A DNA stretch of 64,000 nucleotides, from assembly GCA_964291235.2 (NCBI GenBank), contig OZ219816.1, positions 1,792,001 to 1,856,000 on the forward strand, in the 5' to 3' direction. Below are positions 1 through 64,000 of this stretch, piece by piece. Each line of letters begins with the position of its first letter. The stretch's first letter is position 1. The notes below the pieces were generated by a model that was not told where the DNA came from, searched no databases, and was given only the letters and a program-made list of their open reading frames with translations. This DNA comes from Vicinamibacteria bacterium (GTDB lineage Bacteria; Acidobacteriota; Vicinamibacteria; Marinacidobacterales; Marinacidobacteraceae). The position numbers and the translations under genes are program-made.

Positions 1-18
1 CGAATCTGCCTGGCAGGG

Positions 19-2520
19 TCAGTCGGTCCGCAGGGCGTTCATCGGCGTGATGCGCATTGCGCGGCTGGAAGCGATCCAACTCGCCCCGGTCGCAGCGAGG
101 GTCAGGAGGGCGGCGCCCAATACATAGACGACGGGATTGGCAGGGGTCACGCCGAAAAGGAAGCCTCGCAGTGCTGCCCCGGCGCCAAGACTCCCAATCA
201 ATCCGACGGACAAACCGACAACGACGAGTTTGAGCGTTCCCCCAACCATCATCCTGCGCACCTTCGTTGGGGTCGCTCCGAGCGCCATCCGGACACCTAC
301 TTCTTTGGTGCGCTTTGCGATCAGATACGAGACCACGCCATAGAGACCAACGAGAACGAGAACCAGCGCGGCACCGGCCGCAAGGGTCACCAGCACGAGA
401 AGCAGACCGTTCCGGCCCATGGATCGGTCCAGCACGCTGCTCATGGTCTCGGCCTCCTCCAGGGCGATTCCGGTGTCCAGGTCGGCAAAGATGCGACGCA
501 CCTCGGGAACCGCGGCGACCGGATCTGCCGACCGCATGCGCACCACAATATTCATGGCCGTGTCGAACCAGCCGCTTTCGCCGGGGATGTGCGCCAGGGG
601 GTAGTAGACGTGAATGGCCGGTGTCTCGGTCACCGACGACCCGAAGACATCGCCGACGACTCCAACCACCGTGTACCAAGGCTCCCTCCGACCATGTGGC
701 GCGAGGCGCTTCCCAAGGGGGTCTTCGCCCGGCCAGAACCGGTCAGCGAATCCCCGGCTCACCACAGCACTGCCACGGGAGGGATCGTCGAGATCCGTCG
801 TCTCCAGCGTCCTCCCGCGGAGGAGGGGAATCCCCATCGCTCGGAAATACCCCGGTGTGACGATGTCCTGGGCCGCACACGACGTGAGTTCCGAAGAGCC
901 AAGCCGTGCTGTCACGGCCCTGTCGGCGAAGGCCTGCACTACGCAGCCGCCGGTAGCAAAGGGCACGCTGGAAACGGCGCCGACGACAGCGACACCGGGT
1001 AGCGCTTCGATTCGCGATTCCGCCTCCCGTAGGAGTCGCCACCAACTGGAGTGGTCCTGAGAGCGGCCACTCGGATGGGCAGTGACCTTCACGACTCCAT
1101 CCGGATTAATTCCGGGGTCCGCGACGGCCAGATTGCGGAAGCTCGCCAGCAGGAAACCCGCGGCAACCAGCAAGATCAGGGCAAGCCCCACCTGGCCGGC
1201 TACCAACCCCGAACGCGTGCGCTGTCGCTGGAAGGAGGTCGTCGCACCCCGACCCGCGTCCGCCAGCGGGGCACGCAGATCGCGAGTAGACCAGACTGCC
1301 AATGCCGCGAGCGCGGCCGCGAGTACGAACGACACCGCCACGGCAAACGCGACCGCAGCGTAGTCGACCGCCACTTCATCAACGCGGGGCAGGAGCACCG
1401 GAGTTGCAGCGACCAGATACCTACACAGGGACCAGGCGACCGCGAGGCCGAGCAAGCCGCTGGCACCCGCAAGTAACGCGCTCTGCGCCGCAAAGTAACG
1501 GCCGGTCATGGCCTGATCCGCGCCGACGGCGACGCGGACGCCCAAATCGCTCCGCTGGGTTTCGACGCGAGCGAGCATCAAGCAGGCGATATCCGCCCAC
1601 GCGACCAGCAGGAGCAGCGCAGCCGCCCCCAGCAAGATGGGCAACAACACCGCGGTGTCTCCCACCAAGTGGGTCTTCAAGTCCCGCAGCCGGCTGCGAA
1701 AGCCAAACCGCTCCATGAAGTCACCCACGAACTGGGCACCGTACGCCTCGGGATAGGCATCGGGCAGGGTTGCCGTCAGGCTGTCCACCTCAGCTTGCGC
1801 AGGACCAAGCGTTGCACCTCGCGCGAGTCTGGCGATGACGACCGTAGTGTGATCGTTGTAGTGCGTCCCACCGGGGTCGAGAATGTTCGGAAGCCAAACA
1901 TCCGTGTCGTCCGCGAGTCTGTGCCCCATCGGATCAACAACCCCAATGATCGGCACGGCCACCTCTGTTCCGCCGACAACACCCGGTCCAATCCGTATTG
2001 CCTTACCAACCACATCCGGGTCGCCGCCGAAGTAGCGGCGCCAGAAGCCTCGCGACAAGACGGCGACCAGCGGCGCGCCGGGGTCGTCGTCGGCTTCCAG
2101 GAGACTTCGCCCGAGCGCAGCGCGCGCACCGAACATCCTGTGGATACCGGCGGTTGCGAACGCCACGCGCACTCGGGTGGCCGCTCGCGAGTTCCGGGGC
2201 CCGACGCTGGCAGCCTGGTGCCGAAGCGCCCCGATGTCGTCAAACGCTTCGGCGTGCTCGCGAAAATGGAGGTATTGAGCGTTTGATGCACCCCACTCCG
2301 CCTCTACCCCGGAACCCGGCACCTCGCTCCGAACAATGACCAGGCGACCGGCATCAGGGAAAGCCAAGGGATCGATGAGAACCCGCTTGACCGTGGCATA
2401 CAGGGCGACGGTGGCACCGATGCCGAGACCGAGCACGAGCACGGCGACAGCAGTGAAACCCGGACTGCGTGCGAGGCCGCGGGTAGCCTGACGACAGTCG
2501 ATCAACCAGCGGTGGAGCAT
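19..2520 (-). CDS. ABC transporter permease, duplicated MacB/FtsX architecture (ADOP-like orphan permease)
   Basis: 833-aa ORF starting 'RGLARSPGFTAVAVLVLGLGIGA', with two periplasmic/FtsX halves, 'RTKEVGVRMALGA' and C-terminal 'PMNALRTD'; no adjacent ATPase visible. Confidence 0.85.
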   Translation of the reverse strand: MLHRWLIDCRQATRGLARSPGFTAVAVLVLGLGIGATVALYATVKRVLIDPLAFPDAGRLVIVRSEVPGSGVEAEWGASNAQYLHFREHAEAFDDIGALRHQAASVGPRNSRAATRVRVAFATAGIHRMFGARAALGRSLLEADDDPGAPLVAVLSRGFWRRYFGGDPDVVGKAIRIGPGVVGGTEVAVPIIGVVDPMGHRLADDTDVWLPNILDPGGTHYNDHTTVVIARLARGATLGPAQAEVDSLTATLPDAYPEAYGAQFVGDFMERFGFRSRLRDLKTHLVGDTAVLLPILLGAAALLLLVAWADIACLMLARVETQRSDLGVRVAVGADQAMTGRYFAAQSALLAGASGLLGLAVAWSLCRYLVAATPVLLPRVDEVAVDYAAVAFAVAVSFVLAAALAALAVWSTRDLRAPLADAGRGATTSFQRQRTRSGLVAGQVGLALILLVAAGFLLASFRNLAVADPGINPDGVVKVTAHPSGRSQDHSSWWRLLREAESRIEALPGVAVVGAVSSVPFATGGCVVQAFADRAVTARLGSSELTSCAAQDIVTPGYFRAMGIPLLRGRTLETTDLDDPSRGSAVVSRGFADRFWPGEDPLGKRLAPHGRREPWYTVVGVVGDVFGSSVTETPAIHVYYPLAHIPGESGWFDTAMNIVVRMRSADPVAAVPEVRRIFADLDTGIALEEAETMSSVLDRSMGRNGLLLVLVTLAAGAALVLVLVGLYGVVSYLIAKRTKEVGVRMALGATPTKVRRMMVGGTLKLVVVGLSVGLIGSLGAGAALRGFLFGVTPANPVVYVLGAALLTLAATGASWIASSRAMRITPMNALRTD

Positions 2521-2606
2521 CGTCCTTTACCCGCGGCCGGCTCGGTATCCGCTGAGGTCCGTCATGAAACGAGACGCCACCGATGCGGCAGACGATTCAC
2601 GGCTCG

Positions 2607-4217
2607 CTAGCGTCGATCGGCCTCCCGGGCGGCGCGAAACTCGCTCGTTTCGCTCCACTCGGGCCATGCGTCCGAATCGGCGAGGCGGCGACCCATCCGG
2701 TAGAGGAACTCGAGGTCGTCCACCATCCCGGAGAGGTCGTACCAGTCCTCCACCTCGTCGCCCGGCTTGTGGTACGCCTCGGCCACGTAGGCGGCCCGGA
2801 CCTCCATGCCGTAGCCCGCGGGCTTGCCGATGAAGTCCACACCGCCGTCCGGGTAGAAAGCGGGGATGCCCACCTTGGCGAACTCGAAGTGGTCGGAGCG
2901 GTAGTAGTACCCCTTGTCCGGCTCGGGGTCGGGGGTCAGCTCCCGGCCGAGCTCCGCCGCCACCGCGGCGGCGACGTCATCGAGCTCGGACTGCCCGAGG
3001 CCGACGACCGTGATATCGGTGGTGCGACCCCAGACGTTCATCCCGTCCATATTGAGCGCCGCCACCGTGTCCGCCGCCGGATAGAGCGGGTTTTCGGCGT
3101 AGTGGCGGGAGCCGAGCAGCCCCTGCTCTTCGGCGGTGACCGCCAGGAACACGATGCTGCGACGCGGCGCCCCGTCGGCGGCGAAGGCCTCGGCCAGCGC
3201 CAGCAGGCCGGTCGTGCCGGTGGCGTTATCGAAGGCGCCGTTGAAGATGTTGTCGCCCTCCATTCCGAGCGCGGTGCCGAGGTGATCCCAGTGGGCGGTG
3301 TAGATGACGGTTTCACCGGGCGAGTCCGTACCCGGCAGGCGCGCTACGACGTTGTTGGAGTCAATCTCGCGGTGCGAGGTCTCGAGGGTGAAGCTCGCCG
3401 TGACGCCGAGCGGCATTGGACTGAAATCGGGAGAAACGGCCGTCTCTCTGGCCGCCTCGAAGTCCGTTCCCGCGGCCTCGAACAGGGAGATCGCCTGCTC
3501 CCGGGAGATCCAGCCCTCCACCTCGAGCCGATCCGTGTTGCCGCCGGGGGTGCGCAGGCCGAACTGTTCCCCGGTCCAGGAGCCGCTCACCACCTCCCAG
3601 GGATAGCCGGCAGGGCCTGTTTCGTGGACGATGAGCGCCCCGAGCGCCCCCATCGCGGCGGCCTTTTCGAACTTGTAGGTCCAGCGGCCGTAGTAGGTCA
3701 TCGCGTCGCCGCCGAAGTGGTGCTCTCCGGGCGGATCGTTCACGAGCACCACCAGGATCTTGCCCGCGAGGTCGGCGTCTCCGAAGTCATCCCAGCCATA
3801 TTCCGGCGCCTGGACGCCGTAGCCGACAAAGAGCAGTTCTCCGGAGGCGTTCACCTCCGGCACCACGCGATTCGTCCAGGCCACGAAGTCCACCGCCGGT
3901 TCCCAGTCGCCTCCCGGATCGGAGGAGGCCTGCATGGTGATGGCGGTGGAACCCATCAGCGGCACCGCCTGGACCCAGGTGCCGTCCGGGTTGCCGGGTT
4001 GGAGTCCCAGTTCCTCAAACGCCCCCGTGAGGTAGGCAACGGTCTTCTCCTCTCCGGGCGAGGCGGGCGCCCGGCCGCCGAACTCGTCGGACGCGAGGGT
4101 GGAGATGTGGGAGAGGAGGCGACCCTCATCGAAACGCGGGCCGGATTCGCCACAGCCGGCGAGCGGCAGGGCGGCAATGAGGACGGCGGACACCACCGGG
4201 AACAGGGCACGAAGCAT
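2607..4217 (-). CDS. M28 family metallopeptidase lipoprotein with PA domain
   Basis: Lipobox 'LAGC'; motifs 'TAHWDHLG', 'GAFDNATG', 'AEEQGLLGS', 'RSDH', 'YHKPGD'. Confidence 0.9.
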   Translation of the reverse strand: MLRALFPVVSAVLIAALPLAGCGESGPRFDEGRLLSHISTLASDEFGGRAPASPGEEKTVAYLTGAFEELGLQPGNPDGTWVQAVPLMGSTAITMQASSDPGGDWEPAVDFVAWTNRVVPEVNASGELLFVGYGVQAPEYGWDDFGDADLAGKILVVLVNDPPGEHHFGGDAMTYYGRWTYKFEKAAAMGALGALIVHETGPAGYPWEVVSGSWTGEQFGLRTPGGNTDRLEVEGWISREQAISLFEAAGTDFEAARETAVSPDFSPMPLGVTASFTLETSHREIDSNNVVARLPGTDSPGETVIYTAHWDHLGTALGMEGDNIFNGAFDNATGTTGLLALAEAFAADGAPRRSIVFLAVTAEEQGLLGSRHYAENPLYPAADTVAALNMDGMNVWGRTTDITVVGLGQSELDDVAAAVAAELGRELTPDPEPDKGYYYRSDHFEFAKVGIPAFYPDGGVDFIGKPAGYGMEVRAAYVAEAYHKPGDEVEDWYDLSGMVDDLEFLYRMGRRLADSDAWPEWSETSEFRAAREADRR

Positions 4218-4336
4218 GGAGCGGCTCTCCTTGGGAAGGGAACAAAGTCTGCCAGAATCCCGTCTTTGTACGAGATTCGCGCGGCTGCGCGGATCATCAA
4301 CGGTCCGGGGGTTCCTCCGGAAACAGGAGCCTCTCG

Positions 4337-4825
4337 ATGCCGACTTCCTATTCCTCCACCTGGGCGCTGGTTCGCACCCCGGTCCTGATCACGCTCGCGG
4401 TCACGGCGCTGCGCCTGCTGGGCGCCCTCGGCGGCCTGCCCGATTTCCTGGTGAACCGCGAGGCCGGCGGAATGGGCGCCATCATCGGGATCGTCTGGCT
4501 GTCCCCGATCTTCGCGTTCTGGTTCGGCCGCCAACACGCCCGTTCCGGAAACACCGGAATCGGAGCGGCGCTCAAGACGAACTTCGTCTATGGACTCGGG
4601 GCCCGGATCCCGGTCATCCTCATCATGCTCCTCGCCACCCTCGGCGACTGGGGCACCCACTACGACGCCTATCCGCCGGAGATGGAGGCGACGATGGGTC
4701 CGGTGGCCCAGTGGTTCTGGGGCGGCCTGCTCGCGCAGGTCGGCTTCTGGCTCGTCATCTGGACCACCATCCTCGGCGGCCTCATCACCTGGCTGACCGC
4801 GAAGTTCAGCGCCCGGAGCGCTTGA
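4337..4825 (+). CDS. Hypothetical membrane protein (about 4 TM helices)
   Basis: Hydrophobic 162-aa ORF with GGAG RBS, 4 nt upstream of the next gene. Confidence 0.7.
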   Translation: MPTSYSSTWALVRTPVLITLAVTALRLLGALGGLPDFLVNREAGGMGAIIGIVWLSPIFAFWFGRQHARSGNTGIGAALKTNFVYGLGARIPVILIMLLATLGDWGTHYDAYPPEMEATMGPVAQWFWGGLLAQVGFWLVIWTTILGGLITWLTAKFSARSA

Positions 4826-4829
4826 GCCG

Positions 4830-5369
4830 ATGACCTCAACAGCCGCCGATCTCCGATTTCCGATCGGCAAGTTCGCCGACCCGGGCGCGATTACCGAGCA
4901 CCACGTCCGTGCCTGGGCTGGCGACGTCGCCGCGCTGCCAGGGGACCTGCGCCAGACGGTGACGCCGCTCAACGACGAGCAGCTGAACACGCCGTACCGC
5001 CCCGGCGGCTGGACCATCCGCCAGGTGGTCCATCACCTGCCCGACAGCCACCTGAATTGCTTGCTGCGCTTCCGTTGGGCCCTGACCGAGAATCGTCCGG
5101 TCATCAAGCCCTACGACGAAGCGGCCGTGGCGGCTCTACCGGACTACCGGTCGGCGCCGATCGGCCATTCGCTCGACCTGCTCGACAGCCTGCACGCACG
5201 GTGGGTAGACATCATTCGGAGCCTGAGCTGGGACCAGTTGCAACGGACGTTCGTGAACCCGGAGTCCGGCGAGGACACGCTGGCCCGGACCGTCGGGATC
5301 TACGCGTGGCACGGCCGGCACCATCTCGCCCACATCGAGAAACGGATCGAGCGTGAGAACTGGGCCTGA
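4830..5369 (+). CDS. YfiT/BstA-like DinB-family thiol transferase
   Basis: 'LRFPIGKF', 'TPYRPGGWTIRQVVHHLPDSH', 'YAWHGRHHLAHI'. Confidence 0.88.
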   Translation: MTSTAADLRFPIGKFADPGAITEHHVRAWAGDVAALPGDLRQTVTPLNDEQLNTPYRPGGWTIRQVVHHLPDSHLNCLLRFRWALTENRPVIKPYDEAAVAALPDYRSAPIGHSLDLLDSLHARWVDIIRSLSWDQLQRTFVNPESGEDTLARTVGIYAWHGRHHLAHIEKRIERENWA

Positions 5370-5390
5370 CCCGCTGGCCCCGGCGGTCCT

Positions 5391-5795
5391 TCAGTAGGCC
5401 ACCGCCAGCCGGAAACGCGCGCCGGCGCGAACGGCGGCCGACAGGACGGTTTCCAGCTCGGTGAGTTCCGTGACCAGGGTGTCCTCCCCGGGAAAGCCCT
5501 CCGGGGCACCGGACACCGTGCCGAGGAGCGTCTGCACGAGCCGGAGCCCGACGCGGGAGTCAAACCACCCCGCCGGAGTAACCGCATCCACGTCCGTATC
5601 GAAATTGAGATCCGCGGCGAGGATCTCGGACTCCTCGGGGCTCATGCTGACGAACTCGTCGAGCGGCTGGAGTCCGGCCTCTTCGGCGACCTCCGACAGT
5701 TCCCAACGGGCCTGATTCAGTGCGTAGCCCTCGAAGTCCTCGGGGGTCACGCCCTCGACCTGGCGATCGAGGGCGACCGAAATGCCTACGCCCAA
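5391..5795 (-). CDS. Hypothetical protein
   Basis: Acidic 134-aa ORF filling the gap downstream of the DUF1684 gene; start codon uncertain. Confidence 0.6.
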   Translation of the reverse strand: MGVGISVALDRQVEGVTPEDFEGYALNQARWELSEVAEEAGLQPLDEFVSMSPEESEILAADLNFDTDVDAVTPAGWFDSRVGLRLVQTLLGTVSGAPEGFPGEDTLVTELTELETVLSAAVRAGARFRLAVAY

Positions 5796-5807
5796 GAGAT
5801 GGAATCG

Positions 5808-6728
5808 TCAGTCGGTGGGCGCGGAGCCGGGCAGGTAGCGCTGCTCTCCCGCTTCAATCCGAATGGAGAGGCGGTTTTGCGGCGGCGGGGTCGGACAGGT
5901 AGTGAACCTGTTGAAACCGCAGGGTGGGTTCTCGGCGCGGTTGAAGTCCAGGACCGCCCAGCCGTCCTGCGCCGGGGGCGTCTCCAGGAAGCGCGCCGAG
6001 GGATAGGTCTCGTTGCCGCTCGTGCCGTCGGAAATGATGAAGAACAGGTCGCCGTTCGACCGGTTGAACGCCTGCAGCCGGATCTCCTCACCGTCCAGCT
6101 CGAAGACCGCTTCGCCGTCGGATTCGTAGTTCTCGACATCCCCCCGAATGTTGATCGCCTCCACGTGACGGCGCTCGGGATAGCGCTCGAACGCGGCGGC
6201 CACCCGGAACTTCGGATCGAGTGGGAACCACCGGCGCCCGGTGAAGTTCACGCGCAGGGAGTTGTCCAGATCGCGCATCCGGAGCGCCCGGCGCTCCCCG
6301 CTCGAGTGCAGCCAGAAGCTCACGCGGTCGTCCAGGACGACCGCTCCCGCTTCTCCCCTTTCCAGCACGCCTTCGGTGAAGGGCTCGCCGGCGACCAGGG
6401 CGTTGACGCCGTCGGCGACCTTGGCCATGGCTTTGCCGTCCGCCGTCCAGGATACGGTGACCGCCGCCTCGGGAAACCGGTCGGGAAGGCGCAGGTCGGC
6501 GTCCTCGCCGCTCCCCACGAGATGGTCGCCGACGGTGAGGAAATGGAGTCCGGCGACGGTGAGCCAACTGCCGTCCGAAGTCAGCTCCTCCTCGACGGTC
6601 ACGCGGTGAGTTTCCTCACCCGTCCTCCAGGCCGATTCGTCGAACGGCGGAGACCCGCCGCCGCTACAGCCCATCCCGGCGAAGGCGAGAGCAGTAAGGA
6701 ACAGGCCGGGCCGGAGGTGAGTGCGCAT
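5808..6728 (-). CDS. DUF1684 family lipoprotein
   Basis: Lipobox 'GMGC'; 'SWLTVAGLHFL', 'DGTSGNETYPSARFL', 'LDFNRAENPPCGFNRFTTCPTPPPQNRL'. Confidence 0.88.
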   Translation of the reverse strand: MRTHLRPGLFLTALAFAGMGCSGGGSPPFDESAWRTGEETHRVTVEEELTSDGSWLTVAGLHFLTVGDHLVGSGEDADLRLPDRFPEAAVTVSWTADGKAMAKVADGVNALVAGEPFTEGVLERGEAGAVVLDDRVSFWLHSSGERRALRMRDLDNSLRVNFTGRRWFPLDPKFRVAAAFERYPERRHVEAINIRGDVENYESDGEAVFELDGEEIRLQAFNRSNGDLFFIISDGTSGNETYPSARFLETPPAQDGWAVLDFNRAENPPCGFNRFTTCPTPPPQNRLSIRIEAGEQRYLPGSAPTD

Positions 6729-6777
6729 GGAGGGATTGTAAGTTCGAGCGCCCCGGCGCCGGCAAGGACGGAAGGCG

Positions 6778-7879
6778 CTAAGGGGCGGATCGGGCCGCGA
6801 GCGTCAGGCCGGCCTTGATGAACCCGTCGAGATCCCCGCTCATCACGCGCTCCACGTCCCCTACCTGGTGGTTCGTCCGATGGTCCTTCACCATCCGGTA
6901 CGGCTGGAACACGTAGGACCGGATCTGGTTCCCCCAGGTGTTGTCCCCCAGGCTTTCCTTCTGGGCTTCTTCCTGGGCCTTCCGCTCCCGCACCGCTCGG
7001 TCGTAAAGACGCGCGCGCAGCACCTTCATCGCGCTATCCCGGTTCCGGTGCTGGGAACGTTCGTTCTGGCAGGAAACGACGATCCCGGTGGGCAGGTGGG
7101 TGATGCGGACCGCCGAATCGGTGACGTTCACGTGCTGGCCACCCTTGCCGCTGGCCCGGAAGGTGTCGATCCGGAGATCGTTCTCGTCCACGTCGATCTC
7201 GATCTTGTCGTCGAGATCGGGGAAGGCGGCCACCGAGGCGAAGGACGTGTGGCGCCGGTGCTGCGTGTCGAACGGCGACATCCGCACCAATCGGTGGATT
7301 CCCGACTCCACCCGGAGCCGGCCGTAGGCGTGGTCGCCCCGGACCTCGAAGGTCGCTCCCTTGATACCGGCTTCCTCCCCCGGCTGCCGGTCGAGAAGTT
7401 GGATCTCGAATCCCCGGCCCCTGGCCCAGCGGATGTACATGCCGAGCAGCATTTCCGCCCAATCCTGGGCGTCGGTCCCCCCGGCCCCCGGGTTGATGGT
7501 CACGATGGCGTCCTCGGTGTCGTGTTCGCCCGCGAACAACCGCTGGAGTTCGAACTCGTTGAGCTGGCGTTCGAGACGGTCGAGGTGTTCCCGGAAATCG
7601 TCCGCGACGTCTTCGCCCTCGCGCACCCACTCGGCGAGCGTCTCGACTTCGTCCACGGCCCGAGCGAACGCGGCGCTCCGCTCCAACTCCGCGAGCACCC
7701 GCGCCCGGCGCCGCGAAAGCGCCTCGCCGTCGCCCGACGCCGACCAAACGGCAGGATCGCTCAGGCGACCGTCGAGATCCCCAAGCTCGTCCGTCAGAGC
7801 GTCCGGGTCAAAGAAACCCCCGGACCACCGCGGCGCGACTGCAAAGGGTCTCGTAGCGGTCGAGCAGTTCCTGACTCAT
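6778..7879 (-). CDS. prfB: Peptide chain release factor 2, programmed +1 frameshift (join 7879-7811, 7809-6778; about 366 aa)
   Basis: ATG at 7879 reads 23 codons to CGG GGG TTT CTT TGA C; the +1 frame continues DPDAL... into the ORF with SPF and GGQ motifs. Confidence 0.95.
7807..7822 (-). promoter_or_regulatory. prfB +1 frameshift signal (internal SD GGGGG + CTT TGA C)
   Basis: Minus strand reads GGGGGTTTCTTTGAC, the canonical RF2 autoregulatory site. Confidence 0.93.
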
Positions 7880-7996
7880 GGGTGGTTCTCCGGGGGGCGC
7901 CGCTGAATTCTAGCGGGGGGACGCCGGCCGGACAGCGGTGAACCCCGGGTGGCCGAGCGCTACCGGCGCCGGTTCACCCGGGTTCTCCCCAGGTGT

Positions 7997-8746
7997 TCAG
8001 CGGCTCGTGACCAGCGTCGCGAACTGCTCGCTCTCCAGCCGGGCCGCAAGCGCCCGGGCCGCCTCGCGGCTCTCGAAGTGCCCGACCCGGACGCGGAAGA
8101 TCCCGGCCGGAGTGCCCTCGATGTACCCCTCGATCTCGCTAGCCGCAAGTGCCTGCAACATCCGCTCGGCGGAGGCCCGGTCGCGGAAGGCGGCGACCTG
8201 AATAGTGAACTTTCCACCGCTGGCCGGTGCCGGCCGGTCACCGGCTTCGGACGGAGCCGGGCGCGCGGCGCGACGCTCGCGGGCGTTCGCGAGGGTGCGG
8301 GACGCTAGCTGGTCGGGGCTGGTGGACGCCGCGCGAGACGCGGGCCGGGGAGCCGGGGCTGGCGAGACCGGAGCCGACGCGATTGGGGCCGACGCGATTG
8401 GGGCCCGGGTTGGAGGCGTCGCGGAAGCGTCCGGTCGAACCGGCGAACGCTCCGCGGTCCGGGCCGCGGGCGTCGGCTCGGACCGGATGGGCAAACGGAG
8501 CGCGTCTTCCGCCGGCGCCTCGGATGCGGCGGCGGAAGTTGCGGCCGCCGGGCGGGCCGGCGTCGGAACCGGGTTCACCTGGCGGGCCACCACCAGGTCT
8601 TGAGCGCCGGGCGCCATCCCGCGTCCGATGACAATCCCGCCGACGAAAACGCCCACCACGATCACGATGAGCAGGCCGAACATGAGCACGAGCTGGCGCG
8701 TGGTGAATTGAACGTCGTAGTGATCGCTGTCGTGGTGGCCGTGCAT
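7997..8746 (-). CDS. SPOR-domain membrane protein (FtsN/DedD-like)
   Basis: N-terminal TM helix, Ala/Pro-rich linker, C-terminal 'FTIQVAAF...FRVRVGHF'; ATG 8746 follows GGAGG. Confidence 0.85.
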   Translation of the reverse strand: MHGHHDSDHYDVQFTTRQLVLMFGLLIVIVVGVFVGGIVIGRGMAPGAQDLVVARQVNPVPTPARPAAATSAAASEAPAEDALRLPIRSEPTPAARTAERSPVRPDASATPPTRAPIASAPIASAPVSPAPAPRPASRAASTSPDQLASRTLANARERRAARPAPSEAGDRPAPASGGKFTIQVAAFRDRASAERMLQALAASEIEGYIEGTPAGIFRVRVGHFESREAARALAARLESEQFATLVTSR

Positions 8747-8854
8747 GAAACCCTCCGGGGGAATGGGACGCCAGGGCGCTCCTGAAGCAGCGCCTCCCCA
8801 CACCCTTAGTGCTGACCCTAGCAGAAGTTACCCCGAATTTCTAAAGCGATGCTT

Positions 8855-8901
8855 TAGCAACCAGTGGCAAAACCCGCGTGGGGTTTCACCACAGGCTGTC
8901 A
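8855..8901. mobile_element. Mini derivative of the MITE-like family (two termini, almost no interior)
   Basis: tagcaaccagtggcaaaaccc...gggtttcaccacaggctgtca matches both ends of the 27627-27811 copy. Confidence 0.65.
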
Positions 8902-9139
8902 ACAGCCTGTGGTGAAACGCACGTGAGCACCGAGACGAGTGAGGCCCAGTTCTCCCGGTGGGGCCAGTTCTCCCGGTGGGGGCCCGGCTGACAAGGCGCG
9001 TGAGGGAGGAATACCGAGCGTATTTCGACCGAAACGCAACGATGAGCGCCTCGCAGAGGCGCGGCCAGTTCTCCCGGTGGGGGCCAGCCGGGATGCATCG
9101 CTCGTCGTATGCCGCGTGGGTTTTGCCACAGGCTGTTGA
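8899..9139. mobile_element. MITE-like repeat copy A (three 18-mer inserts)
   Basis: Ends tcaacagcctgtggtgaaac / gttttgccacaggctgttga; core gcgcgtgagggaggaataccg..tatttcgaccgaaacgcaacg shared with copies B and D. Confidence 0.8.
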
Positions 9140-9182
9140 GTCCGGGAGGGCAACCGGACGGAGCGGCCGCGGGCCGGAGGAG

Positions 9183-9965
9183 TCAGTCTTCCTTGACGTC
9201 CGTCCGCTTGCTCACCTCGAGGAAGGGTTTCACCAGGTCGAGCGGGAGCGGGAAGATGATCGTCGAGTTCTTCTCGGTAGCGATTTCGGTCAGGGTCTGG
9301 AGATATCGGAGCTGGGCTCCCAGCGGGTGTGTTCCGACCACTTCGGCTGCTCTGGCGAGCTGCGCGGAGGCCTGGAATTCGCCTTCCGCGTGGATGACCT
9401 TGGCGCGCTTTTCGCGTTCGGCCTCCGCCTGCCGCGCCAGCGCCCGGGTCATCTCGCTTGGGAGGTCCACGTGCTTGACCTCCACCGAGGCCACCTTGAT
9501 ACCCCAGGGATCGGTCTGCTGGTCGAGAATCCCCTGCAACGTGACGTTGAGCTGGTCGCGCTGGGAGAGCAGATCATCCAGTTCCACCTGGCCGAGAACG
9601 CTGCGGAGCGTGGTCTGGGCGAGCTGGGAGGTCGCGTAGAGGAAGTCCTCCACCTCGACGACCGCCTTGGTCGGGTTCACCACGCGGAAGAACACCACGG
9701 CATTCACCTTCACCGAAACGTTGTCGCGGGTGATGATGTCCTGCGGCGGAACGTCGAAGGCGACGAGCCGGAGGCTCATCCGCACCATCCGATCGATGGG
9801 TGAGAAGACGAGCACCAGGCCCGGCCCCCGGGGCGTGGGCAGCAGTTTGCCGAATCGGAAAATCACGCCGCGCTCGTACTCGTTCAGGACCTTGATCCAG
9901 TTGAGGACAAAGATCACCGCGAAGGCGATGGCAACGAGGGCTCCCAGGGGAAGTCCGAAGGTCAT
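9183..9965 (-). CDS. SPFH/stomatin-like (slipin) protein
   Basis: '[11 protein letters not shown]', '[19 protein letters not shown]', '[18 protein letters not shown]', 'QLRYLQTL'. Confidence 0.95.
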
Positions 9966-11314
9966 GAATCAACTCCTTGTGTGGCAGACCCGGGCGCGTC
10001 TGCCGACGCTGGGCCGACGCGAAGGGTAAGCCCTTCCACCGCCAGCACCCGGACGCGCTCACCGGTATTCACCGGATCGCTGGCGACGGCGTCCCAGAAC
10101 TCGCCGTGAACGAACACCTTGCCTTCGCCGCCCGACGGGATGTCACTGCGGACGGTGGCCACCAGGCCGATCATCCCCTCCTGGCCGGTCACCGGGGGAC
10201 GGCGCTGGGCGCGCACCACCAGTTGGCCGAGGAAAAACACCAGGACCACGAATACCAGGACGGACGGAACAACGAGGCCCCAGGTCAACGTCAACGCCGG
10301 AGTGGGCAGGGATTGCTCCTCAAAGAAGAAAAGTAGTCCAATCACCAGCGCAACCGTTCCCGAGAGCCCCATTATGCCGAACGAGGGGGTGAGCGCCTCC
10401 GCAGTCAGCAGACCAATGCCGGCGAGCAGCAGCAGCACCCCCAGGAGGCTGACGGGGAGGAAGTTGAGGCCGAAAGCGGCCAACAGCAGCGCGATGCCTC
10501 CGAGAATGCCCGGAATGAGCAGCCCCGGATTCGAGAACTCCAGGTAGAGCCCGAGCAGCCCGATCATCCCGAGGAGCACCGCCAGGTTCGGATTGGCGAT
10601 CACTGAAAGAGCCCGGTCGCGGAAACTCATTTCGGTCTGGACGACGAGCGCGTCGGCGGTGTCGAGCGTCACCTCGGTTCCGTCGATCCGGGTCACCGTC
10701 CGGCCGTGAATCGCAGCCAGGAACTCGCCGGCATCGTCGGCCATGAGGTCGATCAGACCGGCCTCGAGCGCCTCCGTCGCGGTCCAGCTACGCGCTTCGG
10801 TCACCCCCTGTTCCGCGAGGGCGACGTCGCGCCCGCGGCGCTCGGCGATCGATCGGAGGTATGCCGCAGCATCGGACTCGACCTTCCGGCTCAGGGTCTC
10901 CGGCATCTCGCCGCCGGTGCCCGCGATCGGGGTGGCGGCGCCCATGTTGGTCCCGGGCGCCATACCCGAGATGTCGGCGGCCAGAGTGATCAGATATCCC
11001 GCGGAAGCGGCCCGGGAACCCGAGGGACCCACATAGACGGCCACCGGCACCGCGCTGTTCAGGATCCCCTCGATGATCTCCCGCATCGCGGTGTCGAGGC
11101 CGCCCGGGGTATCGAGCCGCAACAGGACGAGTCCGGCGCCAGCCTCTTCCGCCGCCGCAATGGTGGTGAGCACCCGCCGCGCCGAAACCGAGTGAATGAT
11201 GTCCACCACATCGACCTGATGGACCTCCGCAGCCGCCGCGGGAATCGACGGCGCGGCAGCGATTCCGAGGGCCAGCCCGACGATGGAAAGGGTGGGGATC
11301 CGCGCGTTCGACAC
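9962..11314 (-). CDS. nfeD: NfeD family membrane-bound serine protease
   Basis: 'LDTPGG', 'RAASAG', '[12 protein letters not shown]', C-terminal OB fold '[12 protein letters not shown]'; overlaps the SPFH gene. Confidence 0.92.
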
Positions 11315-11316
11315 TC

Positions 11317-11793
11317 TCAGGAGGGTTTCCGATCGTGAATTGTGCGGAGTTCGCGGATCTCGAACTCGCGCTCGCCAACGGGTGTGTGAACGCTCACTTC
11401 GTCTCCCACCCGGGCACCCATGAGCGCCCTGCCGATCGGGGAGCCGGTGGAAACCTTGCCCACCGTGGCGTCCGCTTCCTCGCTCACCACGAGTTCGTAG
11501 CGGGACTCCCCGTCGGTGTCCAGGTCCACCACCACCACTTCGCTGCCGAGCGAAACCCGGTCCGCCGGGATGTTGTCCATGCTCACCATGGACAGATCCG
11601 CAAGTCGCCCCTTGAGTTGTGCGAGGCGGACGGCCACGTAGGTCTGCCGGTCCTTCGCGGCTTCGTACTCCGCGTTCTCGGAAAGGTCGCCGTGCTCGCG
11701 AGCCTCCTTGATCTGTTTGGGAAGCCGCAGATGCAGTTCTTCCTCGAGTTCACGCACCTCGGCCTCAAGACGGGCGCGGAAGGAGAGAGTCAC
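11317..11793 (-). CDS. greA: Transcription elongation factor GreA
   Basis: 'AREHGDLSENAEYEAAK', 'SPIGRALMG'. Confidence 0.92.
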   Translation of the reverse strand: MTLSFRARLEAEVRELEEELHLRLPKQIKEAREHGDLSENAEYEAAKDRQTYVAVRLAQLKGRLADLSMVSMDNIPADRVSLGSEVVVVDLDTDGESRYELVVSEEADATVGKVSTGSPIGRALMGARVGDEVSVHTPVGEREFEIRELRTIHDRKPS

Positions 11794-11977
11794 GGATTGC
11801 TGAAGCCTTTCTGGAATGAGAACCGAAGGAAATCAGAATAGCACCGCCGCAGCCCGGTTCGGGCGGCGCCCCTCCGGGAAGAGGCGGTAGCCGGGAGACC
11901 ACCGCCCTTGCAGCGCCGAGGACGAGCGGGCATGATCCGCACTCCGAATCCAATGGTGCAACCCCGGGAGGTTCTCC

Positions 11978-12631
11978 ATGAAACACATCACCAGCCGCCA
12001 ACGAACCGGGCGGCTGTCCACCAAACTGTCCGGCGCCGCGGCTCTCGGGCTCGCCGCCGCGCTGGCCAGCTTCGCCGGAACCCCTGACGCCATGGCGCAA
12101 GATGTCTCGCTCAGGGTCGGCGACAAGGCGCCCATGTTCCCGAATGCCCTGCCTTCGACCGCGGGCGAATCGGCGGGCGCGACAAAGCTCGACCTGCAAG
12201 CCGCGCTCGGCAAGAAGAACATCGTGCTCGCCTTCTACGTTGCCGACTGGACGGGTGGTTGAACGCTTCAGTTTTCGTCCTACAAGGACGACATCCAGAA
12301 GTTTCTGGATGCGGAAACCCAGGTCTTCGGGATCAGCGTCGATACCCCGTACTCGCAGTGGAATTGGCTCCAGAGCGTCGGCAAGGACTCCGGCATGATG
12401 GTGGAGGCGGCCACGCCGGGCGACCTGCCGGGTCTCGTTCTCCTCTCGGACCGCCAGTCGGAAGTGGTTGGCGCCTACGGCGTGAAGCCCCTCGAGATCA
12501 ACGGGGCGCGCTACGCATCGCGCGCGACCTTCGTCATTGATCGCGACGGGATCCTTCAGTACGTCAACTACGACTACCAGATCCGTGAGGACTACGAACC
12601 GTTGATGGAAGTTCTGGCCGGACTGGAATAG
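11978..12631 (+). CDS. Peroxiredoxin (AhpE/BCP-like) with signal peptide; in-frame TGA (12260-12262) at the peroxidatic Cys, probable selenocysteine
   Basis: ORF-track pieces 11978-12262 and 12395-12631 share a frame; readthrough gives 'VLAFYVADWTGG(U)TLQF...VFGISVDT...LLSD...RATFVIDRDG'. Confidence 0.85.
12275..12291 (+). promoter_or_regulatory. Candidate SECIS-like hairpin
   Basis: TCGTCCT-ACA-AGGACGA begins 12 nt after the UGA; the loop lacks the usual G. Confidence 0.4.
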
Positions 12632-12663
12632 TCACTTCCTCGAAACCGTCCCGCCCGCCGTCC

Positions 12664-13413
12664 GTGTCGTCCGCATCGTCGGCCCTCGTGATCGCCATGC
12701 GGCACGGTCGGGCGAACGCCATCGATCCGGCGCTGGTCGCCGAGTTGGGGGCGGGCCTCGATGAAGCCGAGCGGAGCGGCCGGCCGCTGGTCCTTACCGG
12801 AACCGATCGTTTCTTCTCGGCGGGCCTCGATCTCCAGGGATTGCCGGAGGATCGGCAGGAGATGGGCGCCTTCGTGGACGCCTTCGACGCGTTCGTGCGG
12901 CGGCTCTTCTGGTTCCCCTTCCCCACCGTTGCGGCGGTAAACGGGCACGCGGTCGCGGGAGGCGCCATCCTGGCGGCTGCCTGCGATGTCCGGATCGGGG
13001 CCGTCGGCAACTACCGGATCGGGGTTTCGGAGGTGCAGCTTGGGGTCATCTTTCCGGCGGCCGCCTTCGAAGTGCTCTCGGCGGCCATACCACCGGCGCG
13101 GACGGCGGAAGTTCTCTTGCGGGGGCGCCTCACCGGCCCCGAGGACGCGGTCTCGAATGGCTTCCTCCATGAACTTGCGGCTCCGGAAAGGCTGACCGCA
13201 ACGGCCGTGGAGCGCGCCGAGGAAATCGGAGCCCTGCCCCGGGAGGCCTACGTCCACACCAAGCGGGCGCTGCGGGCCGAATTCGCAGAGCGGGCGAGGG
13301 ATCAGAGCGCCGCAAAGCGCGAGCGGTTCCTGGACACCTGGTTCTCCGAAGAATCGAAAGCCCGGCGCGCCGCCATCCTGCGGGGTACGAAAAAGAAGCG
13401 CGGAACCGGCTGA
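12664..13413 (+). CDS. Enoyl-CoA hydratase/isomerase family protein
   Basis: 'ANAID', 'FFSAGLDL', 'PTVAAVNGHAVAGGAILAAACD', 'IGVSEVQLG'; start uncertain. Confidence 0.9.
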   Translation: MSSASSALVIAMRHGRANAIDPALVAELGAGLDEAERSGRPLVLTGTDRFFSAGLDLQGLPEDRQEMGAFVDAFDAFVRRLFWFPFPTVAAVNGHAVAGGAILAAACDVRIGAVGNYRIGVSEVQLGVIFPAAAFEVLSAAIPPARTAEVLLRGRLTGPEDAVSNGFLHELAAPERLTATAVERAEEIGALPREAYVHTKRALRAEFAERARDQSAAKRERFLDTWFSEESKARRAAILRGTKKKRGTG

Positions 13414-13494
13414 CCAGGAGCGCCAGCCTCCAGGCTGGCATCGCCGAGTTTCGCCTCGCGGTACGCGGCGATGCCGGCCGGAGGCCGGCGTTCC

Positions 13495-14328
13495 CTAGTT
13501 CGTGCTGTGCGCGTCGATCGCGGCGCGAATGGCCTTCACGGTGACCTCCGAGCGGTAGCGGAAGAGCTGGCGCCCCAACGACTTGGTTTGATCCAGAGGA
13601 TCCACGTCCACGCCGTTGATAGAGAAGAGACCGGCCTGACGACGCTCGGACGTGCGGATCGAATTCTGATCCACCGCCGCCATCATCGAGGTGATCGCGT
13701 AGTCGTCGTGAATTCCCTCGGGCGTCTGTTCCACGCCGCGCTCGGCGAGCCATGACTGGAGCGCCTGGTAGTCGTAGTACTCGGGGATGTAGTGGACGCC
13801 CGGGCTGCCCGTCCACTCGGCAGTGAGTTCTTCGGCAACCGCCTTCATGCCGGCCTGGTTGCCGCCACTGTCCCCAATGAAAATGACGTGTTGGAAGCCG
13901 CTGGCCTTGAGGCTGCGGGCAACGTCCCGGAGCACGGCCCGGAAGGTCTCCTGGCTGAGACCGACGGTTCCCGGATAGCGCATGTGACCGGTGGGGGGAT
14001 CGAAGTCGCCCTCCGGCACCAGTTTCAGAATCGGGGCCACGAGTGCGTTCCCAAGGTCCCTGGCGATCGCTTCCGTGACACCGCGCAGCAGCACGTTGTG
14101 CTTGCCGGTGACCAGATAGGGTCCGTTCTGCTCGACGCCACCGCTCGCGACGATGGCGGTGTGCTTGCCGTCCGCGATCAGATCGCGCACTTCCATCCAG
14201 GTGAGATCCTCGATGAAGACGCTGTCCCGGATCGGGATCGGACGCGGTTTGTCGGGCTCCGGACTCTGGGCGAATCCCAGAATCGGCATCGTCACGGAAA
14301 GGGCAATTACGGCGAGACCGGTGCGCAT
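13495..14328 (-). CDS. Creatininase family protein with signal peptide (paralog 1)
   Basis: 'EDLTWMEVRD', 'GGVEQNGPYLVTGKHN', 'GDSGGN', 'HDD'; ATG 14328 follows GGAG. Confidence 0.85.
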   Translation of the reverse strand: MRTGLAVIALSVTMPILGFAQSPEPDKPRPIPIRDSVFIEDLTWMEVRDLIADGKHTAIVASGGVEQNGPYLVTGKHNVLLRGVTEAIARDLGNALVAPILKLVPEGDFDPPTGHMRYPGTVGLSQETFRAVLRDVARSLKASGFQHVIFIGDSGGNQAGMKAVAEELTAEWTGSPGVHYIPEYYDYQALQSWLAERGVEQTPEGIHDDYAITSMMAAVDQNSIRTSERRQAGLFSINGVDVDPLDQTKSLGRQLFRYRSEVTVKAIRAAIDAHSTN

Positions 14329-14779
14329 GATCAGAAATCTCCTTCGAATGTTCCGAGGCCCGCGTTCCGGCGAGCCCGGACCGCTGACCATATCGCGGTC
14401 GCGTGACGGGGCTGTGCCGGCCACGAGGCCGGCCCCGTCCTCCGGGTGGGAGCTCCGGTGCCTGTGCGACGTGCGGCTGAGGAGTTGGCTGTCCCACCGG
14501 GCAAGAAAGAAATGGCAGCGAACTCGGTTCGCTGCCCACCTGACCAGGGGGAATGCGTGAAAGGGCCCCCCCCCTTTCACAAGAGGAAAACCACTCCGAC
14601 TCGGAACTCGCCGCCGGGCGCCAACCAGAGCCGCGGGCTGCGGAGATCTGTCCGGCGCCCCCACGCGCCCAAGGGAGTTTCGAGTCCGGCGCAAAACGCC
14701 GGGCGGTTTGGAAGGGGGCGCCCCTTGCAACGCATCAACGTTCGAAGGGTGCCGAGCCGCATGCCCCCTTCCGGACCGC

Positions 14780-15604
14780 CTAGTGCGAAGCGATCGCGGC
14801 GCGGATGGCCTTCACGGTCACTTCCGAGCGGTAGCGGAAGAGGCGCATTCCCCAGGCGCGGGTCTGGTCCAGCGGGTCGAGGTCCACGCCGTTGATCCGG
14901 AAGAGGCCGGCCTGCCGGCGCTCCGCGGTCCGGATGGAGTCCGGGTCCACGGCGGCCATCATCGCGGCCATCGCGAATTCGTCGTGCAGGCCCTCCGGCT
15001 CCTCCTTGATCCCGTTATCGGAGAGCCAGGTCCGCAGGCCCCTGACGTCGTAGAACTCGGGAATGAAGTGGACGCCGGGAGACCCGTTCCACTCGGCGTG
15101 CATTTCCTCCGCCACCGCCGTCATCCCGGCCTGGTTTCCACCGCTGTCGCCGAGGAAGATGATGTGCTGGAAGCCGCTCGCCCTGAGACTGCGGGCAACG
15201 TCCCGCAACACGGCTCGGAATGTCTCATCGCTGAGCCCGACGGTGCCGGGATAACGCATCATCCCGGTGGGAGGATCGAAGTCGCCTTCGGGCACCAGCT
15301 TGAGAATCGGGGCTACCAGCGCGTTCCCGAGATCCCTGGCGATTGCTTCGGTGGTGCCGCGCAGCAGCACGTTGTGCTTGCCGGTGACCAGATACGGGCC
15401 GTTCTGCTCGATGCCACCACTCGCGACAATGGCGGTGTCCTTGCCGTTCGCGATCAGGTCGCGCACCTCCATCCAGGTGAGATCCTCGATGAAGACACTG
15501 TCCCGGATCGGGATCGGACGCGGTTTGTCGGGCTCCGGACTCTGCGCGGCTCCCAGAACCGGCAGGGCCAGGGAAAGAACGATGGTAGTGAGAAGCGTGC
15601 GCAT
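14780..15604 (-). CDS. Creatininase family protein with signal peptide (paralog 2)
   Basis: Same motifs as paralog 1 and long identical stretches with it. Confidence 0.85.
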   Translation of the reverse strand: MRTLLTTIVLSLALPVLGAAQSPEPDKPRPIPIRDSVFIEDLTWMEVRDLIANGKDTAIVASGGIEQNGPYLVTGKHNVLLRGTTEAIARDLGNALVAPILKLVPEGDFDPPTGMMRYPGTVGLSDETFRAVLRDVARSLRASGFQHIIFLGDSGGNQAGMTAVAEEMHAEWNGSPGVHFIPEFYDVRGLRTWLSDNGIKEEPEGLHDEFAMAAMMAAVDPDSIRTAERRQAGLFRINGVDLDPLDQTRAWGMRLFRYRSEVTVKAIRAAIASH

Positions 15605-15638
15605 GACGTGAAACTCCTTCGCGTATCGGAAAGGCTAC

Positions 15639-15950
15639 TAGCAGCCTGTGGGCAAAGTCACGCGGCATTCCCGAGCTACGAGGTCTGGAAGTCGGCTAGC
15701 GCCAACCCCCGTCCCTCGTGCTCAAGGGGTCTCCGCCGGGCTCTCGCCCGGCTCCGGAAACGAACGGCGATGCATCCCGGCTGAAACGGGCCGCTACGCG
15801 ACCCTCATCGTTGCGTTTCGGTCGAAATACACTCGGTATTCCTCCCTCACGCGCCGCCCCCACCGGGAGAACTGGGTCAGCCAGGCGCCTCCCCCCCACC
15901 GGGAGAACTGGCGTTCTCGGTGCTCACGTCACTTTGTCCACAGGCTACTA
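15639..15950. mobile_element. MITE-like repeat copy B (inverted relative to A; two 18-mer inserts and a ~90-bp nested insert)
   Basis: Ends tagcagcctgtgggcaaag / ctttgtccacaggctacta; shared core cgttgcgtttcggtcgaaatacac.cggtattcctccctcacgcgcc. Confidence 0.8.
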
Positions 15951-16673
15951 GACGCGCAACCCTGGGGCGATTGCGTGGTGGCGATAGTCCTCGCCCGGCA
16001 TCTCGACAACGCGACAGGCTTCGTGCAGCAGGGAAACGCCGCGTACCGTGATCTGGTCCGCGAGGGTCGTCTGCTTGGCCGCCTGCAGGGGAAACGCCGT
16101 CGTGCAGACGAGGATGGCCTCACCCTGGATGCAGCGGTTCAGAATGTAGAGAAACCGCTCCTGCACCCGGGCGTCCCACCCGGTGTCGGCCCCCAACTGA
16201 TCGAGCACCACGATCTCGGCGCGGGCCAGCGCATCCAACCGGCGCTCGTCAACCAGGAGCTGGTCGTTCCACACCCGCTGCACCTCTCTCAGGAGCCGCG
16301 GGACGTACTCGAACCGCGCCCGCACCGCGATCTTCCGGTCATAGAGGATGTGGCGGAGAGCCGCGACCGCCAGGTGCGTCTTGCCGACCCCGGCCGGGCC
16401 GCTGATCAGGAGTCCCGCCTTGACCACGGGAAAGGCATCGGCCCATTTGAATACGATCTGTTTGACCCGCTTCGGCCCACCCTCGAGGTCGTCGAAGGCG
16501 TCGAAACGCATGCGTTCGGCGTGGTCCGGCGCCACCCCGATTTCCTGGAGACGGGCGGGGCCCGGAACCACGTCCCGGCACCGGCAGGCGACGACCGCCG
16601 CAGAACCGTCCGCACGGGGAGCGGCCTTCCACCCGGTATCGCCGCAATCGGGACAGGTCGGGGCCGCTTGCAA
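15948..16673 (-). CDS. DnaC/IstB-like AAA+ ATPase with N-terminal Cys motif
   Basis: 'CPDCGDTGW...ACRC', Walker A 'GPAGVGKTH', Walker B-like 'VVLDQLG', C-terminal 'GEDYR'. Confidence 0.8.
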   Translation of the reverse strand: MQAAPTCPDCGDTGWKAAPRADGSAAVVACRCRDVVPGPARLQEIGVAPDHAERMRFDAFDDLEGGPKRVKQIVFKWADAFPVVKAGLLISGPAGVGKTHLAVAALRHILYDRKIAVRARFEYVPRLLREVQRVWNDQLLVDERRLDALARAEIVVLDQLGADTGWDARVQERFLYILNRCIQGEAILVCTTAFPLQAAKQTTLADQITVRGVSLLHEACRVVEMPGEDYRHHAIAPGLRV

Positions 16674-16747
16674 GAGGGTTCTTTCAGGGCGCGGAACGGC
16701 CGGCGGAATCGAACCTCACCGGCCGCATCATTGTTTCGGCCCGTATC

Positions 16748-17185
16748 CTACGAATTTCGGGAACCGGGCGGGGAAGCAGCGGTGGTGGTTCCGGCGTCCG
16801 AGTTGGTCGCGGCGGGAACGATGTCCCTTCGCGGCAACCGCACCAGGGCGTTCTTGGCGCGCTCGCTCAGTGCGTTTTCTTCCCGCGACAGCTCCCGATG
16901 GATGAACTCGGTGAACTGGGTGATCTCTTTCTGCATGCGCTGCATCTTGGCCCGCATGTTCAAGATGATGTCCACGCCGGCGAGATTCACTCCGAGTTCC
17001 CGAAGATTGAGGATGGTCTGGAGCTGTTCAAGATCCTCATCGGTGTAAACGCGCGTGTTTCCCTCGGTACGCGAAGGCGCCAGCAACCCCTCGCGCTCAT
17101 AGAGGCGCAGAGTCTGCGGATGAATCCCGAACAGCTCGGCCACCGCGCTGATCATGTAAACGCCCTTGCGACGCTCGGCGCTCAT
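16748..17185 (-). CDS. hspR: HspR-like MerR family heat-shock repressor
   Basis: 'YMISAVAELFGIHPQTLRLYEREGLLAPSRTEGNTRVY', 'ELGVNLAGV'; downstream of dnaK-dnaJ; GAGGAG RBS. Confidence 0.88.
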   Translation of the reverse strand: MSAERRKGVYMISAVAELFGIHPQTLRLYEREGLLAPSRTEGNTRVYTDEDLEQLQTILNLRELGVNLAGVDIILNMRAKMQRMQKEITQFTEFIHRELSREENALSERAKNALVRLPRRDIVPAATNSDAGTTTAASPPGSRNS

Positions 17186-17261
17186 GGGGACTCCTCGGTG
17201 TCTGTCCCGGTAGCTCGGTGAGAACGGCTCGGAAATGCCATGAGATTGCCGGGACAGACTG

Positions 17262-18383
17262 CTAGGAACGAAGCTTCTCACGGAGCGCCTCGCGAGGCGA
17301 CTCCGGGTAGCGCTGCTCCAGTTCCCTGACGAGATCCCGGGAACGATCATCCCGGATCTCGGGAATGTGGATGCGGACCTCGAGGAAGAGGTCTCCGCGG
17401 CCGTCACCGCGAGTCGAAGGAACACCGCGCCCGGCGAGGCGCAGTCGGGTTCCAGGCTGGACTCCGGGCGGTAGCCTCACCGCGACGTTGCCGGAAAGCG
17501 TGGGCACCTCGACGCGTCCGCCGAGCGAGGCCTCGGCAAGCGTCAGCGGTAGCGGGCAGACGAGGTTGTCGCCGCGGCGTTCAAGAACCGGATGGGGGGT
17601 CACCTCGACGTGCAACCGGAGATCTCCCGGTGCTTCGCCCGGCAGCCGCTCGTGTCCTTGCCCCGCCACGACGACGGTCGCTCCGTCCGCCACCCCGGCC
17701 GGCAGGCGCGCGACCACCCGAACCGAGCGGATCCGATGACCCTGTCCGGCGCAGGAGGAGCAGGCGGTGTGAAACAGCAGCCCTTGCCCACCGCAGCGGC
17801 GGCACGGACGGGCAAACACCATGTGCCCGTAGCGCCGGAGGCGCCGGCCGGCGCCGCTACAGGCGCTGCACTCGAGCCCCTGCGGGCTGGCTTCGCCAAC
17901 CGGCCGCTCGCCCCGGCCCCCGCATGGCCCACACGTCTCGCGCCGGTTGATGCGGTGCCGGATCTGCTTCCCCTCCAGCGATTCGACAAAGGAAATCCGC
18001 ACGCGGGCGTGAATATCGGGATCGTCCTCGGCGGGTTCGGACCCGGTTCCCTCGGAGGCGCCGAAAATCTCGTGGAGCGCCCACTCTTCCTTCGCCGGCT
18101 CCTCGCCGAAATCGAAACCGGCGAAACCATAGTGAACCCGCTGGACCCGGGCGGGCGTCGGCTCGGCGCCCCCTCGGCGGTCGTACTCCGCCCGGCGCTC
18201 GGGATCGCCGAGAACTTCGAACGCGCGCTGGATCGCCTGGAATCGCTCTTCGACAACGCGGTCGTTGGGATTCAGATCCGGATGCAGGCGCCGCGCAAGA
18301 CGCCGGTACGCCTGCCGGATGCGCAGGACATCCGCATCCCGCCCAACCCCCAGGACCGCGTAGTAGTCGGCAGGAGCGGGCAT
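17262..18383 (-). CDS. dnaJ: DnaJ co-chaperone
   Basis: J domain with HPD, four CxxCxGxG repeats, DnaJ C-terminal domain. Confidence 0.9.
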   Translation of the reverse strand: MPAPADYYAVLGVGRDADVLRIRQAYRRLARRLHPDLNPNDRVVEERFQAIQRAFEVLGDPERRAEYDRRGGAEPTPARVQRVHYGFAGFDFGEEPAKEEWALHEIFGASEGTGSEPAEDDPDIHARVRISFVESLEGKQIRHRINRRETCGPCGGRGERPVGEASPQGLECSACSGAGRRLRRYGHMVFARPCRRCGGQGLLFHTACSSCAGQGHRIRSVRVVARLPAGVADGATVVVAGQGHERLPGEAPGDLRLHVEVTPHPVLERRGDNLVCPLPLTLAEASLGGRVEVPTLSGNVAVRLPPGVQPGTRLRLAGRGVPSTRGDGRGDLFLEVRIHIPEIRDDRSRDLVRELEQRYPESPREALREKLRS

Positions 18384-18412
18384 GGGCGCCGGTTGGCTGG
18401 CGGCGTTGGCGA

Positions 18413-20344
<1,932 letters not shown>

Positions 20345-20410
20345 GGGCTTGCTGAAACTCCTGCTGATTGGAATCCGGAGCCGGGCAAATCCCGGCCTTA
20401 GTTAGGCCGA

Positions 20411-20440
20411 AGTATAAGATATGAGTGGAGTCTTGTCAAG
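20411..20440 (-). promoter_or_regulatory. sigma70 promoter of dnaK overlapped by a HAIR-like HspR operator
   Basis: Minus strand TTGACA (20439-20434)-N17-TATACT (20416-20411); CTTGACA-N7-ACTCATA (20440-20420) resembles CTTGAGT-N7-ACTCAAG. Confidence 0.8.
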
Positions 20441-20585
20441 GCGTACGAAGTCCGCAGGCTCCGCCGGTGGCGGTCTCCGATGCTGCCGAACCGGGGCGAT
20501 CCGCGCGGCTCTCGGGTCCCGGTGACGGCCCACTCCGCCCCGGCGCCGTCAGGCGTTCGGGGGCGGGACCGGCGGCGGCGGCGCG

Positions 20586-21476
20586 CTACTGCAGCAGTGC
20601 CCGGATCGCCGGTTCGAGCGTCTCCCGCTCCTGGAAGTTCACGAAATGGCGCGTGATCGTTCCATCGCGTCCCGCGAGGAACAGCGTCGGGAAGATGTTC
20701 ACGTTGCCGAGTTCGGCGCGATCCTCTTCGGTCAGGTGAAGGTTCTCGAAGGTCACCCCTCCCTTCTCCTGATGAGCCTGGCGGTCGGCGTCGGTGTAAG
20801 GCAGCTTGAGCACCCGGTCGGCGTTGAGGCCGACGATGGTGAGTCCCTCGTCCGCGAGATCCTGGTGGAGCGCCTGCAGCACCGGGGCGATCTGAACGCA
20901 GGGAGGACAGTTGGTGAACCACACGTAAACGAGCGTCGCATCGTTCATGAGGCCGGCAACCGTGGACTCACCGCCACCAAAGCTCTCGCCGGCGACCTCC
21001 GGGAGCATCCGGCCTTCCCAGCCCGTGAGACTCCGGCTCACCGCCTCGGCGAAACGGTCGTCGGCGCGGATCATGGCCTCGTCGATGGACACCAGGTTTC
21101 CGTCCCCGTCGCGGACCAGGAACTTCGGGACCCGCGGGTCGGACTCCATGATCCGCAACACGATGTCGGCGGCCTCTTCGCCGTAGAGCGAGAACTGCCC
21201 CGAAATCTCGGAGAGGGTCGGCAACCGGTCTTCACGGCCTTCGAACTCGGCGATGAACAGCGGCATCCGGAAGAAGACGTCGTTGAGCCGTCCGAGAGCT
21301 TGCTGTTCGTCGGGGGCCTGGAAGCGCTCCACGAGCGCCGAGAGAAGCAGGCGTTCCCCCGGCTGCAGCGTATCTCGCACGTGCTCGAGGATCCGGCGCT
21401 CCGCGTCGGATCCCTGCGCCGCGGCAGTGGCCGGAACGGTCAGGAAAAAAGCGAGAACAAGGCCGAGATAACGCAT
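20586..21476 (-). CDS. TlpA/ResA-like thioredoxin with extra N-terminal domain, secreted
   Basis: Signal peptide; 'VYVWFTNCPPC', 'IVGLNAD', 'IFPTLFLAGRDG'. Confidence 0.8.
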   Translation of the reverse strand: MRYLGLVLAFFLTVPATAAAQGSDAERRILEHVRDTLQPGERLLLSALVERFQAPDEQQALGRLNDVFFRMPLFIAEFEGREDRLPTLSEISGQFSLYGEEAADIVLRIMESDPRVPKFLVRDGDGNLVSIDEAMIRADDRFAEAVSRSLTGWEGRMLPEVAGESFGGGESTVAGLMNDATLVYVWFTNCPPCVQIAPVLQALHQDLADEGLTIVGLNADRVLKLPYTDADRQAHQEKGGVTFENLHLTEEDRAELGNVNIFPTLFLAGRDGTITRHFVNFQERETLEPAIRALLQ

Positions 21477-21531
21477 CGGCGGATTGTAGTTTTTTGCTCG
21501 ACAACCGGGTTCCGGATGCCCCGTTGGGGGC

Positions 21532-21657
21532 TAACCGCCGGTGGTGAAACCCCCGTGAGCGCCGAGAGGGGCGAGGCCCAGTTCTCCCGGTGGGGGGGCG
21601 GTTCAGGCGGGATGCATCGCCGCTCGAACGCCGCCGGGGTTTTGCCACAGGCGGTTA
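21532..21657. mobile_element. MITE-like repeat copy C (internally deleted; one 18-mer)
   Basis: Ends taaccgccggtggtgaaacccc / ggggttttgccacaggcggtta. Confidence 0.78.
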
Positions 21658-21668
21658 AACTCGGAAGG

Positions 21669-23096
21669 GTGTTCGGAGCGTCGAGACCTTCCGCCGCGGA
21701 GCCGGCGCAGCGCGCCTCCCGATGGGTGGCCGGGTTGGCGGCCGGCGTGTCGCTTGCCGCCGGGTGCGCCTCCCGGCCCCCGCCGGAGATCCCGGTGGTT
21801 CCCCTGGACAGCTGGATGTACGTCGAGGACCAGGCGCCGGCTCCCGGGCCGGGCCTCTCCGAAGGTGCGGCCCTCGACCTCGGGCAGAGCTGGGAACGGA
21901 TCGTGGCCGGCCGGCTTGGAGAAGCGGACCTGCAACTCGCGCCGCTCCGCATCGCGGCGCCGGACGACCCGGGAGTCCTCTCGGCGGCCGGTTTTTTCGC
22001 TCTCCGCAGCGGGGATCTCACCGGGGCGGAGGAACTCTTCGATCGGGCCCTCGCGGCTGCGCCCAACGATGTCCTCGCTTCGCTTGGCGCCGTCCTCCTG
22101 GTTCTCGACAGCGAGGATCAGGAACTGCTCTTCACGAAACTGCGGCGGCTGTCGGAACTCGACCCGGGCGCTTTGGTGGTCTCCGAGCGGCTGCCCGGAT
22201 TGGCGCTCGAGGTAGCGGAGAACCGCCTCGCGCGCGCCCGGCAACTCGCGCGCTCCGAGGACGAGGGCTCGTCGGTCGCCGAGGCGTATCGCGCGGCGCT
22301 GGAAGCGATGCCGGACTCGGCAGACCTGTTCCTCGAGGCCGCTGAGGCGGCAGCGGCTGCCGGGGACCGCCAGAGCGCACGCGAGTGGTTCGAAGCCGTC
22401 GCCTCGAACCCGTCGGCGAGCCGGCGCCAGGCCCTGAACGCGGGGTTGGCCGCCGCCGAACTGCTCGCCGACGAGCGCCGTTTCGCCGACAGTCTCACCC
22501 TTCTCGACGGGATTCTCGCGGATCCGGCGGTGGGCGGTTTCAGCGATCTGCAAGGGCGCGCCGAAAGACTGGGGCGGCGCCTCGAGGTGGCGAGGCTTTC
22601 GGAGCTATACACAAGGATTCGGGAAGCGGAGCGCGTCACCCGTGAACAGCTCGCCGCGCTCCTGGCGGCCGAAATCGGAGAACCCGACGGCCAGGATTCC
22701 CTTTCCGCGGACCCGGTGATCGCCATCGATCTCGAACGGAGCTGGGCGGCCAGCCTGATCCAGACGGCCGTCGGCGCCGGTTACCTCCGCCTGTATCCCG
22801 ATCACACCTTCAAGCCACGCGGTCTCGTGACCCGCGCCGAACTCGCGGTGTCGTTGGCGGCGGTGTTCGGGAGGTTCGACCCCGACGCCCGGCGGAATGC
22901 CCTGGACGACTCTTCCGGGCTGGAGCTCAACGATGTGCCACCCGACCACCGCTACCGCGAGGCGGTCGCCATAGCGGTGGAACTCGGGCTGCTCGGGGTT
23001 TCGGACGAAGGCGCGTTCCGGCCGCTGGCCTTCGCGTCCGGCGCCCAAGCGGTGCGCGCCGTGCACACGCTTCGCGATTTCCTCGGCCGTTCCTGA
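21669..23096 (+). CDS. TPR-repeat lipoprotein with C-terminal S-layer homology (SLH) domains
   Basis: Lipobox 'LAAGC'; helical repeats; 'YPDHTFKPRGLVTRAELA', 'DVPPDHRY', 'GAFRP'; start uncertain. Confidence 0.78.
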   Translation: MFGASRPSAAEPAQRASRWVAGLAAGVSLAAGCASRPPPEIPVVPLDSWMYVEDQAPAPGPGLSEGAALDLGQSWERIVAGRLGEADLQLAPLRIAAPDDPGVLSAAGFFALRSGDLTGAEELFDRALAAAPNDVLASLGAVLLVLDSEDQELLFTKLRRLSELDPGALVVSERLPGLALEVAENRLARARQLARSEDEGSSVAEAYRAALEAMPDSADLFLEAAEAAAAAGDRQSAREWFEAVASNPSASRRQALNAGLAAAELLADERRFADSLTLLDGILADPAVGGFSDLQGRAERLGRRLEVARLSELYTRIREAERVTREQLAALLAAEIGEPDGQDSLSADPVIAIDLERSWAASLIQTAVGAGYLRLYPDHTFKPRGLVTRAELAVSLAAVFGRFDPDARRNALDDSSGLELNDVPPDHRYREAVAIAVELGLLGVSDEGAFRPLAFASGAQAVRAVHTLRDFLGRS

Positions 23097-23107
23097 ACCC
23101 GGCCGCG

Positions 23108-24196
23108 TCAGCCGCGGCCGGAGACGTAGTGCCGGCCCGCCTTCATGAGCCGAACGAAGGCATCCTCATCGTCGTCATGGATCACCGCGGCAAGACGCGA
23201 GACCGCGGCCGCGAGATTGTGGATCGCCCCCGGTCCGTGGGGATTGCACTGCTGAATCTCGTAGTAGAGATGGGGGTTCTCCCGGGCCACCGCCGCCGCC
23301 ACCTGTAGCTGGCGGTCGAACGTCACGCTCGACATGCGAGCGAGCCGGGGCGCCTGCTCGCCGCTTTCGGCGAGCGCGGTCAGGAAAGCCAGGTTCAGCG
23401 CGTGGGAGAGGCCGAGGACATAGGCGATCAACGGGTCGTGCTCGACCAGGGGCATCCGCAGGATCTCGGCCATGCTGCCACCGAAGACCCCGGCCGCTTC
23501 CTCCGCCGCCCCGGAATCACCCACATCCATGACCAGCACGTGGCAGCCGTGGAGGACGTACGTGTCGGGACCGAACATGGGATGCACGGAGGCAACCCGG
23601 CAGCCGCTCCGCGCGAGCGCCTGAAGACCGGGCACCACCGGCGCCTTGACGGACGCGATATCGAAGACAAGCCCCTGCCTCCCCTCCGAGGCGATGCCTT
23701 GCAGCATCTCGGCGCTGGCCTGCAGCGGCGCCGCCACCACCGTCAGGGCGAACTCGTCCGGTGTCTCCCGCCAGTCCGCGGCTACCGGAACCCCGCTCGG
23801 GCCGCCGGCGGGGTCGGCCACCTGGACCGCGTATCCCTGCGCCGTCAGGAACCGGCAGAACCACCGCCCCATACGCCCTCCGCCACCGATGACGAGCGCG
23901 GGCCGGCCCGCCCCCTGCCCCTCGGCCCGCAACCGGATGTCTTCCTGGCGGGCCAGCGCAGAGTGCATCAGGAGGCCCACCAGATCGGCGGCCAGGTCTT
24001 CCGGAATACCCCGCTCGGCCGCGTGAGCACGAGCCCGCCGCACCACCTGGGCTTCCTGTTCCGGATCGTGGATCGCCCGGCCAGCCGCCTGTTTCAGGCG
24101 TCCGATCGCTGACGTGATGGCGTCCCGGCGCGCCCAGGCGTCGAGAATCTCCCGATCTACGGCTTCGAGGGCGGCGCGCAGGGCGTCAATGTCCAT
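23108..24196 (-). CDS. tyrA: Bifunctional chorismate mutase / prephenate dehydrogenase
   Basis: N-terminal CM 'IDALRAALEAVDREIL...D.EQE'; 'IGGGGRMG', 'DIASVK', 'HPMFGP', 'HD...YVLGLSH'. Confidence 0.9.
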   Translation of the reverse strand: MDIDALRAALEAVDREILDAWARRDAITSAIGRLKQAAGRAIHDPEQEAQVVRRARAHAAERGIPEDLAADLVGLLMHSALARQEDIRLRAEGQGAGRPALVIGGGGRMGRWFCRFLTAQGYAVQVADPAGGPSGVPVAADWRETPDEFALTVVAAPLQASAEMLQGIASEGRQGLVFDIASVKAPVVPGLQALARSGCRVASVHPMFGPDTYVLHGCHVLVMDVGDSGAAEEAAGVFGGSMAEILRMPLVEHDPLIAYVLGLSHALNLAFLTALAESGEQAPRLARMSSVTFDRQLQVAAAVARENPHLYYEIQQCNPHGPGAIHNLAAAVSRLAAVIHDDDEDAFVRLMKAGRHYVSGRG

Positions 24197-24342
24197 GGCC
24201 CGAATGGTAGGCCCCGCCGGCCGGCCGGCCCGCCGCCAGGCCGGATGCCCGAGAGTCGCCACCGATACACTGCTTTCGGCAACCGGGGCGGCTTCGGATC
24301 CGCCGTCCGGCCGCCTTCCCCCCAGGGTGGATCAAGGAGGCA

Positions 24343-26112
24343 GTGAGCATGGATTCAGGGACGGCTGCTCCCGACCATCACATCCGCTACGAGCCGGACG
24401 ACCGGCCGCCGCTCCCGATCACCATGGGGCTCGGGCTGCAATACGCGATGATCTCGGTCGCGAGCGTGGTGCTGGCGCCGACCATCATGATCGGCATCGC
24501 CGGCGGCAGCGACGCCTACCTGTCGTGGGCGGTCTGCAGCGCCCTCCTGATCAGCGGAATCACCACGGCGATCCAGGCGCGGCGGGTCGGGCGCATCGGA
24601 GCGGGGTACATCCTGGTCATGGGCACCTCGACGGCTTTCCTGGCCATCTGCATTTCCGCGCTCGAGCGGGGCGGTCCCGGGCTGCTCGCGAGCCTGATCA
24701 TCGTCGCGGCGCTCTTCCAGTTCGCGGTAGCGGCCAAGATGTCGCTCCTGCGGCGCATCTTCACGCCCACCGTCGCCGGAACCGTGCTGATGCTCATCCC
24801 GGTGGACGTAGCGCCGGTGATCATCCGCAAGTTGACCGATGTGCCGGAAGGCACTTCGGCGGCAGCGGCTCCGATCATCGCCGCGGTAACCCTGCTGGTT
24901 ACCGTCGTCATTGCGCTCCGTGCCACCGGCAGTTTGCGGGTGTGGGCCCCGGCTCTCGGCATCGTCGGGGGATGTGTGGTGGCGGGTCTGGGGTTCGGCA
25001 TCTATGACACCTCGGCGATCGCGGCGGCTTCCTGGGTGGGGCTTCCCGCGTTCGGGTTTCCCGGGCTTGGTTTCAGCTTCGGGCCGGCCTTCTGGGCGCT
25101 GCTGCCGGCCTTTGTCCTGGTGACGCTCGTCGGAGCCATGGACACTCTCGGAGACGCGATCGCCATCCAGCGGGTGTCGTGGAGGAAGCCCCGCGCCATT
25201 GACTTCCGATCCATCCAGGGAGCGTTGAACGCCGACGGGGTCGGCAACCTGCTGGCCGGGATGGCCGGCACGGTGCCGAACACCACCTACGGCAACAGCA
25301 TCGCGGTCGCCGAACTGACGGGCATCGCCGCTCGCAGGGTGGGAATCTGGGTCGGCGTGGTCTTTGCGCTACTCGCCGTGCTGCCCAAGTTCGTGGCCGC
25401 GATTGTTGCGATCCCCGGGCCGACGGTCGGCGGGTACTACCTGGTGCTCGTCGCCCTGCTCTTCATCTTCGGCGTAAAGATCGTCATCCAGGACGGCCTC
25501 GACTACCGGCGGAGCATCATCGTCGGGCTGGCGTTCTGGATCGGAGTGGGCTTCAAGTTCGGCTGGATTTTCCCGGACTATTTCCAAGGATCCTGGAGTG
25601 ATCTCCTGGGGAACGGCATGACCGTGGGGGGTTTCATGGTCATCTTCCTGAACCTGGTCGCAGAGTTCGGGCGGAAGCGCCGCCTGCGGCTCAGCACCGC
25701 GCTCAACGAGGATGCCTTCGAGAAGGTGGACAGCCTGCTGGCGCGGCTGGCCGCCGACCGGGGCTGGAACGAAACGATGGTGCGGCAGGTACGGGCGGTG
25801 GGCGAGGAGACGCTCCATGTGCTGCTCCGGGACGCCGGGCGGGCCGACGGGGAGCGGCGCCTACTGCTCATCGCCGAAGGGGACGGAAGTCGTGCGGAAC
25901 TCGAGTTCATCGCGGCGATGGAGGAAGCGAATCTCGAGGACCGTATGGCAATGCTCACCGAAGGAGCGGCGGGCACCCCCAGCGAGGAGGAGTTGCCGCT
26001 GCGGCTCCTGCGGCATTACGCCTCGTCGGTCCGGCACCAGCAGTACCACGACACCGATGTGGTGGCCGTCCACGTAGACGCCTCGCCGGCCCGGCGGCCT
26101 GCTGCGGACTAA
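24343..26112 (+). CDS. NCS2 (xanthine/uracil permease) family transporter with ~140-aa soluble C-terminal domain
   Basis: 'YEPDDRPP...LGLQ', 'SGITTAIQ', 'RRIFTPTVAGTV', 'GALNADGVGN', 'PNTTY'; start at 24343 or 24349. Confidence 0.82.
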   Translation: MSMDSGTAAPDHHIRYEPDDRPPLPITMGLGLQYAMISVASVVLAPTIMIGIAGGSDAYLSWAVCSALLISGITTAIQARRVGRIGAGYILVMGTSTAFLAICISALERGGPGLLASLIIVAALFQFAVAAKMSLLRRIFTPTVAGTVLMLIPVDVAPVIIRKLTDVPEGTSAAAAPIIAAVTLLVTVVIALRATGSLRVWAPALGIVGGCVVAGLGFGIYDTSAIAAASWVGLPAFGFPGLGFSFGPAFWALLPAFVLVTLVGAMDTLGDAIAIQRVSWRKPRAIDFRSIQGALNADGVGNLLAGMAGTVPNTTYGNSIAVAELTGIAARRVGIWVGVVFALLAVLPKFVAAIVAIPGPTVGGYYLVLVALLFIFGVKIVIQDGLDYRRSIIVGLAFWIGVGFKFGWIFPDYFQGSWSDLLGNGMTVGGFMVIFLNLVAEFGRKRRLRLSTALNEDAFEKVDSLLARLAADRGWNETMVRQVRAVGEETLHVLLRDAGRADGERRLLLIAEGDGSRAELEFIAAMEEANLEDRMAMLTEGAAGTPSEEELPLRLLRHYASSVRHQQYHDTDVVAVHVDASPARRPAAD

Positions 26113-26138
26113 GATTTCCCGCCTCCCGTGACGGTCCC

Positions 26139-27629
26139 TTGCTACTCCCTTCCCGCTCCGATTTCCGCGCGCTCTCGAAACGGGCGAACCTGATTCCCGT
26201 TCGGCGGGAGATCCTCGCCGACTGCGATACCCCGGTATCGACCTTTCTCCGGGTAGGGAATCGGGGGCCGGCATTCCTGATGGAGTCGATAGAGGGCGGC
26301 GAGAGCGTCGCCCGGTATTCCTTTCTGGGATCGAGGCCACGACTCATCGTCGAGAGTCGCGGGACCGAAGTCAGGCGCCGTGATCTGCGCGATGGCCGGA
26401 CCGAAACTCTCGACAGCAACGATCCCCTGTCGGCGCTGCGGGACATGCTCAAGGAAGTGAGCCCGGCCAACGTCGAGGGGCTTCCCCCGTTTCACGGCGG
26501 CTTCGTCGGCTATCTCGCCTACGACGCGGTACGGCGCTTCGAGAACCTCCCGGACACCGTCGAGGACTCGCTCCGCATTCCCGATGCGGCGTTTCTGTTG
26601 GCCGACAGCGTGCTGGTCTTCGACCGCGCCCGCAACGTCATCCAGGTGGTGGTGAACGCCAGCGTCCCCGATGAGAGCCTCGCCGACCAGGCCTACGACG
26701 CCGCCGCGGCCCAGATCGAAGCAACCGTCGGCGAAATCCGGGCGCCGCTTCCCTATCGACTGGGCCTCCCGGGGGGCGCCCCCGGGCCGGCGCCCGAACC
26801 GGTTTCCAACACCAGCCGCGAGCGGTATCTGGAAATGGTGCGACGGGCCAAGGACTACGTGGCCGCCGGCGACATCATCCAGGTCGTTCCCTCGCAGCGC
26901 TTCGAGACACCGCTCACGGTCCACCCCTTCGACTTTTACCGGGCGCTCCGGGTGGTGAACCCCTCGCCCTACATGTACTACCTGGACTTTGACGGGCTGG
27001 TGGTTGCGGGCGCCTCGCCGGAAATGATGACCCGCACCGAGGACGGCACGATCGAAACCCGGCCGATCGCCGGAACCCGCCCACGCGGGAGCACTCCCGA
27101 AGAAGACGCCGCTCTAGCCGACGAACTCCTCGCCGACGAAAAGGAACGCGCCGAACACCTGATGCTGGTGGACCTCGCTCGCAATGACATCGGCCGGGTG
27201 GCCGGGTACGGCCAGGTCGAGGTCGAGGACTTCATGAGCATCGAGCGCTACTCGCACGTGATGCACATCGTGTCCCGGGTGCGGGGGAAACTCGGCCCCG
27301 ACATGGACTCCTTCGACGCGCTCCGCGCCACCTTTCCGGCCGGAACGCTCTCCGGCGCCCCCAAGATCCGCGCCATGGAAATCATCGATGAACTCGAGAC
27401 CGAGCGGCGCGGGGTGTACGGCGGCGCGGTGGGCTACTTCTCCTACAGCGGCGCCTCCGACACCGCCATCGCCATCCGGACACTGGTAGCGCAGGGGGGG
27501 GTCGGCTACTTCCAGGCAGGGGGCGGCGTCGTCGCGGACTCCGACCCGGCCGCGGAGTACGACGAAAGCTGCCGAAAGGCGGATGCGGTGCTTGCCGCCC
27601 TCCGCATGGCCCAGGAGGGTCTGGACTAG
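26139..27629 (+). CDS. trpE: Anthranilate synthase component I
   Basis: 'LMESIEGGE...RYSF', 'NPSPYMYY', 'PIAGTRPRG', 'KERAEHLMLVDLARND', 'GTLSGAPKIRAM'; followed by trpG. Confidence 0.92.
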   Translation: MLLPSRSDFRALSKRANLIPVRREILADCDTPVSTFLRVGNRGPAFLMESIEGGESVARYSFLGSRPRLIVESRGTEVRRRDLRDGRTETLDSNDPLSALRDMLKEVSPANVEGLPPFHGGFVGYLAYDAVRRFENLPDTVEDSLRIPDAAFLLADSVLVFDRARNVIQVVVNASVPDESLADQAYDAAAAQIEATVGEIRAPLPYRLGLPGGAPGPAPEPVSNTSRERYLEMVRRAKDYVAAGDIIQVVPSQRFETPLTVHPFDFYRALRVVNPSPYMYYLDFDGLVVAGASPEMMTRTEDGTIETRPIAGTRPRGSTPEEDAALADELLADEKERAEHLMLVDLARNDIGRVAGYGQVEVEDFMSIERYSHVMHIVSRVRGKLGPDMDSFDALRATFPAGTLSGAPKIRAMEIIDELETERRGVYGGAVGYFSYSGASDTAIAIRTLVAQGGVGYFQAGGGVVADSDPAAEYDESCRKADAVLAALRMAQEGLD

Positions 27630-27811
27630 CAGCCTATGGCAAAACCCCCGCGGCGTTCGACGGGCGATCCATCCCGGCTGAACCACTCCGCTTCGCTTCG
27701 TTCTGCGTTGCGTTTCGGTCGAAATACACCCGGTATTCCTCCCTCACGCGCCTTGTCAGCCGGGCGCCTCACCCGTCTCGGCGCTCACGGGGGTTTCACC
27801 ACAGGCTGCTA
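27627..27811. mobile_element. MITE-like repeat copy D (185 bp, no 18-mer; usable as the empty reference)
   Basis: Ends tagcagcctatggcaaaacc / ggtttcaccacaggctgcta; begins on the trpE TAG stop. Confidence 0.82.
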
Positions 27812-27833
27812 ACCACCCCTGGCACGATCCGTC

Positions 27834-28397
27834 ATGACCCTCGTCCTCGATAACTACGACTCGTTTACCTTCAATTTGGTGCAGCTGCTCGGGGAACTGG
27901 GTGCGCGGCCCCGGGTCGTTCGGAACGATGCGATGACTCCGGCCGAGATCCGGGATCTGCGACCGGAGCGGGTGGTCATCTCTCCCGGACCCTGTTCGCC
28001 GGAAAAGGCGGGCATTTCCGTGGATCTCGTCCGGGAACTCGCCGGGAAGACCCCCCTGCTCGGGGTGTGCCTCGGCCACCAGTCCGTGGTTCAGGCCCTC
28101 GGTGGCCGGATCCGGCGGGCGCACCGCCTCGTCCACGGCAAGACCTCGCCGGTGCGCCATAATGGCGAAGAACTGTTCGCCGGGCTGGAGAACCCCTTCG
28201 AGGCCACCCGCTATCACTCGCTGGTCGCCGATGAGCCGCTGCCGAGAGAGCTTGAAGTGACCGCCCGCTCCGACGATCAGGAAGTCATGGGACTTCGACA
28301 CCGGAGCGCACCGCTCTGGGGTGTCCAGTTCCACCCCGAATCCATCCTCACCCCCGCGGGAAGACCACTGCTCCAGAACTTCCTCGACCTGACATGA
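27834..28397 (+). CDS. trpG: Anthranilate synthase component II (glutamine amidotransferase)
   Basis: '[10 protein letters not shown]', 'SPGP', 'GVCLGHQ', 'RYHSL', 'QFHPESILT'. Confidence 0.93.
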
Positions 28398-29467
28398 CGA
28401 CGCGCCCGCCCGAATCCACCTGCATGGTGCTCATCCTGAACCAATGGGCGACCGAGCAAGACATCAACCACCTGACCCGCCTGGTCGAGGAGAAGGCCCT
28501 CGAGTGGGCGCTTCACCCTGCCGAAGTGCGGAACCAGATTCACGTTCTCGGCGATCTCTCCCGGGAGACGGAAGCCTTCTGGCGCACGCAACCCGGCGTC
28601 CAGCAGGTGTATGGCCTGGCCAAGCCCTACAAGCTGGCCAACAAGACCCACCACCAGTCCAACACCCAGATCCCGATCGGCACCCAGCAGCTCGGCAGCA
28701 AGGATCTGGTCATCTTCGGGGGGCCCTGCGCGCTCGAGAGCGAGGAACAGGGCATGACCTCCGCCTTGATGCTCCAGGATCTCGGGCTCGAAATCATGCG
28801 GGCCTCGGCCTTCAAGCCGCGCAGCTCGCCCTATTCCTTCCAGGGTCTCGGAGTGGAGGGGCTCCACATCCTCAAGCGCATCCGGGAACGCACCGGCATC
28901 CTGGTCGAGACCGAGGTGATGGACGTCCGCGATGTCGAGGTCGCGGCGGACCTCGTGGACGTGATCCGGATCGGCGCCCGCAACATGCAGAACTTCGACC
29001 TTCTCAAGGAGGCGGGCCGCGTCCAGACCCCGGTCATCCTCAAGCGGGGCATGGCCAACACGATCCGGGAGTTCCTGTTGGCTACCGAATACATCCTGCA
29101 GGGGAACCCGAACGTGATCCTGTGCGAACGGGGTATCCGGTCGTTCGAGACGGCGTACCGCAACACGCTGGACGTAGGAGCCATCGCGGTACTGAAGCAG
29201 GAAACGCACCTGCCGGTCATCGCGGACCCGAGCCACAGCGCCGGCAACAAGACGCTGGTACCGGCGCTCTCGCTGGCCGCGGTCGCGGCCGGGGCAGACG
29301 GACTCCTGGTCGAGGTGCATCCCAACCCCTCGGTGGCGCTCAGCGACGGGGATCAGTCGCTCTACCCCCATCAGTTCATGAACCTGATGACGGATCTGCG
29401 AAGGGTCGGAAAGGCCGTCGGGCGGCGGTTACTGGCGGAACGGGCGACAAGCGCAGCGTCCCGATGA
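28394..29467 (+). CDS. aroF: DAHP synthase type I-beta with N-terminal regulatory domain
   Basis: 'GPCALES', '[14 protein letters not shown]', 'IGARNMQNF', 'LCERGIR', 'DPSH'. Confidence 0.92.
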
Positions 29468-30576
29468 CCGAGCGGGTCCCGGTCGAAACGCCGGGACGGA
29501 GCGCTTCCTACGAGATCGTCATCGGAGGCGCGGCGCTCGACGAACTGGCGTCGTTCCTCGGCACCCGCTTCGCCAAGCGCCGCGTCGCCGTGATCGGCGA
29601 CGCCGAAGCGCTGCGATACCACGGCGACCGGCTACGCGCCGGACTTCCACAAGATACCCCGGTTCTCGAGGTACCCCCCGGCGAAGCGTCGAAATCGCGA
29701 GCCGAAAAAATGCGCCTCGAGGACGAACTCCTCTCCCGCCGCCTGGGCCGCGACACGGTAGTCGTCGGATTCGGCGGCGGCGTCGTGACCGATCTCGCGG
29801 GGTTCGTGGCCGCGACCTACCTTCGCGGAGTGCCCTTTGTGGCGGTGCCGACCACGCTGCTCGCGGCAGTGGACGCTTCCGTGGGGGGCAAGACAGGGGT
29901 CAACACTCCGCACGGAAAGAACCTGATCGGAGTGTTCAGCCAGCCTGCCGCCGTCTTCGCGGACACCCGGTGTCTCGCAACCCTCTCCGAACCGGACTTC
30001 CTGAGCGGGGTCGCCGAGGCCCTCAAGATGGCCACCACCAGCGACGCGGAACTGTTCGCCGAGTTGGAAGGGGACACCCGAACCCTGCGAGCCCGGGATT
30101 CCGGCGCGCTGATCCGGCTCATCGCCGCGGCGGTCCGGATCAAGACGGCCGTCGTCGCCGCCGACGAACGGGAGAGCGGGTTGCGCGAGGTGCTCAACTT
30201 CGGCCACACCATCGGACACGGCCTCGAGCACGCGACGGATTACCGGCTGGCGCACGGCGCCGCGACCGCCATCGGCATGATCGCGGAGAGCCGGATGGCG
30301 CGGCGGGCAGGTGTTCTGGAACCCGAGGCCGAAGACCGTCTTCACTCCCTGATCGACGCCATCGGCCTGCCGAAACGAACGTCCGGCAAGGTGGAGCGCG
30401 CCCGCGTCCTGGCGGCACTCGGGAGCGACAAGAAGGCGCGCGGCGGCGAAGCGCGTTTCGTCATGCTCGAAGCCATCGGCCGCGTCAGGAACCGGGATGG
30501 CCGGGGCCGGACGGCGTATTCCTTCCCCCTGCCCGCGGGAGTTGTGGATTCGGGGCTCTCGGCGATCGGGCTTTGA
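29464..30576 (+). CDS. aroB: 3-dehydroquinate synthase
   Basis: 'GGGVVTDLAGF', 'PTTLLAAVDASVGGKTGVN', 'LNFGHTIGHGLE'; ATGA overlap with aroF. Confidence 0.94.
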   Translation: MTERVPVETPGRSASYEIVIGGAALDELASFLGTRFAKRRVAVIGDAEALRYHGDRLRAGLPQDTPVLEVPPGEASKSRAEKMRLEDELLSRRLGRDTVVVGFGGGVVTDLAGFVAATYLRGVPFVAVPTTLLAAVDASVGGKTGVNTPHGKNLIGVFSQPAAVFADTRCLATLSEPDFLSGVAEALKMATTSDAELFAELEGDTRTLRARDSGALIRLIAAAVRIKTAVVAADERESGLREVLNFGHTIGHGLEHATDYRLAHGAATAIGMIAESRMARRAGVLEPEAEDRLHSLIDAIGLPKRTSGKVERARVLAALGSDKKARGGEARFVMLEAIGRVRNRDGRGRTAYSFPLPAGVVDSGLSAIGL

Positions 30577-31907
30577 TCGAAATCGCCCCGGGGCCGGATG
30601 CTCCCTCCGCCTCGGTCCGGGTCCCCGGCAGCAAGTACGAGGCGAACCGGTTCCTGATCGCCGCCGCCCTCACCGACGGGACCACCCACCTCTCGGGCCT
30701 TCCGGAGGGGGAGGACATCCGGGCGGCCGTTTCGGCCGTAGGGGCGCTCGGCGCCCGCACCACGCGTCACGGGGCCGACCTCGAGGTGCGGGGTCCTCCG
30801 GATGCAAGTGGCGCGGCCGACACCGCTCCCGGCTCCGGGGACAGGACCGCGGTCTCGGTAGGCGAGTCAGGAACGCTGCTCCGCTTCCTGACGGCGGCGG
30901 CGGCCACCGTGCCGCAGACCGTCGCCATCGGCGGAACCGGAAGGATTCGAGAAAGGCCCATCGCGGACCTCGTGGCGGCGCTCGAGGCACTCGGCGCCGA
31001 CATCGGTACGACCCGGGGTTTCGCACCCCTCACGGTACGCTCCGGCCGGCTCAGCGGCGGGGAAGTACGGGTGGCCGCCACCCAAAGCAGCCAGTTCGCG
31101 AGCGCGCTGCTCCTTGCCGCCCCCCGCGCCGCCGGCGGGCTCTCCATCGTCTTGGAGAGCGATCCGGTGTCGGCTTCCTATCTCGACCTGACCGTCAGCG
31201 TGATGGCCCGCTGCGGGGTATCCGTCGAGCGGACCACGCCGCTCCGGTTCCGGGTGCGTCCGGGCGCCCGCTACCGACCCGGCGCACACCGGATTTCGGG
31301 GGACTGGACGACCGCGAGCTACTTCTTCGCCGCCGCCGCCATCGCGCCGGGGCGCGTCACGGTGGGCGGCCTCGATCCGGAATCTCCTCAGGGCGAACGA
31401 GGTTTCCCCGGGATCCTGAACCGGATGGGCTGCGGCGTGAAGGAGGAACGCTCGGAGGACGGCGTTCGGGTCACGGTCACCGGCGCCACGCGGCTCCGCG
31501 GGATCTCGGTTGATATGGGCTCGATGCCCGATGCCGCTCCCACGCTGGCGGCGATTGCGCCCTTCGCTGGGGAACCCACCCGTATTGGCGGGATCGGACA
31601 CCTGCGACACAAGGAGAGCGACCGGATCGCCGCCCTCGCCGACGGACTCCGCCGCCTCGGAGTCCGGGTATCTCCGGGGGAGGAGGGCCTTGCCATCGAG
31701 CCCCCGGGCGCGGATGACGCGTTTCGTCCGGGGCTCATAGACCCATACGGCGACCACCGGATCGCGATGGCGCTGGCGCTCACGGGGCTCCGGATTCCGG
31801 GAGTCCGGATCCGGACTCCGGACGTGGTCGGCAAGTCGTTCCCGGAGTTCTGGGACGCGTTGTCGGGACTCGGCGCGCGGGTGACCCGCCGGGAGGACGG
31901 GGCGTGA
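30573..31907 (+). CDS. aroA: EPSP synthase
   Basis: 'VPGSK..NR', 'SGT..RF', 'SSQFASALL', 'LRHKESDRI', 'DHRIAM', 'KSFPEFW'; TTGA overlap with aroB. Confidence 0.92.
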   Translation: MIEIAPGPDAPSASVRVPGSKYEANRFLIAAALTDGTTHLSGLPEGEDIRAAVSAVGALGARTTRHGADLEVRGPPDASGAADTAPGSGDRTAVSVGESGTLLRFLTAAAATVPQTVAIGGTGRIRERPIADLVAALEALGADIGTTRGFAPLTVRSGRLSGGEVRVAATQSSQFASALLLAAPRAAGGLSIVLESDPVSASYLDLTVSVMARCGVSVERTTPLRFRVRPGARYRPGAHRISGDWTTASYFFAAAAIAPGRVTVGGLDPESPQGERGFPGILNRMGCGVKEERSEDGVRVTVTGATRLRGISVDMGSMPDAAPTLAAIAPFAGEPTRIGGIGHLRHKESDRIAALADGLRRLGVRVSPGEEGLAIEPPGADDAFRPGLIDPYGDHRIAMALALTGLRIPGVRIRTPDVVGKSFPEFWDALSGLGARVTRREDGA

Positions 31908-34015
31908 CCGACGCCTTGCCCCCGGTAGGCCGGAGCGGCCGGAGTGCCGCCTTCCCCAATGTGGTGCTCATCGGCGCCCGGGCTTCGGGGAAGAGCCGGG
32001 CGTCCCGGAAGCTCGCCGAGCGGATCGGTTGGCCCCGGATCAGCACCGACGAGTTGCTGGAAGCCCGCCTTGGCCCGATCCCCGCATTCGTCGAGCGGTT
32101 CGGCTGGGACCGCTTCCGCGAGGAAGAAGCCGCGGTGCTTGCCGGAATTGCCGGCGAGCGCCTGGTGGTGGACTGCGGCGGGGGGATCGTGGAAACCCCG
32201 GAAAACATCCCCAGGCTGCGGGAACTGGGAACGGTCTATTGGGCGCGCGCGCCGGTGGCCGTCCTCAGGGAACGGCTCGCGCGACCGAAGCACCGCGCCG
32301 CCCGACCCCCGCTGCCGGGCATTCCACCGGAAGACGAGGCCGTCCTGGTCCTGGAGCGGCGGACGCCGCTCTACCGGGAAGCCGCCGTTTGCGATCTCTG
32401 GAGCACCGCTTCCAGCGGAGCCGATCAGGAGGAAGCGGTCGAGACCCTGCTGACCGCGCACTTTGGGCCCCGGCTCGCCCTCACCGTGGCCGGGGCAACG
32501 CCAGCGGCACTGCGCGCCGGTATCGATGCCGCCGCCGCCGAGGCCGGGCCGCTGGATCTCGTCGAACTGCGGCTCGACACTCTCGACGCGCCGGACCTCC
32601 CCGACGTGGAAGCGATTCTCGGCCGCCTGCCGAAGCCGCTCCTGGCGCGGCTGATCGCCACCGTACGCCGGCGGAGCGAAGGCGGGAACTTCGCGGGAAG
32701 CGAAAACGACCGGATCGGGCTTCTTGCCGAAGCCGGGCGTCAGGGCGCGGCGTACTGCGACCTCGAGTTCGAAGCGGATCGGGAAAGCGGCGGGGAGCAC
32801 GCCCGCCGCATCCGGGCGGCGGCCCCCTCGGTCCGCCTGGTGGCCTCCGTCCACGACCTGACCGGTGTTCCGGCGGGCCTCGAAGACCTGCCGGAGCGGA
32901 TGGCGACCATGCGACCGGCCCTCACCAAGGTGGCGGTCCAGGCCGGCGGATGGACGGACGTCCAGCGGGTGCAGGCCCTGATTCGGGATGAGGCCACCCG
33001 GAAGACGTCCATCATCGGGATCGCCATGGGGGCGACCGGGGCTCCACTCCGGGTAATCGCCGGAGCCTCGGGTGCGGCGCTTTCCACCTACGCCCCCCCG
33101 GAGGGGCTGCCCGCGGTGGCCGGCGGACAGCTCAGCGCGAAAGACATCCGCTCCCGGCATCGCCGCTGGGGGCGGCGGCTCCATGCCCTGGTTCCGGTGT
33201 ACGGGGTCATGGGCAACCCGATCCGCCAAAGCCTGAGTCCGCCGATGCACGAGGCCGCGTTCCGGCGCCTGGGCATCGAAGCCGCCTACCTTCCCTTCGA
33301 GGTCCCGCCCGCCGAACTGGCCGACTTTCTCCTCGCCGCCCGGCTCAGCGGGGTGGGCGGCCTCAACGTGACGATTCCCCTGAAGCGCGCCGTCCTCCCG
33401 TTGCTCGACGCCCTGGACGACGATGCGCGCCGGATCGGCGCGGTGAATACCATCATCCCGATGAACGGCGGATTCCTGGGAGCCAATACGGACTGGATCG
33501 GGGCGATCCGGTCGCTCGAGGAGGTCACCCCGCTGGCCGGCCGGCGGATTACCGTGCTGGGAGCGGGCGGATCGGCGCGCGCGGTGCTGCACGGGTTGGT
33601 CCGCTCCGGCGCGGAACCCGTGGTGGTGTCGCGCGACGACGGGAAAGCGGCGGCGCTTGCGGACGAAATGGGTGTCCGCCACGCCCCGTTGGCCTCCCTG
33701 GAGGGGGCCCAGGGCGACATTCTGGTAAATACCACCCCCGTGGGAATGGCGCCCCATGACGGAGATTGTCCGGCTCCTGACGCCGCCATCGCCGCTCACG
33801 AGGTGGTCTTCGACCTGGTGTTTCATCCCGAACAGACCGAACTCCTCCGGAAGGCGGCCGGGCTCGGCAAGCGGAACGTCTCCGGACTGCGCATGCTCAT
33901 CCTGCAAGCGGCCGCCGCGTTCGAACGCTGGACCGGCCGCCCCGCCCCGACCGAGGTCATGGCGGCCGCCGCCAGGAAGGCGAGCCAAACCAGGACGGCG
34001 AACCATGCCCGGTAG
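31904..34015 (+). CDS. Trifunctional shikimate kinase / type I 3-dehydroquinase / shikimate dehydrogenase (AroK-AroD-AroE fusion)
   Basis: Kinase '[10 protein letters not shown]','FREEE','CGGG','RTPLY'; DHQase 'VELRLD','TVRRRSEGG','SVHD','KVA','AMG','GQ'; dehydrogenase '[10 protein letters not shown]','NVTIPLK','GAVNT','NTD','GAGGSARA'. Confidence 0.9.
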
Positions 34016-35102
34016 CTCGATTGGCCAGGCGTTCCGGGTCACGACCTGGGGGGAGTCGCACGGACCCGCCATTGGAGTGGTGGTGGACGGCTGCCCGCCC
34101 CGGCTCCCGCTGAGCGAGGAAGATGTCCAGAAGGAACTCGACCGGCGGCGTCCCGGCCAGAGCGGGCTCACCACGCCGCGCCAGGAGGCGGATCGCGTCC
34201 TCATCCAGTCGGGGGTCCTCGCCGGCCAGACGACGGGCCATCCCATTGCGATGATGGTCCAAAATCGCGACGCCCGGCCCGCGGACTACGAGGCCCTCAA
34301 GACCGTCTATCGACCGAGTCACGCGGACTACACCTTCGAGACCAAATACGGCATCCGGGACCCCAGCGGCGGTGGGCGCTCGTCAGCGCGGGTGACGGTC
34401 GGGCACGTCGCCGCGGGAGCGGTTGCCCGGCGGTTTCTCGAGCAGCGTTTCGGCGTCGAATGCACGGCGTATGTCAAGCGCACGAAGGACATCGAGGCCG
34501 AGGTCGATCCGGAGCGAGTGACGCGGGCCGACGTGGAACGGACGCCGGTCCGCTGTCCGGACCCCGAAACCGCCACCCGCATGGTGGAGCTGATCGAGCG
34601 GACGCGGGACGCCCGGAATTCCATCGGCGGCGTGATCGAGTGCGCGGTGCGAGGCGTTCCCCCGGGACTCGGGGAGCCGGTCTTCGACAAGCTGGAAAGT
34701 GACCTCGCGAAGGCCATGCTCGCGATCAACGCCAGCAAGGGATTCGAGATTGGGTCCGGATTCGCCGGCACCCACCTCTTCGGGAGCCAGCACAACGACC
34801 GCTTCCTGATGAAGGACGGGCGGATGACGACCGAGACGAACCACGCCGGCGGCGTGCTGGGCGGTATCTCGACCGGGATGCCCATCGTCTTCCGGGTGGC
34901 GTTCAAACCCACTTCGACCATCGGGATGGCGCAGCGAACCGTGGACTCGGAGGGAAAGGAAGTCACCCTCGAAGCCAAGGGACGGCATGACCCCTGCGTC
35001 CTTCCCCGCGCCGTCCCGATCGTGGAGGCCATGGCGTGCCTGGTGCTGGCGGATCACGCCCTGCGGCAGGCGGCGATCAGCGGTCCGGACGCGAGCTTGT
35101 GA
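34005..35102 (+). CDS. aroC: Chorismate synthase
   Basis: 'TTWGESHG', 'RPSHAD', 'GGGRSSAR', 'GGISTG', 'GRHDPCV'. Confidence 0.96.
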
Positions 35103-35209
35103 CGGGGGCGGGGTCGGAGCCCCGGCCGCTGCCTCACCCGATCCGCCCGGGCCCGGGCCAACATGAGCGAAACAGTGTCAAGTTATACTTGAAGATAATC
35201 CAGCCACGG

Positions 35210-35285
35210 GGGCGGCTAGCTCAGCTGGGAGAGCGCGGCGTTCGCAATGCCGAGGTCACGGGTTCGATCCCCGTGCCGTCCACCA
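35210..35285 (+). tRNA. tRNA-Ala (anticodon CGC)
   Basis: Acceptor stem GGGCGGC/GCCGTCC with G3:U70, anticodon loop TTCGCAA, T arm GGTTCGATCC, encoded CCA; 76 nt. Confidence 0.96.
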
Positions 35286-35317
35286 CTGGAAGGAAAACCG
35301 CAGGGGGTAGCACGACG

Positions 35318-36037
35318 ATGCGACGAGGTGCTTCCGTTCGGGGCTGGGCCCTGCTGGCATCGTTCGTGGCGACTCTCCCCGCCGCCTCCGGAGAACCGGC
35401 TCCGCCCAGGCTCGCTCCCGATCCCGAGGCGGTCGCGCTCATCGAACGAGTCGAGGCCTACCACCAGTCACTGCCCCACTTCGAGGCGCGCTTCGAACAG
35501 CGCTTTTCGCCGCGTATCTTCGGGCGTGACCGGGTGGAGACCGGCCGCCTGACGGTCAAGCGGCCCGGCCGCATGCGTTGGGACTACGAGGCACCGGAAT
35601 CGAAGGCCTTCGTCAGCGACGGAAACAACACCTGGTTCCACGTGCCCGCCGACCAGCAGGTAGTGGTGGGCGCCTTCGGCGGTGACGGCCAGCGAGCCGA
35701 CGGGGAAGGCGGCGGGTTGAATCCGCTGGAGTTCCTGACCGGAGACGCCACGATCCTGGATCACTTCGATGCCCTGCTCGGGAACGAGGCGACGGCCGGA
35801 CTGCACACCGTCAGTCTGGTTCCCCGGCAGGCGAACGGAGAGATCACCTCCCTCTCGCTTACCGTGGACGCCGACAGCGGCCGCATCCAGGGGATCGAGT
35901 CCGAAGACCTCGAAGGGAACCGGACGACCTTCCGGTTCAGCGATTTCCGCTACGGGCCTCCTCCCGAGGACTCGCTGTTCACCTTCACCATCCCCCCGGG
36001 CACCGACGTGGTGACGGCGGCGGATCTGCGTCCGTGA
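35318..36037 (+). CDS. lolA: Outer-membrane lipoprotein carrier LolA
   Basis: Signal peptide; 'ARFEQ', 'GRLTVKRPGRMRWDY', 'FVSDG', 'FTFTIPPGTDV'. Confidence 0.88.
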   Translation: MRRGASVRGWALLASFVATLPAASGEPAPPRLAPDPEAVALIERVEAYHQSLPHFEARFEQRFSPRIFGRDRVETGRLTVKRPGRMRWDYEAPESKAFVSDGNNTWFHVPADQQVVVGAFGGDGQRADGEGGGLNPLEFLTGDATILDHFDALLGNEATAGLHTVSLVPRQANGEITSLSLTVDADSGRIQGIESEDLEGNRTTFRFSDFRYGPPPEDSLFTFTIPPGTDVVTAADLRP

Positions 36038-37677
36038 AACTCCTGGGGAGGGACCCGCGTGGGTTCCTGATCGCGTGCCTGCTGCTCGCCGCCGGCTGCG
36101 CCACCAGTCGTCATTTCACCGCCGGAGAGGCCGCGGAACGGCTCGGCCGCTACGACGACGCCGTGGCGCAGTATGCCCGGGCGGTCGCGGAGAATCCCTC
36201 CGACGCGGCGGCCCGGCTCTCGCTGACGCGGGTCAAGCTGCGCGCCGCCGAAGGCCACGCGCAGGCGGCGGAACGCCTCGCGGCGCTCAACGATTTCGCC
36301 GCGGCGGAGGACGCGCTCCGGGCGGCCATCATCCTGGCTCCCGGGGAAACGTCGTACCAGGAACGGCTGGCGGTCATTCAGGAGGCGGTCCAGGAGCAGG
36401 CCGACGAGACGCGGGCGCTGACCCTCGCCGAGTTGAAGGAGGAGGCCCTGACCCGGCCGCTGGGCCTCGACGTGCCGGAAGAAGCCCGCGCGCCGGCGAG
36501 TTTCGTGTTCCGGAACGCCAGCCTGCGCTACGTCCTCCTGACCCTCGGGGAAATCGCCGGCGTGAATGTCGCCTTCGACGAGGACTTCGTGGACCAGACG
36601 GTCTCCATCGAGGCGGAGGACTCGACTTTCGAGGACGCGATCCGCGGTCTGACCGAGACCACGGGACATTTCTTCCGTGTCGAGTCCCCACACCTGATCA
36701 CGATCGTGCCGGACACCCAGAACAAGCGCCTCCAGTACGAACAGCAGGTGGCGCAGACCTTCTATCTGTCCTCGGCGGACCTCACCCAGACCGCCGACAC
36801 GCTCCGCATCGTGCTGGGAATCCGCCAGATCGCCCAGCATGAGGGCACCAACTCGATCACGATGGTGGACACCTGGGAGCAGGTCCGCTCAGCGCAGCGC
36901 ATCATCGAAGCCCTGGACCGCAGTCCCGGCGAAGTGGTCGTGGATGTGGAGCTCATGGAGGTCAACCGGACCCACCTCGAGCAGTACGGCATTCCCCTGC
37001 TGTCGCCGGGGACCGATGGACAGGGAATCTCGGCCGCACTGACCCCGCGGCTGGACACCGTCCTCCAAAACCCCTACACCCGAGCGAACCTCCAGATCGC
37101 GGGCCTCCCGGGCGCCATCCTGAACCTGGTCCGCTCGGATACGGACACCCACGTACTGGCCAATCCGCAGCTTCGGGCGTCCGACGGCAAGCCGGCGCTT
37201 GCCGATTTCGGCGAACGCGTGCCGGTTCCGGTAACCACCTTCGCGCCGATTGCCACCGGCGGCCTCGCGCAACAGCCCACTACCACCTTCGAGTACGAGA
37301 ACGTGGGAGTCAGCATCGAGGTGCTCCCCCGGATCCACCACGACGACAGCGTGACCCTGGAAGTCAAGGTGCGCCTCGACAACGTGTCCGGCACCGGGTA
37401 TTCCGGCTTGCCGACCTTCGGGAACCGGAACGTGGAAACGACCCTGCGCCTGAGAAACGGCGAGACCAGCATGATCGCCGGCCTCATCCGTCAGGAAGAG
37501 CGAACCAGCCTGAGCGGGCTTCCCGGCATCGCCGACGTTCCGGTCATCGGGCGGCTGTTCGCCCAGAACTCCGACAACCTGACGGAGTCCGACATCATCC
37601 TGACGATCACCCCGAGGATTGCGCGGCGCGCGGATCTGGATCGGGAAACGCTCCTGCCCCACATCGTCCGAAGGTAG
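36034..37677 (+). CDS. Secretin (GspD/PilQ family) with lipoprotein signal and N-terminal TPR
   Basis: Lipobox 'LAAGC'; 'EVVVDVELMEV', 'VLANPQLRA', 'GERVPV', 'ETTLRLRNGET..IAGLI', 'PGIADVPVIGRLF', 'ITPRI'. Confidence 0.88.
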   Translation: MKLLGRDPRGFLIACLLLAAGCATSRHFTAGEAAERLGRYDDAVAQYARAVAENPSDAAARLSLTRVKLRAAEGHAQAAERLAALNDFAAAEDALRAAIILAPGETSYQERLAVIQEAVQEQADETRALTLAELKEEALTRPLGLDVPEEARAPASFVFRNASLRYVLLTLGEIAGVNVAFDEDFVDQTVSIEAEDSTFEDAIRGLTETTGHFFRVESPHLITIVPDTQNKRLQYEQQVAQTFYLSSADLTQTADTLRIVLGIRQIAQHEGTNSITMVDTWEQVRSAQRIIEALDRSPGEVVVDVELMEVNRTHLEQYGIPLLSPGTDGQGISAALTPRLDTVLQNPYTRANLQIAGLPGAILNLVRSDTDTHVLANPQLRASDGKPALADFGERVPVPVTTFAPIATGGLAQQPTTTFEYENVGVSIEVLPRIHHDDSVTLEVKVRLDNVSGTGYSGLPTFGNRNVETTLRLRNGETSMIAGLIRQEERTSLSGLPGIADVPVIGRLFAQNSDNLTESDIILTITPRIARRADLDRETLLPHIVRR

Positions 37678-37731
37678 CCAGGCGCGGGCGGCGCGCCCGG
37701 CAAGTTCCTGCGGACTCCTGTTCCGGAGCCC

Positions 37732-39393
37732 CTATTCGGAACTCCGTTCCGGAACAAAAGCCGGGCCGCGAAGCGCCCGGCCCGGCAGCGCCCGGGTGTA
37801 CTCGCCGTCGTCAACGACCGGGGTGCCGTTGACGAGGACGTAACGCATGCCGACCGAGTAGTGGAACGGGTCTTCGAAAGTGGCCATCCCCTGGATCGTC
37901 TCCGGATCGAAAACCGCGATGTCGGCGAAATAGCCGTCCTCGAGCGTGCCCCGCTCCTCGAGGCCGAGAATCTCCGCGGGAAGCCCGCTCAGCTTCCGGA
38001 TGGCTTCCTCCCAACTCAGGAGCCCCTCCTCGCGCACGTAGGTGCCGAGCAGGCGCGGGACGGTACCCAGGTGGCGGGGATGCACGAGCGGGGGGAGGTT
38101 CTCCGAGTCCAGGTCCAAGGCGCCCCCGTCGGTTCCGCCGGCCACGTACGGCTTCGCCAGGACCTGACGGAGGGTGTCCTCCTCGTTGTTCCAGTCGATG
38201 ACGATGCCGCGGCCTTCCTGCTTGAGGACCACGTCCATGAAGACCTCTTCGGGAGGTTGGCTCCGCATCTCGGAGACCTCCTCGACCAGCTTCCCGTTCA
38301 CCTCCGGATCGTCCACCCCGAGCCGGACGCGGTGCCAGCCGATGTTGGCCAGATAGGGTGGCTCGGTCACGAAATCGCCGGCGATGCGTTCCCGGATTGC
38401 CGGGTCGCGCAGTCGTTCGAGCATTGCCTCGACGCCGCCTTCCTGGGCCCAGGCGGGGATGTAACTGGAGAGTCCGGTGATGCCCCAGGTATAGGTGTAG
38501 CTGTCGCCGGTGACCTCCATGCCGCGGCTCCGGGCCTCGTCGATGATCCCCAGGAAGGTGTCCGCCTCGGTCGAGGAGATGGAGTTCAAATGGAAGAAAT
38601 GCACCGGCGCGCCAGCCTGCTCCCCGATGGCCAGAGCCTCGCGGATCGCCTCCGGATCGGTGCCGTTCATGGTGCGCGCGTGGTTCGCGAACAGGCCGCC
38701 GAGCGCCGCCGCCTCGCCCACGATCGCGGCCAGCTCGTCGGTTGACATGTAGATGTTGGGCACGTAGCTGAGCCCCGCCGAAACCCCGAAGGCGCCATCC
38801 GTCATCGCTTCCCGGGTAAGCCGCAGCATCGCCTCGAGTTCCTCATCGGTCGGCGCCCGATCCTCGTATCCCATCACGTACGCCCGCACCGCACCGGAGC
38901 CCACGTAAGACACGACGTTGATGGAGACGCCCACCTCCTCCACGTAGTCGAGGAACCCCCCGAGGGTGTCCCACTGTCCCTCGAGTTCGTCGGGGAGACG
39001 GCGCTCGATCCGGCCGCCGGTCGGCCCCATCGAAAACGTCTCGCCGTACACCTCGGTCGTCAGTCCCTGAAAGGCGAACGAGGGTCCCTGCCCGCCGTTC
39101 AGCAGCCGGGCGACCTCGGAGTGGGAGTGCATGTCGATGAAGCCGGGAGCCACATAGAGCCCCTCGGCCTCGATCGTCCGTTCTCCCTCGCCCAGGTCCG
39201 TACCGACCGCCGCGATGCGGTCCCCGCGGATCGCCACGTCGGCGAGGCGGCCCGGCGCCCCGGTGCCGTCAAAGACGGTGCCTCCCCGGATCACCAGGTC
39301 GTATTCGGGCGGAGCGCAACCAAGGGCGCAGGCGACCAGGATCCAACCGAACGGCGCCGTGCGCGTCCACGTGCGTTTTCCCGTGAGTTTCAA
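37732..39393 (-). CDS. N-acyl-D-amino-acid deacylase family amidohydrolase, lipoprotein
   Basis: 'YDLVIRGGTVFDGTG', 'APGFIDMHSH', 'HPR..GT.PR.LG.YVRE', 'ADIAVFDP'; TTG start estimated. Confidence 0.85.
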   Translation of the reverse strand: MKLTGKRTWTRTAPFGWILVACALGCAPPEYDLVIRGGTVFDGTGAPGRLADVAIRGDRIAAVGTDLGEGERTIEAEGLYVAPGFIDMHSHSEVARLLNGGQGPSFAFQGLTTEVYGETFSMGPTGGRIERRLPDELEGQWDTLGGFLDYVEEVGVSINVVSYVGSGAVRAYVMGYEDRAPTDEELEAMLRLTREAMTDGAFGVSAGLSYVPNIYMSTDELAAIVGEAAALGGLFANHARTMNGTDPEAIREALAIGEQAGAPVHFFHLNSISSTEADTFLGIIDEARSRGMEVTGDSYTYTWGITGLSSYIPAWAQEGGVEAMLERLRDPAIRERIAGDFVTEPPYLANIGWHRVRLGVDDPEVNGKLVEEVSEMRSQPPEEVFMDVVLKQEGRGIVIDWNNEEDTLRQVLAKPYVAGGTDGGALDLDSENLPPLVHPRHLGTVPRLLGTYVREEGLLSWEEAIRKLSGLPAEILGLEERGTLEDGYFADIAVFDPETIQGMATFEDPFHYSVGMRYVLVNGTPVVDDGEYTRALPGRALRGPAFVPERSSE

Positions 39394-39482
39394 GCCGCGG
39401 CCATGGTAGTCGAGTCGGGATTCTGGAGCCCCGCCGAGCCAGCGCCCGGCGAGGAGGGGCCCCCGCGGGGCCGGCCGAACTC

Positions 39483-40934
39483 TTACTGCCTGAGCTGGGC
39501 GGCCACGGCCTCCGGGACGCCGCCGAAGTGGCCGTTCGACAGGAACAGGAGCACGGTGGGGCCGTCTCCGGCGGCCAACTCGCCGGTGCGCCGGATCAAT
39601 GCGGAATGGTCGTCGAAAACCTCGGCGGGGACCTCGAACAACGCCACGTCCCGAGCCAGCCGCTCGAGGTCGAGGGCCGCCGTGCCCGGCAGCCGGCGGC
39701 CCCGTTTTTCGCCAGCCGGAGACGCGAGCAGCACGCGGCTCGCCAGCCGGAATGCCTCCGCGAAGCGGTCCTGGAACACTGCGCTCCGGGCCGTGAAGGA
39801 GCGCGGTTCGAAGATCGCGACCAGGCGCGCGTCGGGCCAGCGGTGGGACGCCCCCTCGAGGACCGCCTCGACCGCGGTTGGGTGATGGGCGAAGTCCCGG
39901 ACCGCGAGCGTCCGTCCGTCCGGACTCGCGGCAAGCTCCTGGAGGCGGCGTTCCACTCCGGAGAACCCTCGGACCGCATCGCGGATCGCTTCCCACGGGA
40001 CACCCAGCCACTCGGCGGTCGCCGCCGCCGCCAGAACGTTCCGCGCCGCGGCCCGTCCCCAGAACCGGCCCTCGAGGGGCGGCCTCGGCGAGCCGCGAAA
40101 CGCCGTATCGAGACGGCTTCCGGAAGGGCCGCTGGTCGCGATGGCGCCGATCCAGTCGGCCGCGGCGTCATCCCCGTCCGCGACCGAGAACGTCTGCACC
40201 GAGGTGTGGGCCGCCGGGGCGAGTTCGGCGGCGGCCGCCGAATCGGCCCCGAGCAACAGGAGTCCGCGCCGCGGGGGCAGCCGGGCCAGGAAGGCAAACT
40301 GCCGGCGAACCGCCGCGAAGTCGGAGTAGATGTCCGCGTGGTCGAACTCCACGTTGCCGATGATGGCCACCTCCGGCAGGTAGTGGAGAAACTTCGGTCC
40401 CTTGTCCCAGAACGCGGTGTCGTACTCGTCTCCCTCGACGACGAACGGTTCACCCGGCGCCCCGAGCTCGAAACTCCCTCCCAGATCGGTCGCCACCCCT
40501 CCCACCAGGAAGCCGGCTTCGCGTCCCGACGCGCGCAGAATCCAGGCGAGCAGCGAAGTGGTGGTCGTCTTCCCGTGGGTTCCGGCAACCACCACCGGCA
40601 CCCGCGGCCGGAGGACCAGTTCCCTGAGGGTTTCCGGGAAGGAGACGAGCGGCAGGCGGCGGTCAAGCGCCGCCTCGAGTTCGGGGTTACCGCGCGAGAT
40701 CGCGTTGCCGACAATCACCGCGCTGCAATCCTCGGGGAGATTCTCCGCCCGGAACGGCGTCCGAACCTCAATGCCCTCCCGGTCGAGAACCGTGGACATC
40801 GGGGGATAGGCCCCCTGATCCGATCCGCTGACCAGGTAGCCGAGCCGGGTGAGCAGACCCGCGAGCGACGCCATCGCGGTGCCCGCGATTCCCAGCACGT
40901 GGAGGCGGTCGCCCGGCCGCAGCCCGGTGATCAC
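39483..40934 (-). CDS. mpl: Murein peptide ligase
   Basis: 'HVLGIAGTAMASLA', 'YPPMST', 'GNAISRGNPE', 'GTHGKTTT', 'EGDEYDTAFWDK', 'DFAHHPTA'. Confidence 0.9.
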   Translation of the reverse strand: MITGLRPGDRLHVLGIAGTAMASLAGLLTRLGYLVSGSDQGAYPPMSTVLDREGIEVRTPFRAENLPEDCSAVIVGNAISRGNPELEAALDRRLPLVSFPETLRELVLRPRVPVVVAGTHGKTTTTSLLAWILRASGREAGFLVGGVATDLGGSFELGAPGEPFVVEGDEYDTAFWDKGPKFLHYLPEVAIIGNVEFDHADIYSDFAAVRRQFAFLARLPPRRGLLLLGADSAAAAELAPAAHTSVQTFSVADGDDAAADWIGAIATSGPSGSRLDTAFRGSPRPPLEGRFWGRAAARNVLAAAATAEWLGVPWEAIRDAVRGFSGVERRLQELAASPDGRTLAVRDFAHHPTAVEAVLEGASHRWPDARLVAIFEPRSFTARSAVFQDRFAEAFRLASRVLLASPAGEKRGRRLPGTAALDLERLARDVALFEVPAEVFDDHSALIRRTGELAAGDGPTVLLFLSNGHFGGVPEAVAAQLRQ

Positions 40935-41848
40935 GCTACCGCGCCTTCAAGCAGCGTTAACCCGTCCTCGTCCATGCGGGCGCGGACTTCGAAAGGAACC
41001 GTGCGGCACGGGACTCCGTCCGTGTGCCCGGTGGCGAACCCGAAGACGGTCGGGACTCCAAACCGCTCGCTGAGACGGGCGAGCAGTTCCGCCGTGGTGT
41101 ACCCCTGGTCGGGGTGCTGGACGCAGTCCGGCATCCGGCCGAAGACGATTCCCCGCACGCCGTCGAGCAATCCGGCCAGTGACAACTGGGTCAGCATGCG
41201 TTCGATCTGGTACGGCTTGACCGAGATGTCCTCGAGAACCGCGATCGCGTCCCGGAAGGACGTCTGGAACCCAGTGCCGGCGAGCGCCGCCACCATCGAG
41301 AGACAACCTCCTCGAAGCACCCCCTCCGCTCGGCCCGGATGCAGGATTTGGGCGCCTCGCCAAGGCAGGTGAAACCCCGGTTCGGTGGCCTGCAGCAGAC
41401 CCAGCGTTTCCTCCGGATCCCACCGCGAGGGGCCGCGCGCAATCTGCTGCGCAACCATCGGGCCGTGAAACGACGTAACCCCCGCCCGCGAAAGGAGCGC
41501 AAGCAGGGCCGTCAGGTCGCTGCCGCCAAGAATCGCCTTCGGATGGTTGCGCACCCGATCGAGCGGAATGCGGGAGAGCAGGTCGAGACTGCCGTATCCG
41601 CCGCGCGCGCCGAAGATGGCCCCGACCTCCTCATCTTCCAGGAATCTCAGGAAGTCCTCGGTCCGCTCGGCGGCGGATCCGGCCGTGTACACATCGCGTT
41701 TCAGCAGGTGCCGGGATCGGCGGGGAACCAGGCCGACCCGACGGAGTTCGGCTTCTCCCGCCTCGAGCCAGGAAAGCTGGACCGGGCTGGCCGGCGCCAG
41801 GATCCCCACCGCGGCGCCGGGTTGGAGCTGCGGAGGCCGAAGGGCCAT
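40931..41848 (-). CDS. ldcA: LD-carboxypeptidase (S66 family)
   Basis: 'GILAPASP', 'ARGGYG', 'GGSDLTAL', 'HGPM', 'GGCLS', 'LED', 'GH'. Confidence 0.88.
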   Translation of the reverse strand: MALRPPQLQPGAAVGILAPASPVQLSWLEAGEAELRRVGLVPRRSRHLLKRDVYTAGSAAERTEDFLRFLEDEEVGAIFGARGGYGSLDLLSRIPLDRVRNHPKAILGGSDLTALLALLSRAGVTSFHGPMVAQQIARGPSRWDPEETLGLLQATEPGFHLPWRGAQILHPGRAEGVLRGGCLSMVAALAGTGFQTSFRDAIAVLEDISVKPYQIERMLTQLSLAGLLDGVRGIVFGRMPDCVQHPDQGYTTAELLARLSERFGVPTVFGFATGHTDGVPCRTVPFEVRARMDEDGLTLLEGAVA

Positions 41849-42483
41849 TAGCGGAGGAACAGGGCGGCGGCGGTCACGACGGCCAGGGCGCCCAGGATCG
41901 CGAGCAGAACCCGGCGCCGCGTGCGTCCGGGCTCTCCCGGAAGCGGCCCGGCAACATGGGGTGTCGGCAGGGTGCCGGAGGGCCACGGGGCCGCGTCCCG
42001 TTCGACAGTTTCCTCCGGTCCGCGGGTTGGTGGAGTCGCGGCCCCGGCCGTGGCCGCCTCGGCCCGATCTCCGCCGGCCCCGGTAGGCGTGTCCGGGAGG
42101 GCCGGCGCCGGGCGGTGGACCGCCATATCCCCGCCGGAGGACTCGATGCGGCATCGGGCGCCGCCGAAGAGCAGGACGTCCCCCGCGTGGATTCGCACCC
42201 GGGTGGGCACGGGCGCTCCGTTGACCCGGCTCTGGTTGGTGCTGTCCAGATCCTCGAGATGCAGTTCGAGATCGCGCAGAATCAGGCGGGCGTGCCTGCG
42301 GCTGACGAACATGTCGTCGAGCCGAACGGTGCACCCCGGGGATCGGCCGATGAAGGTCTCGCGGTTCTGAATCCCGTAGCGCACCGGCGGATCGAGGCGT
42401 TCTCCGGGCGTCGTGCCCGAGCGGACGTTCTCCACGACCAACTCGTAGAGCGCGCGCGTCGAGCCGGAGGATTCGCCCGTCAC
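41848..42483 (-). CDS. FHA-domain protein with C-terminal membrane anchor
   Basis: 'IGRS', 'VSRRHA', 'EDLDSTN..VNG', 'GDVLLFG'; terminal TM helix. Confidence 0.85.
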   Translation of the reverse strand: MTGESSGSTRALYELVVENVRSGTTPGERLDPPVRYGIQNRETFIGRSPGCTVRLDDMFVSRRHARLILRDLELHLEDLDSTNQSRVNGAPVPTRVRIHAGDVLLFGGARCRIESSGGDMAVHRPAPALPDTPTGAGGDRAEAATAGAATPPTRGPEETVERDAAPWPSGTLPTPHVAGPLPGEPGRTRRRVLLAILGALAVVTAAALFLR

Positions 42484-44540
42484 TGCACCGTCCCCAACCG
42501 GCGGAGGGCGAGCGGCGCGAGGAGGGGGCCGTCGTGGGTCACCAGCGTGGCTCCCGGTACCGCGGCGGCGGCCTCGAATGCCGCCGCGGCCCGGGCTCGC
42601 TCTCCGAGAGCGGCGAAGGCGAGAGCCCGGTAGTAGAGGACCGTGCCGTCACTGATCCCGGCGCCCGTCGGAGCCCCCACGTCCCCCAGATAGCGCACCA
42701 GGGCCCGCTCCGGATCTCCCAACAGGATCCAGCAGATCCCCGCCTCGAGCTGGCGCGTCGCGTCGCTCCGGCCCCTCGCAAAGTCGGCCTCCAGTTCCAC
42801 GAGGCGCCGGTTGCATTTTTGGGCCGCCAACGAGGGAAGCACGGGTGTTTCGGAAAGCACCAGGCGCAGTTGCCGCTCGGCCCCGTCGCGGCGCACCACG
42901 AGGTCGATCGTGGAGTCCGCCGGCTCGCTCGCAACCAGGTCGGAGAGTGCGAGCTCGTCAGAAACGAGCTGGCCCTCGATTTCAAGAAGCTCGTCCCCCG
43001 GCTCCATCCCGGCCAGCACGGCCGGCCCAGCCGGGTGAACGCTGGCGATCCGCAGCCCTCGCGCGCCGCTCTCCGCCCCCGCTTCCCGGAGCGCGACCGC
43101 CGTCATTCCGGTCCACGAGCGGCGGCGCTGCGGGGGAGTCAGGAGCCGTTCGGCGGCCAGGCCCGCACTTGCCGGCGCGAAACGATCGAACCGAGCCACG
43201 TCCGGCGTCCGGGATCCCGCGGCCAGGAATTCAACCTGCGACGGCCCCACGCCTGGTTCCGGCAGCCGGACGAGGATCCGCGCCTGCGCGTCAGGTTCGT
43301 CCGGGCCGTCCACAACGAAGTAGTCATCCCTCGCCTCGAGTACCCGCCGCACTTCGCGATCCGCCTCGGAACCACCCTCCGGTTCGCTGGGGGTCATGGC
43401 CAGAACGGGGAGGGCCTCGCAGGAAACCGCGGTTCGAGAGCCCCGCGAAACCGTGAAGGAGCGGGCGCAGCGCCCCGCGGGATGACGGATCTCAACCTCA
43501 TGTTCGCCGGAGCACATCGCCGAGAACGAGAGCGGGGTCACACCGCGTTCCTCGCCGTCCAGCACCACCGTCGCACCGCTCGGCTCGCTTTCGATCCTGA
43601 GACCTCCAGTGGAAGGGCGGAGCCGAACGAACCGCGGCAGGTAGTCGCGGGCTTCATCGGCATGGAACGTGAACCGGGACGGAGTGCGGCAGGGCGCCTC
43701 CAGCGTGATCTCGTTGGCTCCGGTTTCCAGGTTCCCGAGCTGGAGGGGCGCCGAAAAATCCTCCCGGGCGAAGCGCGGCGGCACCGCCGGCCGCAGGTCT
43801 TCCGGAAGACTGCCGGTCGTGACGCCCGCGACCCGTCCCCCCACGCGCACCGTGACTCCGGCCGGCGAGGTGATCACGGAAAGGACCGGACGGCTGCGCT
43901 CCATCTCGTGTTCGATCGCGATCCTCTCGCCCGCCAGCACTTCACGACGCGGTTCGGTGTAAACCGCATAGCCGGGCCGGTCCAGTCGAATCGTGACGAG
44001 CCCCGCGAACACCGGGCGGCCCGTCAGGGGGGTGGTGCCGACCGCTTCGTCCTCGACGAACACGGTGACGCCGGCCGGCTCGGTCAGGACGCTCAGATAA
44101 GCGAGCAGTTCGCCCCGCTGCTGTTCGAACAGGTCCACCACGACCGGGGAGATTCCGGTGAGGTCGAGACGCCAGGTCGGATCCGCCAGGATCAACAGAC
44201 GAAGGTCGTCGGCGGCCTGCTCGAAGGACTCGCGGGTCACGTGGGCGCGGGCGCGGTATTCGAGAGCGCGCAGGAACAACTCGGTCTCGATTTCCGGGAG
44301 CCGCCCCTCCGCGTCACGAGCCGCGTCGAGCGCATCGAGGATCGCCGTCAGCGCCAGGATCGCCTCTACCGCCAGGTCCGGATCTGCGGTCTGTGGGCGG
44401 AGGCTCCGCAACTCGGCGGCGATGGCCGCCGAGTCCTGAGCAACCGGCGCCTGCGCGGCAACTCGTGCGGGGAGGGCAGCGATGGACACGATTCCCGCCA
44501 GCAGCACTGGCGCCATCCGGACGGATCCCACCGCGTTCAC
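42480..44540 (-). CDS. Secreted TPR/PEGA/PDZ multidomain protein
   Basis: Repeated PEGA motifs ('TEPAGVTVFV..GTTPL', 'SEPSGATVVLDG..GVTPL'); PDZ 'SVHPAGPAVLAGMEPGDELLEIEG'. Confidence 0.8.
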   Translation of the reverse strand: MNAVGSVRMAPVLLAGIVSIAALPARVAAQAPVAQDSAAIAAELRSLRPQTADPDLAVEAILALTAILDALDAARDAEGRLPEIETELFLRALEYRARAHVTRESFEQAADDLRLLILADPTWRLDLTGISPVVVDLFEQQRGELLAYLSVLTEPAGVTVFVEDEAVGTTPLTGRPVFAGLVTIRLDRPGYAVYTEPRREVLAGERIAIEHEMERSRPVLSVITSPAGVTVRVGGRVAGVTTGSLPEDLRPAVPPRFAREDFSAPLQLGNLETGANEITLEAPCRTPSRFTFHADEARDYLPRFVRLRPSTGGLRIESEPSGATVVLDGEERGVTPLSFSAMCSGEHEVEIRHPAGRCARSFTVSRGSRTAVSCEALPVLAMTPSEPEGGSEADREVRRVLEARDDYFVVDGPDEPDAQARILVRLPEPGVGPSQVEFLAAGSRTPDVARFDRFAPASAGLAAERLLTPPQRRRSWTGMTAVALREAGAESGARGLRIASVHPAGPAVLAGMEPGDELLEIEGQLVSDELALSDLVASEPADSTIDLVVRRDGAERQLRLVLSETPVLPSLAAQKCNRRLVELEADFARGRSDATRQLEAGICWILLGDPERALVRYLGDVGAPTGAGISDGTVLYYRALAFAALGERARAAAAFEAAAAVPGATLVTHDGPLLAPLALRRLGTVQ

Positions 44541-46108
44541 CGAAGCACCGCTACCGCGTGCGTGGATTCATCCAGGACGAACAGACTGCCGTCGGGAGCC
44601 ACCCCGAGCGAGACGGGCCGGCGGACCGCGCCCCCCGACCACTCGCCGCCGCGCAGCGTGGCGAGCGGCCTGAAATCGTGGTCGAAGACGCCCAGCATCG
44701 GGCCATCGCGGTCCAGGACGAAGAGGTGCCCCAGGCCGTCGAAGGCCAAGTCCACCGGTTCCGAAAAACCGGATTCGCGGGTGAGGTGAAAGATCCGCCG
44801 GCCCTCCGCGTCGAAGGCGAGCACCCCCTGCCGGTCCTCGATCACGATCAGATGTCCCGCAGGATGGCGTTCGATGCGGTGCACTTCGTCGAGCCGGGAA
44901 TGGGCCAGCCGGCCGAGGTAGAGACCCGAACGCGCGAACCGGAACACCGCCTTCTCCCGGTCGTCCCAGACCCAGTAGCCCTCGGGCGCAACCGTGACGG
45001 CGCGGATCCGACGGAGGCGTTCCGGGCCGTTCTCGACTCGCAGCGTCATGACGTTTCCACCGACGATCAGGGCCTCCCCCGCCGCCACCACGGGGACCGC
45101 CGCACCCGCACCCGCCGCGCCGTCCGCGAACACGAAATCCCAGGGATCTTCGACTCCGATCGCCCCTTCGAACTCGCCCGCCGGCGAAAACGTCTGCAAT
45201 TCGTCGGTGTCGCGGTCGAGAACGTGAATGCTGCCTCCGGCTACCCGTACCCGGCGCGGCCGGTCGAGCCGCTGCGGCGGTTGAATGGCCCCCGCCGCGC
45301 GCCACGAGGGACCTTCCGGCGACTGGAAGCGGAAGACCAGGGTGGCGAGTTCGCGGGCCTCTTCCGCAAGCTCCAGCGGCGAAAAGCCCGGGTCGCCTTC
45401 GCCAGGCCCGGCGCCATCCGCGGCTCGGTCCCGCGCTACGCGAAGCAGGTCCGCGCGGAGCTCCGCCACGTGTCCGAACGCCGCGTCCGATTGGCCCAGC
45501 CGCGCGAGGGTGCGGGCCAGCAACAGACGGGCGCGGAAACGCTCGGCGGCCGATGCCGGAGCGGAGTGCGTCTCATAGAGCGCGGAGAGAAGCGCTCCCG
45601 CCCCGGTGGGATCATCCATGAAGTCGGAGGCGATTCCGGCGATCCCGGTGAGCGCCGCAAAGGACCACGGAGAACCGGCAGGCCCGGCAGCGGTGAGAGC
45701 CCGCTCGAACTCGGCCAGGGCGTCCTCGGGCCGCGGCGGCAGACTTGCGGCGGCAATTCTGCCGAGCAGCAGGTGAGCCCCGGGAACCGAGTCGCCCGCC
45801 GGATAGTCGCGGAACAGACGGTCCACCATCTCCTCCGCGGCGGCCGGGTTCCCCTCCGTTTCGAACCGGTGCCGGGCGATGCGGAGCGCCGCATCATCCG
45901 CGAGCCGGGTACCCGGCATCGTGTCCATGATCGCTTCAAAATCGCGAATCGCCTGCCCGTAGCGCCCCCCCGCGTAGAACTGCTCCGCACTCCGGAAACG
46001 CCGTTCGGCGGCACGTTCGAGCTGGGCTTCCGATTGTGTTTGGGCAAAAAGCGGCGACGCCACCCCGAGCCCAACCAGAACCGAAAGCCATGCCACACGA
46101 GTGGTCAT
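44537..46108 (-). CDS. Secreted TPR (BamD/YbgF-like) plus NHL-type beta-propeller protein
   Basis: Signal peptide; helical repeats 'YGQAIRDF...ADDAALRIA'; 'FSEPVDLAFDGLGHLFVLD', 'PVSLGVAPDGSLFVLD'. Confidence 0.75.
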   Translation of the reverse strand: MTTRVAWLSVLVGLGVASPLFAQTQSEAQLERAAERRFRSAEQFYAGGRYGQAIRDFEAIMDTMPGTRLADDAALRIARHRFETEGNPAAAEEMVDRLFRDYPAGDSVPGAHLLLGRIAAASLPPRPEDALAEFERALTAAGPAGSPWSFAALTGIAGIASDFMDDPTGAGALLSALYETHSAPASAAERFRARLLLARTLARLGQSDAAFGHVAELRADLLRVARDRAADGAGPGEGDPGFSPLELAEEARELATLVFRFQSPEGPSWRAAGAIQPPQRLDRPRRVRVAGGSIHVLDRDTDELQTFSPAGEFEGAIGVEDPWDFVFADGAAGAGAAVPVVAAGEALIVGGNVMTLRVENGPERLRRIRAVTVAPEGYWVWDDREKAVFRFARSGLYLGRLAHSRLDEVHRIERHPAGHLIVIEDRQGVLAFDAEGRRIFHLTRESGFSEPVDLAFDGLGHLFVLDRDGPMLGVFDHDFRPLATLRGGEWSGGAVRRPVSLGVAPDGSLFVLDESTHAVAVLR

Positions 46109-46121
46109 GAAGCGGACACCG

Positions 46122-46745
46122 TCAGTTTACTGAACCGCCCGTCCCCAAATCGGAACAGCGGGCGACGAACGCGGCAGCCTGGCGAAGATCGCGGAACGCG
46201 CGAATCGCCGCCAGACCGGAGACTCCCGCGCTCCAGGGGCGATCGAGGTTCTCCGCGGTCAGTCCACCGACCGCCCACACCGGGATCCGGAGCCTGCGGC
46301 TGGTCTCGGAAAAGGCCTCCGGCGGCAAGGGACGTTTCCTGCCGGTCGGCGCGAAGGGGCCCAGAATCACGTAGTCGGCCCCCTCCCGCTCCGCGGCAAC
46401 CGCTCCGTCCAGCCCGTGCACCGAACGCCCGATCAGTAGTCGGCCTCGCGGAAACCTTGAACGAACCGCCGCGGCCGGCAGACCGGCTTCCGGCAGGTGT
46501 ACGCCGGCAACGGGAAACGCGGCCGCAAGCGCCAACCGGTCGTTCACGACGATTCGAGACAGCGTTTCGGGCGCCGCCTCCGCAAGGTCCTCCAGAAACA
46601 TCTCGAACGCACGATCGCTGATCTCCCGGTCGCGCAACTGCAAGAAGTCCACCCCGAGCCGGTGGAGTGCGCGAACGTGCTCTACGGCGAGGCCCCGCAC
46701 GCTGGAGATCGCGCAGCAAACGGGCCGGGCGGGCGATCCGAGCAT
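46122..46745 (-). CDS. Thiamine phosphate synthase/TenI family protein
   Basis: 'LQLRDR', 'VVNDR', 'GVHL', 'IGRSVH', 'GADYVILGP', 'AVGG'. Confidence 0.82.
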   Translation of the reverse strand: MLGSPARPVCCAISSVRGLAVEHVRALHRLGVDFLQLRDREISDRAFEMFLEDLAEAAPETLSRIVVNDRLALAAAFPVAGVHLPEAGLPAAAVRSRFPRGRLLIGRSVHGLDGAVAAEREGADYVILGPFAPTGRKRPLPPEAFSETSRRLRIPVWAVGGLTAENLDRPWSAGVSGLAAIRAFRDLRQAAAFVARCSDLGTGGSVN

Positions 46746-46834
46746 CCCGGGGATGATCGCGCATCCCCCTCGGGGGGCCGACGTTGTCGACGAACAGCCG
46801 GTGGTGAAACGCAGGTGAGGGCCGAAGCCCACGA

Positions 46835-47275
46835 TTAGCGGCGCTTTTCGCGGAGCCGGGCTGCTTTCCCCTTGCGCTTGCGCAGGAAGTAGAGCTTGGC
46901 GCGCCGCACGTGGTGCGAGCGGATGACCTCCACCTTCGCGACCAGCGGCGAATGAAGCGGGAAAATCCGCTCGACGGCGACCCCGAAGGAGGTCTTCCGG
47001 ACGGTGATGGTGCGGCGGTTGCCGCCATGTTTCATCGCAATCAGGATTCCTTCGAAGATCTGGATCCGTTCGCGGTCCCCTTCGCGAATGGTCGCGTGGA
47101 CCCGGACGGCATCTCCAGGGTGAAGATCCGGCCGGTCGGCCTTCAGATCGGCGGCCTCCAGCTCTCGAATGACTTCCGACGCCGTCTTGACCGAAGGCGG
47201 CTGGTTCTCTTCCACCGAAACCGCCAGGGCACTCTCTTCGGGGGTGTCCGTGGCCGGCTGCTCGCTCACGCTCAT
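46835..47275 (-). CDS. rplS: 50S ribosomal protein L19
   Basis: 'PGDAVRVH..IREGDRERIQIFEG', 'VERIFPLHSP', 'VRRAKLYFLR'. Confidence 0.96.
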   Translation of the reverse strand: MSVSEQPATDTPEESALAVSVEENQPPSVKTASEVIRELEAADLKADRPDLHPGDAVRVHATIREGDRERIQIFEGILIAMKHGGNRRTITVRKTSFGVAVERIFPLHSPLVAKVEVIRSHHVRRAKLYFLRKRKGKAARLREKRR

Positions 47276-48012
47276 GATGGTTTCTCCTTCGTATCTGGAT
47301 TCGTTTCTCGGGCCGCTTCTCTCTGGCCGGCGAACGCGCGGAGCAGATCGGGCCGGCGGCTCCTGGTCAGCTCGACGGACTGTTCCAGCCGGAACTGGCG
47401 GACGGCCTCGTGGTTCCCCGAACGGAGAACCGGCGGCACTTCCTGGCCCCGGAAGACCGGGGGGCGAGTGTAGTGGGCATGCTCCAGAAGTCCGGTTGCG
47501 AACGACTCCTGGACAACGGATTCGGCGTCTCCGACCGCGCCGGGGATGAGCCGGGCCACCGCGTCCACGAGGACCATGGCCGGGATCTCGCCTCCGGAGA
47601 GGACATAGTCGCCGACCGAGACTTCTTCGGCGCCGGTCAGGGCGCCAAAGCGCTCATCGACGCCCTCGTAGCGTCCGGCGACCAGCAGGAGGCGCGGCTC
47701 CCGCGCCAGCTCAGCAACCAGTTCCTGGTCCAGGCGCCGACCGCGGGGCGACAGCAGCACCACCCGAGGCTCTGCGGCATCGAGTTCGCGGATCGACTCC
47801 ACCGCTTCCACGAGCGGCTCCACGCGCATCACCATTCCCGGCCCGCCGCCGTAGGGAGCGTCATCCGCTCGCTGGAAGCGTCCCTCGGTCCAATCCGTCA
47901 GCGCGTGGGTTTCGATCTCCAGGAGGCCCGCCTGCCGGGCCCGCCGCACGATGCCGTGTTCGAAGACCTCGCCGAACATGCCGGGAAGAAGACTCACAAT
48001 GTCAACGCGCAT
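47272..48012 (-). CDS. trmD: tRNA (guanine37-N1)-methyltransferase
   Basis: 'DDAPYGGGPGMV', 'GRYEGVDER', 'SVGDYVLSGGE', 'SGNH'. Confidence 0.96.
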   Translation of the reverse strand: MRVDIVSLLPGMFGEVFEHGIVRRARQAGLLEIETHALTDWTEGRFQRADDAPYGGGPGMVMRVEPLVEAVESIRELDAAEPRVVLLSPRGRRLDQELVAELAREPRLLLVAGRYEGVDERFGALTGAEEVSVGDYVLSGGEIPAMVLVDAVARLIPGAVGDAESVVQESFATGLLEHAHYTRPPVFRGQEVPPVLRSGNHEAVRQFRLEQSVELTRSRRPDLLRAFAGQREAARETNPDTKEKPS

Positions 48013-48652
48013 TGCTGTTTACCGGCGGGATCGGCGCGTTGAGCCCGAGCAGTCCGTCGGGGACGTTCAAAACGACCCGGCCGGCCTCCGGCTCGACGAG
48101 CACACAAAGGGCTTCGACGAACGGGATGAGGTCTTCCGAACCGTCCGGGGCGCGGAGGACGAGAAGGGTGGGGCCGGCGGTGTCGAGCGTGCCCACGATC
48201 TCTCCGAGGAGGGCTCCCTCTTTGCTTTCGGCCCGGCAGCCGACGAGTTCGTCGGAGTAGTAGCGGTCGTCGGGAAGGGCGGCACGCTCCGACTCCCGGA
48301 TGCGGACCTCCATTCCCCGGAGCGTTTCGGCGGCGCCGATGTCGCCGATTCCGTCGAAGAGCACCACCGGGCGTCCCTTGTGGATGCGCACGGCGTCGAG
48401 CGAACGCCAGCGTCCCGGCCGTTCGGCGGGGCCGACTTCGGCGCTTTCGATTTCAAAGAAGCGGTCGGGATCGTCAGTCAGCGGCTCGACGGCGACTTCC
48501 CCGCGGCGGCCGACCGGCCGGACAACCTGCCCGATGACAACGTCGGCGCTGAGGTCCGGACCGTTGCATTCCGGACCGCCGTCGCCGGACCCTGCCGGTT
48601 CGTCTAGCCGTCGTTCCCGCCAGGACTTGGATGACGGTGCGCCAGAAGCCAT
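48002..48652 (-). CDS. rimM: Ribosome maturation factor RimM
   Basis: 'IGQVVRPVGRRGEV', 'YYSDELVGC', 'LIPFV'; synteny with rpsP and trmD; start uncertain. Confidence 0.85.
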   Translation of the reverse strand: MASGAPSSKSWRERRLDEPAGSGDGGPECNGPDLSADVVIGQVVRPVGRRGEVAVEPLTDDPDRFFEIESAEVGPAERPGRWRSLDAVRIHKGRPVVLFDGIGDIGAAETLRGMEVRIRESERAALPDDRYYSDELVGCRAESKEGALLGEIVGTLDTAGPTLLVLRAPDGSEDLIPFVEALCVLVEPEAGRVVLNVPDGLLGLNAPIPPVNSNAR

Positions 48653-48827
48653 GGTCTTCTCGCTCTCCTGGTCACGCTCGTCTTGCGGGTTGCTCGGGTT
48701 CTGCGGGCTGGCGGTGTTCTTGATGCTCGTGATCTGCGGGCGGTGAACCGCCCGGTCGGGGGACAGCATCCAGAAGCCGTCAGCCAGATTTCCGAAGGTC
48801 CGGCAACCGCGCTGGGTGACCGGTGCG

Positions 48828-49133
48828 CTACTTCGATCCGGCGGCGGTCCCGTCTTCCCCTGACCCGTTTCCTTCGGATTCGGCCGGCTCAGCGAGCACG
48901 CTCTTCAGAAAGCTCTTCACCGTGAGACTCGGTTTGGCGCCGTGCCCAAGCCAGTAACGCGCCCGGTCGGCCTTGATGTGCAGCCGGCCTTCCGCATCGT
49001 TTGGCATGCGCGGGTGGTAATAGCCGAGCGTCTCCACAATGCGACCGACCCTTCCGTGCACGGAATCCGAAACGACCACCCGGAAATGGGCGTCACGCTT
49101 CCGCCCGGTACGGGCAAGCCTGATGTTCAACAC
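48828..49133 (-). CDS. rpsP: 30S ribosomal protein S16
   Basis: 'IRLARTGRK...FRVVVSDS...GRIVETLGYYHP', 'YWLGHGAKPS.TV'. Confidence 0.9.
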   Translation of the reverse strand: MLNIRLARTGRKRDAHFRVVVSDSVHGRVGRIVETLGYYHPRMPNDAEGRLHIKADRARYWLGHGAKPSLTVKSFLKSVLAEPAESEGNGSGEDGTAAGSK

Positions 49134-49215
49134 GAAGAGGAGCCTCGATTCTGGAAAAAGCCGCTGCCGACGGCCACTCCGAAGGCCGGAAGGGTAGGCC
49201 GAACCCACCTTCCAG

Positions 49216-50196
49216 TCAAGGTGATCCGATGCCGAGGTCCCGCAGAATTCCCGGGTTGTCCTGCCAATTGGCACGGACCTTGACCTGAAGATCGAGGAAG
49301 ACCCGGCGCCCGAGCCGCTTCTCGATCCGCCCCCGCGCTTCGGTACCAATTCGTTTCAGCATCCGGCCGCCCCGGCCGATCACGATTCCCTTCTGGGAGT
49401 CCCGATCCAGAAGCACGGAGGCCGCGATACGCACCAGGGGATTCGAATCGTCGTACTCCTCGATCCTGACGGCGGCGGCGTGCGGAACCTCCTGATGGAG
49501 GTGTTCGAGCATCCGCTCACGGACGATCTCCGATGCGAAAAAGGCTTCCGGAAGATCCGTGATCTGACCGTCGGGATAGAGCGGCGGGCTGAACGGAAGC
49601 AGCGCCGCCAACGTCGTGATCAGCGAGCCGGCCGGGAGATCCCCCGCCCCGCCCTTCCCCCCTTCCTTCGGGTTGTCGGGCTCGTCCACGTTCGCGCCGG
49701 AACGCGCCGAAAACAGCACCACCGGGCCGATATCCCGCTCGCGGTAGAACGCTTCAAGCTCACCCAACCGCAGTCGGGGAGCGGCGTCAATCTTGTTGAT
49801 GCCGATCACCCGAGGCCCCGGAAACGCCTCCAGCCGCCGCAGGAGGTCCCGGTCGTGATCGGAAGGGGCGCGGGTTCCATCCACGACCGCAAGTCCCGCA
49901 TCCGCCCCTCCGAGGCTCTGGGCAACCGTGCGCATCATCGCCCGGCCGAGGCCGGTGCGCGGACGGTGGATTCCGGGAGTGTCGAGCAGGATCAGTTCCA
50001 GCCCCGGACGGCGGGCTACTCCCAGGATGCGCCGGCGGGTCGTCTGGTGCTTCCGGTGGACCGCCGCCAGCCGTTCCCCGACGAGTCGATTCAGGAGAGT
50101 GGACTTCCCGGCACCCGGCAGCCCGACCAGAGCCACGAATCCGGCGCGGTGGGCCGGATGTGCGAGAGGCCCAGGTTCAGGCGCGGAGGCGGCCAA
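49216..50196 (-). CDS. era: GTPase Era
   Basis: 'GFVALVGLPGAGKSTLLN', 'QTTR', 'DTPG', 'NKID', KH domain 'SQKGIVIGRGG'. Confidence 0.93.
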   Translation of the reverse strand: MAASAPEPGPLAHPAHRAGFVALVGLPGAGKSTLLNRLVGERLAAVHRKHQTTRRRILGVARRPGLELILLDTPGIHRPRTGLGRAMMRTVAQSLGGADAGLAVVDGTRAPSDHDRDLLRRLEAFPGPRVIGINKIDAAPRLRLGELEAFYRERDIGPVVLFSARSGANVDEPDNPKEGGKGGAGDLPAGSLITTLAALLPFSPPLYPDGQITDLPEAFFASEIVRERMLEHLHQEVPHAAAVRIEEYDDSNPLVRIAASVLLDRDSQKGIVIGRGGRMLKRIGTEARGRIEKRLGRRVFLDLQVKVRANWQDNPGILRDLGIGSP

Positions 50197-51420
50197 TCAA
50201 GCTCCCCCGACCCGCGTCAGCCGGACTCTGTGGATGCGCCGTTCGTCGGCATCGAGAATCTCGATCCGGAGTCCCTCCCGCTCGATTGCTTCACCGGGCG
50301 ACGGAATTCTGCGGAAAGCCGCCAGTGCGAAACCGGAGATGGTGTCGAAGGCGGCTCCGTTCAGCGAGTCGGGAAGTGTGAGGCCCGTAACGCGCGCGAT
50401 TTCATCGAGTTCCGCCCCGCCGCGCACTTGATACACGCCCTCCGCCTCCCGCACCAGATCCTCCTCGACCGGCTCGTCCTCTTCGTGGACCTCTCCCACG
50501 ATCTCTTCCGAGATGTCGCGAAGCGTCACGATGCCCGAGACGCTCGCGTGTTCGTCCACCACCACCGCAAACGTCTGTTTGGAGAGCTTGAACTCGCGCA
50601 ACAGGTCGTCCACTCGTTTCGTTTCAGGAACGACCGGCACCTCGCGCAGTAGCGGAACAAGTCCTTTCGGGGCGCCGGGTACGGCGATCAGGTCCACGGC
50701 GTCCACCAGCCCCACCACCTGGTCGGCAGCGCCAAAGACCGGAATGCGGTGGTGCCGGCTGTCGGCGATCAGTTGCTCAACCTCCTGCCGGGAGGCTTCA
50801 TCGGAGACCGACACCACGCTGGGGCGCGGCGTCATCACCTCACGAACCAGCATCTCGTCGAGCTCGAGTACTCCCCGCACCATCGCGGCCTCCTCCTCTT
50901 CCAGGATCCCCTCTTCCTCGCCCGTCTCCAGGAAGGCTGCCACCTCCTCGTCGGAGACCTCGTCGTCGGGCTCCAACGGGAGCGGGAAGCCGCGCCGGAG
51001 AAGGTTGCGGAGCGGTTCGGCGACCGGAAGGACGAGCATTTCCCAGCGGCCGAACCAGGGGAGCAGCGGACGCAGCACGTCTTCGGGGTCGCGCAGCAAA
51101 ATGGCGGCGGGGACCACTTCCCGTAGCACGAACCAGGCCGGAACGAAGACGCCGAAGGTCCACAAGAGGCCGGTCGCCCCGAAGCCCATCCGGTCGAGGG
51201 CGAATCCCAGGAGCGCGCCGGCCACCAAGAGTCCAAACCGGGCCGGAACAAGAACCGCGAGCGGGTCCGCCAGCCGTTCCCGAAGGGTGCGCGCCTCCTC
51301 CACGCTCTCCCCCAGGGCGCGTACCGCGATCGGGCTCGACGCGAAAAAGGCGATCTCGAACAAAGCGAAGAGGACCGCAAGAAGGCCGGCGATCAACGCC
51401 AGGACGCTCCAGAGGAACAT
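50197..51420 (-). CDS. Hemolysin family CNNM/CBS/CorC-HlyC protein
   Basis: TM N-terminus, 'VREVMTPR', 'VPETK', 'AVVVDEH..VSGIVT', CorC C-terminal 'DTISG'. Confidence 0.88.
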   Translation of the reverse strand: MFLWSVLALIAGLLAVLFALFEIAFFASSPIAVRALGESVEEARTLRERLADPLAVLVPARFGLLVAGALLGFALDRMGFGATGLLWTFGVFVPAWFVLREVVPAAILLRDPEDVLRPLLPWFGRWEMLVLPVAEPLRNLLRRGFPLPLEPDDEVSDEEVAAFLETGEEEGILEEEEAAMVRGVLELDEMLVREVMTPRPSVVSVSDEASRQEVEQLIADSRHHRIPVFGAADQVVGLVDAVDLIAVPGAPKGLVPLLREVPVVPETKRVDDLLREFKLSKQTFAVVVDEHASVSGIVTLRDISEEIVGEVHEEDEPVEEDLVREAEGVYQVRGGAELDEIARVTGLTLPDSLNGAAFDTISGFALAAFRRIPSPGEAIEREGLRIEILDADERRIHRVRLTRVGGA

Positions 51421-51422
51421 CG

Positions 51423-51950
51423 TCAGTTCTTCACCAGGCCGTGCCGTAAACGAAGGACGCGCTCCAGCCGCATCATTTCACCCCGGTCCTGCTCGTGGTC
51501 GTAGCCCAGAAGATGCAGGTAGCCGTGTACCGCGAGGACGCGGATTTCGTCGTCGAGCCCCACACCCGCCTCCCGGGCCTGACGCGCGGCGGTCTCCGCG
51601 GAGACCACCAGATCCCCAAGGTACTCCGGTTCTCCTCCGGCCAGGAACTCCGCCGGCACCGGGTCGGCCGGAAAGGCGAGCACGTCCGTGGCCCGATCCC
51701 GGTCGCGAAAGCGGCGATTCAGTTCACGGATCTTCCGGTCCGAGACGATCCGGAGGGTGGCCCCCCGCGGGTCTCCCGGCGCCACGTCCGCGGCGACCCG
51801 TTCGAGGAAGACCGCCAGCGCGGGGGGATCCACCGGGTAACGGCGTTGCCGGTTCTGGACGGCGAAACGCGCCCGTTCCCGCCGACCGAGCCGCGGCGAG
51901 GGACGTTCGGGTCCGGAATCGTCAGGCCCGGAATCGGCGGCCTCACGCAC
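51423..51950 (-). CDS. ybeY: rRNA maturation RNase YbeY
   Basis: 'LNRRFR...TDVLAFP', 'LGDLVVS', 'HGYLHLLGYDH'. Confidence 0.93.
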   Translation of the reverse strand: MREAADSGPDDSGPERPSPRLGRRERARFAVQNRQRRYPVDPPALAVFLERVAADVAPGDPRGATLRIVSDRKIRELNRRFRDRDRATDVLAFPADPVPAEFLAGGEPEYLGDLVVSAETAARQAREAGVGLDDEIRVLAVHGYLHLLGYDHEQDRGEMMRLERVLRLRHGLVKN

Positions 51951-54186
51951 GCGCCCGCCTCCCGAAGTCGAATCCCGGATACGGCAGCCGCTCGTGGTGG
52001 ATGCCCTGCAGGGTCGAAAGGAAGCTCGCGCGGATACTCGCCATGTTCGCGAGCGTCAGGTCGCATTCGACCAGTTGATCGTCCTCGACGATCGCGCTCG
52101 TGATGCGGTCGATCACCTGCTCGAAATCGGCCGGGGTCGCGTTCTTCAGGCTCCGCGCGGCCGCTTCGATGCTGTCGGCCATCATGATGATGGCGGCCTC
52201 ACGGGTCTGCGGGCGGGGGCCCGCATAGCGAAAGAGGCTCTCGTCGGCTTCGGAACCGTTGCGGGCCGCGGCCGCCTTCGCCTTCTCGTAAAACACCTTG
52301 ATGAGGCGAGTTCCGTGATGCTGCGGGATGACGTCCACGATGTCCTTGGGAAGGTTGAGCCGCTCGGCGGCTTCGATTCCTTCGGTGACGTGGCGGCGGA
52401 TGATGTCCGCGCTCTTTTCCGGCGGCAGGAGGTCGTGAGGCGTCTCGCCCCGCATGTTCTCGACGAAATACCCGGCGCGGTGCAGCTTTCCGATGTCGTG
52501 GTAGAGGGCTGCCGTCGCACAGAAGGTGGAGTTCGCCCCGATCGCGTCGGCGGCGGACTCGGAAAGCATCCCCACCGTCACGCTGTGCTGGTAGGTCCCG
52601 GGCGCCGTAAGCGCGAGTTGGCGCAGCAGTGGGTTATCGCGCTGCGACAGTTCCATGAGCCGCATCTCGCTGGTGCGCTCGAAGACCGCCTCCAGAACCG
52701 GCAGCAGGAGGATCACGAGCGGACCGGCGAGGAGTCCGCCGACAAAGGCGCTGGCCGCTTCCAGGAGCAGCCTCGACACGCCGCCGAAGTCGCCGGTCAC
52801 GAGTTCCATGGCGACGACCAGTGGAGCCCCCAGCAGGCCGACCAGAGTTCCGACGCGGAGCAGCTGGGCGCGGCGCTGTGAGATCTTGTAGATGAAGATG
52901 GCGCCGAAACCGGTCAGCAGGGCGAAGAGGGCCAGCTTCAGGTTACCGGTCATCAGCGCCAGGGTCGCCGCAAAGAGCCCCTGGGTGAGCACCGCGGACT
53001 GCTGCGTCTCGAGCATCACCACCAGCAGCGCCAAAGCGGCAAACGGCACACCCCACAGATAGACCGTCGGGTCCGAAAATGGCTCGCTCACCAACTGGGC
53101 TGCCGCTCCCCGGCCGACGAAGCCAAGGACACGGGTCAGGGTCAGATGCAGGACGATCAGGAGGCCGCACAAGGCGAACGCCTGACCTGCCCAAGTCTCG
53201 TTCCGGCGTGCCGGAACCAGCATGACCCCGAGGAGCACCGCAACCCCGAGGGCAAAGACGAGCGCACCGACTCCAGCCCATCCGGACGCTCCCACGCGGG
53301 GGGTGCGCATCCGCTCCATCTGCTGGTGGGCGAGTTCGGTTACCTCGTCGCCGGCGCGGACCAGGGTGCGCCCGCGCCGCACCTGGATGACGACCGGATC
53401 CACCGATTGCTCCGCTTCGGAACGGAGGTGGGTGGTCTCCACGGTGTTGGGCTCGAGCGTGGGGCGCATGAACCGCGCGGCCAGCCCGGCCAGCGTCCGG
53501 CGGCGCGTCCGATTCAGTTCGGAGAGAGCGAGAATCTGTTGCTCCGCCGCTCGCTCCGCTTCTCCCACCGAGAGCACGTTCGTGAAGTCAGCCAGCGGTA
53601 CGGTTTCCCCCGACCGTGGATCACGACGAAGGACGGAGCGCCCCAGAGCGGCGACCGCCCCCTTCTCGGCGAGAATGTCACGCGCGAGCACGCTGGCCAC
53701 GGTATCCGCCAGGTTCTGCTGGATTTCCTCGGCGAACTCCGACTCCACCAACAGTTGGAGTTGGGCCAGGGTGACCTCGACGCCGAGCATGTCGGCGAAC
53801 GTCTCGGCGAAATCGGGTTCTCCCGCGATGTCGGACTCGACCGCGGCCCGTCCGAAGTCAAAACCGCGGACAATCCGGGTCCGGCTCTCGTCGCGGGCCT
53901 GGGAATCGAAGTCATAGACCTCGGGCACCTGTTCCACCGCTTCCCGGCGGCGCGCTTCGGTGGTGGCCGCGTCTTCGTAGGTGAAATCCTCGGTGGCCCG
54001 CACCGTGCGCGGCGCAATCTCCCCCACTTCATAGAGGGGGGTTCTGAGCCCGAGTCCGGGCCAGATGAGGAGTCCCAGGGCCACGGCGAGGAGGGCGGTG
54101 ACCACGTGAGTGCGAGCGAACAGTCGGTCCCGCTGCCGGTACAGGAAGCCGCGCAGCGAGAAGTTCGCAAGACGGTCCGTTTTCAT
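51943..54186 (-). CDS. 7TM-HD (HDIG) membrane phosphohydrolase, PgpH-like
   Basis: Extracellular domain, TM block, 'APGTYQHS', 'YHDIGK', 'YFVEN', 'QHHGT', 'MADSIEAA'. Confidence 0.9.
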   Translation of the reverse strand: MKTDRLANFSLRGFLYRQRDRLFARTHVVTALLAVALGLLIWPGLGLRTPLYEVGEIAPRTVRATEDFTYEDAATTEARRREAVEQVPEVYDFDSQARDESRTRIVRGFDFGRAAVESDIAGEPDFAETFADMLGVEVTLAQLQLLVESEFAEEIQQNLADTVASVLARDILAEKGAVAALGRSVLRRDPRSGETVPLADFTNVLSVGEAERAAEQQILALSELNRTRRRTLAGLAARFMRPTLEPNTVETTHLRSEAEQSVDPVVIQVRRGRTLVRAGDEVTELAHQQMERMRTPRVGASGWAGVGALVFALGVAVLLGVMLVPARRNETWAGQAFALCGLLIVLHLTLTRVLGFVGRGAAAQLVSEPFSDPTVYLWGVPFAALALLVVMLETQQSAVLTQGLFAATLALMTGNLKLALFALLTGFGAIFIYKISQRRAQLLRVGTLVGLLGAPLVVAMELVTGDFGGVSRLLLEAASAFVGGLLAGPLVILLLPVLEAVFERTSEMRLMELSQRDNPLLRQLALTAPGTYQHSVTVGMLSESAADAIGANSTFCATAALYHDIGKLHRAGYFVENMRGETPHDLLPPEKSADIIRRHVTEGIEAAERLNLPKDIVDVIPQHHGTRLIKVFYEKAKAAAARNGSEADESLFRYAGPRPQTREAAIIMMADSIEAAARSLKNATPADFEQVIDRITSAIVEDDQLVECDLTLANMASIRASFLSTLQGIHHERLPYPGFDFGRRARA

Positions 54187-54221
54187 TGCGCTGTCCCGGG
54201 TTGGTCCTCTAGTCGATCTCG

Positions 54222-55229
54222 CTAACGTGGCTCGGCGAAGACCGGCGGCGCGGCGAAGTCGTCGGCGCGCCGGGACCGGTTGCGGGCCTGATCGCTTCGG
54301 GCATAGGCGCGCACGATGGCCTGCACCAGCCGGTGCCGCACCACATCGCTGTCTTCAAGCCGGACCAGGCCCACTCCGTCCAGATCCCCGATCACCCCGA
54401 GGGACTCGACGAGCCCGCTGACCCGCCCCGGCGGGAGGTCGTTCTGGGTGATGTCGCCGGTCACCACCGCGCGCGTTCCGTTGCCCATGCGGGTCAGGAA
54501 CATCTTCATCTGTTCCGAAGTGGTGTTTTGCGCCTCGTCGAGAATTATGAAGGCGTCGTTGAGCGTCCGTCCCCGCATGAAGGCGATTGGCGCGATCTCG
54601 ATCACTCCGCGTTCCCTGAGCCGCTGCGCCCTGTCCGTGTCCATCATGTCGTGGAGGGCGTCGTAGAGGGGCCGGAGATACGGATCCACCTTGTCGATGA
54701 GATCGCCCGGAAGAAATCCCAGTTTCTCGCCGGCCTCCACCGCCGGGCGCGTGAGCACGATGCGCCGCACCTGGTGGTTCCTAAGCGCCTCCACGGCCAC
54801 CGCCATCGCGAGCCAGGTCTTGCCGGTCCCGGCCGGGCCGACCCCAAGCACGAGTTCCTTGGCGCGAAGAGCCCGGATGTACTCCAGTTGGCGAAGGCTC
54901 CGCGGCCTCACGATCTTGCCCGGCGCCGGCGTCACCACGGTCTCGACGAAGTACTCGCGCAGCGAAGCGCCGGGATCCTGGCCCAGGATGCGAATGGCCG
55001 CGCGCAGGTCCCCGATCCGGTAGCGCTGGCCGAGATCCCCGCGAAGCGCCGCCAGCCCTTCGAGCGCGGTGGCCAGGAGGGCGATCCGGTCCTCCGGGCC
55101 TTCCGCCAGCAGGATGTCTCCCCGGCTCGCGAGCGTGAGGCCGAGGTCGTGCTCGAGCGAGCGAAGGTTGCGGTCGCGAATCCCGAAGAAGGAGAGTCCT
55201 CCCTCGCCGGGGATGGGGATTCGAGTCAT
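54222..55229 (-). CDS. phoH: PhoH family ATPase
   Basis: 'GPAGTGKT', 'RPAVEAGEKLGFLPGD', 'MRGRTL', 'DEAQN', 'GDITQ', 'VVRH'. Confidence 0.93.
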   Translation of the reverse strand: MTRIPIPGEGGLSFFGIRDRNLRSLEHDLGLTLASRGDILLAEGPEDRIALLATALEGLAALRGDLGQRYRIGDLRAAIRILGQDPGASLREYFVETVVTPAPGKIVRPRSLRQLEYIRALRAKELVLGVGPAGTGKTWLAMAVAVEALRNHQVRRIVLTRPAVEAGEKLGFLPGDLIDKVDPYLRPLYDALHDMMDTDRAQRLRERGVIEIAPIAFMRGRTLNDAFIILDEAQNTTSEQMKMFLTRMGNGTRAVVTGDITQNDLPPGRVSGLVESLGVIGDLDGVGLVRLEDSDVVRHRLVQAIVRAYARSDQARNRSRRADDFAAPPVFAEPR

Positions 55230-55492
55230 GGATTGCAACTTGGCGGGAGCAGGCGACAGAGATTCGTCTTCCGCGTCCGCCGGGGGACGGAGGAATCCCG
55301 CACTCCGGCGGAATTCTCGGGGGCAGATCCGGTGGTGAACGGACCGCGTGGTCGGCTCAGCACGGAATACGGCGAAGGCCGGGGCGGGAGACGTGGTCCG
55401 CCACGCACTTCATGGACATCACCACGCTAACACCGGGGGTCGAGCGGATCAAGTGGAGGCCGACCCAGCTCCCCGGTGGGGTTCCTGCGCGA

Positions 55493-57274
55493 TCAGTCTT
55501 CGTCCGGGTTCGCCCTGGTCCCCAGCGCAACTCCCACCTCGTCGAGTTGCGACGGTTCCACCCCCGCCGGGGATCCGGTCATCAGGTCGGTCGCCGAGGT
55601 GGTCTTCGGGAACGCGATCACGTCCCGGAGACTCCGACTTCCCGAGGCCAACATGGCGATCCGGTCGAAGCCAAGCGCGATCCCGCCGTGCGGCGGAGTG
55701 CCGTATTCCAGAGCCTCCAGGAAGAACCCAAAGCGTTCCGCGGCCTCCGCGGCCGGGATTTCCAGCGCCTCGAACACCCGCTGCTGCATCTCGCGGCTGT
55801 GGATCCGGATGCTCCCCCCACCAAGCTCAAAGCCGTTCGCGATCACGTCGTAGGCGAGCGAACGCACGCTGAGGGGCTCCGTGGCGAGGCGGTCGAGATC
55901 GTCGGGATGCGGGCTCGTGAAGGGGTGGTGGACCGACGTGAGGCGGCCTTCCGATTGCGAATAGTCGAAGAGGGGAAACTCGGTGACCCAGGCCATGGCG
56001 AACTGCCCGGGCGAGGTCCAGCCCTCGCTCGCCGCGAGCTGCCGCCGGAGCGCGCCGAGCGCCTCGCACGCCATCTTCGCCTCGCCGGCCACCATGAGGA
56101 GGAGGTCCGAGGGGCCGCCGCCCGCCGCCTCCAGCAGCGTCCGGAGCCGATCGGCGCCGACGGTCTTCACGAGCGGCGAGCGGACCTCGCCGTCCCGAAA
56201 GGCTGCCCAGAGGAGGCCCCCGGCGCCGGCTTCGATCGCCGCCGCCTGCAGGCCGTCGAGCCTCTTCCGGGAAAAGCCGGCGCACCCGGGCGCCGCGATC
56301 CCCCGGACGGTGTCACCGGCGCCAACCACCCGATCCAGCAACGGGTGACCGGACCCGCGTACCAGATCGGTGAGGTCGATGATCTCGGCGCCGTAGCGGA
56401 GGTCGGGACGATCCACTCCGTAGCGATCCATCGCCTGCTGGTAGGTGAATCGGGGAAAAGGAGGCTTGACCTCGATCCCCACGGCGCCGAGGGCGCGCTC
56501 GAAGAGACCCTCGGTGATCTCGATGACCTGCTCCGGATCGGCAAAGGACATCTCCACATCGACCTGGGTGAATTCCGGCTGGCGATCCGCCCGCAGGTCC
56601 TCGTCGCGGAAACAGCGAACGATCTGGTAGTAGCGATCGGTACCGCCGACCATCAGCAATTGCTTGAAGAGCTGGGGCGACTGCGGAAGAGCGTAAAACC
56701 GGCCTCGATGGACCCTCGACGGCACCAGATAGTCCCGGGCGCCCTCCGGAGTGGACCGGGTCAGGAACGGGGTCTCGACCTCCAGGAACCCGTGGCCGTC
56801 GAGGTGGCTGCGGATCTCGGTGGCCAGCCGGCCGCGAATCCGCAGGTTTCGCTGCAGTCTCGGGTTCCTGAGGTCCAGGTAGCGGTAACGCAGGCGAAGA
56901 TCTTCGGCCACCCCCTCCGAATCCGTCGGCGAGAAGGGAGGCGTGCGGGCCTCGCTCAAGACGTGGAGGCGCTCGGCTTCCACCTCGATCGTGCCGGTCC
57001 GGATTCCCGGATTGACCGTTCCCGGCTCCCGGGCGAGCACGAGGCCTTCGACGGCGATCACCCACCAGGCTCCGAGGCGCTTGGCCTCCGCGGCCGGCCC
57101 GGACCCGGGTCGGACCACGATCTGCGTCACGCCGCGATAGTCGCGGAGATCGAGGAACAAGAGTCCTCCGAGGTCCCGAATCCGTTCCACCCATCCCATC
57201 AGAACGACGCGGCTGCCCGCCTGCTCGAGCCCGAGGGCGGAACAGTGATGGGTGGGGCGGGTAGGAAGGTTCAC
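55493..57274 (-). CDS. aspS: Aspartate--tRNA ligase
   Basis: 'GWV..RDLGG..FLDLRD', 'TPEGARDYLVPSR', 'LPQSPQLFKQ', 'FRDEDLRADRQPEF', 'PPHGG.A.G.DR', 'FPKT'; GTG start estimated. Confidence 0.95.
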   Translation of the reverse strand: MNLPTRPTHHCSALGLEQAGSRVVLMGWVERIRDLGGLLFLDLRDYRGVTQIVVRPGSGPAAEAKRLGAWWVIAVEGLVLAREPGTVNPGIRTGTIEVEAERLHVLSEARTPPFSPTDSEGVAEDLRLRYRYLDLRNPRLQRNLRIRGRLATEIRSHLDGHGFLEVETPFLTRSTPEGARDYLVPSRVHRGRFYALPQSPQLFKQLLMVGGTDRYYQIVRCFRDEDLRADRQPEFTQVDVEMSFADPEQVIEITEGLFERALGAVGIEVKPPFPRFTYQQAMDRYGVDRPDLRYGAEIIDLTDLVRGSGHPLLDRVVGAGDTVRGIAAPGCAGFSRKRLDGLQAAAIEAGAGGLLWAAFRDGEVRSPLVKTVGADRLRTLLEAAGGGPSDLLLMVAGEAKMACEALGALRRQLAASEGWTSPGQFAMAWVTEFPLFDYSQSEGRLTSVHHPFTSPHPDDLDRLATEPLSVRSLAYDVIANGFELGGGSIRIHSREMQQRVFEALEIPAAEAAERFGFFLEALEYGTPPHGGIALGFDRIAMLASGSRSLRDVIAFPKTTSATDLMTGSPAGVEPSQLDEVGVALGTRANPDED

Positions 57275-57296
57275 GGTCGGGGACTCCGGTCGCTCT

Positions 57297-57824
57297 TCAG
57301 GAGACGGCCTCGGCCCGCTCGCCGAGATAGCGGTCCTTGAGTTCGACGTAGCGCGCTGCGGAATCGGCGAGATGGGCAATCTCGGCATCGGTGAGGGGCC
57401 GCACGACCCTTCCGGGAACACCACGGACGAGGACCCGTGGCGGCACCTGAAGTCCGGGCGGCACTACCGCGCCAGCCGCCACCATGGCTTCCTCGCCAAC
57501 CGAGACCCCGTCCAGGACCACCGAGCCCATACCGATCAGGCTGCGCCGCCCCAGATGACATCCGTGGAGGATCGCCTGGTGTCCGACGGTCACCTCCTGC
57601 TCGACGGTCGTGGACTCCGCGCCGGCGTTCACATGCACCACGACCCCGTCCTGGAGGTTGGATCGCGCGCCGACCCGGATGAAGTTCACGTCACCGCGAA
57701 GGACCGCGGAAAACCAGATCGAAACGTCCTCACCGAGCTCGACATCGCCGATGACGGCGGCGCCCGGAGCCACGAAGGCGCTGGGCGGAACAAGCGGAGT
57801 GTGACCGCTGAACGAGTGGATCAT
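57297..57824 (-). CDS. Gamma carbonic anhydrase family (YrdA-like)
   Basis: 'VIGDV', 'SIWFSAVLRGD', 'SNLQDG', 'VGHQAILHGC'. Confidence 0.9.
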   Translation of the reverse strand: MIHSFSGHTPLVPPSAFVAPGAAVIGDVELGEDVSIWFSAVLRGDVNFIRVGARSNLQDGVVVHVNAGAESTTVEQEVTVGHQAILHGCHLGRRSLIGMGSVVLDGVSVGEEAMVAAGAVVPPGLQVPPRVLVRGVPGRVVRPLTDAEIAHLADSAARYVELKDRYLGERAEAVS

Positions 57825-58157
57825 GGGAATTGGGAGGCGTATGCCGGCTGGGGTGGATTCGGCTCCTTGCGCAGCCGGACCACCGCCATCGCCCTCGATC
57901 GTCATCCCGGCGCCGCCGGCCGGGGACTCCGCAAACGCTCGCCGGATGAGGACAAGCACTCCCGGAATCCGCCCTCTCCGGGCCGGTTCGGAAGGCCGGT
58001 TCGGGAGGCCGGATCCGACAGGAAGGTGGGCCGCGCCAACGCTACGAGCGGCGCGGAGAGTACCACGCCCGTTGGCTACAATGCGGGAGCGACAACGCCC
58101 CCCGCACTCCTTCGCGTGGCATCCTCAGGTCCCCTTCCCCGCTCCGCCGCACAGCGC

Positions 58158-59003
58158 ATGCTGAAGGCCGTCCGGGATTTGATGACGCCGCCCGGACCGG
58201 CTATCAGTCCCATCACCGGACTTCCGGTGGAACACATCGACGCGCACGCCGGCCGGCGTGGCTTCGCCTCCGCGATGACCGTGCATGGCGCGATCCTCGC
58301 AATGGTCGTGTTCGGCTGGTTCGCGGCGGAAGAACTTGAGGAATCCGGATTCGATCTCCCGGGGCTCGTGTTCCTCGTGCAGGAGGGCCCCGGAGGCGGC
58401 GGGGGCGGGGGCGGTGACGAGACCGAGGCGGAACCGCTCGATACCCAGACGGTGAACACACAGAACGTTCCCGAACCTGAGGAACTGGTCCTGCAGGATC
58501 CCGAAGCCACCGCGGAGCAGATTCTGGAGGACGCCATCAACGCCCCCTTCGCTCCGGATCCCGATGCGCTCGCCGGACTCATCCGCGACGCCTCGGACCT
58601 CGTATTCGCGGGTCCCGGCCGCAATCGCGGCGCCGGCACCGGCCAGGGAGGCGGGCTCGGTGAGGGCGACGGCGACGGGATGGGCGAAGGCACCGGTGGC
58701 GGCTTCGGCGGCGGCGCTTACCGGATCGGCAGCGGCGTCGATCCGCCGCAGCTGCGCCGCCGCGTCACCCCCGAATACACCGACGACGCCCTCGCGCGGA
58801 AGATCGAGGGCATCGTGATCCTCGAGGTGGTGATTCTGAAGAGCGGCCGCGTGGGGCCGGCCCGGATCATCCGCAGCCTCGATGCGGGACTCGACGCCAA
58901 GGCGGTTGCCGCGGTACGGGAATGGACGTTCCAGCCCGGCCGCTTCCGGGGCGAGGCGGTGGACGTCCTCGCCGAGATCGAGGTGGAGTTCCGGCTCCTC
59001 TGA
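58158..59003 (+). CDS. TonB family energy transducer
   Basis: TM helix with His, Gly-rich linker, 'PEYTDDALARKIEGIV.L', 'AVREWTFQPG'. Confidence 0.85.
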   Translation: MLKAVRDLMTPPGPAISPITGLPVEHIDAHAGRRGFASAMTVHGAILAMVVFGWFAAEELEESGFDLPGLVFLVQEGPGGGGGGGGDETEAEPLDTQTVNTQNVPEPEELVLQDPEATAEQILEDAINAPFAPDPDALAGLIRDASDLVFAGPGRNRGAGTGQGGGLGEGDGDGMGEGTGGGFGGGAYRIGSGVDPPQLRRRVTPEYTDDALARKIEGIVILEVVILKSGRVGPARIIRSLDAGLDAKAVAAVREWTFQPGRFRGEAVDVLAEIEVEFRLL

Positions 59004-59007
59004 CTCC

Positions 59008-59493
59008 ATGACCGAACGACCGCGCCACTACTGGCTCATGAAAAGCGAACCGGAGGCGTACAGCCTCGACGATCTCGAGCGGGACGGCTGGACCCACTGG
59101 GACGGCGTCCGCAACTTCAAGGCCCGCAACTACATGAAGGAAATGGAGATCGGGGACGGGGTGCTCTTCTACCACTCGAACGCGAAGCCGCCCGGCATCG
59201 CCGGAGTGGCGCGGGTGTGCCGTCTCGCCTATCCCGATTTCACCCAGTTCGACCCGGACTCCAAGTACCACGATCCCCGCGCCACCGAGGAAAAGCCCTG
59301 GTGGTACATGGTGGACATCGAGTTCGTGGCGCGCTTTCCCGAAGAGATTCCCCTGCCCGTCCTGCGGACGCTGCCGGAAATCGCCGGCATGTCACTCCTG
59401 AAGCGGGGCCAGCGCCTCTCCGTCCAGCGGGTGACGCCCGAGGAGTGGACATTCCTCCTCGAGTTCGGCGGCGTGAGCGACGCTCCGCTCTAG
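59008..59493 (+). CDS. EVE domain protein
   Basis: 'YWLMKSEP', 'WDGVRN..ARN', 'FYHS', 'RLSVQ'. Confidence 0.92.
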   Translation: MTERPRHYWLMKSEPEAYSLDDLERDGWTHWDGVRNFKARNYMKEMEIGDGVLFYHSNAKPPGIAGVARVCRLAYPDFTQFDPDSKYHDPRATEEKPWWYMVDIEFVARFPEEIPLPVLRTLPEIAGMSLLKRGQRLSVQRVTPEEWTFLLEFGGVSDAPL

Positions 59494-59560
59494 CCGTCGT
59501 CATCCGGCGCCCCGGCCCAGTCCGCCTCGGTACACTCGCGCGGTCCTGACGGAGGTTTCC

Positions 59561-60862
59561 ATGGTGTACCGCGCTTTTGCCGTAGTCCTTCTCACTCTGC
59601 TGGCAGCGCCCGGCGCGGCGCAGGAGCTCGGCGTCTGGGACGACCGCATCCAGGAGGCCGTTTCCGGTCTCGAGGAAGAAACGGTCGCTTTCCGGGAGCA
59701 CGTCCACGAGCATCCGGAACTGGGGAACCGCGAGTTCGAGACGGCACGGATGGTCGCGGAACACCTCCGCGGCCTCGGGTTCGACGAGGTGCGCGAGGGG
59801 ATCGCCCATACCGGCGTGGTCGGCATCCTGAAGGGTGGCAAGCCCGGTGCAGTGGTGGCGGTGCGGGCCGACATGGACGCCCTGCCGGTCACCGAGGACA
59901 CCGACCTGCCGTTCGCGTCCAAGGTGCGCGCCACCTACAACGAGCAGGAGGTCGGAGTGATGCACGCCTGCGGACACGACGTCCACACCGCGGTGCAGTA
60001 CGGCGTGGCGTCGGTGCTCGCCGGCATGCGCGAGGACATCCCGGGCACCATCATGTTCATCTTCCAGCCGGCCGAGGAAGGGCCGCCACCCGGAGAAGAA
60101 GGTGGCGCGGAAGTGATGGTCGCGGAAGGGGTCTTCGAGGACCCGCGGCCCCAGGCGATCTTCGGCCTCCACACGCTCTCCGGGCTGCCCCTCGGAGTGA
60201 TCGGCTACACGCCCGGGCCGGCGCTCGCCGCGGTGGATCACTTCAAGGCCACCATCACCGGCGTCCAGACCCACGGAGCGCAGCCGCAGGCGGGTGTGGA
60301 CCCCATCGTGATGGCGTCTCAGGCGATCCTTTCGCTACAGACGATTGCGTCGCGCAACGTTCACCCCTTGCAGCCGGTGGTGGTGACGGTCGGCATGGTC
60401 CACGGAGGCCAGCGCTTCAACATCATTCCCGAGGCGGTGGACATCGAGGGCACGGTCCGCACCTACGACCCGGAGGTGCGGGACCTGGTCGAAGCGCGGA
60501 TGAACGAGGTGCTCGGCGGCATCACCGTGTCCGGAGGCGGGTCGTATTCGCTTACCTACGACCGCGGCTCTCCCGCCACGATCAACGACCGCGAGTTGAC
60601 CGCCGAAATGATCGGCACGGTGCGGGAGATCGCGGGCGCCGAGAACACCCGGGAACTCGACCCGACGATGGGCGGCGAGGATTTCTCCTATTTCGCGAAT
60701 GAGGTGCCGGGATTCTTCTACCGGCTCGGCATCCACCGCGAGGGCACCAGGACGGGTCCCCACCACTCCCCGTTCTTCCGCGCCGACAACGCCTCGGTGG
60801 CAATCGGCATGCGGGTCATGTCCAACCTGCTGATCGACTACCTCCTCCGCAACGCCCCGTAG
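59561..60862 (+). CDS. M20D family amidohydrolase, secreted
   Basis: 'HEHPELG..E', 'RADMDALP', 'MHACGHD', 'FQPAEE', 'GEDF', 'HH'. Confidence 0.9.
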   Translation: MVYRAFAVVLLTLLAAPGAAQELGVWDDRIQEAVSGLEEETVAFREHVHEHPELGNREFETARMVAEHLRGLGFDEVREGIAHTGVVGILKGGKPGAVVAVRADMDALPVTEDTDLPFASKVRATYNEQEVGVMHACGHDVHTAVQYGVASVLAGMREDIPGTIMFIFQPAEEGPPPGEEGGAEVMVAEGVFEDPRPQAIFGLHTLSGLPLGVIGYTPGPALAAVDHFKATITGVQTHGAQPQAGVDPIVMASQAILSLQTIASRNVHPLQPVVVTVGMVHGGQRFNIIPEAVDIEGTVRTYDPEVRDLVEARMNEVLGGITVSGGGSYSLTYDRGSPATINDRELTAEMIGTVREIAGAENTRELDPTMGGEDFSYFANEVPGFFYRLGIHREGTRTGPHHSPFFRADNASVAIGMRVMSNLLIDYLLRNAP

Positions 60863-60896
60863 CCCCGGGCCGGCGGCTCCGTTCCGGTGGCCGTCC

Positions 60897-62450
60897 CTAA
60901 CCCGCTTCTCCCACCACCCGTACCCGGACCCGCCGGGCATCGCCCGGCAGATAAGCGAGCGGCAGGTCCTCCCGCTCGACCACTTCCAGCCCGCCGGGAG
61001 CGGCCCCCGCGGCCACCGCCCGCCCTTCGGCCTCCTCCTGAGCGAGCCGGAAGGCCTCCTCGCGGCCCACGTCGTGAAACACCTTGTCCACCTCGCCGCC
61101 GATCCGGGCGATGGCGGCGCCGACCGCATTCGCGACTCCGGCATGCGGCACGTTCACGGTCTCCGAAATCCCCTCCAGTCCGGAGGGCACCAGAAAGGCC
61201 CCGCCTCCCACCGCGAGCAGTGGGCAATCCCGGGCGTCGGGTTTCATCCGGTCCACAGCCTCCGCGATCTGCTCTCCCACCGTATCGGTGAAGCGCGCGA
61301 GCACCCGTCCGGAGAGCCCTGCAACCAGCTCCTGATCGCCAATCTCGGCCCAGCCGGCCGCCACCCCGCAGTCGGTGGCGGTGCGCACGTGGCCTCCGAA
61401 TACCAGGCCCTGTTCGGCGAGGCGGAATCCCACGCTTTGCGGCCCTACCTCCCCGCCGTCACCCGACACCCGGCTCCCCCCACCGAGCGCAATGGAGAGC
61501 AGGTCCGGCATCCGGAACAGGGTGCGGACCCCGCCCACCTCGACCTCGCGCGGCGCTTCACGCGGGAATCCGGCGCGCAGGTAACCGACGTCGGTGGTGG
61601 TGCCGCCCACGTCCACCACCACCCCTTCGGAAGCACCGGAGAGGAACGCCGCCCCCGTCATGCTGTTCGTGGGTCCCGAGGAGAGACTCAGCACGGGGAA
61701 TTCCGCGGCGGCCGCCGCACCGGCGATCGTGCCGTCGTTCCGGGCGATGAAGAGCGGCGCCTCGGTTCCGATCGCCGCGGCGGCGTCGGCGAACGCCTTC
61801 GTCACCCGGGCGGCGAGTGGCCGAAGGGCCGCGTTCAGGAGCCCCGCGCTCTCCCGCCCGAGCAGCCCGATCCGTCCCAGCCGGCGCGACTCGGTGATCG
61901 AAGCGTCCGGATGGACGTCCTGAAGGATCTCGGCCGCTCGCGCCTCGGCGCTGCCGTCAAGGGGAGCGAAGACCGCGCTCAGGGAAATCTCACGGATTCC
62001 GGCCTTCCGGATCTCCTGTCCCGCCTCCGCGACCGCCAGCTCGTCGAGCGGAACGATGGGCCGCCCGTCGCATTCGTGGCCGCCCTCGACCATGAAGACC
62101 GGCCCCCGCACGATCCCGGCGAGCCGCTCCGGCCAATCACAAAACGGCGGCAGCGAAGCGCTGGCCGGCAGCCCCACCCGCAGCGCGGCCACCCGCTCGA
62201 GACCGGTCCCGGTGAGGACCGCGTTCGTGAAGTGGGTGGTTCCGATCACCACCCGGGAAACGTCGGAGGAAGCTGCACCCCCACCCAGCACTCCCGAGAG
62301 CGCCGCCACCACTCCGGAAGTGACCCCGGCCGTGGTCCGCGCCTTGACCTCGCTGACAACCTCCCCGCCGCGCATCAGCACGGCGTCCGTGTGCGTCCCC
62401 CCGACATCCACGCCGACGCGGGCGGTGGGCCGCGAATCCGGAGAGGTCAC
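60897..62450 (-). CDS. Hydantoinase/oxoprolinase family protein
   Basis: 'VGVDVGGTHTDAV', 'IGTTHFTNA', 'SGPTNSM.GA', 'DVGGTTTD', 'ANAVGAA'. Confidence 0.88.
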   Translation of the reverse strand: MTSPDSRPTARVGVDVGGTHTDAVLMRGGEVVSEVKARTTAGVTSGVVAALSGVLGGGAASSDVSRVVIGTTHFTNAVLTGTGLERVAALRVGLPASASLPPFCDWPERLAGIVRGPVFMVEGGHECDGRPIVPLDELAVAEAGQEIRKAGIREISLSAVFAPLDGSAEARAAEILQDVHPDASITESRRLGRIGLLGRESAGLLNAALRPLAARVTKAFADAAAAIGTEAPLFIARNDGTIAGAAAAAEFPVLSLSSGPTNSMTGAAFLSGASEGVVVDVGGTTTDVGYLRAGFPREAPREVEVGGVRTLFRMPDLLSIALGGGSRVSGDGGEVGPQSVGFRLAEQGLVFGGHVRTATDCGVAAGWAEIGDQELVAGLSGRVLARFTDTVGEQIAEAVDRMKPDARDCPLLAVGGGAFLVPSGLEGISETVNVPHAGVANAVGAAIARIGGEVDKVFHDVGREEAFRLAQEEAEGRAVAAGAAPGGLEVVEREDLPLAYLPGDARRVRVRVVGEAG

Positions 62451-63532
62451 GGGAAGAGCGGGGTGAAATCGAGGTCGAACCCGAACGCCCGGGGACCGAC
62501 CAGTTGGAGCGCCGCCTCGGTCTGGAGCGCGGCCGGCGAGGCAAGCGCAATGACCTGGACCCGCTGTCCGTAGGCGATCACCTCGGTGCCAAGCGCTTCG
62601 CCGCTTGCGGAATCCACCACCGTCAGGATGTCGGGGGTCATCCCGGCAGGCTCACCATCCCGGAAAGCGACAGCGAACTCATTCTGGAAATGAAGCGCCA
62701 TCGTCGATCCCCGGTCCACTCCGAGCCCCGTGATGGTGGCCACGCCACGCAGGAAACCCCGCGTCGTACGGCGTTCCATGTCGGAGACCTTGCCCCGGAA
62801 AAGGACGAGGCCTCCTTCCGAAGTCAGGACCGCCGCTACCGGATCTTCGCCCCGCTCCCGCGCCCGGCGCGCGGCGGCGCCGATCCTCAGGGCCCGGGTG
62901 ACGGAGCCCAGGATCGCGTGGTCCTTGATCTCGCGGCCGGTGCGCGGCGCCTTCGCGGTGGCAGCGATGGAACCGACCTCGGTCACCGCGACCCGTCCGA
63001 GTCGTTCCTGCCACTGCCAGCTCGCGGCGCGCTCGACAATGACGATGTTGTCCCGCACATCAGCGAGGCAGAAGGGGTAATTGCGCAGGTTCGCAATCGC
63101 GAACGTGGTCATCTGCGCCTCGGGAAAAGCCCGTCCCATGCAGTCCGCGTCCAGCACCGGAAGCCCGGTCCGGGACGCCACCAGGAAGCTCTGTAGCGAG
63201 TTCGACCCGCCGATTTCAAGCGACATCACGGCCTTGAAGGGCCGGCCGAGGCGCTCGGCGAGCACCTCGACGGGCCGCGCCGCGACGTCGGGATCAGGGA
63301 GCCGTTCCTCGCCGACGAGGGGCGCCCCCATGGTCGAAACCACGGCCACCAGGTCGTCGTCGGCGAGGGACCCGGCGGGGATGACCACCGGCCGGAACCC
63401 CCGCGCCGTTTCCCGGCGGAGGTTCAGCAGCGAGTGGTAGGGGTTCCCGCCGCCGCCGGCCCCCAGGATCCAGGCGCCGGCGGCGAGATCCTCGATCTCC
63501 GCGGGCCCGAGTTCCCGTCCGCCGTCGGTCAT
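62447..63532 (-). CDS. DUF917 family protein
   Basis: 'ILGAGGGGNP', 'MGAP', 'EIGGSNS', 'DADCMGRAFPE', 'FQNE', 'PD'; overlaps the hydantoinase gene. Confidence 0.85.
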   Translation of the reverse strand: MTDGGRELGPAEIEDLAAGAWILGAGGGGNPYHSLLNLRRETARGFRPVVIPAGSLADDDLVAVVSTMGAPLVGEERLPDPDVAARPVEVLAERLGRPFKAVMSLEIGGSNSLQSFLVASRTGLPVLDADCMGRAFPEAQMTTFAIANLRNYPFCLADVRDNIVIVERAASWQWQERLGRVAVTEVGSIAATAKAPRTGREIKDHAILGSVTRALRIGAAARRARERGEDPVAAVLTSEGGLVLFRGKVSDMERRTTRGFLRGVATITGLGVDRGSTMALHFQNEFAVAFRDGEPAGMTPDILTVVDSASGEALGTEVIAYGQRVQVIALASPAALQTEAALQLVGPRAFGFDLDFTPLFP

Positions 63533-63633
63533 CCGGGCGATGCTAAACAAAAAGACCGGCGGCGGAGCCGGATTGACCTCCTCCATGCCCCTCTCCATAA
63601 TGGGCGGGCCGCGACAGGGAGGGGATTTCGGTC

Positions 63634-64000
63634 ATGATCGAATGGCTTGGGATTGGACACCTGTTCGAGCTGTCCGGGACGGAGGCGATCCTGGGGTTTT
63701 TCACCCCGCTCGTCGTCTTCGCGGCCTTTGCCGTGGTGCAGCTCATCCTGCCGGGCCGGTGGGTTCCGGGGTATGTCGTCGATTCGGAGACCGGTGAACC
63801 GCGCAAGTACCGGCTGAACGGCATGCTGGTGTTCGCCGTCATGCTGATCGTGTGGGCCTTCGAGCTCACCGGGATGCCGCGTGACTGGTTCTACCGGTCC
63901 TCGATCTATGCCGTGGCCGGCGGCACGGTCCTCACCATCATCTTCACGATCCTGGCGGTGTTCAGCCAGCCGCCCGGCAAGGTAAAGAGCCGGTTCCTGG
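63634..64000 (+). CDS. ERG4/ERG24 (sterol reductase-like) membrane protein, truncated by the window end; absent from the ORF track
   Basis: Manual translation MIEWLGIGH...QLILPGRWVPGYVVDSETGEPRKYRLNGMLVF... stays open to 64000; 'LPG..V.G...Y.LNG' is typical of the family N-terminus; GGAGG RBS. Confidence 0.65.
   Translation, partial: MIEWLGIGHLFELSGTEAILGFFTPLVVFAAFAVVQLILPGRWVPGYVVDSETGEPRKYRLNGMLVFAVMLIVWAFELTGMPRDWFYRSSIYAVAGGTVLTIIFTILAVFSQPPGKVKSRFL

Follow-up and report, generated by a model that had tools for sequence, protein, structure and literature searches.

The 64,000-nt stretch analysed here (the window) belongs to the genome designated G000; other G-numbers denote related genomes. 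It contains four copies of a 185-bp miniature element (MITE), three of which carry an 18-mer, CCAGTTCTCCCGGTGGGG, with GC as its usual next two bases. Copy A (8900..9138, plus strand) is 239 bp long, which corresponds to 185 bp plus three 18-bp units, and takes a long hairpin fold. Copy B (15766..15951, minus strand) carries two 18-mers, and at its far end a different repeat (tttccggagc...) takes the place of the MITE sequence. Copy C (21532..21657, plus strand) is a 126-bp deletion derivative. Copy D (27627..27811, minus strand) is 185 bp long, has TA at both ends, lacks the 18-mer and serves as the empty reference; its predicted fold is rod-like (z = -6.45). The 18-mer matches the window exactly at six sites, whereas 0.19 matches are expected from shuffled sequences and none of 100 shuffles reaches six. 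When the window is searched with up to three mismatches, no 18-mer is found besides the six exact ones.

The first two 18-mers of copy A (8946..8963 and 8964..8981, plus strand) form a tandem dimer at MITE position 46 (gaggc^gcccgg), which is present in seven MITE copies genome-wide. The third (9065..9082, plus strand) precedes ..cagccggg at the gcgcgg^ site, where empty copies have tt and filled copies have gc after the unit. The 18-mers of copy B are located at position 57 (ctgac^; 15858..15875, minus strand), where empty copies have aag, filled copies have gcg after the unit and nine genome copies are found, and at position 39 (gagaacg^gggaggc; 15894..15911, minus strand), where it is the sole copy in the genome. 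The 18-mer of copy C (21578..21595, plus strand) lies at the junction of an internal MITE deletion, which is mapped to positions 46/123. As the initial annotation reported, all six are exact and lie within copies of one MITE, copy D (gaggc/gcccggctgac) represents the empty site, and copy C has lost part of its interior, the 18-mer marking the point of deletion.

Approximately 41 near full-length copies of the MITE are found in the genome, with a modal length of 185 bp and ta...ta ends. The family has terminal inverted repeats, TA flanks, a uniform size, many copies and no coding capacity, and its termini are paired over 26 bp in the fold. No DDE_3 (IS630-type) transposase is found in G000. Twenty-nine of the 41 full-length copies are exactly empty at all 18-mer sites. 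The 18-mer occupies at least nine places in the MITE, in both orientations; six of nine sites touch unpaired positions, which make up 51 of the 185 positions overall, too few sites for a statistical test. Comparison of filled with empty copies confirms that the 18-mer is an insert without target duplication, at several sites and also as tandem dimers. The insertion, previously described as clean, is exact at gaggc/gccc, but elsewhere the net gain of 18 bp is accompanied by a change of 1-3 flanking bases: tat becomes g[18]gc, aag becomes [18]gcg, tt becomes [18]gc and gat becomes a[18]gg, where [18] is the unit. Likewise, the single orientation relative to the MITE holds for all six 18-mers of the window, but the opposite orientation is found at two MITE sites genome-wide. 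The haplotype [18]gtccggctgac[18]gcg is common to three MITE subfamilies with different termini. When the 18-mer is itself tested as a MITE, no inverted termini are found, and no duplication distinguishes filled from empty sites. Deletion junctions in the genome include 46/112 (n=4), 57/123 (n=2), 37/157 (n=4) and others. Direct 18-mers recombine and thereby delete the MITE interior, as in copy C of the window.

In the whole genome, the 18-mer is present in 83 exact copies and in 160 copies with up to two mismatches, and it ranks third among the most frequent 18-mers. Like REP and REPIN sequences, it is a short extragenic sequence with tens to hundreds of copies: 138 of the 160 copies lie outside crude ORFs and the remaining 22 near ORF ends. 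Its reported invariance is true of the window but not of the genome, in which copies with one, two and three mismatches number 38, 39 and 34. Similarly, its confinement to the MITE is a property of the window; among the 160 copies, 71 are located in the MITE (MITE-A), 25 in a 120-bp REP-hairpin repeat and 64 elsewhere, most of them immediately 3' of GCCGGCC-N4-GGCCGGC hairpins or inside hairpin loops. The 18-mer is therefore not specific to the MITE. A loose regular-expression count of the REP hairpin, which gives 3,815 mostly spurious matches, was dropped.

The 355 exact copies examined for flanks represent 83 distinct contexts, in which the next base is G in 73 of 83 and the preceding base is G or C in 77 of 83. 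The ends of the unit are identical at single-base resolution in contexts that are not homologous (MITE position 46, the foot of the REP hairpin and hairpin loops), and tandem dimers hold an exact 18-nt register. Inverted pairs with spacers of 9, 13 and 20 nt exist; most copies are singlets or direct/tandem. Three variants, A3G (11 copies), C11G (7) and T6C (5), recur across many unrelated contexts. The statement that the MITE has diverged and the 18-mer has not is borne out: in full-length MITEs, 22 of 24 units are exact, whereas 19% would be expected at the divergence of the backbone, and mismatches amount to 2 of 432 bases in the units versus 670 of 7,542 in the MITE, so that the 18-mer is about 19 times better conserved than its surroundings. 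Taken alone, the 18-mer forms no hairpin; its folding energy is -1.7 kcal/mol (z = -0.09), a value matched by 89 of 200 shuffles.

Among 41 related genomes searched, 21 contain the 18-mer, including 15 of 15 of the same genus and 20 of 24 of the family. Four further genera of the family hold it, and copies per genome range from 8 to about 1,566 (G013, 1,566; G004, 776; G001, 747; G018, 259; G019, 70). It is found in none of 16 genomes from two other families of the same order. Single exact matches outside the family are seen in Georgenia, Pseudarthrobacter, a gammaproteobacterial MAG and one viral contig. These matches are compatible with chance, since about 17 are expected for a random 18-mer in 596 Gb. 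A literature search under 'Marinacidobacterium' returned nothing.

Orthologous sites in sister species differ by single 18-mers, indicating that turnover is real. The claim of the initial annotation that an active process writes the 18-mer is supported in part; a dedicated writer is not needed for much of what the window shows. At one orthologous locus, the sequences of two species agree along roughly 230 nt and differ only in the 18-mer, in three bases next to it and in one further base close by; any conversion tract must therefore be very short. Locus 2 is filled in G001 and empty in both G013 and G008, so that either one gain or two identical losses are needed. In each of the three cleanest single-unit differences, the unit is present in G001, in which a RAYT is found, and absent in G013. 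G004 and G008 carry other elements where the hairpin-loop event took place and so give it no polarity. Four species share an orthologous MITE in which the 18-mer is fixed at two of four sites; its internal haplotype pairs G001 with G004, and the 3' flank pairs G001 with G013. The 18-mer also occupies the same MITE sites in different genera, indicating that some sites are old. Over 400 kb of synteny, G013 has 112 18-mers and G001 has 45, and whole-element gaps hold 47 of those of G013. Because the 18-mer rides as a module in its carriers, most of the change in copy number represents amplification or loss of carriers.

An insertion sequence of the IS110 family integrates specifically at the 18-mer. 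In G000, each of the five copies of this element interrupts an 18-mer, with CC as a 2-nt overlap; over four genomes (G000, G014, G004 and G013), this holds for 15 of the clade's 16 loci. The intact target is CCCCACCGGG; in G000 the left junction reads ...gagcCCCC/tatagg and the right junction ggaaagt/CCACCGGG, with a two-base core common to the two. A stem-loop adjoins the target, in that all five occupied 18-mers of G000 abut GCCGGCC-N4-GGCCGGC or a close variant; in G014, one copy is inserted in a MITE-borne 18-mer. The leader of the element contains CCGGGAG and GCCCCGGTG, both of which are invariant in three lineages and match the 18-mer target, while the 8-10 nt spacer between them varies. 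To judge from these sequence matches, the leader may encode a bridge RNA; Rfam gives no match at the IS locus. Among 28 family genomes the clade is found in only 8, and G001, with its 747 18-mer copies, is not one of them.

G000 also contains a single-copy RAYT (NF047646, 92 bits). The exact 18-mer is present at none of 20 RAYT loci and diverged copies at three; several of these loci are flanked by the hairpin GCCGGCC-N4-GGCCGGC instead. No Y1_Tnp match is found in G013, G004, G018 and G019, despite their 1,566, 776, 259 and 70 copies. RAYT is therefore rejected as a simple driver, because it is not located beside the 18-mer and because abundance is independent of its presence. None of RAYT, reverse transcriptase and the IS110 clade tracks the abundance of the 18-mer. 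No TnpB is found in G000, and Rfam detects only a tRNA in the window. The earlier remark that no candidate enzyme is encoded in the window holds in a limited sense, in that no hit falls in the window for any of the five families searched across the genome; the genome itself encodes both RAYT and an IS110-family recombinase that recognises exactly the 18-mer.

We tentatively favour, at somewhat less than even confidence in the whole, an explanation in which the 18-mer is a constrained, lineage-wide repeat that is borne by carriers, copied in patches and targeted by IS110. According to this explanation, the 18-mer is a sequence-constrained short interspersed repeat of a marine Vicinamibacteria family, REP-like or like the neisserial dRS3 in kind. 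It is an optional module in TA-flanked MITEs and beside GC-rich REP-type hairpins. Filled MITE subfamilies are inherited and amplified, and 18-mers would travel from one carrier copy to another in short patches, through gene conversion or homologous exchange, in which case a net gain of exactly 18 bp with 1-3 overwritten flanking bases is expected. The haplotype common to three subfamilies and the discord between interior and flank in the orthologous MITE of four species speak for such patches. The first arrival at a new site may be a templated short-patch copy from an existing 18-mer, probably by template switching or repair with G/C microhomology at hairpin-prone sites rather than by enzymatic cut-and-paste. 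The near-invariance of the 18-mer may reflect constraint as the recognition site of a hypothetical host factor, which the IS110 element would have come to target. Some observations are not readily accommodated. The sharp ends and the exact register of dimers are easier to explain by an end-defining enzyme, microhomology-guided copying should leave ragged ends, and the recurrence of few variants in many contexts is expected of a population of replicating units. The near-identity of two species around one 18-mer leaves room for a very short conversion tract only. Neither a donor-recipient pair nor a template-switch intermediate is observed.

The strongest alternative is one that we consider unlikely though by no means negligible. 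According to this alternative, the 18-mer, or 18-21 nt when the G/C flanks are counted, is an ultra-short mobile unit in its own right, carried as single-stranded DNA by a strand-transferase. The enzyme would be either RAYT, working on the 3' side of hairpins, or the recombinase of IS110, through half-matched recombination of small single-stranded circles. The same ends in unrelated contexts, exact tandem dimers, the lack of target duplication and the few variants recurring in many contexts agree with it, as do the target-like preference in the 83 flank contexts (G at +1, G or C at -1) and the many sites located on the loop side of hairpins or at their 3' foot. The genome has both RAYT and an IS110 recombinase recognising exactly the 18-mer, and the three cleanest differences are present in G001, with RAYT, and absent in G013, in which no Y1 is found; three events are, however, too few to tie gains to RAYT. 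Single-stranded circles and half-match off-target insertion are reported for IS621 (10.64898/2026.08.31.748434). RAYT genes, however, are flanked by the REP hairpin and have the exact 18-mer at 0 of 20 loci, and copy number is independent of RAYT and of the IS110 clade. The 18-mer lacks a hairpin of its own (-1.7 kcal/mol), whereas to our knowledge the known HUH elements require one. Precise strand transfer would not give 1-3 overwritten flanking bases, and simple exchange at the IS110 core would leave GGGG on the left side of new copies, where it is not observed. A full self-propagating reading, in which a hairpin-less single-stranded unit would be copied to the 3' side of hairpins by a strand-transferase resident in the genome (either RAYT or, in half-matched mode, the IS110 bridge recombinase), is less probable still. 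The 18-21-nt unit would then be the smallest known self-propagating DNA element. If so, new safe landing sites for IS110 would be seeded in neutral MITEs and REPs, and an insertion sequence or host machinery would write its own target sites.

It is very improbable that the 18-mers are ancestral to the MITE and REP-type repeats and that the empty sites arose by repeated precise loss. Occupation of the same MITE sites in different genera and fixation at two of four sites in the orthologous MITE of four species agree with such an origin, but 29 of 41 full-length MITEs are empty everywhere, the sites are many and each is rare, and no direct repeats bound the unit to drive precise deletion. In addition, locus 2 is filled in G001 and empty in G013 and G008, and the A/T bases of the empty state (tat, aag, tt) agree with the MITE consensus. 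Even less probable is the writing of the 18-mer from an RNA template at nicks or breaks by a reverse transcriptase or telomerase-like enzyme, as had been suggested for this locus. The fixed sequence, the tandem units and the small target deletions or overwrites at the junctions would suit such an enzyme, but no RVT_1 match is found in G000 (2 contigs, estimated 90% complete), and no conserved RNA gene that contains the 18-mer and could be its source is seen. An assembly, adapter or primer artefact, against which a screen had been advised, is hardly credible: 21 of 41 related genomes, from many independent assemblies, contain the 18-mer, which belongs to coherent repeat families, has orthologous copies common to species and is split by the IS at a fixed dinucleotide.

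The assertion that no named element behaves in this way is too strong, because REP, BIME, dRS3/NIME and IS110 target repeats are close in kind. dRS3 is an attachment site of IS110-family recombinases, and it is an inverted repeat, whereas the 18-mer is not self-complementary. We know of no description, for dRS3, of clean 18-bp inserts at many positions of a TA-MITE. BIMEs of enterobacteria and BOX elements of pneumococci consist of short modules in variable number, such as boxB with zero to several copies. Their variable module, however, stands in one fixed place, whereas the 18-mer is found in at least nine MITE places and in unrelated repeats. The 18-mer resembles the REP/REPIN-RAYT system in being short, extragenic and highly repeated, in persisting vertically over a bacterial family, in having a master sequence with few recurrent variants and in the presence of a single-copy RAYT in the genome, but differs from it in that the 18-mer is not palindromic, does not flank RAYT and has an abundance independent of RAYT. 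dRS3/NIME is, like the 18-mer, an approximately 20-bp repeat with hundreds of copies that bounds variable modules in intergenic mosaics and is involved in rearrangements (PMC1797815, PMC3454330, PMC9778887). According to another report, an IS110-family element inserts only into one short conserved intergenic sequence, which adjoins a GC-rich stem-loop of the ISPpu10 type (10.64898/2026.03.19.712850). The element described here resembles such REP-targeting IS110 elements (IS621; ISPpu10 of Pseudomonas putida) in the hairpin beside the target, the 2-nt overlap and the target-matching leader, but its 18-mer is separable from the hairpin and also occurs alone inside MITEs.

REP, dRS3 and BIME modules are common short interspersed repeats, and the system described here bears on how such repeats reach new sites. 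The 18-bp unit offers sharp ends, with empty and filled alleles side by side, and because sister species differ by single units, it is possible to date gains and losses and to relate them to gene content. The nested direct repeats, by recombining, are an origin of MITE deletion derivatives. In the 18-mer, a recombinase of the IS110 family (bridge-RNA type) has a natural target that exists in very many copies, and its occurrence with and without an adjacent stem-loop bears on the choice of safe sites by IS110-type recombinases.

The initial annotation placed a fixed 18-base sequence (the 18-mer, or unit) at six positions in the window, 8946-8963, 8964-8981, 9065-9082, 15858-15875, 15894-15911 and 21578-21595, and all six are confirmed as exact matches, with no further match at up to three mismatches and a chance expectation of 0.19 per window. 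The source genome (G000; 3.45 Mb in two contigs, with the window at G000:C2:1792001-1856000) contains 83 copies without a mismatch and 38, 39 and 34 copies with one, two and three mismatches respectively, and simulating contig C2 with a second-order Markov model yields zero matches at two mismatches or fewer. The 18-mer ranks third by frequency among all 18-mers of the genome, above every 18-mer of the MITE that carries it. At up to one mismatch, it is present in all 15 genomes of the same genus and in 20 of the 24 genomes of the family, at 8 to approximately 1,566 copies per genome, and it is found in none of 16 genomes from two other families of the same order. Public contigs with the 18-mer carry titles naming marine Vicinamibacteria and 'Candidatus Marinacidobacterium' MAGs. 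Because the 18-mer occurs genome-wide, throughout the genus and the family, and in these public contigs, it is not a peculiarity of the window, and an artefact, which had been named among the results that would overturn the observation, is ruled out.

Four loci were read and all genomic relatives aligned to define the carrier MITE. The element is 185 bp long and TA-flanked, its paired termini span approximately 26 bp, and it folds into a long rod (-54.3 kcal/mol, z = -6.45). Its lengths in the genome are 185, 203, 221 and 239 bp, which correspond to 185 bp plus zero to three units of 18 bp. In the window, copy A (8900-9138) contains a tandem dimer and one further 18-mer, copy B (15766-15951) contains two, copy C (21532-21657) has been reduced by deletion to 126 bp, its junction marked by the 18-mer, and copy D (27627-27811) is empty. 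When the insertion sites are numbered on copy D, 19 units are located at position 46 and nine at position 57 in the forward orientation, 11 at position 157 and two at position 37 in the reverse orientation, and one each at positions 39 and 123; the relatives add sites at approximately 76-78, 118-123 and 139. Deletion forms with the 18-mer at the junction join positions 46 and 112 (four copies), 57 and 123 (two copies) or 37 and 157 (four copies), and further deletion junctions also consist of an 18-mer. Such forms, including copy C of the window, would be left by recombination between two 18-mers, either direct or nested.

An element of approximately 65 bp directly upstream of copy A (8837-8901) consists solely of the two MITE termini (tagcaaccagtggcaaaaccc...gggtttcaccacaggctgtca); it carries no 18-mer and is a minimal derivative produced by deletion. 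In MITE copies at 15740-15766 of the window and at G000:C2:1054339-1054667, the far end is replaced or interrupted by a nested sequence of a second kind (tttccggagc...); at the latter locus the insert is approximately 110 bp long and has a hairpin of its own. Seven 71-bp units, each composed of the right-hand end of the MITE and an 18-mer at position 157, are arranged in tandem in the related genome G013 (G013:C4:3582628-3583150; positions 1-520 of extracted locus L139). At gathering score, Rfam matches the window only at 35210-35282, a tRNA gene (59.1 bits).

The 18-mer is far more constrained than its carrier. The MITE backbone differs from the majority consensus at 670 of 7,542 positions (8.9%) in 41 near full-length copies, whereas the 24 units in 12 filled copies differ at only 2 of 432 positions; units with more than three mismatches would escape this count, yet none of those counted carries two or three. 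Exact units account for 22 of these 24, as compared with an expected 19%. Among diverged copies genome-wide, the variants A3G (11 times), C11G (seven times) and T6C (five times) recur across many unrelated contexts.

The MITE is not the only carrier. Of 160 copies in the source genome at up to two mismatches, 71 are located in the MITE, 25 in a 120-bp repeat around the hairpin GCCGGCCTCCAGGCCGGC, and 64 elsewhere; most of the last, when inspected by eye, lie immediately 3' to comparable hairpins (...GGCCGGC^[18]^G(T/C)TCC, where [18] is the unit) or in the loops of other GC-rich hairpins. Outside crude ORFs are 138 of the 160, and the remaining 22 are close to ORF ends. A tandem array at G000:C2:1720154-1720702, with a period of approximately 137 bp, is built from the 120-bp hairpin repeat and one diverged 18-mer per unit.

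The junctions were surveyed for 355 exact 18-mers from the genome and 114 public loci, which represent 83 distinct flank contexts. The base following the 18-mer is G in 73 of these contexts, and the rest mostly run into another unit; the second base is C in 51, and in 77 a G or C precedes the unit. An insert of precisely 18 bp is seen at MITE position 46 and at the foot of the hairpin. Elsewhere, sites likewise gain a net 18 bp, but the adjoining bases are changed relative to empty copies, always towards G/C: tat becomes g[18]gc, aag becomes [18]gcg, tt becomes [18]gc, gt or at becomes [18]gc, gat becomes a[18]gg, and aa becomes [18]gg.

Comparison of related genomes indicates how the copy number changes. 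G013 and G001 are approximately 95% identical, and across 400 kb of syntenic sequence they contain 112 and 45 units, respectively. The copy number is changed in part by the carrier, 47 of the 112 units being located in whole elements missing from G001, which represents a MITE burst; 12-14 units are at orthologous positions in both genomes. Certain orthologous MITEs have been replaced, have become another subfamily by conversion, or have inverted at their site. At locus A200597 (G013:C4, approximately 3,600,600), the MITE is inverted between the two genomes with a difference of three 18-mers (54 bp), which suggests either an inversion in place, between the terminal repeats, or a replacement. 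Three MITE subfamilies, the termini of which differ by compensated changes, share the internal haplotype [18]gtccggctgac[18]gcg. Four species have one MITE in common at an orthologous locus, with two of its unit sites fixed and two polymorphic; its internal haplotypes pair G001 with G004, and its 3' flank pairs G001 with G013. At three loci a single unit is present in G001 and missing in G013 within nearly identical surroundings. G008 is likewise empty at one of them, for which the simplest reading is a gain in the G001 line. At another, the two genomes differ over approximately 230 nt only in the unit itself, three bases next to it and one further base nearby. Units therefore come or go singly over the time in which species diverge.

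The 18-mer also serves as the target of an IS110-family element. This element (approximately 1.55 kb; its transposase is 420 aa long, and its 260-nt leader may encode a bridge RNA) is present in five copies in the source genome, at G000:C2:869027-870573 and at 909k, 1237k, 1778k and 2041k, the nearest approximately 13 kb upstream of the window start, and each of them interrupts an 18-mer adjacent to a REP hairpin. The left junction is ...gggagcCCCC|tatagg and the right junction is ggaaagt|CCACCGGGAGAACTGGgccggcc; the overlap is 2 nt (CC), and the uninterrupted target, CCCCACCGGGAGAACTGG, adjoins the REP hairpin. The same truncated 18-mer is found at the same distance at 15 of 16 loci of transposase relatives with at least 64% identity (G014, G004 and G013), the copy at the sixteenth being more diverged, and one G014 copy is inserted in a MITE-borne 18-mer. 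Distant IS110 clades (37-43% identity) have no such 18-mer. In the leader, CCGGGAG and GCCCCGGTG are invariant over three IS lineages and the intervening 8-10 nt vary, which fits guide segments of a putative bridge RNA; no Rfam family matches the IS locus. The target resembles that reported for ISPpu10 in combining a short conserved sequence with an adjacent GC-rich stem-loop (10.64898/2026.03.19.712850). The clade is found in only 8 of 28 family genomes, G001 not among them. The IS110 element is a user of the 18-mer, with no sign that it writes it.

A RAYT (REP-associated tyrosine transposase) is encoded by one gene of the source genome outside the window (NF047646, 92 bits at a cut-off of 80; 243 aa; G000:C1:15737-17618, corresponding to 640-2521 of extracted locus L001, with the gene at 1096-1827). 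On either side of the gene, a 120-121-bp repeat is arrayed in tandem (3.3 and 5.1 copies); this repeat contains the hairpins GCCGGCCTCCAGGCCGGC and CCCCGCGAAGCGGGG and probably constitutes the genome's REP/REPIN population. RAYT homologues are present in 15 of 28 family genomes. Because none of 20 RAYT loci contains an exact 18-mer, and no Y1 transposase is found in genomes with 1,566, 776, 259 and 70 units, the repeat proper to RAYT is the hairpin and not the 18-mer. No reverse transcriptase, TnpB-type zinc ribbon or DDE_3 transposase is found in the source genome.

We tentatively favour recombination as the source of the units, a reading that is possible rather than probable. Spread to the same site in other carrier copies would proceed by short gene-conversion tracts, and first arrival at a new site by templated short-patch copying, in which G/C microhomology would act as a guide at hairpin-prone places. 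Such homology-guided copying would yield both a net gain equal to the heterology and the accompanying changes in flanking bases, a combination that precise strand transfer does not predict. Strand transfer belongs to the main rival, in which an enzyme-defined single-stranded unit is moved by RAYT or the IS110 recombinase; it appears rather unlikely, although the sharp unit ends, exact tandem register and recurrent variants are better explained by it than by recombination.

By type, the 18-mer belongs with REP/dRS3-like repeats and IS110 attachment sites, and it is embedded in mosaic elements. It agrees with an IS110 target repeat in the fixed insertion position, the two-base core and the adjacent GC-rich stem-loop; it departs from a REP/RAYT repeat in palindromy, RAYT linkage and co-occurrence. 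To our knowledge, and at the level of published abstracts, one fixed 18-bp module at nine or more MITE positions, in both orientations, and in unrelated repeats across several genera has not been described previously. What is added here is a repeat nested inside a TA-flanked MITE, together with its IS.

Follow-up and report, generated by a model that had tools for sequence, protein, structure and literature searches.

Gene content and layout of the operon

On the plus strand of the window (the whole stretch of 64,000 nucleotides that was analysed), the following genes succeed one another: trpE, trpG, a DAHP synthase gene, aroB, aroA, a single gene in which aroK, aroD (type I) and aroE are fused, and aroC (Table 1). 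Hereafter, B, A, K, D and E stand for the corresponding aro genes or domains. The DAHP synthase gene, aroB, aroA, the fusion gene and aroC are contiguous and, therefore, all seven shikimate-pathway steps are encoded in a single run, which ends at a tRNA-Ala (CGC) gene.

Table 1. Features of the aromatic amino acid operon and domains of the fusion protein (positions in the window).
Feature	Position	Strand	Pathway step	Evidence
trpE, anthranilate synthase component I, 496 aa	26139..27629	+		Pfam Chorismate_bind 314 bits, Anth_synt_I_N 128.6 bits
trpG, glutamine amidotransferase, 187 aa	27834..28397	+		Pfam GATase 190.4 bits
DAHP synthase type I-beta, N-terminal ferredoxin-like (FXD) domain, 357 aa	28394..29467	+	1	NF006421 421.7 bits (cut-off 335); Pfam DAHP_synth_1 252.3 bits
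aroB, 3-dehydroquinate synthase, 370 aa	29464..30576	+	2	TIGR01357 346.6 bits (cut-off 305)
aroA, EPSP synthase, 444 aa, TTG start inferred	30573..31907	+	6	TIGR01356 371.1 bits (cut-off 287)
aroK-aroD-aroE fusion gene, 703 aa, putative GTG start	31904..34015	+	5, 3, 4	Pfam/NCBIfam domain matches in one ORF
Shikimate kinase domain, residues 26-169	31979..32410	+	5	Pfam SKI 89.7 bits (cut-off 22.1)
Type I 3-dehydroquinate dehydratase domain, residues 210-417	32531..33154	+	3	Pfam DHquinase_I 106 bits (cut-off 22.2)
Shikimate dehydrogenase domain, residues 435-691	33206..33976	+	4	Pfam Shikimate_dh_N/SDH_C; TIGR00507 222.2 bits (cut-off 200.2)
aroC, chorismate synthase, 365 aa from ATG 34005	34005..35102	+	7	Pfam Chorismate_synt 465 bits
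tRNA-Ala (CGC)	35210..35285	+		Rfam tRNA 59.1 bits; ARAGORN

Five junctions of the operon are overlapping: (i) ATGA at 28394, shared by the stop of trpG and the start of the DAHP synthase gene; (ii) ATGA at 29464, between the latter and aroB; (iii) TTGA at 30573-30576, between aroB and aroA; (iv) GTGA at 31904-31907, between aroA and the fusion gene; and (v) an 11 nt overlap, as aroC starts inside the end of the fusion gene. Because stop and start codons of neighbouring genes overlap in this manner, the operon is probably co-transcribed and its translation coupled. The two 4-nt overlaps TTGA and GTGA, read directly in the sequence, as well as the coordinates and domain content of aroB, aroA and the 703-aa fusion (ORFs, Pfam, NCBIfam), agree with the original prediction. 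The cluster is larger than the one described there, with trpE, trpG and the DAHP synthase gene upstream and aroC downstream.

Start codons throughout the operon are putative, and the aroA frame is already open from 29970. An alternative GTG start of the fusion gene near 31961 would abolish the GTGA overlap and leave the fusion unaffected; residues 1-14 of the protein are predicted to be disordered (AlphaFold2 model) and are poorly conserved. As regards the other products, the FXD domain of the DAHP synthase stays below its cut-off (DAHP_snth_FXD, 24.5 bits; cut-off 27), and AroA is class I-like, with 210-250 bits against plant and E. coli chains, 177 against the AROM structure 6hqv and 93 against CP4.

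The AroK-AroD-AroE protein

The three domains of the fusion protein carry the motifs expected of their families, and the residues that follow are invariant in an alignment of 33 K-D-E proteins: (i) in the kinase domain, G29, K30, D49, R72, G92-G94 and R153; (ii) in the dehydratase domain, E221, R223, D225, R255, H317, K342 and R383; and (iii) in the dehydrogenase domain, S443, S445, K494, N515, D530, G553, G555 and G556. We take G29, K30, D49, R72 and G92-94 to include the Walker A motif, the shikimate-binding Asp and the GGG motif of the kinase, all of which are present; H317 and K342 presumably serve as catalytic His and Schiff-base Lys in a dehydratase with the DHquinase_I fold; and K494 and D530 would be the catalytic Lys and Asp of the dehydrogenase, whose nucleotide motif GAGG would contain G553, G555 and G556. 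The dehydrogenase reaches the score of the aroE equivalog model TIGR00507. The kinase domain stays below the cut-off of NCBIfam AroL (104 bits; cut-off 161), and so does the dehydratase domain with the equivalog TIGR01093 (77.5 bits; cut-off 139.3); its Pfam match begins at profile position 17. The AlphaFold2 model of the whole protein is confident across the domain junctions (pLDDT 91.7, pTM 0.91).

Judging by these intact motifs, the 703-aa protein is a putative trifunctional enzyme. Its type I dehydroquinase domain would convert 3-dehydroquinate to dehydroshikimate, the dehydrogenase domain would convert the latter to shikimate with NADPH, and the N-terminal kinase would then yield shikimate-3-phosphate, to be passed to the separate AroA. 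In the source genome (90% complete), no further shikimate kinase or type I dehydroquinase was found, nor any type II dehydroquinase, and the whole protein gave no second match.

Type I dehydroquinases and paralogues of shikimate dehydrogenase are catabolic in some organisms. This background, together with the dehydratase score below the equivalog cut-off, counts in favour of a role of the fusion protein in quinate/shikimate catabolism or in a secondary-metabolite branch, instead of core aromatic synthesis. Nevertheless, the gene lies between aroA and aroC, behind the DAHP synthase gene and aroB and near trpEG, no other kinase or dehydroquinase was found in that genome, and its dehydrogenase domain passes the aroE equivalog, so that such a role is very improbable. 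The operon is probably a working aromatic amino acid operon of one acidobacterial family.

Distribution of the fusion in Acidobacteria

The K-D-E fusion was found in 23 of the 24 other genomes of the window's family, which span seven genera; the one genome that lacks it is 66% complete, and several of the 23 are single-contig assemblies. The whole operon is present in all 11 family loci fetched, with trpE always in the same place, and in the same 11 loci the tblastn matches of the individual domains are contiguous and in one frame. All three Pfam families occur in 69 of the 120 protein clusters among the matches listed, the window's own included (50-100% identity).

In view of these data, the single polypeptide must be regarded as real, as was originally predicted. 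That it might derive from an assembly or sequencing error, or from a miscalled join of two or three separate genes, is a general risk in a window of 66-72% G+C, where long open frames arise by chance. However, the three domains lie in one uninterrupted frame, the same frame recurs across the family, single-contig assemblies among them, the tblastn matches are unbroken, and the predicted structure is confident across the junctions; the artefact explanation is effectively refuted.

Outside the family, 15 of the 16 genomes of the same taxonomic order carry D-E but without K attached, and the sixteenth (73% complete) gave a separate kinase match only. In a sample of 200 other genomes of the phylum, the best matches listed correspond to AroD-AroE without a kinase, and none of the matches listed had a kinase part joined to D-E. 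A published survey (PMC11237513) counted 88 Acidobacteria assemblies with fused aroD-aroE. The aroK gene was found directly behind aroA in the five same-order or same-class genomes checked. Hence, the K-D-E fusion is lineage-specific and nested among relatives that have only D-E.

The same gene order in other prokaryotes

Outside the family, the order DAHPS-B-A-K-D-E-C was found in 12 complete and four contig-truncated loci. The MAGs that bear these 16 loci (hereafter, DPANN-type) are labelled Nanoarchaeia, Woesearchaeota, 'Methanosarcinales', 'uncultured bacterium' and Neomarinimicrobiota. Thus, the survey of architecture and synteny proposed with the original prediction places K-D-E in a single family within Acidobacteria and the same layout in DPANN-labelled MAGs and a few bacterial ones.

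These clusters share with the window the order DAHPS(FXD)-aroB-aroA-K-D-E-aroC and the presence of trp genes upstream, but they belong to AT-rich MAGs, most of them labelled archaea, and their fusions extend further: (i) A-K-D-E lies in a single frame in six loci; (ii) a B-A fusion (911, 862 aa) is followed by K-D-E (781, 723 aa) in two; (iii) K-D-E is present in two; and (iv) D-E with a separate K in five. The window's fusion is, in consequence, not the most AROM-like prokaryotic form. Literature searches returned no paper on the A-K-D-E or B-A plus K-D-E clusters.

The affinities of the window's proteins are divided. AroA scores 279-372 bits against DPANN-type sequences versus 110-137 against native Acidobacteria, and the AroA of the family and of the DPANN-type clusters group together (SH-aLRT 98.1, with 17 same-class AroA added). 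The kinase domain scores 80-121 versus 52-62 bits in the same comparison; it tends to the DPANN-type cluster, with p-AU 0.036 for family plus natives (set with 35-row AroB). The dehydrogenase domain is instead closer to native acidobacterial D-E (41-45% identity) than to DPANN-type (33-37%), the window's D-E joins native D-E in the mixture-model D-E tree (26-row set, support 96), and, in trees and AU tests, both D-E and AroB of the family lean to native Acidobacteria. In the concatenated tree, the family falls with the DPANN-type clusters if native sequences are omitted (97) and with natives once these are added (90).

Comparison with AROM and with other shikimate fusions

The pentafunctional AROM protein of fungi and protists combines these five activities in an identical linear order (DHQS, EPSPS, SK, type I DHQase, SDH), which was confirmed with our own domain profiles in 48 AROM proteins; in this respect, the predicted correspondence with the gene order B, A, K-D-E was borne out. 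In 54 of the 57 matches, the window protein is colinear with AROM over 92-98% of its own length, with 26-31% identity, and AROM 6hqv is the top Foldseek match to the window model (E 1e-38). But while AROM is one polypeptide, the window encodes three, flanked by DAHPS and aroC in a bacterial setting. It had also been proposed that two small changes separate this operon from a full AROM. Formally, this stands for two junction changes: in the window, aroB, aroA and aroKDE are three ORFs in three different frames, and in the relative G224 aroA and the fusion gene already share a frame, with a single TGA between them.

Bifunctional AroD-AroE proteins of plants, Planctomycetes, Acidobacteria and some archaea share the architecture of residues ~190-700 of the window protein, in which a type I dehydroquinase (210-417) is directly followed by a shikimate dehydrogenase (435-691) on one chain. 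Arabidopsis DHQ-SDH (2gpt) is the best PDB sequence match (203 bits), and the two-domain form is present in relatives at the level of order, class and phylum. The window protein differs from them in its additional N-terminal kinase and in its score with the bifunctional equivalog NF006802 (145.8 bits; cut-off 598), and its D-E geometry matches the plant enzyme in part (TMt 0.53, rmsd 9.2 Å). Other bacterial fusions reveal the same tendency of adjacent aro genes to fuse (among the proteins fetched, 47 E-K, 22 D-E-K, one D-E-A-K and one K-B), but their kinase comes after the dehydrogenase or ahead of DHQS, whereas in the window it precedes the dehydratase.

The original prediction considered that the operon may resemble the bacterial precursor of AROM. 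As indicated above, K-D-E in Acidobacteria is restricted to a single family that nests among D-E-only relatives. Furthermore, AROM makes up a clade of its own in all trees, and a branch with SH-aLRT 99 separates the family from it in two concatenated mixture-model trees; the window dehydrogenase fails the AROM-type model TIGR01809 (138.4 bits; cut-off 196); and the predicted geometry of the monomer is unlike that of the solved structures 6hqv, 7tbv and 7u5s (TMq 0.32-0.35, rmsd ~22 Å), although regions of AROM are mobile according to PMC9074039. The precursor reading is, therefore, unsupported. The alternative put forward at the same time, a convergent intermediate, fits better, with the reservation that AU tests under a simple model leave a grouping of family and AROM unrejected in several partitions. 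According to the same prediction, the three proteins may assemble into an AROM-like complex, for which a dimer through DHQS and DHQase would be expected.

Phylogenetic signal and origin of the fusion

In the trees of D-E, AroA, AroB and the concatenation, the AROM sequences form a separate monophyletic group (support 99-100), with the window's family outside it; this clade is long-branched and, under the mixture model, never a neighbour of the family in domain or concatenated trees. The per-domain phylogenies suggested earlier yield this separate clade, and the AU tests are weak. They reject family plus AROM for AroA (p-AU 0.0085, set with 35-row AroB) and, with 57 rows, for AroB (0.030). Run with LG+F+G4 and fast searches, they do not reject it for (i) AroB in the 35-row set (0.58); (ii) AroB in the 40-row set, where the constrained tree has the best likelihood (0.76) and the free tree also joins family and AROM (SH-aLRT 54.9); (iii) D-E (0.55 in one set, 0.087 in the set with 35-row AroB); (iv) SK (0.22, set with 35-row AroB); and (v) the concatenation (0.062 and 0.075 in two sets). 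Composition bias was flagged in all treekit trees whose checks were printed, outgroup sampling was narrow and the AROM sample mostly fungal. The phylogenetic signal is weak and model-dependent.

A different history would be that an early eukaryote acquired a prokaryotic B-A-K-D-E operon, whose genes then fused into AROM; the shared order would be inherited, and the acidobacterial and DPANN-type clusters would be surviving relatives of the donor. Several observations speak for it, apart from the unrejected groupings just listed. AROM (48 proteins), the family and the 16 DPANN-type loci all share one order that departs from that of the pathway; intermediate states (B-A plus K-D-E, B plus A-K-D-E) exist; and the B-A / K-D-E split coincides with the two regions that PMC9074039 describes for Candida Aro1. 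A branch with support 96 sets the kinases of AROM, DPANN-type clusters and family together on one side, in both a FastTree tree (28 rows) and a mixture-model quick tree (37 rows). In the AroB tree with 57 rows, AROM, the family, six DPANN-type rows, one row of the bacterial set with the same gene order and two other bacterial rows fall together in a split with SH-aLRT 95.5.

Against this, both concatenated mixture-model trees put AROM with the D-E-A-K protein P0322 (support 99), and bacteria whose aro genes are ordered otherwise fall between it and the B-A-K-D-E clusters. The clade of AROM, family and DPANN-type clusters is rejected for D-E (0.015), AroB (0.045) and all five domains (0.031) in the set with 35-row AroB, where AroA (0.108) and SK (0.098) are borderline; in other sets it is rejected for AroA (0.003) and AroB (0.017; set with 40-row AroB) and for the concatenation (0.04). 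AROM plus DPANN-type alone is rejected at 2e-8 (concatenation). Lastly, with the pairs A-K and D-E already in existence, the blocks can be ordered in only six ways, of which B, A-K, D-E is one, so an independent origin is not unlikely. Descent of AROM from such a donor is, on balance, unlikely.

Parallel fusion thus appears more likely than AROM ancestry. Within the family, a shikimate kinase gene behind aroA would have been placed ahead of, and fused with, an aroD-aroE gene that was already a fusion. That its order agrees with the B-A-K-D-E of AROM may reflect both the reuse of the old gene pairs A-K and D-E and an operon layout that also occurs in MAGs labelled DPANN archaea and Marinimicrobia and in which neighbours would have fused repeatedly (D-E, K-D-E, A-K-D-E, B-A). 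The reading that we consider probable is, as a whole, that of a family-specific trifunctional K-D-E enzyme in a working operon, parallel to AROM and not its parent. We regard as rather doubtful a broader proposition with two branches: either AROM inherited its order from an operon of exactly this layout, with K-D-E (Acidobacteria), A-K-D-E (Nanoarchaeia) and B-A plus K-D-E (Woesearchaeota) marking a stepwise fusion route to a pentafunctional protein, or, if all three are independent, the order itself would be under selection.

Significance

These observations bear on why the five enzymes of AROM fused and why their order departs from that of the pathway. The window and, above all, the DPANN-type loci show that prokaryotes have the AROM order as an operon, as well as intermediate fusion states (D-E, K-D-E, A-K-D-E, and B-A plus K-D-E). 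They provide natural material for asking (i) how fusion affects flux, stability and stoichiometry; (ii) whether B-A and K-D-E constitute natural modules; and (iii) by means of proper phylogenies, whether AROM derived from such an operon. Taken alone, the window yields a modest result for its family: a family-specific, putatively trifunctional shikimate enzyme.

Organization of the aromatic operon

From trpE to aroC, the window, whose G+C content is 66-72%, carries an uninterrupted run of genes on the + strand in which all seven shikimate steps are encoded (see table). The original prediction held that aroB, aroA and a fused aroK-aroD-aroE gene (K-D-E) overlap one another in the order of AROM, the pentafunctional eukaryotic B-A-K-D-E protein. 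Open reading frames (ORFs), junctions and Pfam domains confirm this core observation; the coordinates, domain calls and two overlaps then proposed (TTGA at 30573; GTGA at 31904) are correct by ORFs, family models and junction reading. The cluster was, however, incompletely delimited: trpE, trpG, DAHP synthase (DAHPS) and aroC also belong to it. Further junctions are ATGA at 28394 and 29464, and an 11-nt overlap at 34005-34015. The start codons of the cluster genes are inferred, and the aroA reading frame is open already from 29970. Window scans for promoters and terminators gave no signal exceeding shuffles, and the tRNA was the sole match in an Rfam search of the window.

The G+C content is 0.715-0.718 across aroA and the fusion gene (30001-34000) versus 0.662-0.668 across trpE to aroB; comparable values also occur at 40-46 kb of the window and, hence, those of aroA and the fusion gene are not exceptional. 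Downstream, the tRNA-Ala gene is overlapped, on its own strand, by a long ORF with a LolA domain, and therefore the real lolA-like start must lie downstream of the tRNA. This ORF is followed by a secretin gene.

Coordinates of the operon region (window positions) and of fused genes in fetched loci (L)
Feature	Position	Strand	Evidence or remark
trpE	26139-27629	+	Pfam
trpG	27834-28397	+	Pfam
DAHP synthase, type I-beta, N-terminal ferredoxin-like domain	28394-29467	+	NF006421, 421.7 bits
aroB	29464-30576	+	TIGR01357, 346.6 bits
aroA	30573-31907	+	TIGR01356, 371.1 bits
aroK-aroD-aroE	31904-34015	+	single 703-aa ORF; Pfam SKI, DHquinase_I, Shikimate_dh_N, SDH_C
SKI domain	residues 26-169 of fusion protein		Pfam
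DHquinase_I domain	residues 210-417 of fusion protein		Pfam
Shikimate_dh_N + SDH_C domains	residues 435-691 of fusion protein		Pfam
aroC	34005-35102	+	Pfam
tRNA-Ala(CGC)	35210-35285		3' of aroC
LolA-domain ORF	35036-36037		LolA at residues 148-318
secretin	36034-37677		TPR repeats
A-K-D-E	L031:6001-9273		1090 aa
AroB-AroA	L037:4777-7512		911 aa
K-D-E after AroB-AroA	L037:7528-9873		781 aa
AroB-AroA	L051:4777-7365		862 aa
K-D-E after AroB-AroA	L051:7362-9533		723 aa

The fusion protein

The fusion is real and probably active. In the window genome (90.3% complete) there is exactly one match to the fusion protein, one SKI domain and one type I dehydroquinase, and no type II dehydroquinase was found. 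In an alignment of 33 K-D-E proteins, with identity down to 30%, the following residues are invariant: (i) G29, K30, D49, R72, G92-G94 and R153 in the kinase; (ii) E221, R223, D225, H317 and K342 in the dehydratase; and (iii) S443, S445, K494, D530, G553, G555 and G556 in the dehydrogenase. We take these residues to have the catalytic roles familiar for each enzyme. The AlphaFold2 model is confident (pLDDT 91.7, pTM 0.91), with disorder predicted for residues 1-14. The dehydratase domain falls under the NCBIfam equivalog cut-off (77.5 vs 139.3), which is counted as a weakness.

Distribution in Acidobacteria and origin of the fusion

All three Pfam families occur together in 69 of the 120 protein clusters listed (50-100% identity; one named 'Acidobacteria bacterium'). 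Within the Marinacidobacteraceae (hereafter, the family), 23 of the 24 other genomes, from seven genera, match the protein over its full length, the exception being 66% complete. Of 16 genomes from the order's two sister families, a count that takes in the unpublished G233, 15 match solely from about residue 170-217 onwards, i.e., D-E alone; the 16th (73% complete) has a separate kinase match only. Across a phylum sample of 200 other genomes (including the unpublished G152, G049 and G024), 175 have a match to the fusion protein; among the matches listed, besides which there are 65 weaker ones, most cover about residues 190-690 and none has the kinase part joined to D-E. The proposed survey of architecture and synteny thus shows K-D-E to be family-wide, with D-E alone in relatives; the same layout recurs elsewhere, as described below.

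The whole operon trpE-trpG-DAHPS-aroB-aroA-KDE-aroC is kept in all 11 family loci fetched. In six same-order loci, no other aro gene occurs within 7 kb of the D-E gene, which in three same-class loci adjoins trpE-trpG. aroK lies immediately after aroA in five of five same-order or same-class genomes checked. The simplest path to K-D-E is a merger of both units: the aroA-aroK pair and the fused aroD-aroE gene, each of long standing in the group, would have been brought together in the family's ancestor, where K would then have joined onto D-E. Five genes fall in one given order by chance 1 time in 120; with A-K and D-E as pre-existing units, six arrangements of the blocks are possible, of which B, A-K, D-E is one, and others are indeed observed. 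Given these pre-existing units, independent arrival of the family's operon at the AROM order is plausible.

Long open frames in relatives (up to 1436 aa; 1150 aa in genome G246) had raised the candidate of a tetrafusion within the family but, on reading G222, G224 and G246, these frames proved to be open by chance, the DNA being rich in G+C. In G222, and likewise in G246, the frame of aroA is not that of the fusion gene; in G224 (L018, ~7077-7090) both share one frame, with a single TGA between them. Within the family, no A-K-D-E fusion came to light.

Some observations on related entries may be added. In the N-terminal half of the G222 AroA (L012, frame 2, ~5600-5750), a tandem array of a seven-residue Ala/Thr/Glu-rich unit, about five copies long, is inserted, the remainder of the enzyme being intact. 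Loci L124-L126 (from the same-class Acidobacteria G086, G241 and G028) encode a second AroA type, 43-44% identical to the window AroA, which branches apart from the principal acidobacterial AroA clade; by path length, L126 comes closest to the AROM rows. A 351-kb contig recorded for the sponge Geodia barretti encodes two proteins (P0075 and P0330) that match parts of the window protein at 86-87% identity; one is a 197-aa 'shikimate kinase' and the other a 627-aa 'chorismate synthase' joining SDH and AroC. The contig looks as if it belonged to a symbiont and had entered the sponge assembly, its genes having been cut by a gene caller meant for eukaryotes.

The same layout in other prokaryotes

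When 1.84 billion representatives were searched exhaustively by profile, more K-D-E proteins emerged (31-36% identity; two named Candidatus Woesearchaeota), along with two tetrafusions, AroA-K-D-E proteins of 1086 and 1071 aa. With the latter as queries, 79 genome loci were fetched, and the seven enzymes were mapped on the first 45, where the order DAHPS-aroB-aroA-K-D-E-aroC appears in 12 complete and four contig-truncated loci (the DPANN-type cluster). Record titles read Nanoarchaeia/Nanoarchaeota, Woesearchaeota, 'uncultured Methanosarcinales archaeon', 'archaeon', 'uncultured bacterium' and Neomarinimicrobiota, labels which are the depositors' own and derive from binning. The shikimate genes of the Nanoarchaeia-, Woesearchaeota- and 'Methanosarcinales'-labelled MAGs are of bacterial type and in AROM order.

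Four fusion states can be differentiated: (i) A-K-D-E in a single frame, in six loci (L031-L036); (ii) an AroB-AroA fusion followed by K-D-E, in two Woesearchaeota loci (L037 and L051); (iii) K-D-E, in two loci; and (iv) D-E with a separate K, in five. The first two are nearer AROM in architecture than the window's own form. In L031, the run is preceded by trpC, trpB and trpA and followed by chorismate mutase/prephenate dehydrogenase and prephenate dehydratase. Other orders in the same fetch are B-D-E-K-A (Dehalococcoidales, Muiribacteriota), D-E-A-K (Thermodesulfobacteriota), A-K-B-D-E (Waddliaceae) and B-A-C with E elsewhere (Bacillota).

A prokaryote-like pentafusion was found neither in the best 150 matches of the 1.84 billion representatives (longest match 1167 aa) nor among 57 longer matches, which is no proof of absence; stand-alone AroK and AroD are thinly sampled, the shorter-protein search having given 19 matches only. 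No published description of prokaryotic K-D-E, A-K-D-E or B-A fusions, or of this operon order, was found in a search mostly outside subscription journals, and novelty is thus unproven. In the parts consulted, one source treats D-E and E-K shikimate fusions only (PMC11237513), and three others make no mention of prokaryotic AROM-like forms (PMC9885046, PMC9394408, PMC3018139).

Relationship to AROM and to the DPANN-type cluster

In the D-E trees (FastTree, 177 rows; mixture-model quick tree, 69 rows), AROM forms a clade (100) on a long stem, external to all other rows. The family forms its own clade (100) within a 26-row set (96) holding most acidobacterial D-E, and a further clade (99) unites the DPANN-type proteins. 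For AroA, the DPANN-type cluster comes out as the sister group of the family (FastTree 97, SH-aLRT 93.2), also with 17 same-class acidobacterial AroA added (SH-aLRT 98.1), 14 of which make up a distant clade. Its placement in the AroB trees is ambiguous. In a five-domain concatenation (32 taxa, 1440 columns, LG+C20 PMSF), the family groups with the DPANN-type cluster (97); with five native Acidobacteria added (LG+C20 PMSF), it groups with these natives (90). Composition bias was flagged in all treekit trees with printed checks, and the AROM sample is mostly fungal. The per-domain phylogenies called for at the outset set AROM apart in the D-E tree, as do the concatenations. For the kinase domain (FastTree, 28 rows; mixture-model quick tree, 37 rows), AROM, the DPANN-type cluster and the family share one side of a branch with support 96.

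In both concatenated trees AROM groups with P0322 (99), a 1167-aa D-E-A-K protein whose order is a circular permutation of A-K-D-E and which lies close to AROM also in the trees of AroA and D-E. Two K-E-E proteins of 916-924 aa (P0230 and P0292; dinoflagellate and labyrinthulid), with a kinase and two SDH-type regions, are nested within the AROM kinase clade and are likely derived AROM remnants.

AU tests (IQ-TREE, LG+F+G4, -fast searches), which are weak tests, gave p-AU values for the concatenation of 0.94 (family with DPANN-type), 0.15 (with natives), 0.075 (with AROM) and 0.031 (with DPANN-type and AROM); for family with AROM, they gave 0.0085 in AroA, 0.030 and 0.58 in AroB (57 and 35 rows), 0.55 and 0.087 in two D-E data sets, and 0.22 in SK.

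AROM proteins are colinear with 92-98% of the window protein at 26-31% identity (54 of 57 matches). By sequence, the separate domains are not specifically AROM-like: for SDH, the score suffices for the standard aroE model but not for the AROM-type one, the window AroA is class I-like and nearer the plant and E. coli enzymes than AROM, and the best solved-structure match of the fusion protein is plant DHQ-SDH. Foldseek ranked AROM 6hqv first for the predicted model (E 1e-38), but whole-chain superposition gave poor agreement (TMq 0.32-0.35, rmsd ~22 A) with 6hqv, with Candida Aro1 (7u5s) and with the SK-DHQase-DHSD fragment of the latter (7tbv), and only partial agreement with plant DHQ-SDH (TMt 0.53). 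The folds thus agree with AROM and the predicted arrangement does not, which is soft evidence because AROM regions are described as mobile in the part consulted of PMC9074039. The same part reports that the throughput of C. thermophilum AroM is no higher than that of its isolated domains and, in consequence, channeling should not be assumed for the window protein. An AroB + AroA complex prediction with alignments scored 0.00, which has no bearing for or against binding.

The window AroA scores 279-372 bits with the DPANN-type cluster vs 110-137 with natives, and its SK 80-121 vs 52-62 bits; for SDH, identity is 41-45% with natives vs 33-37% with the DPANN-type. These values fit a mosaic operon. 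Descent from a layout shared with the DPANN-type cluster is also plausible, and a native, a DPANN-type and a mosaic origin stand side by side, none being preferred. In our reading, AROM is not the neighbour of the family. Of the two forms in which kinship with AROM had been suggested, the convergent intermediate is supported and the bacterial precursor is not, with AROM apart in the trees and A-K and D-E pre-existing.

Significance

The window holds a family-specific, probably trifunctional shikimate enzyme within a tightly packed aromatic operon. The wider pattern, a prokaryotic operon colinear with AROM and showing a ladder of fusions between neighbours, is more interesting than the window alone and merits phylogenetic and biochemical follow-up.
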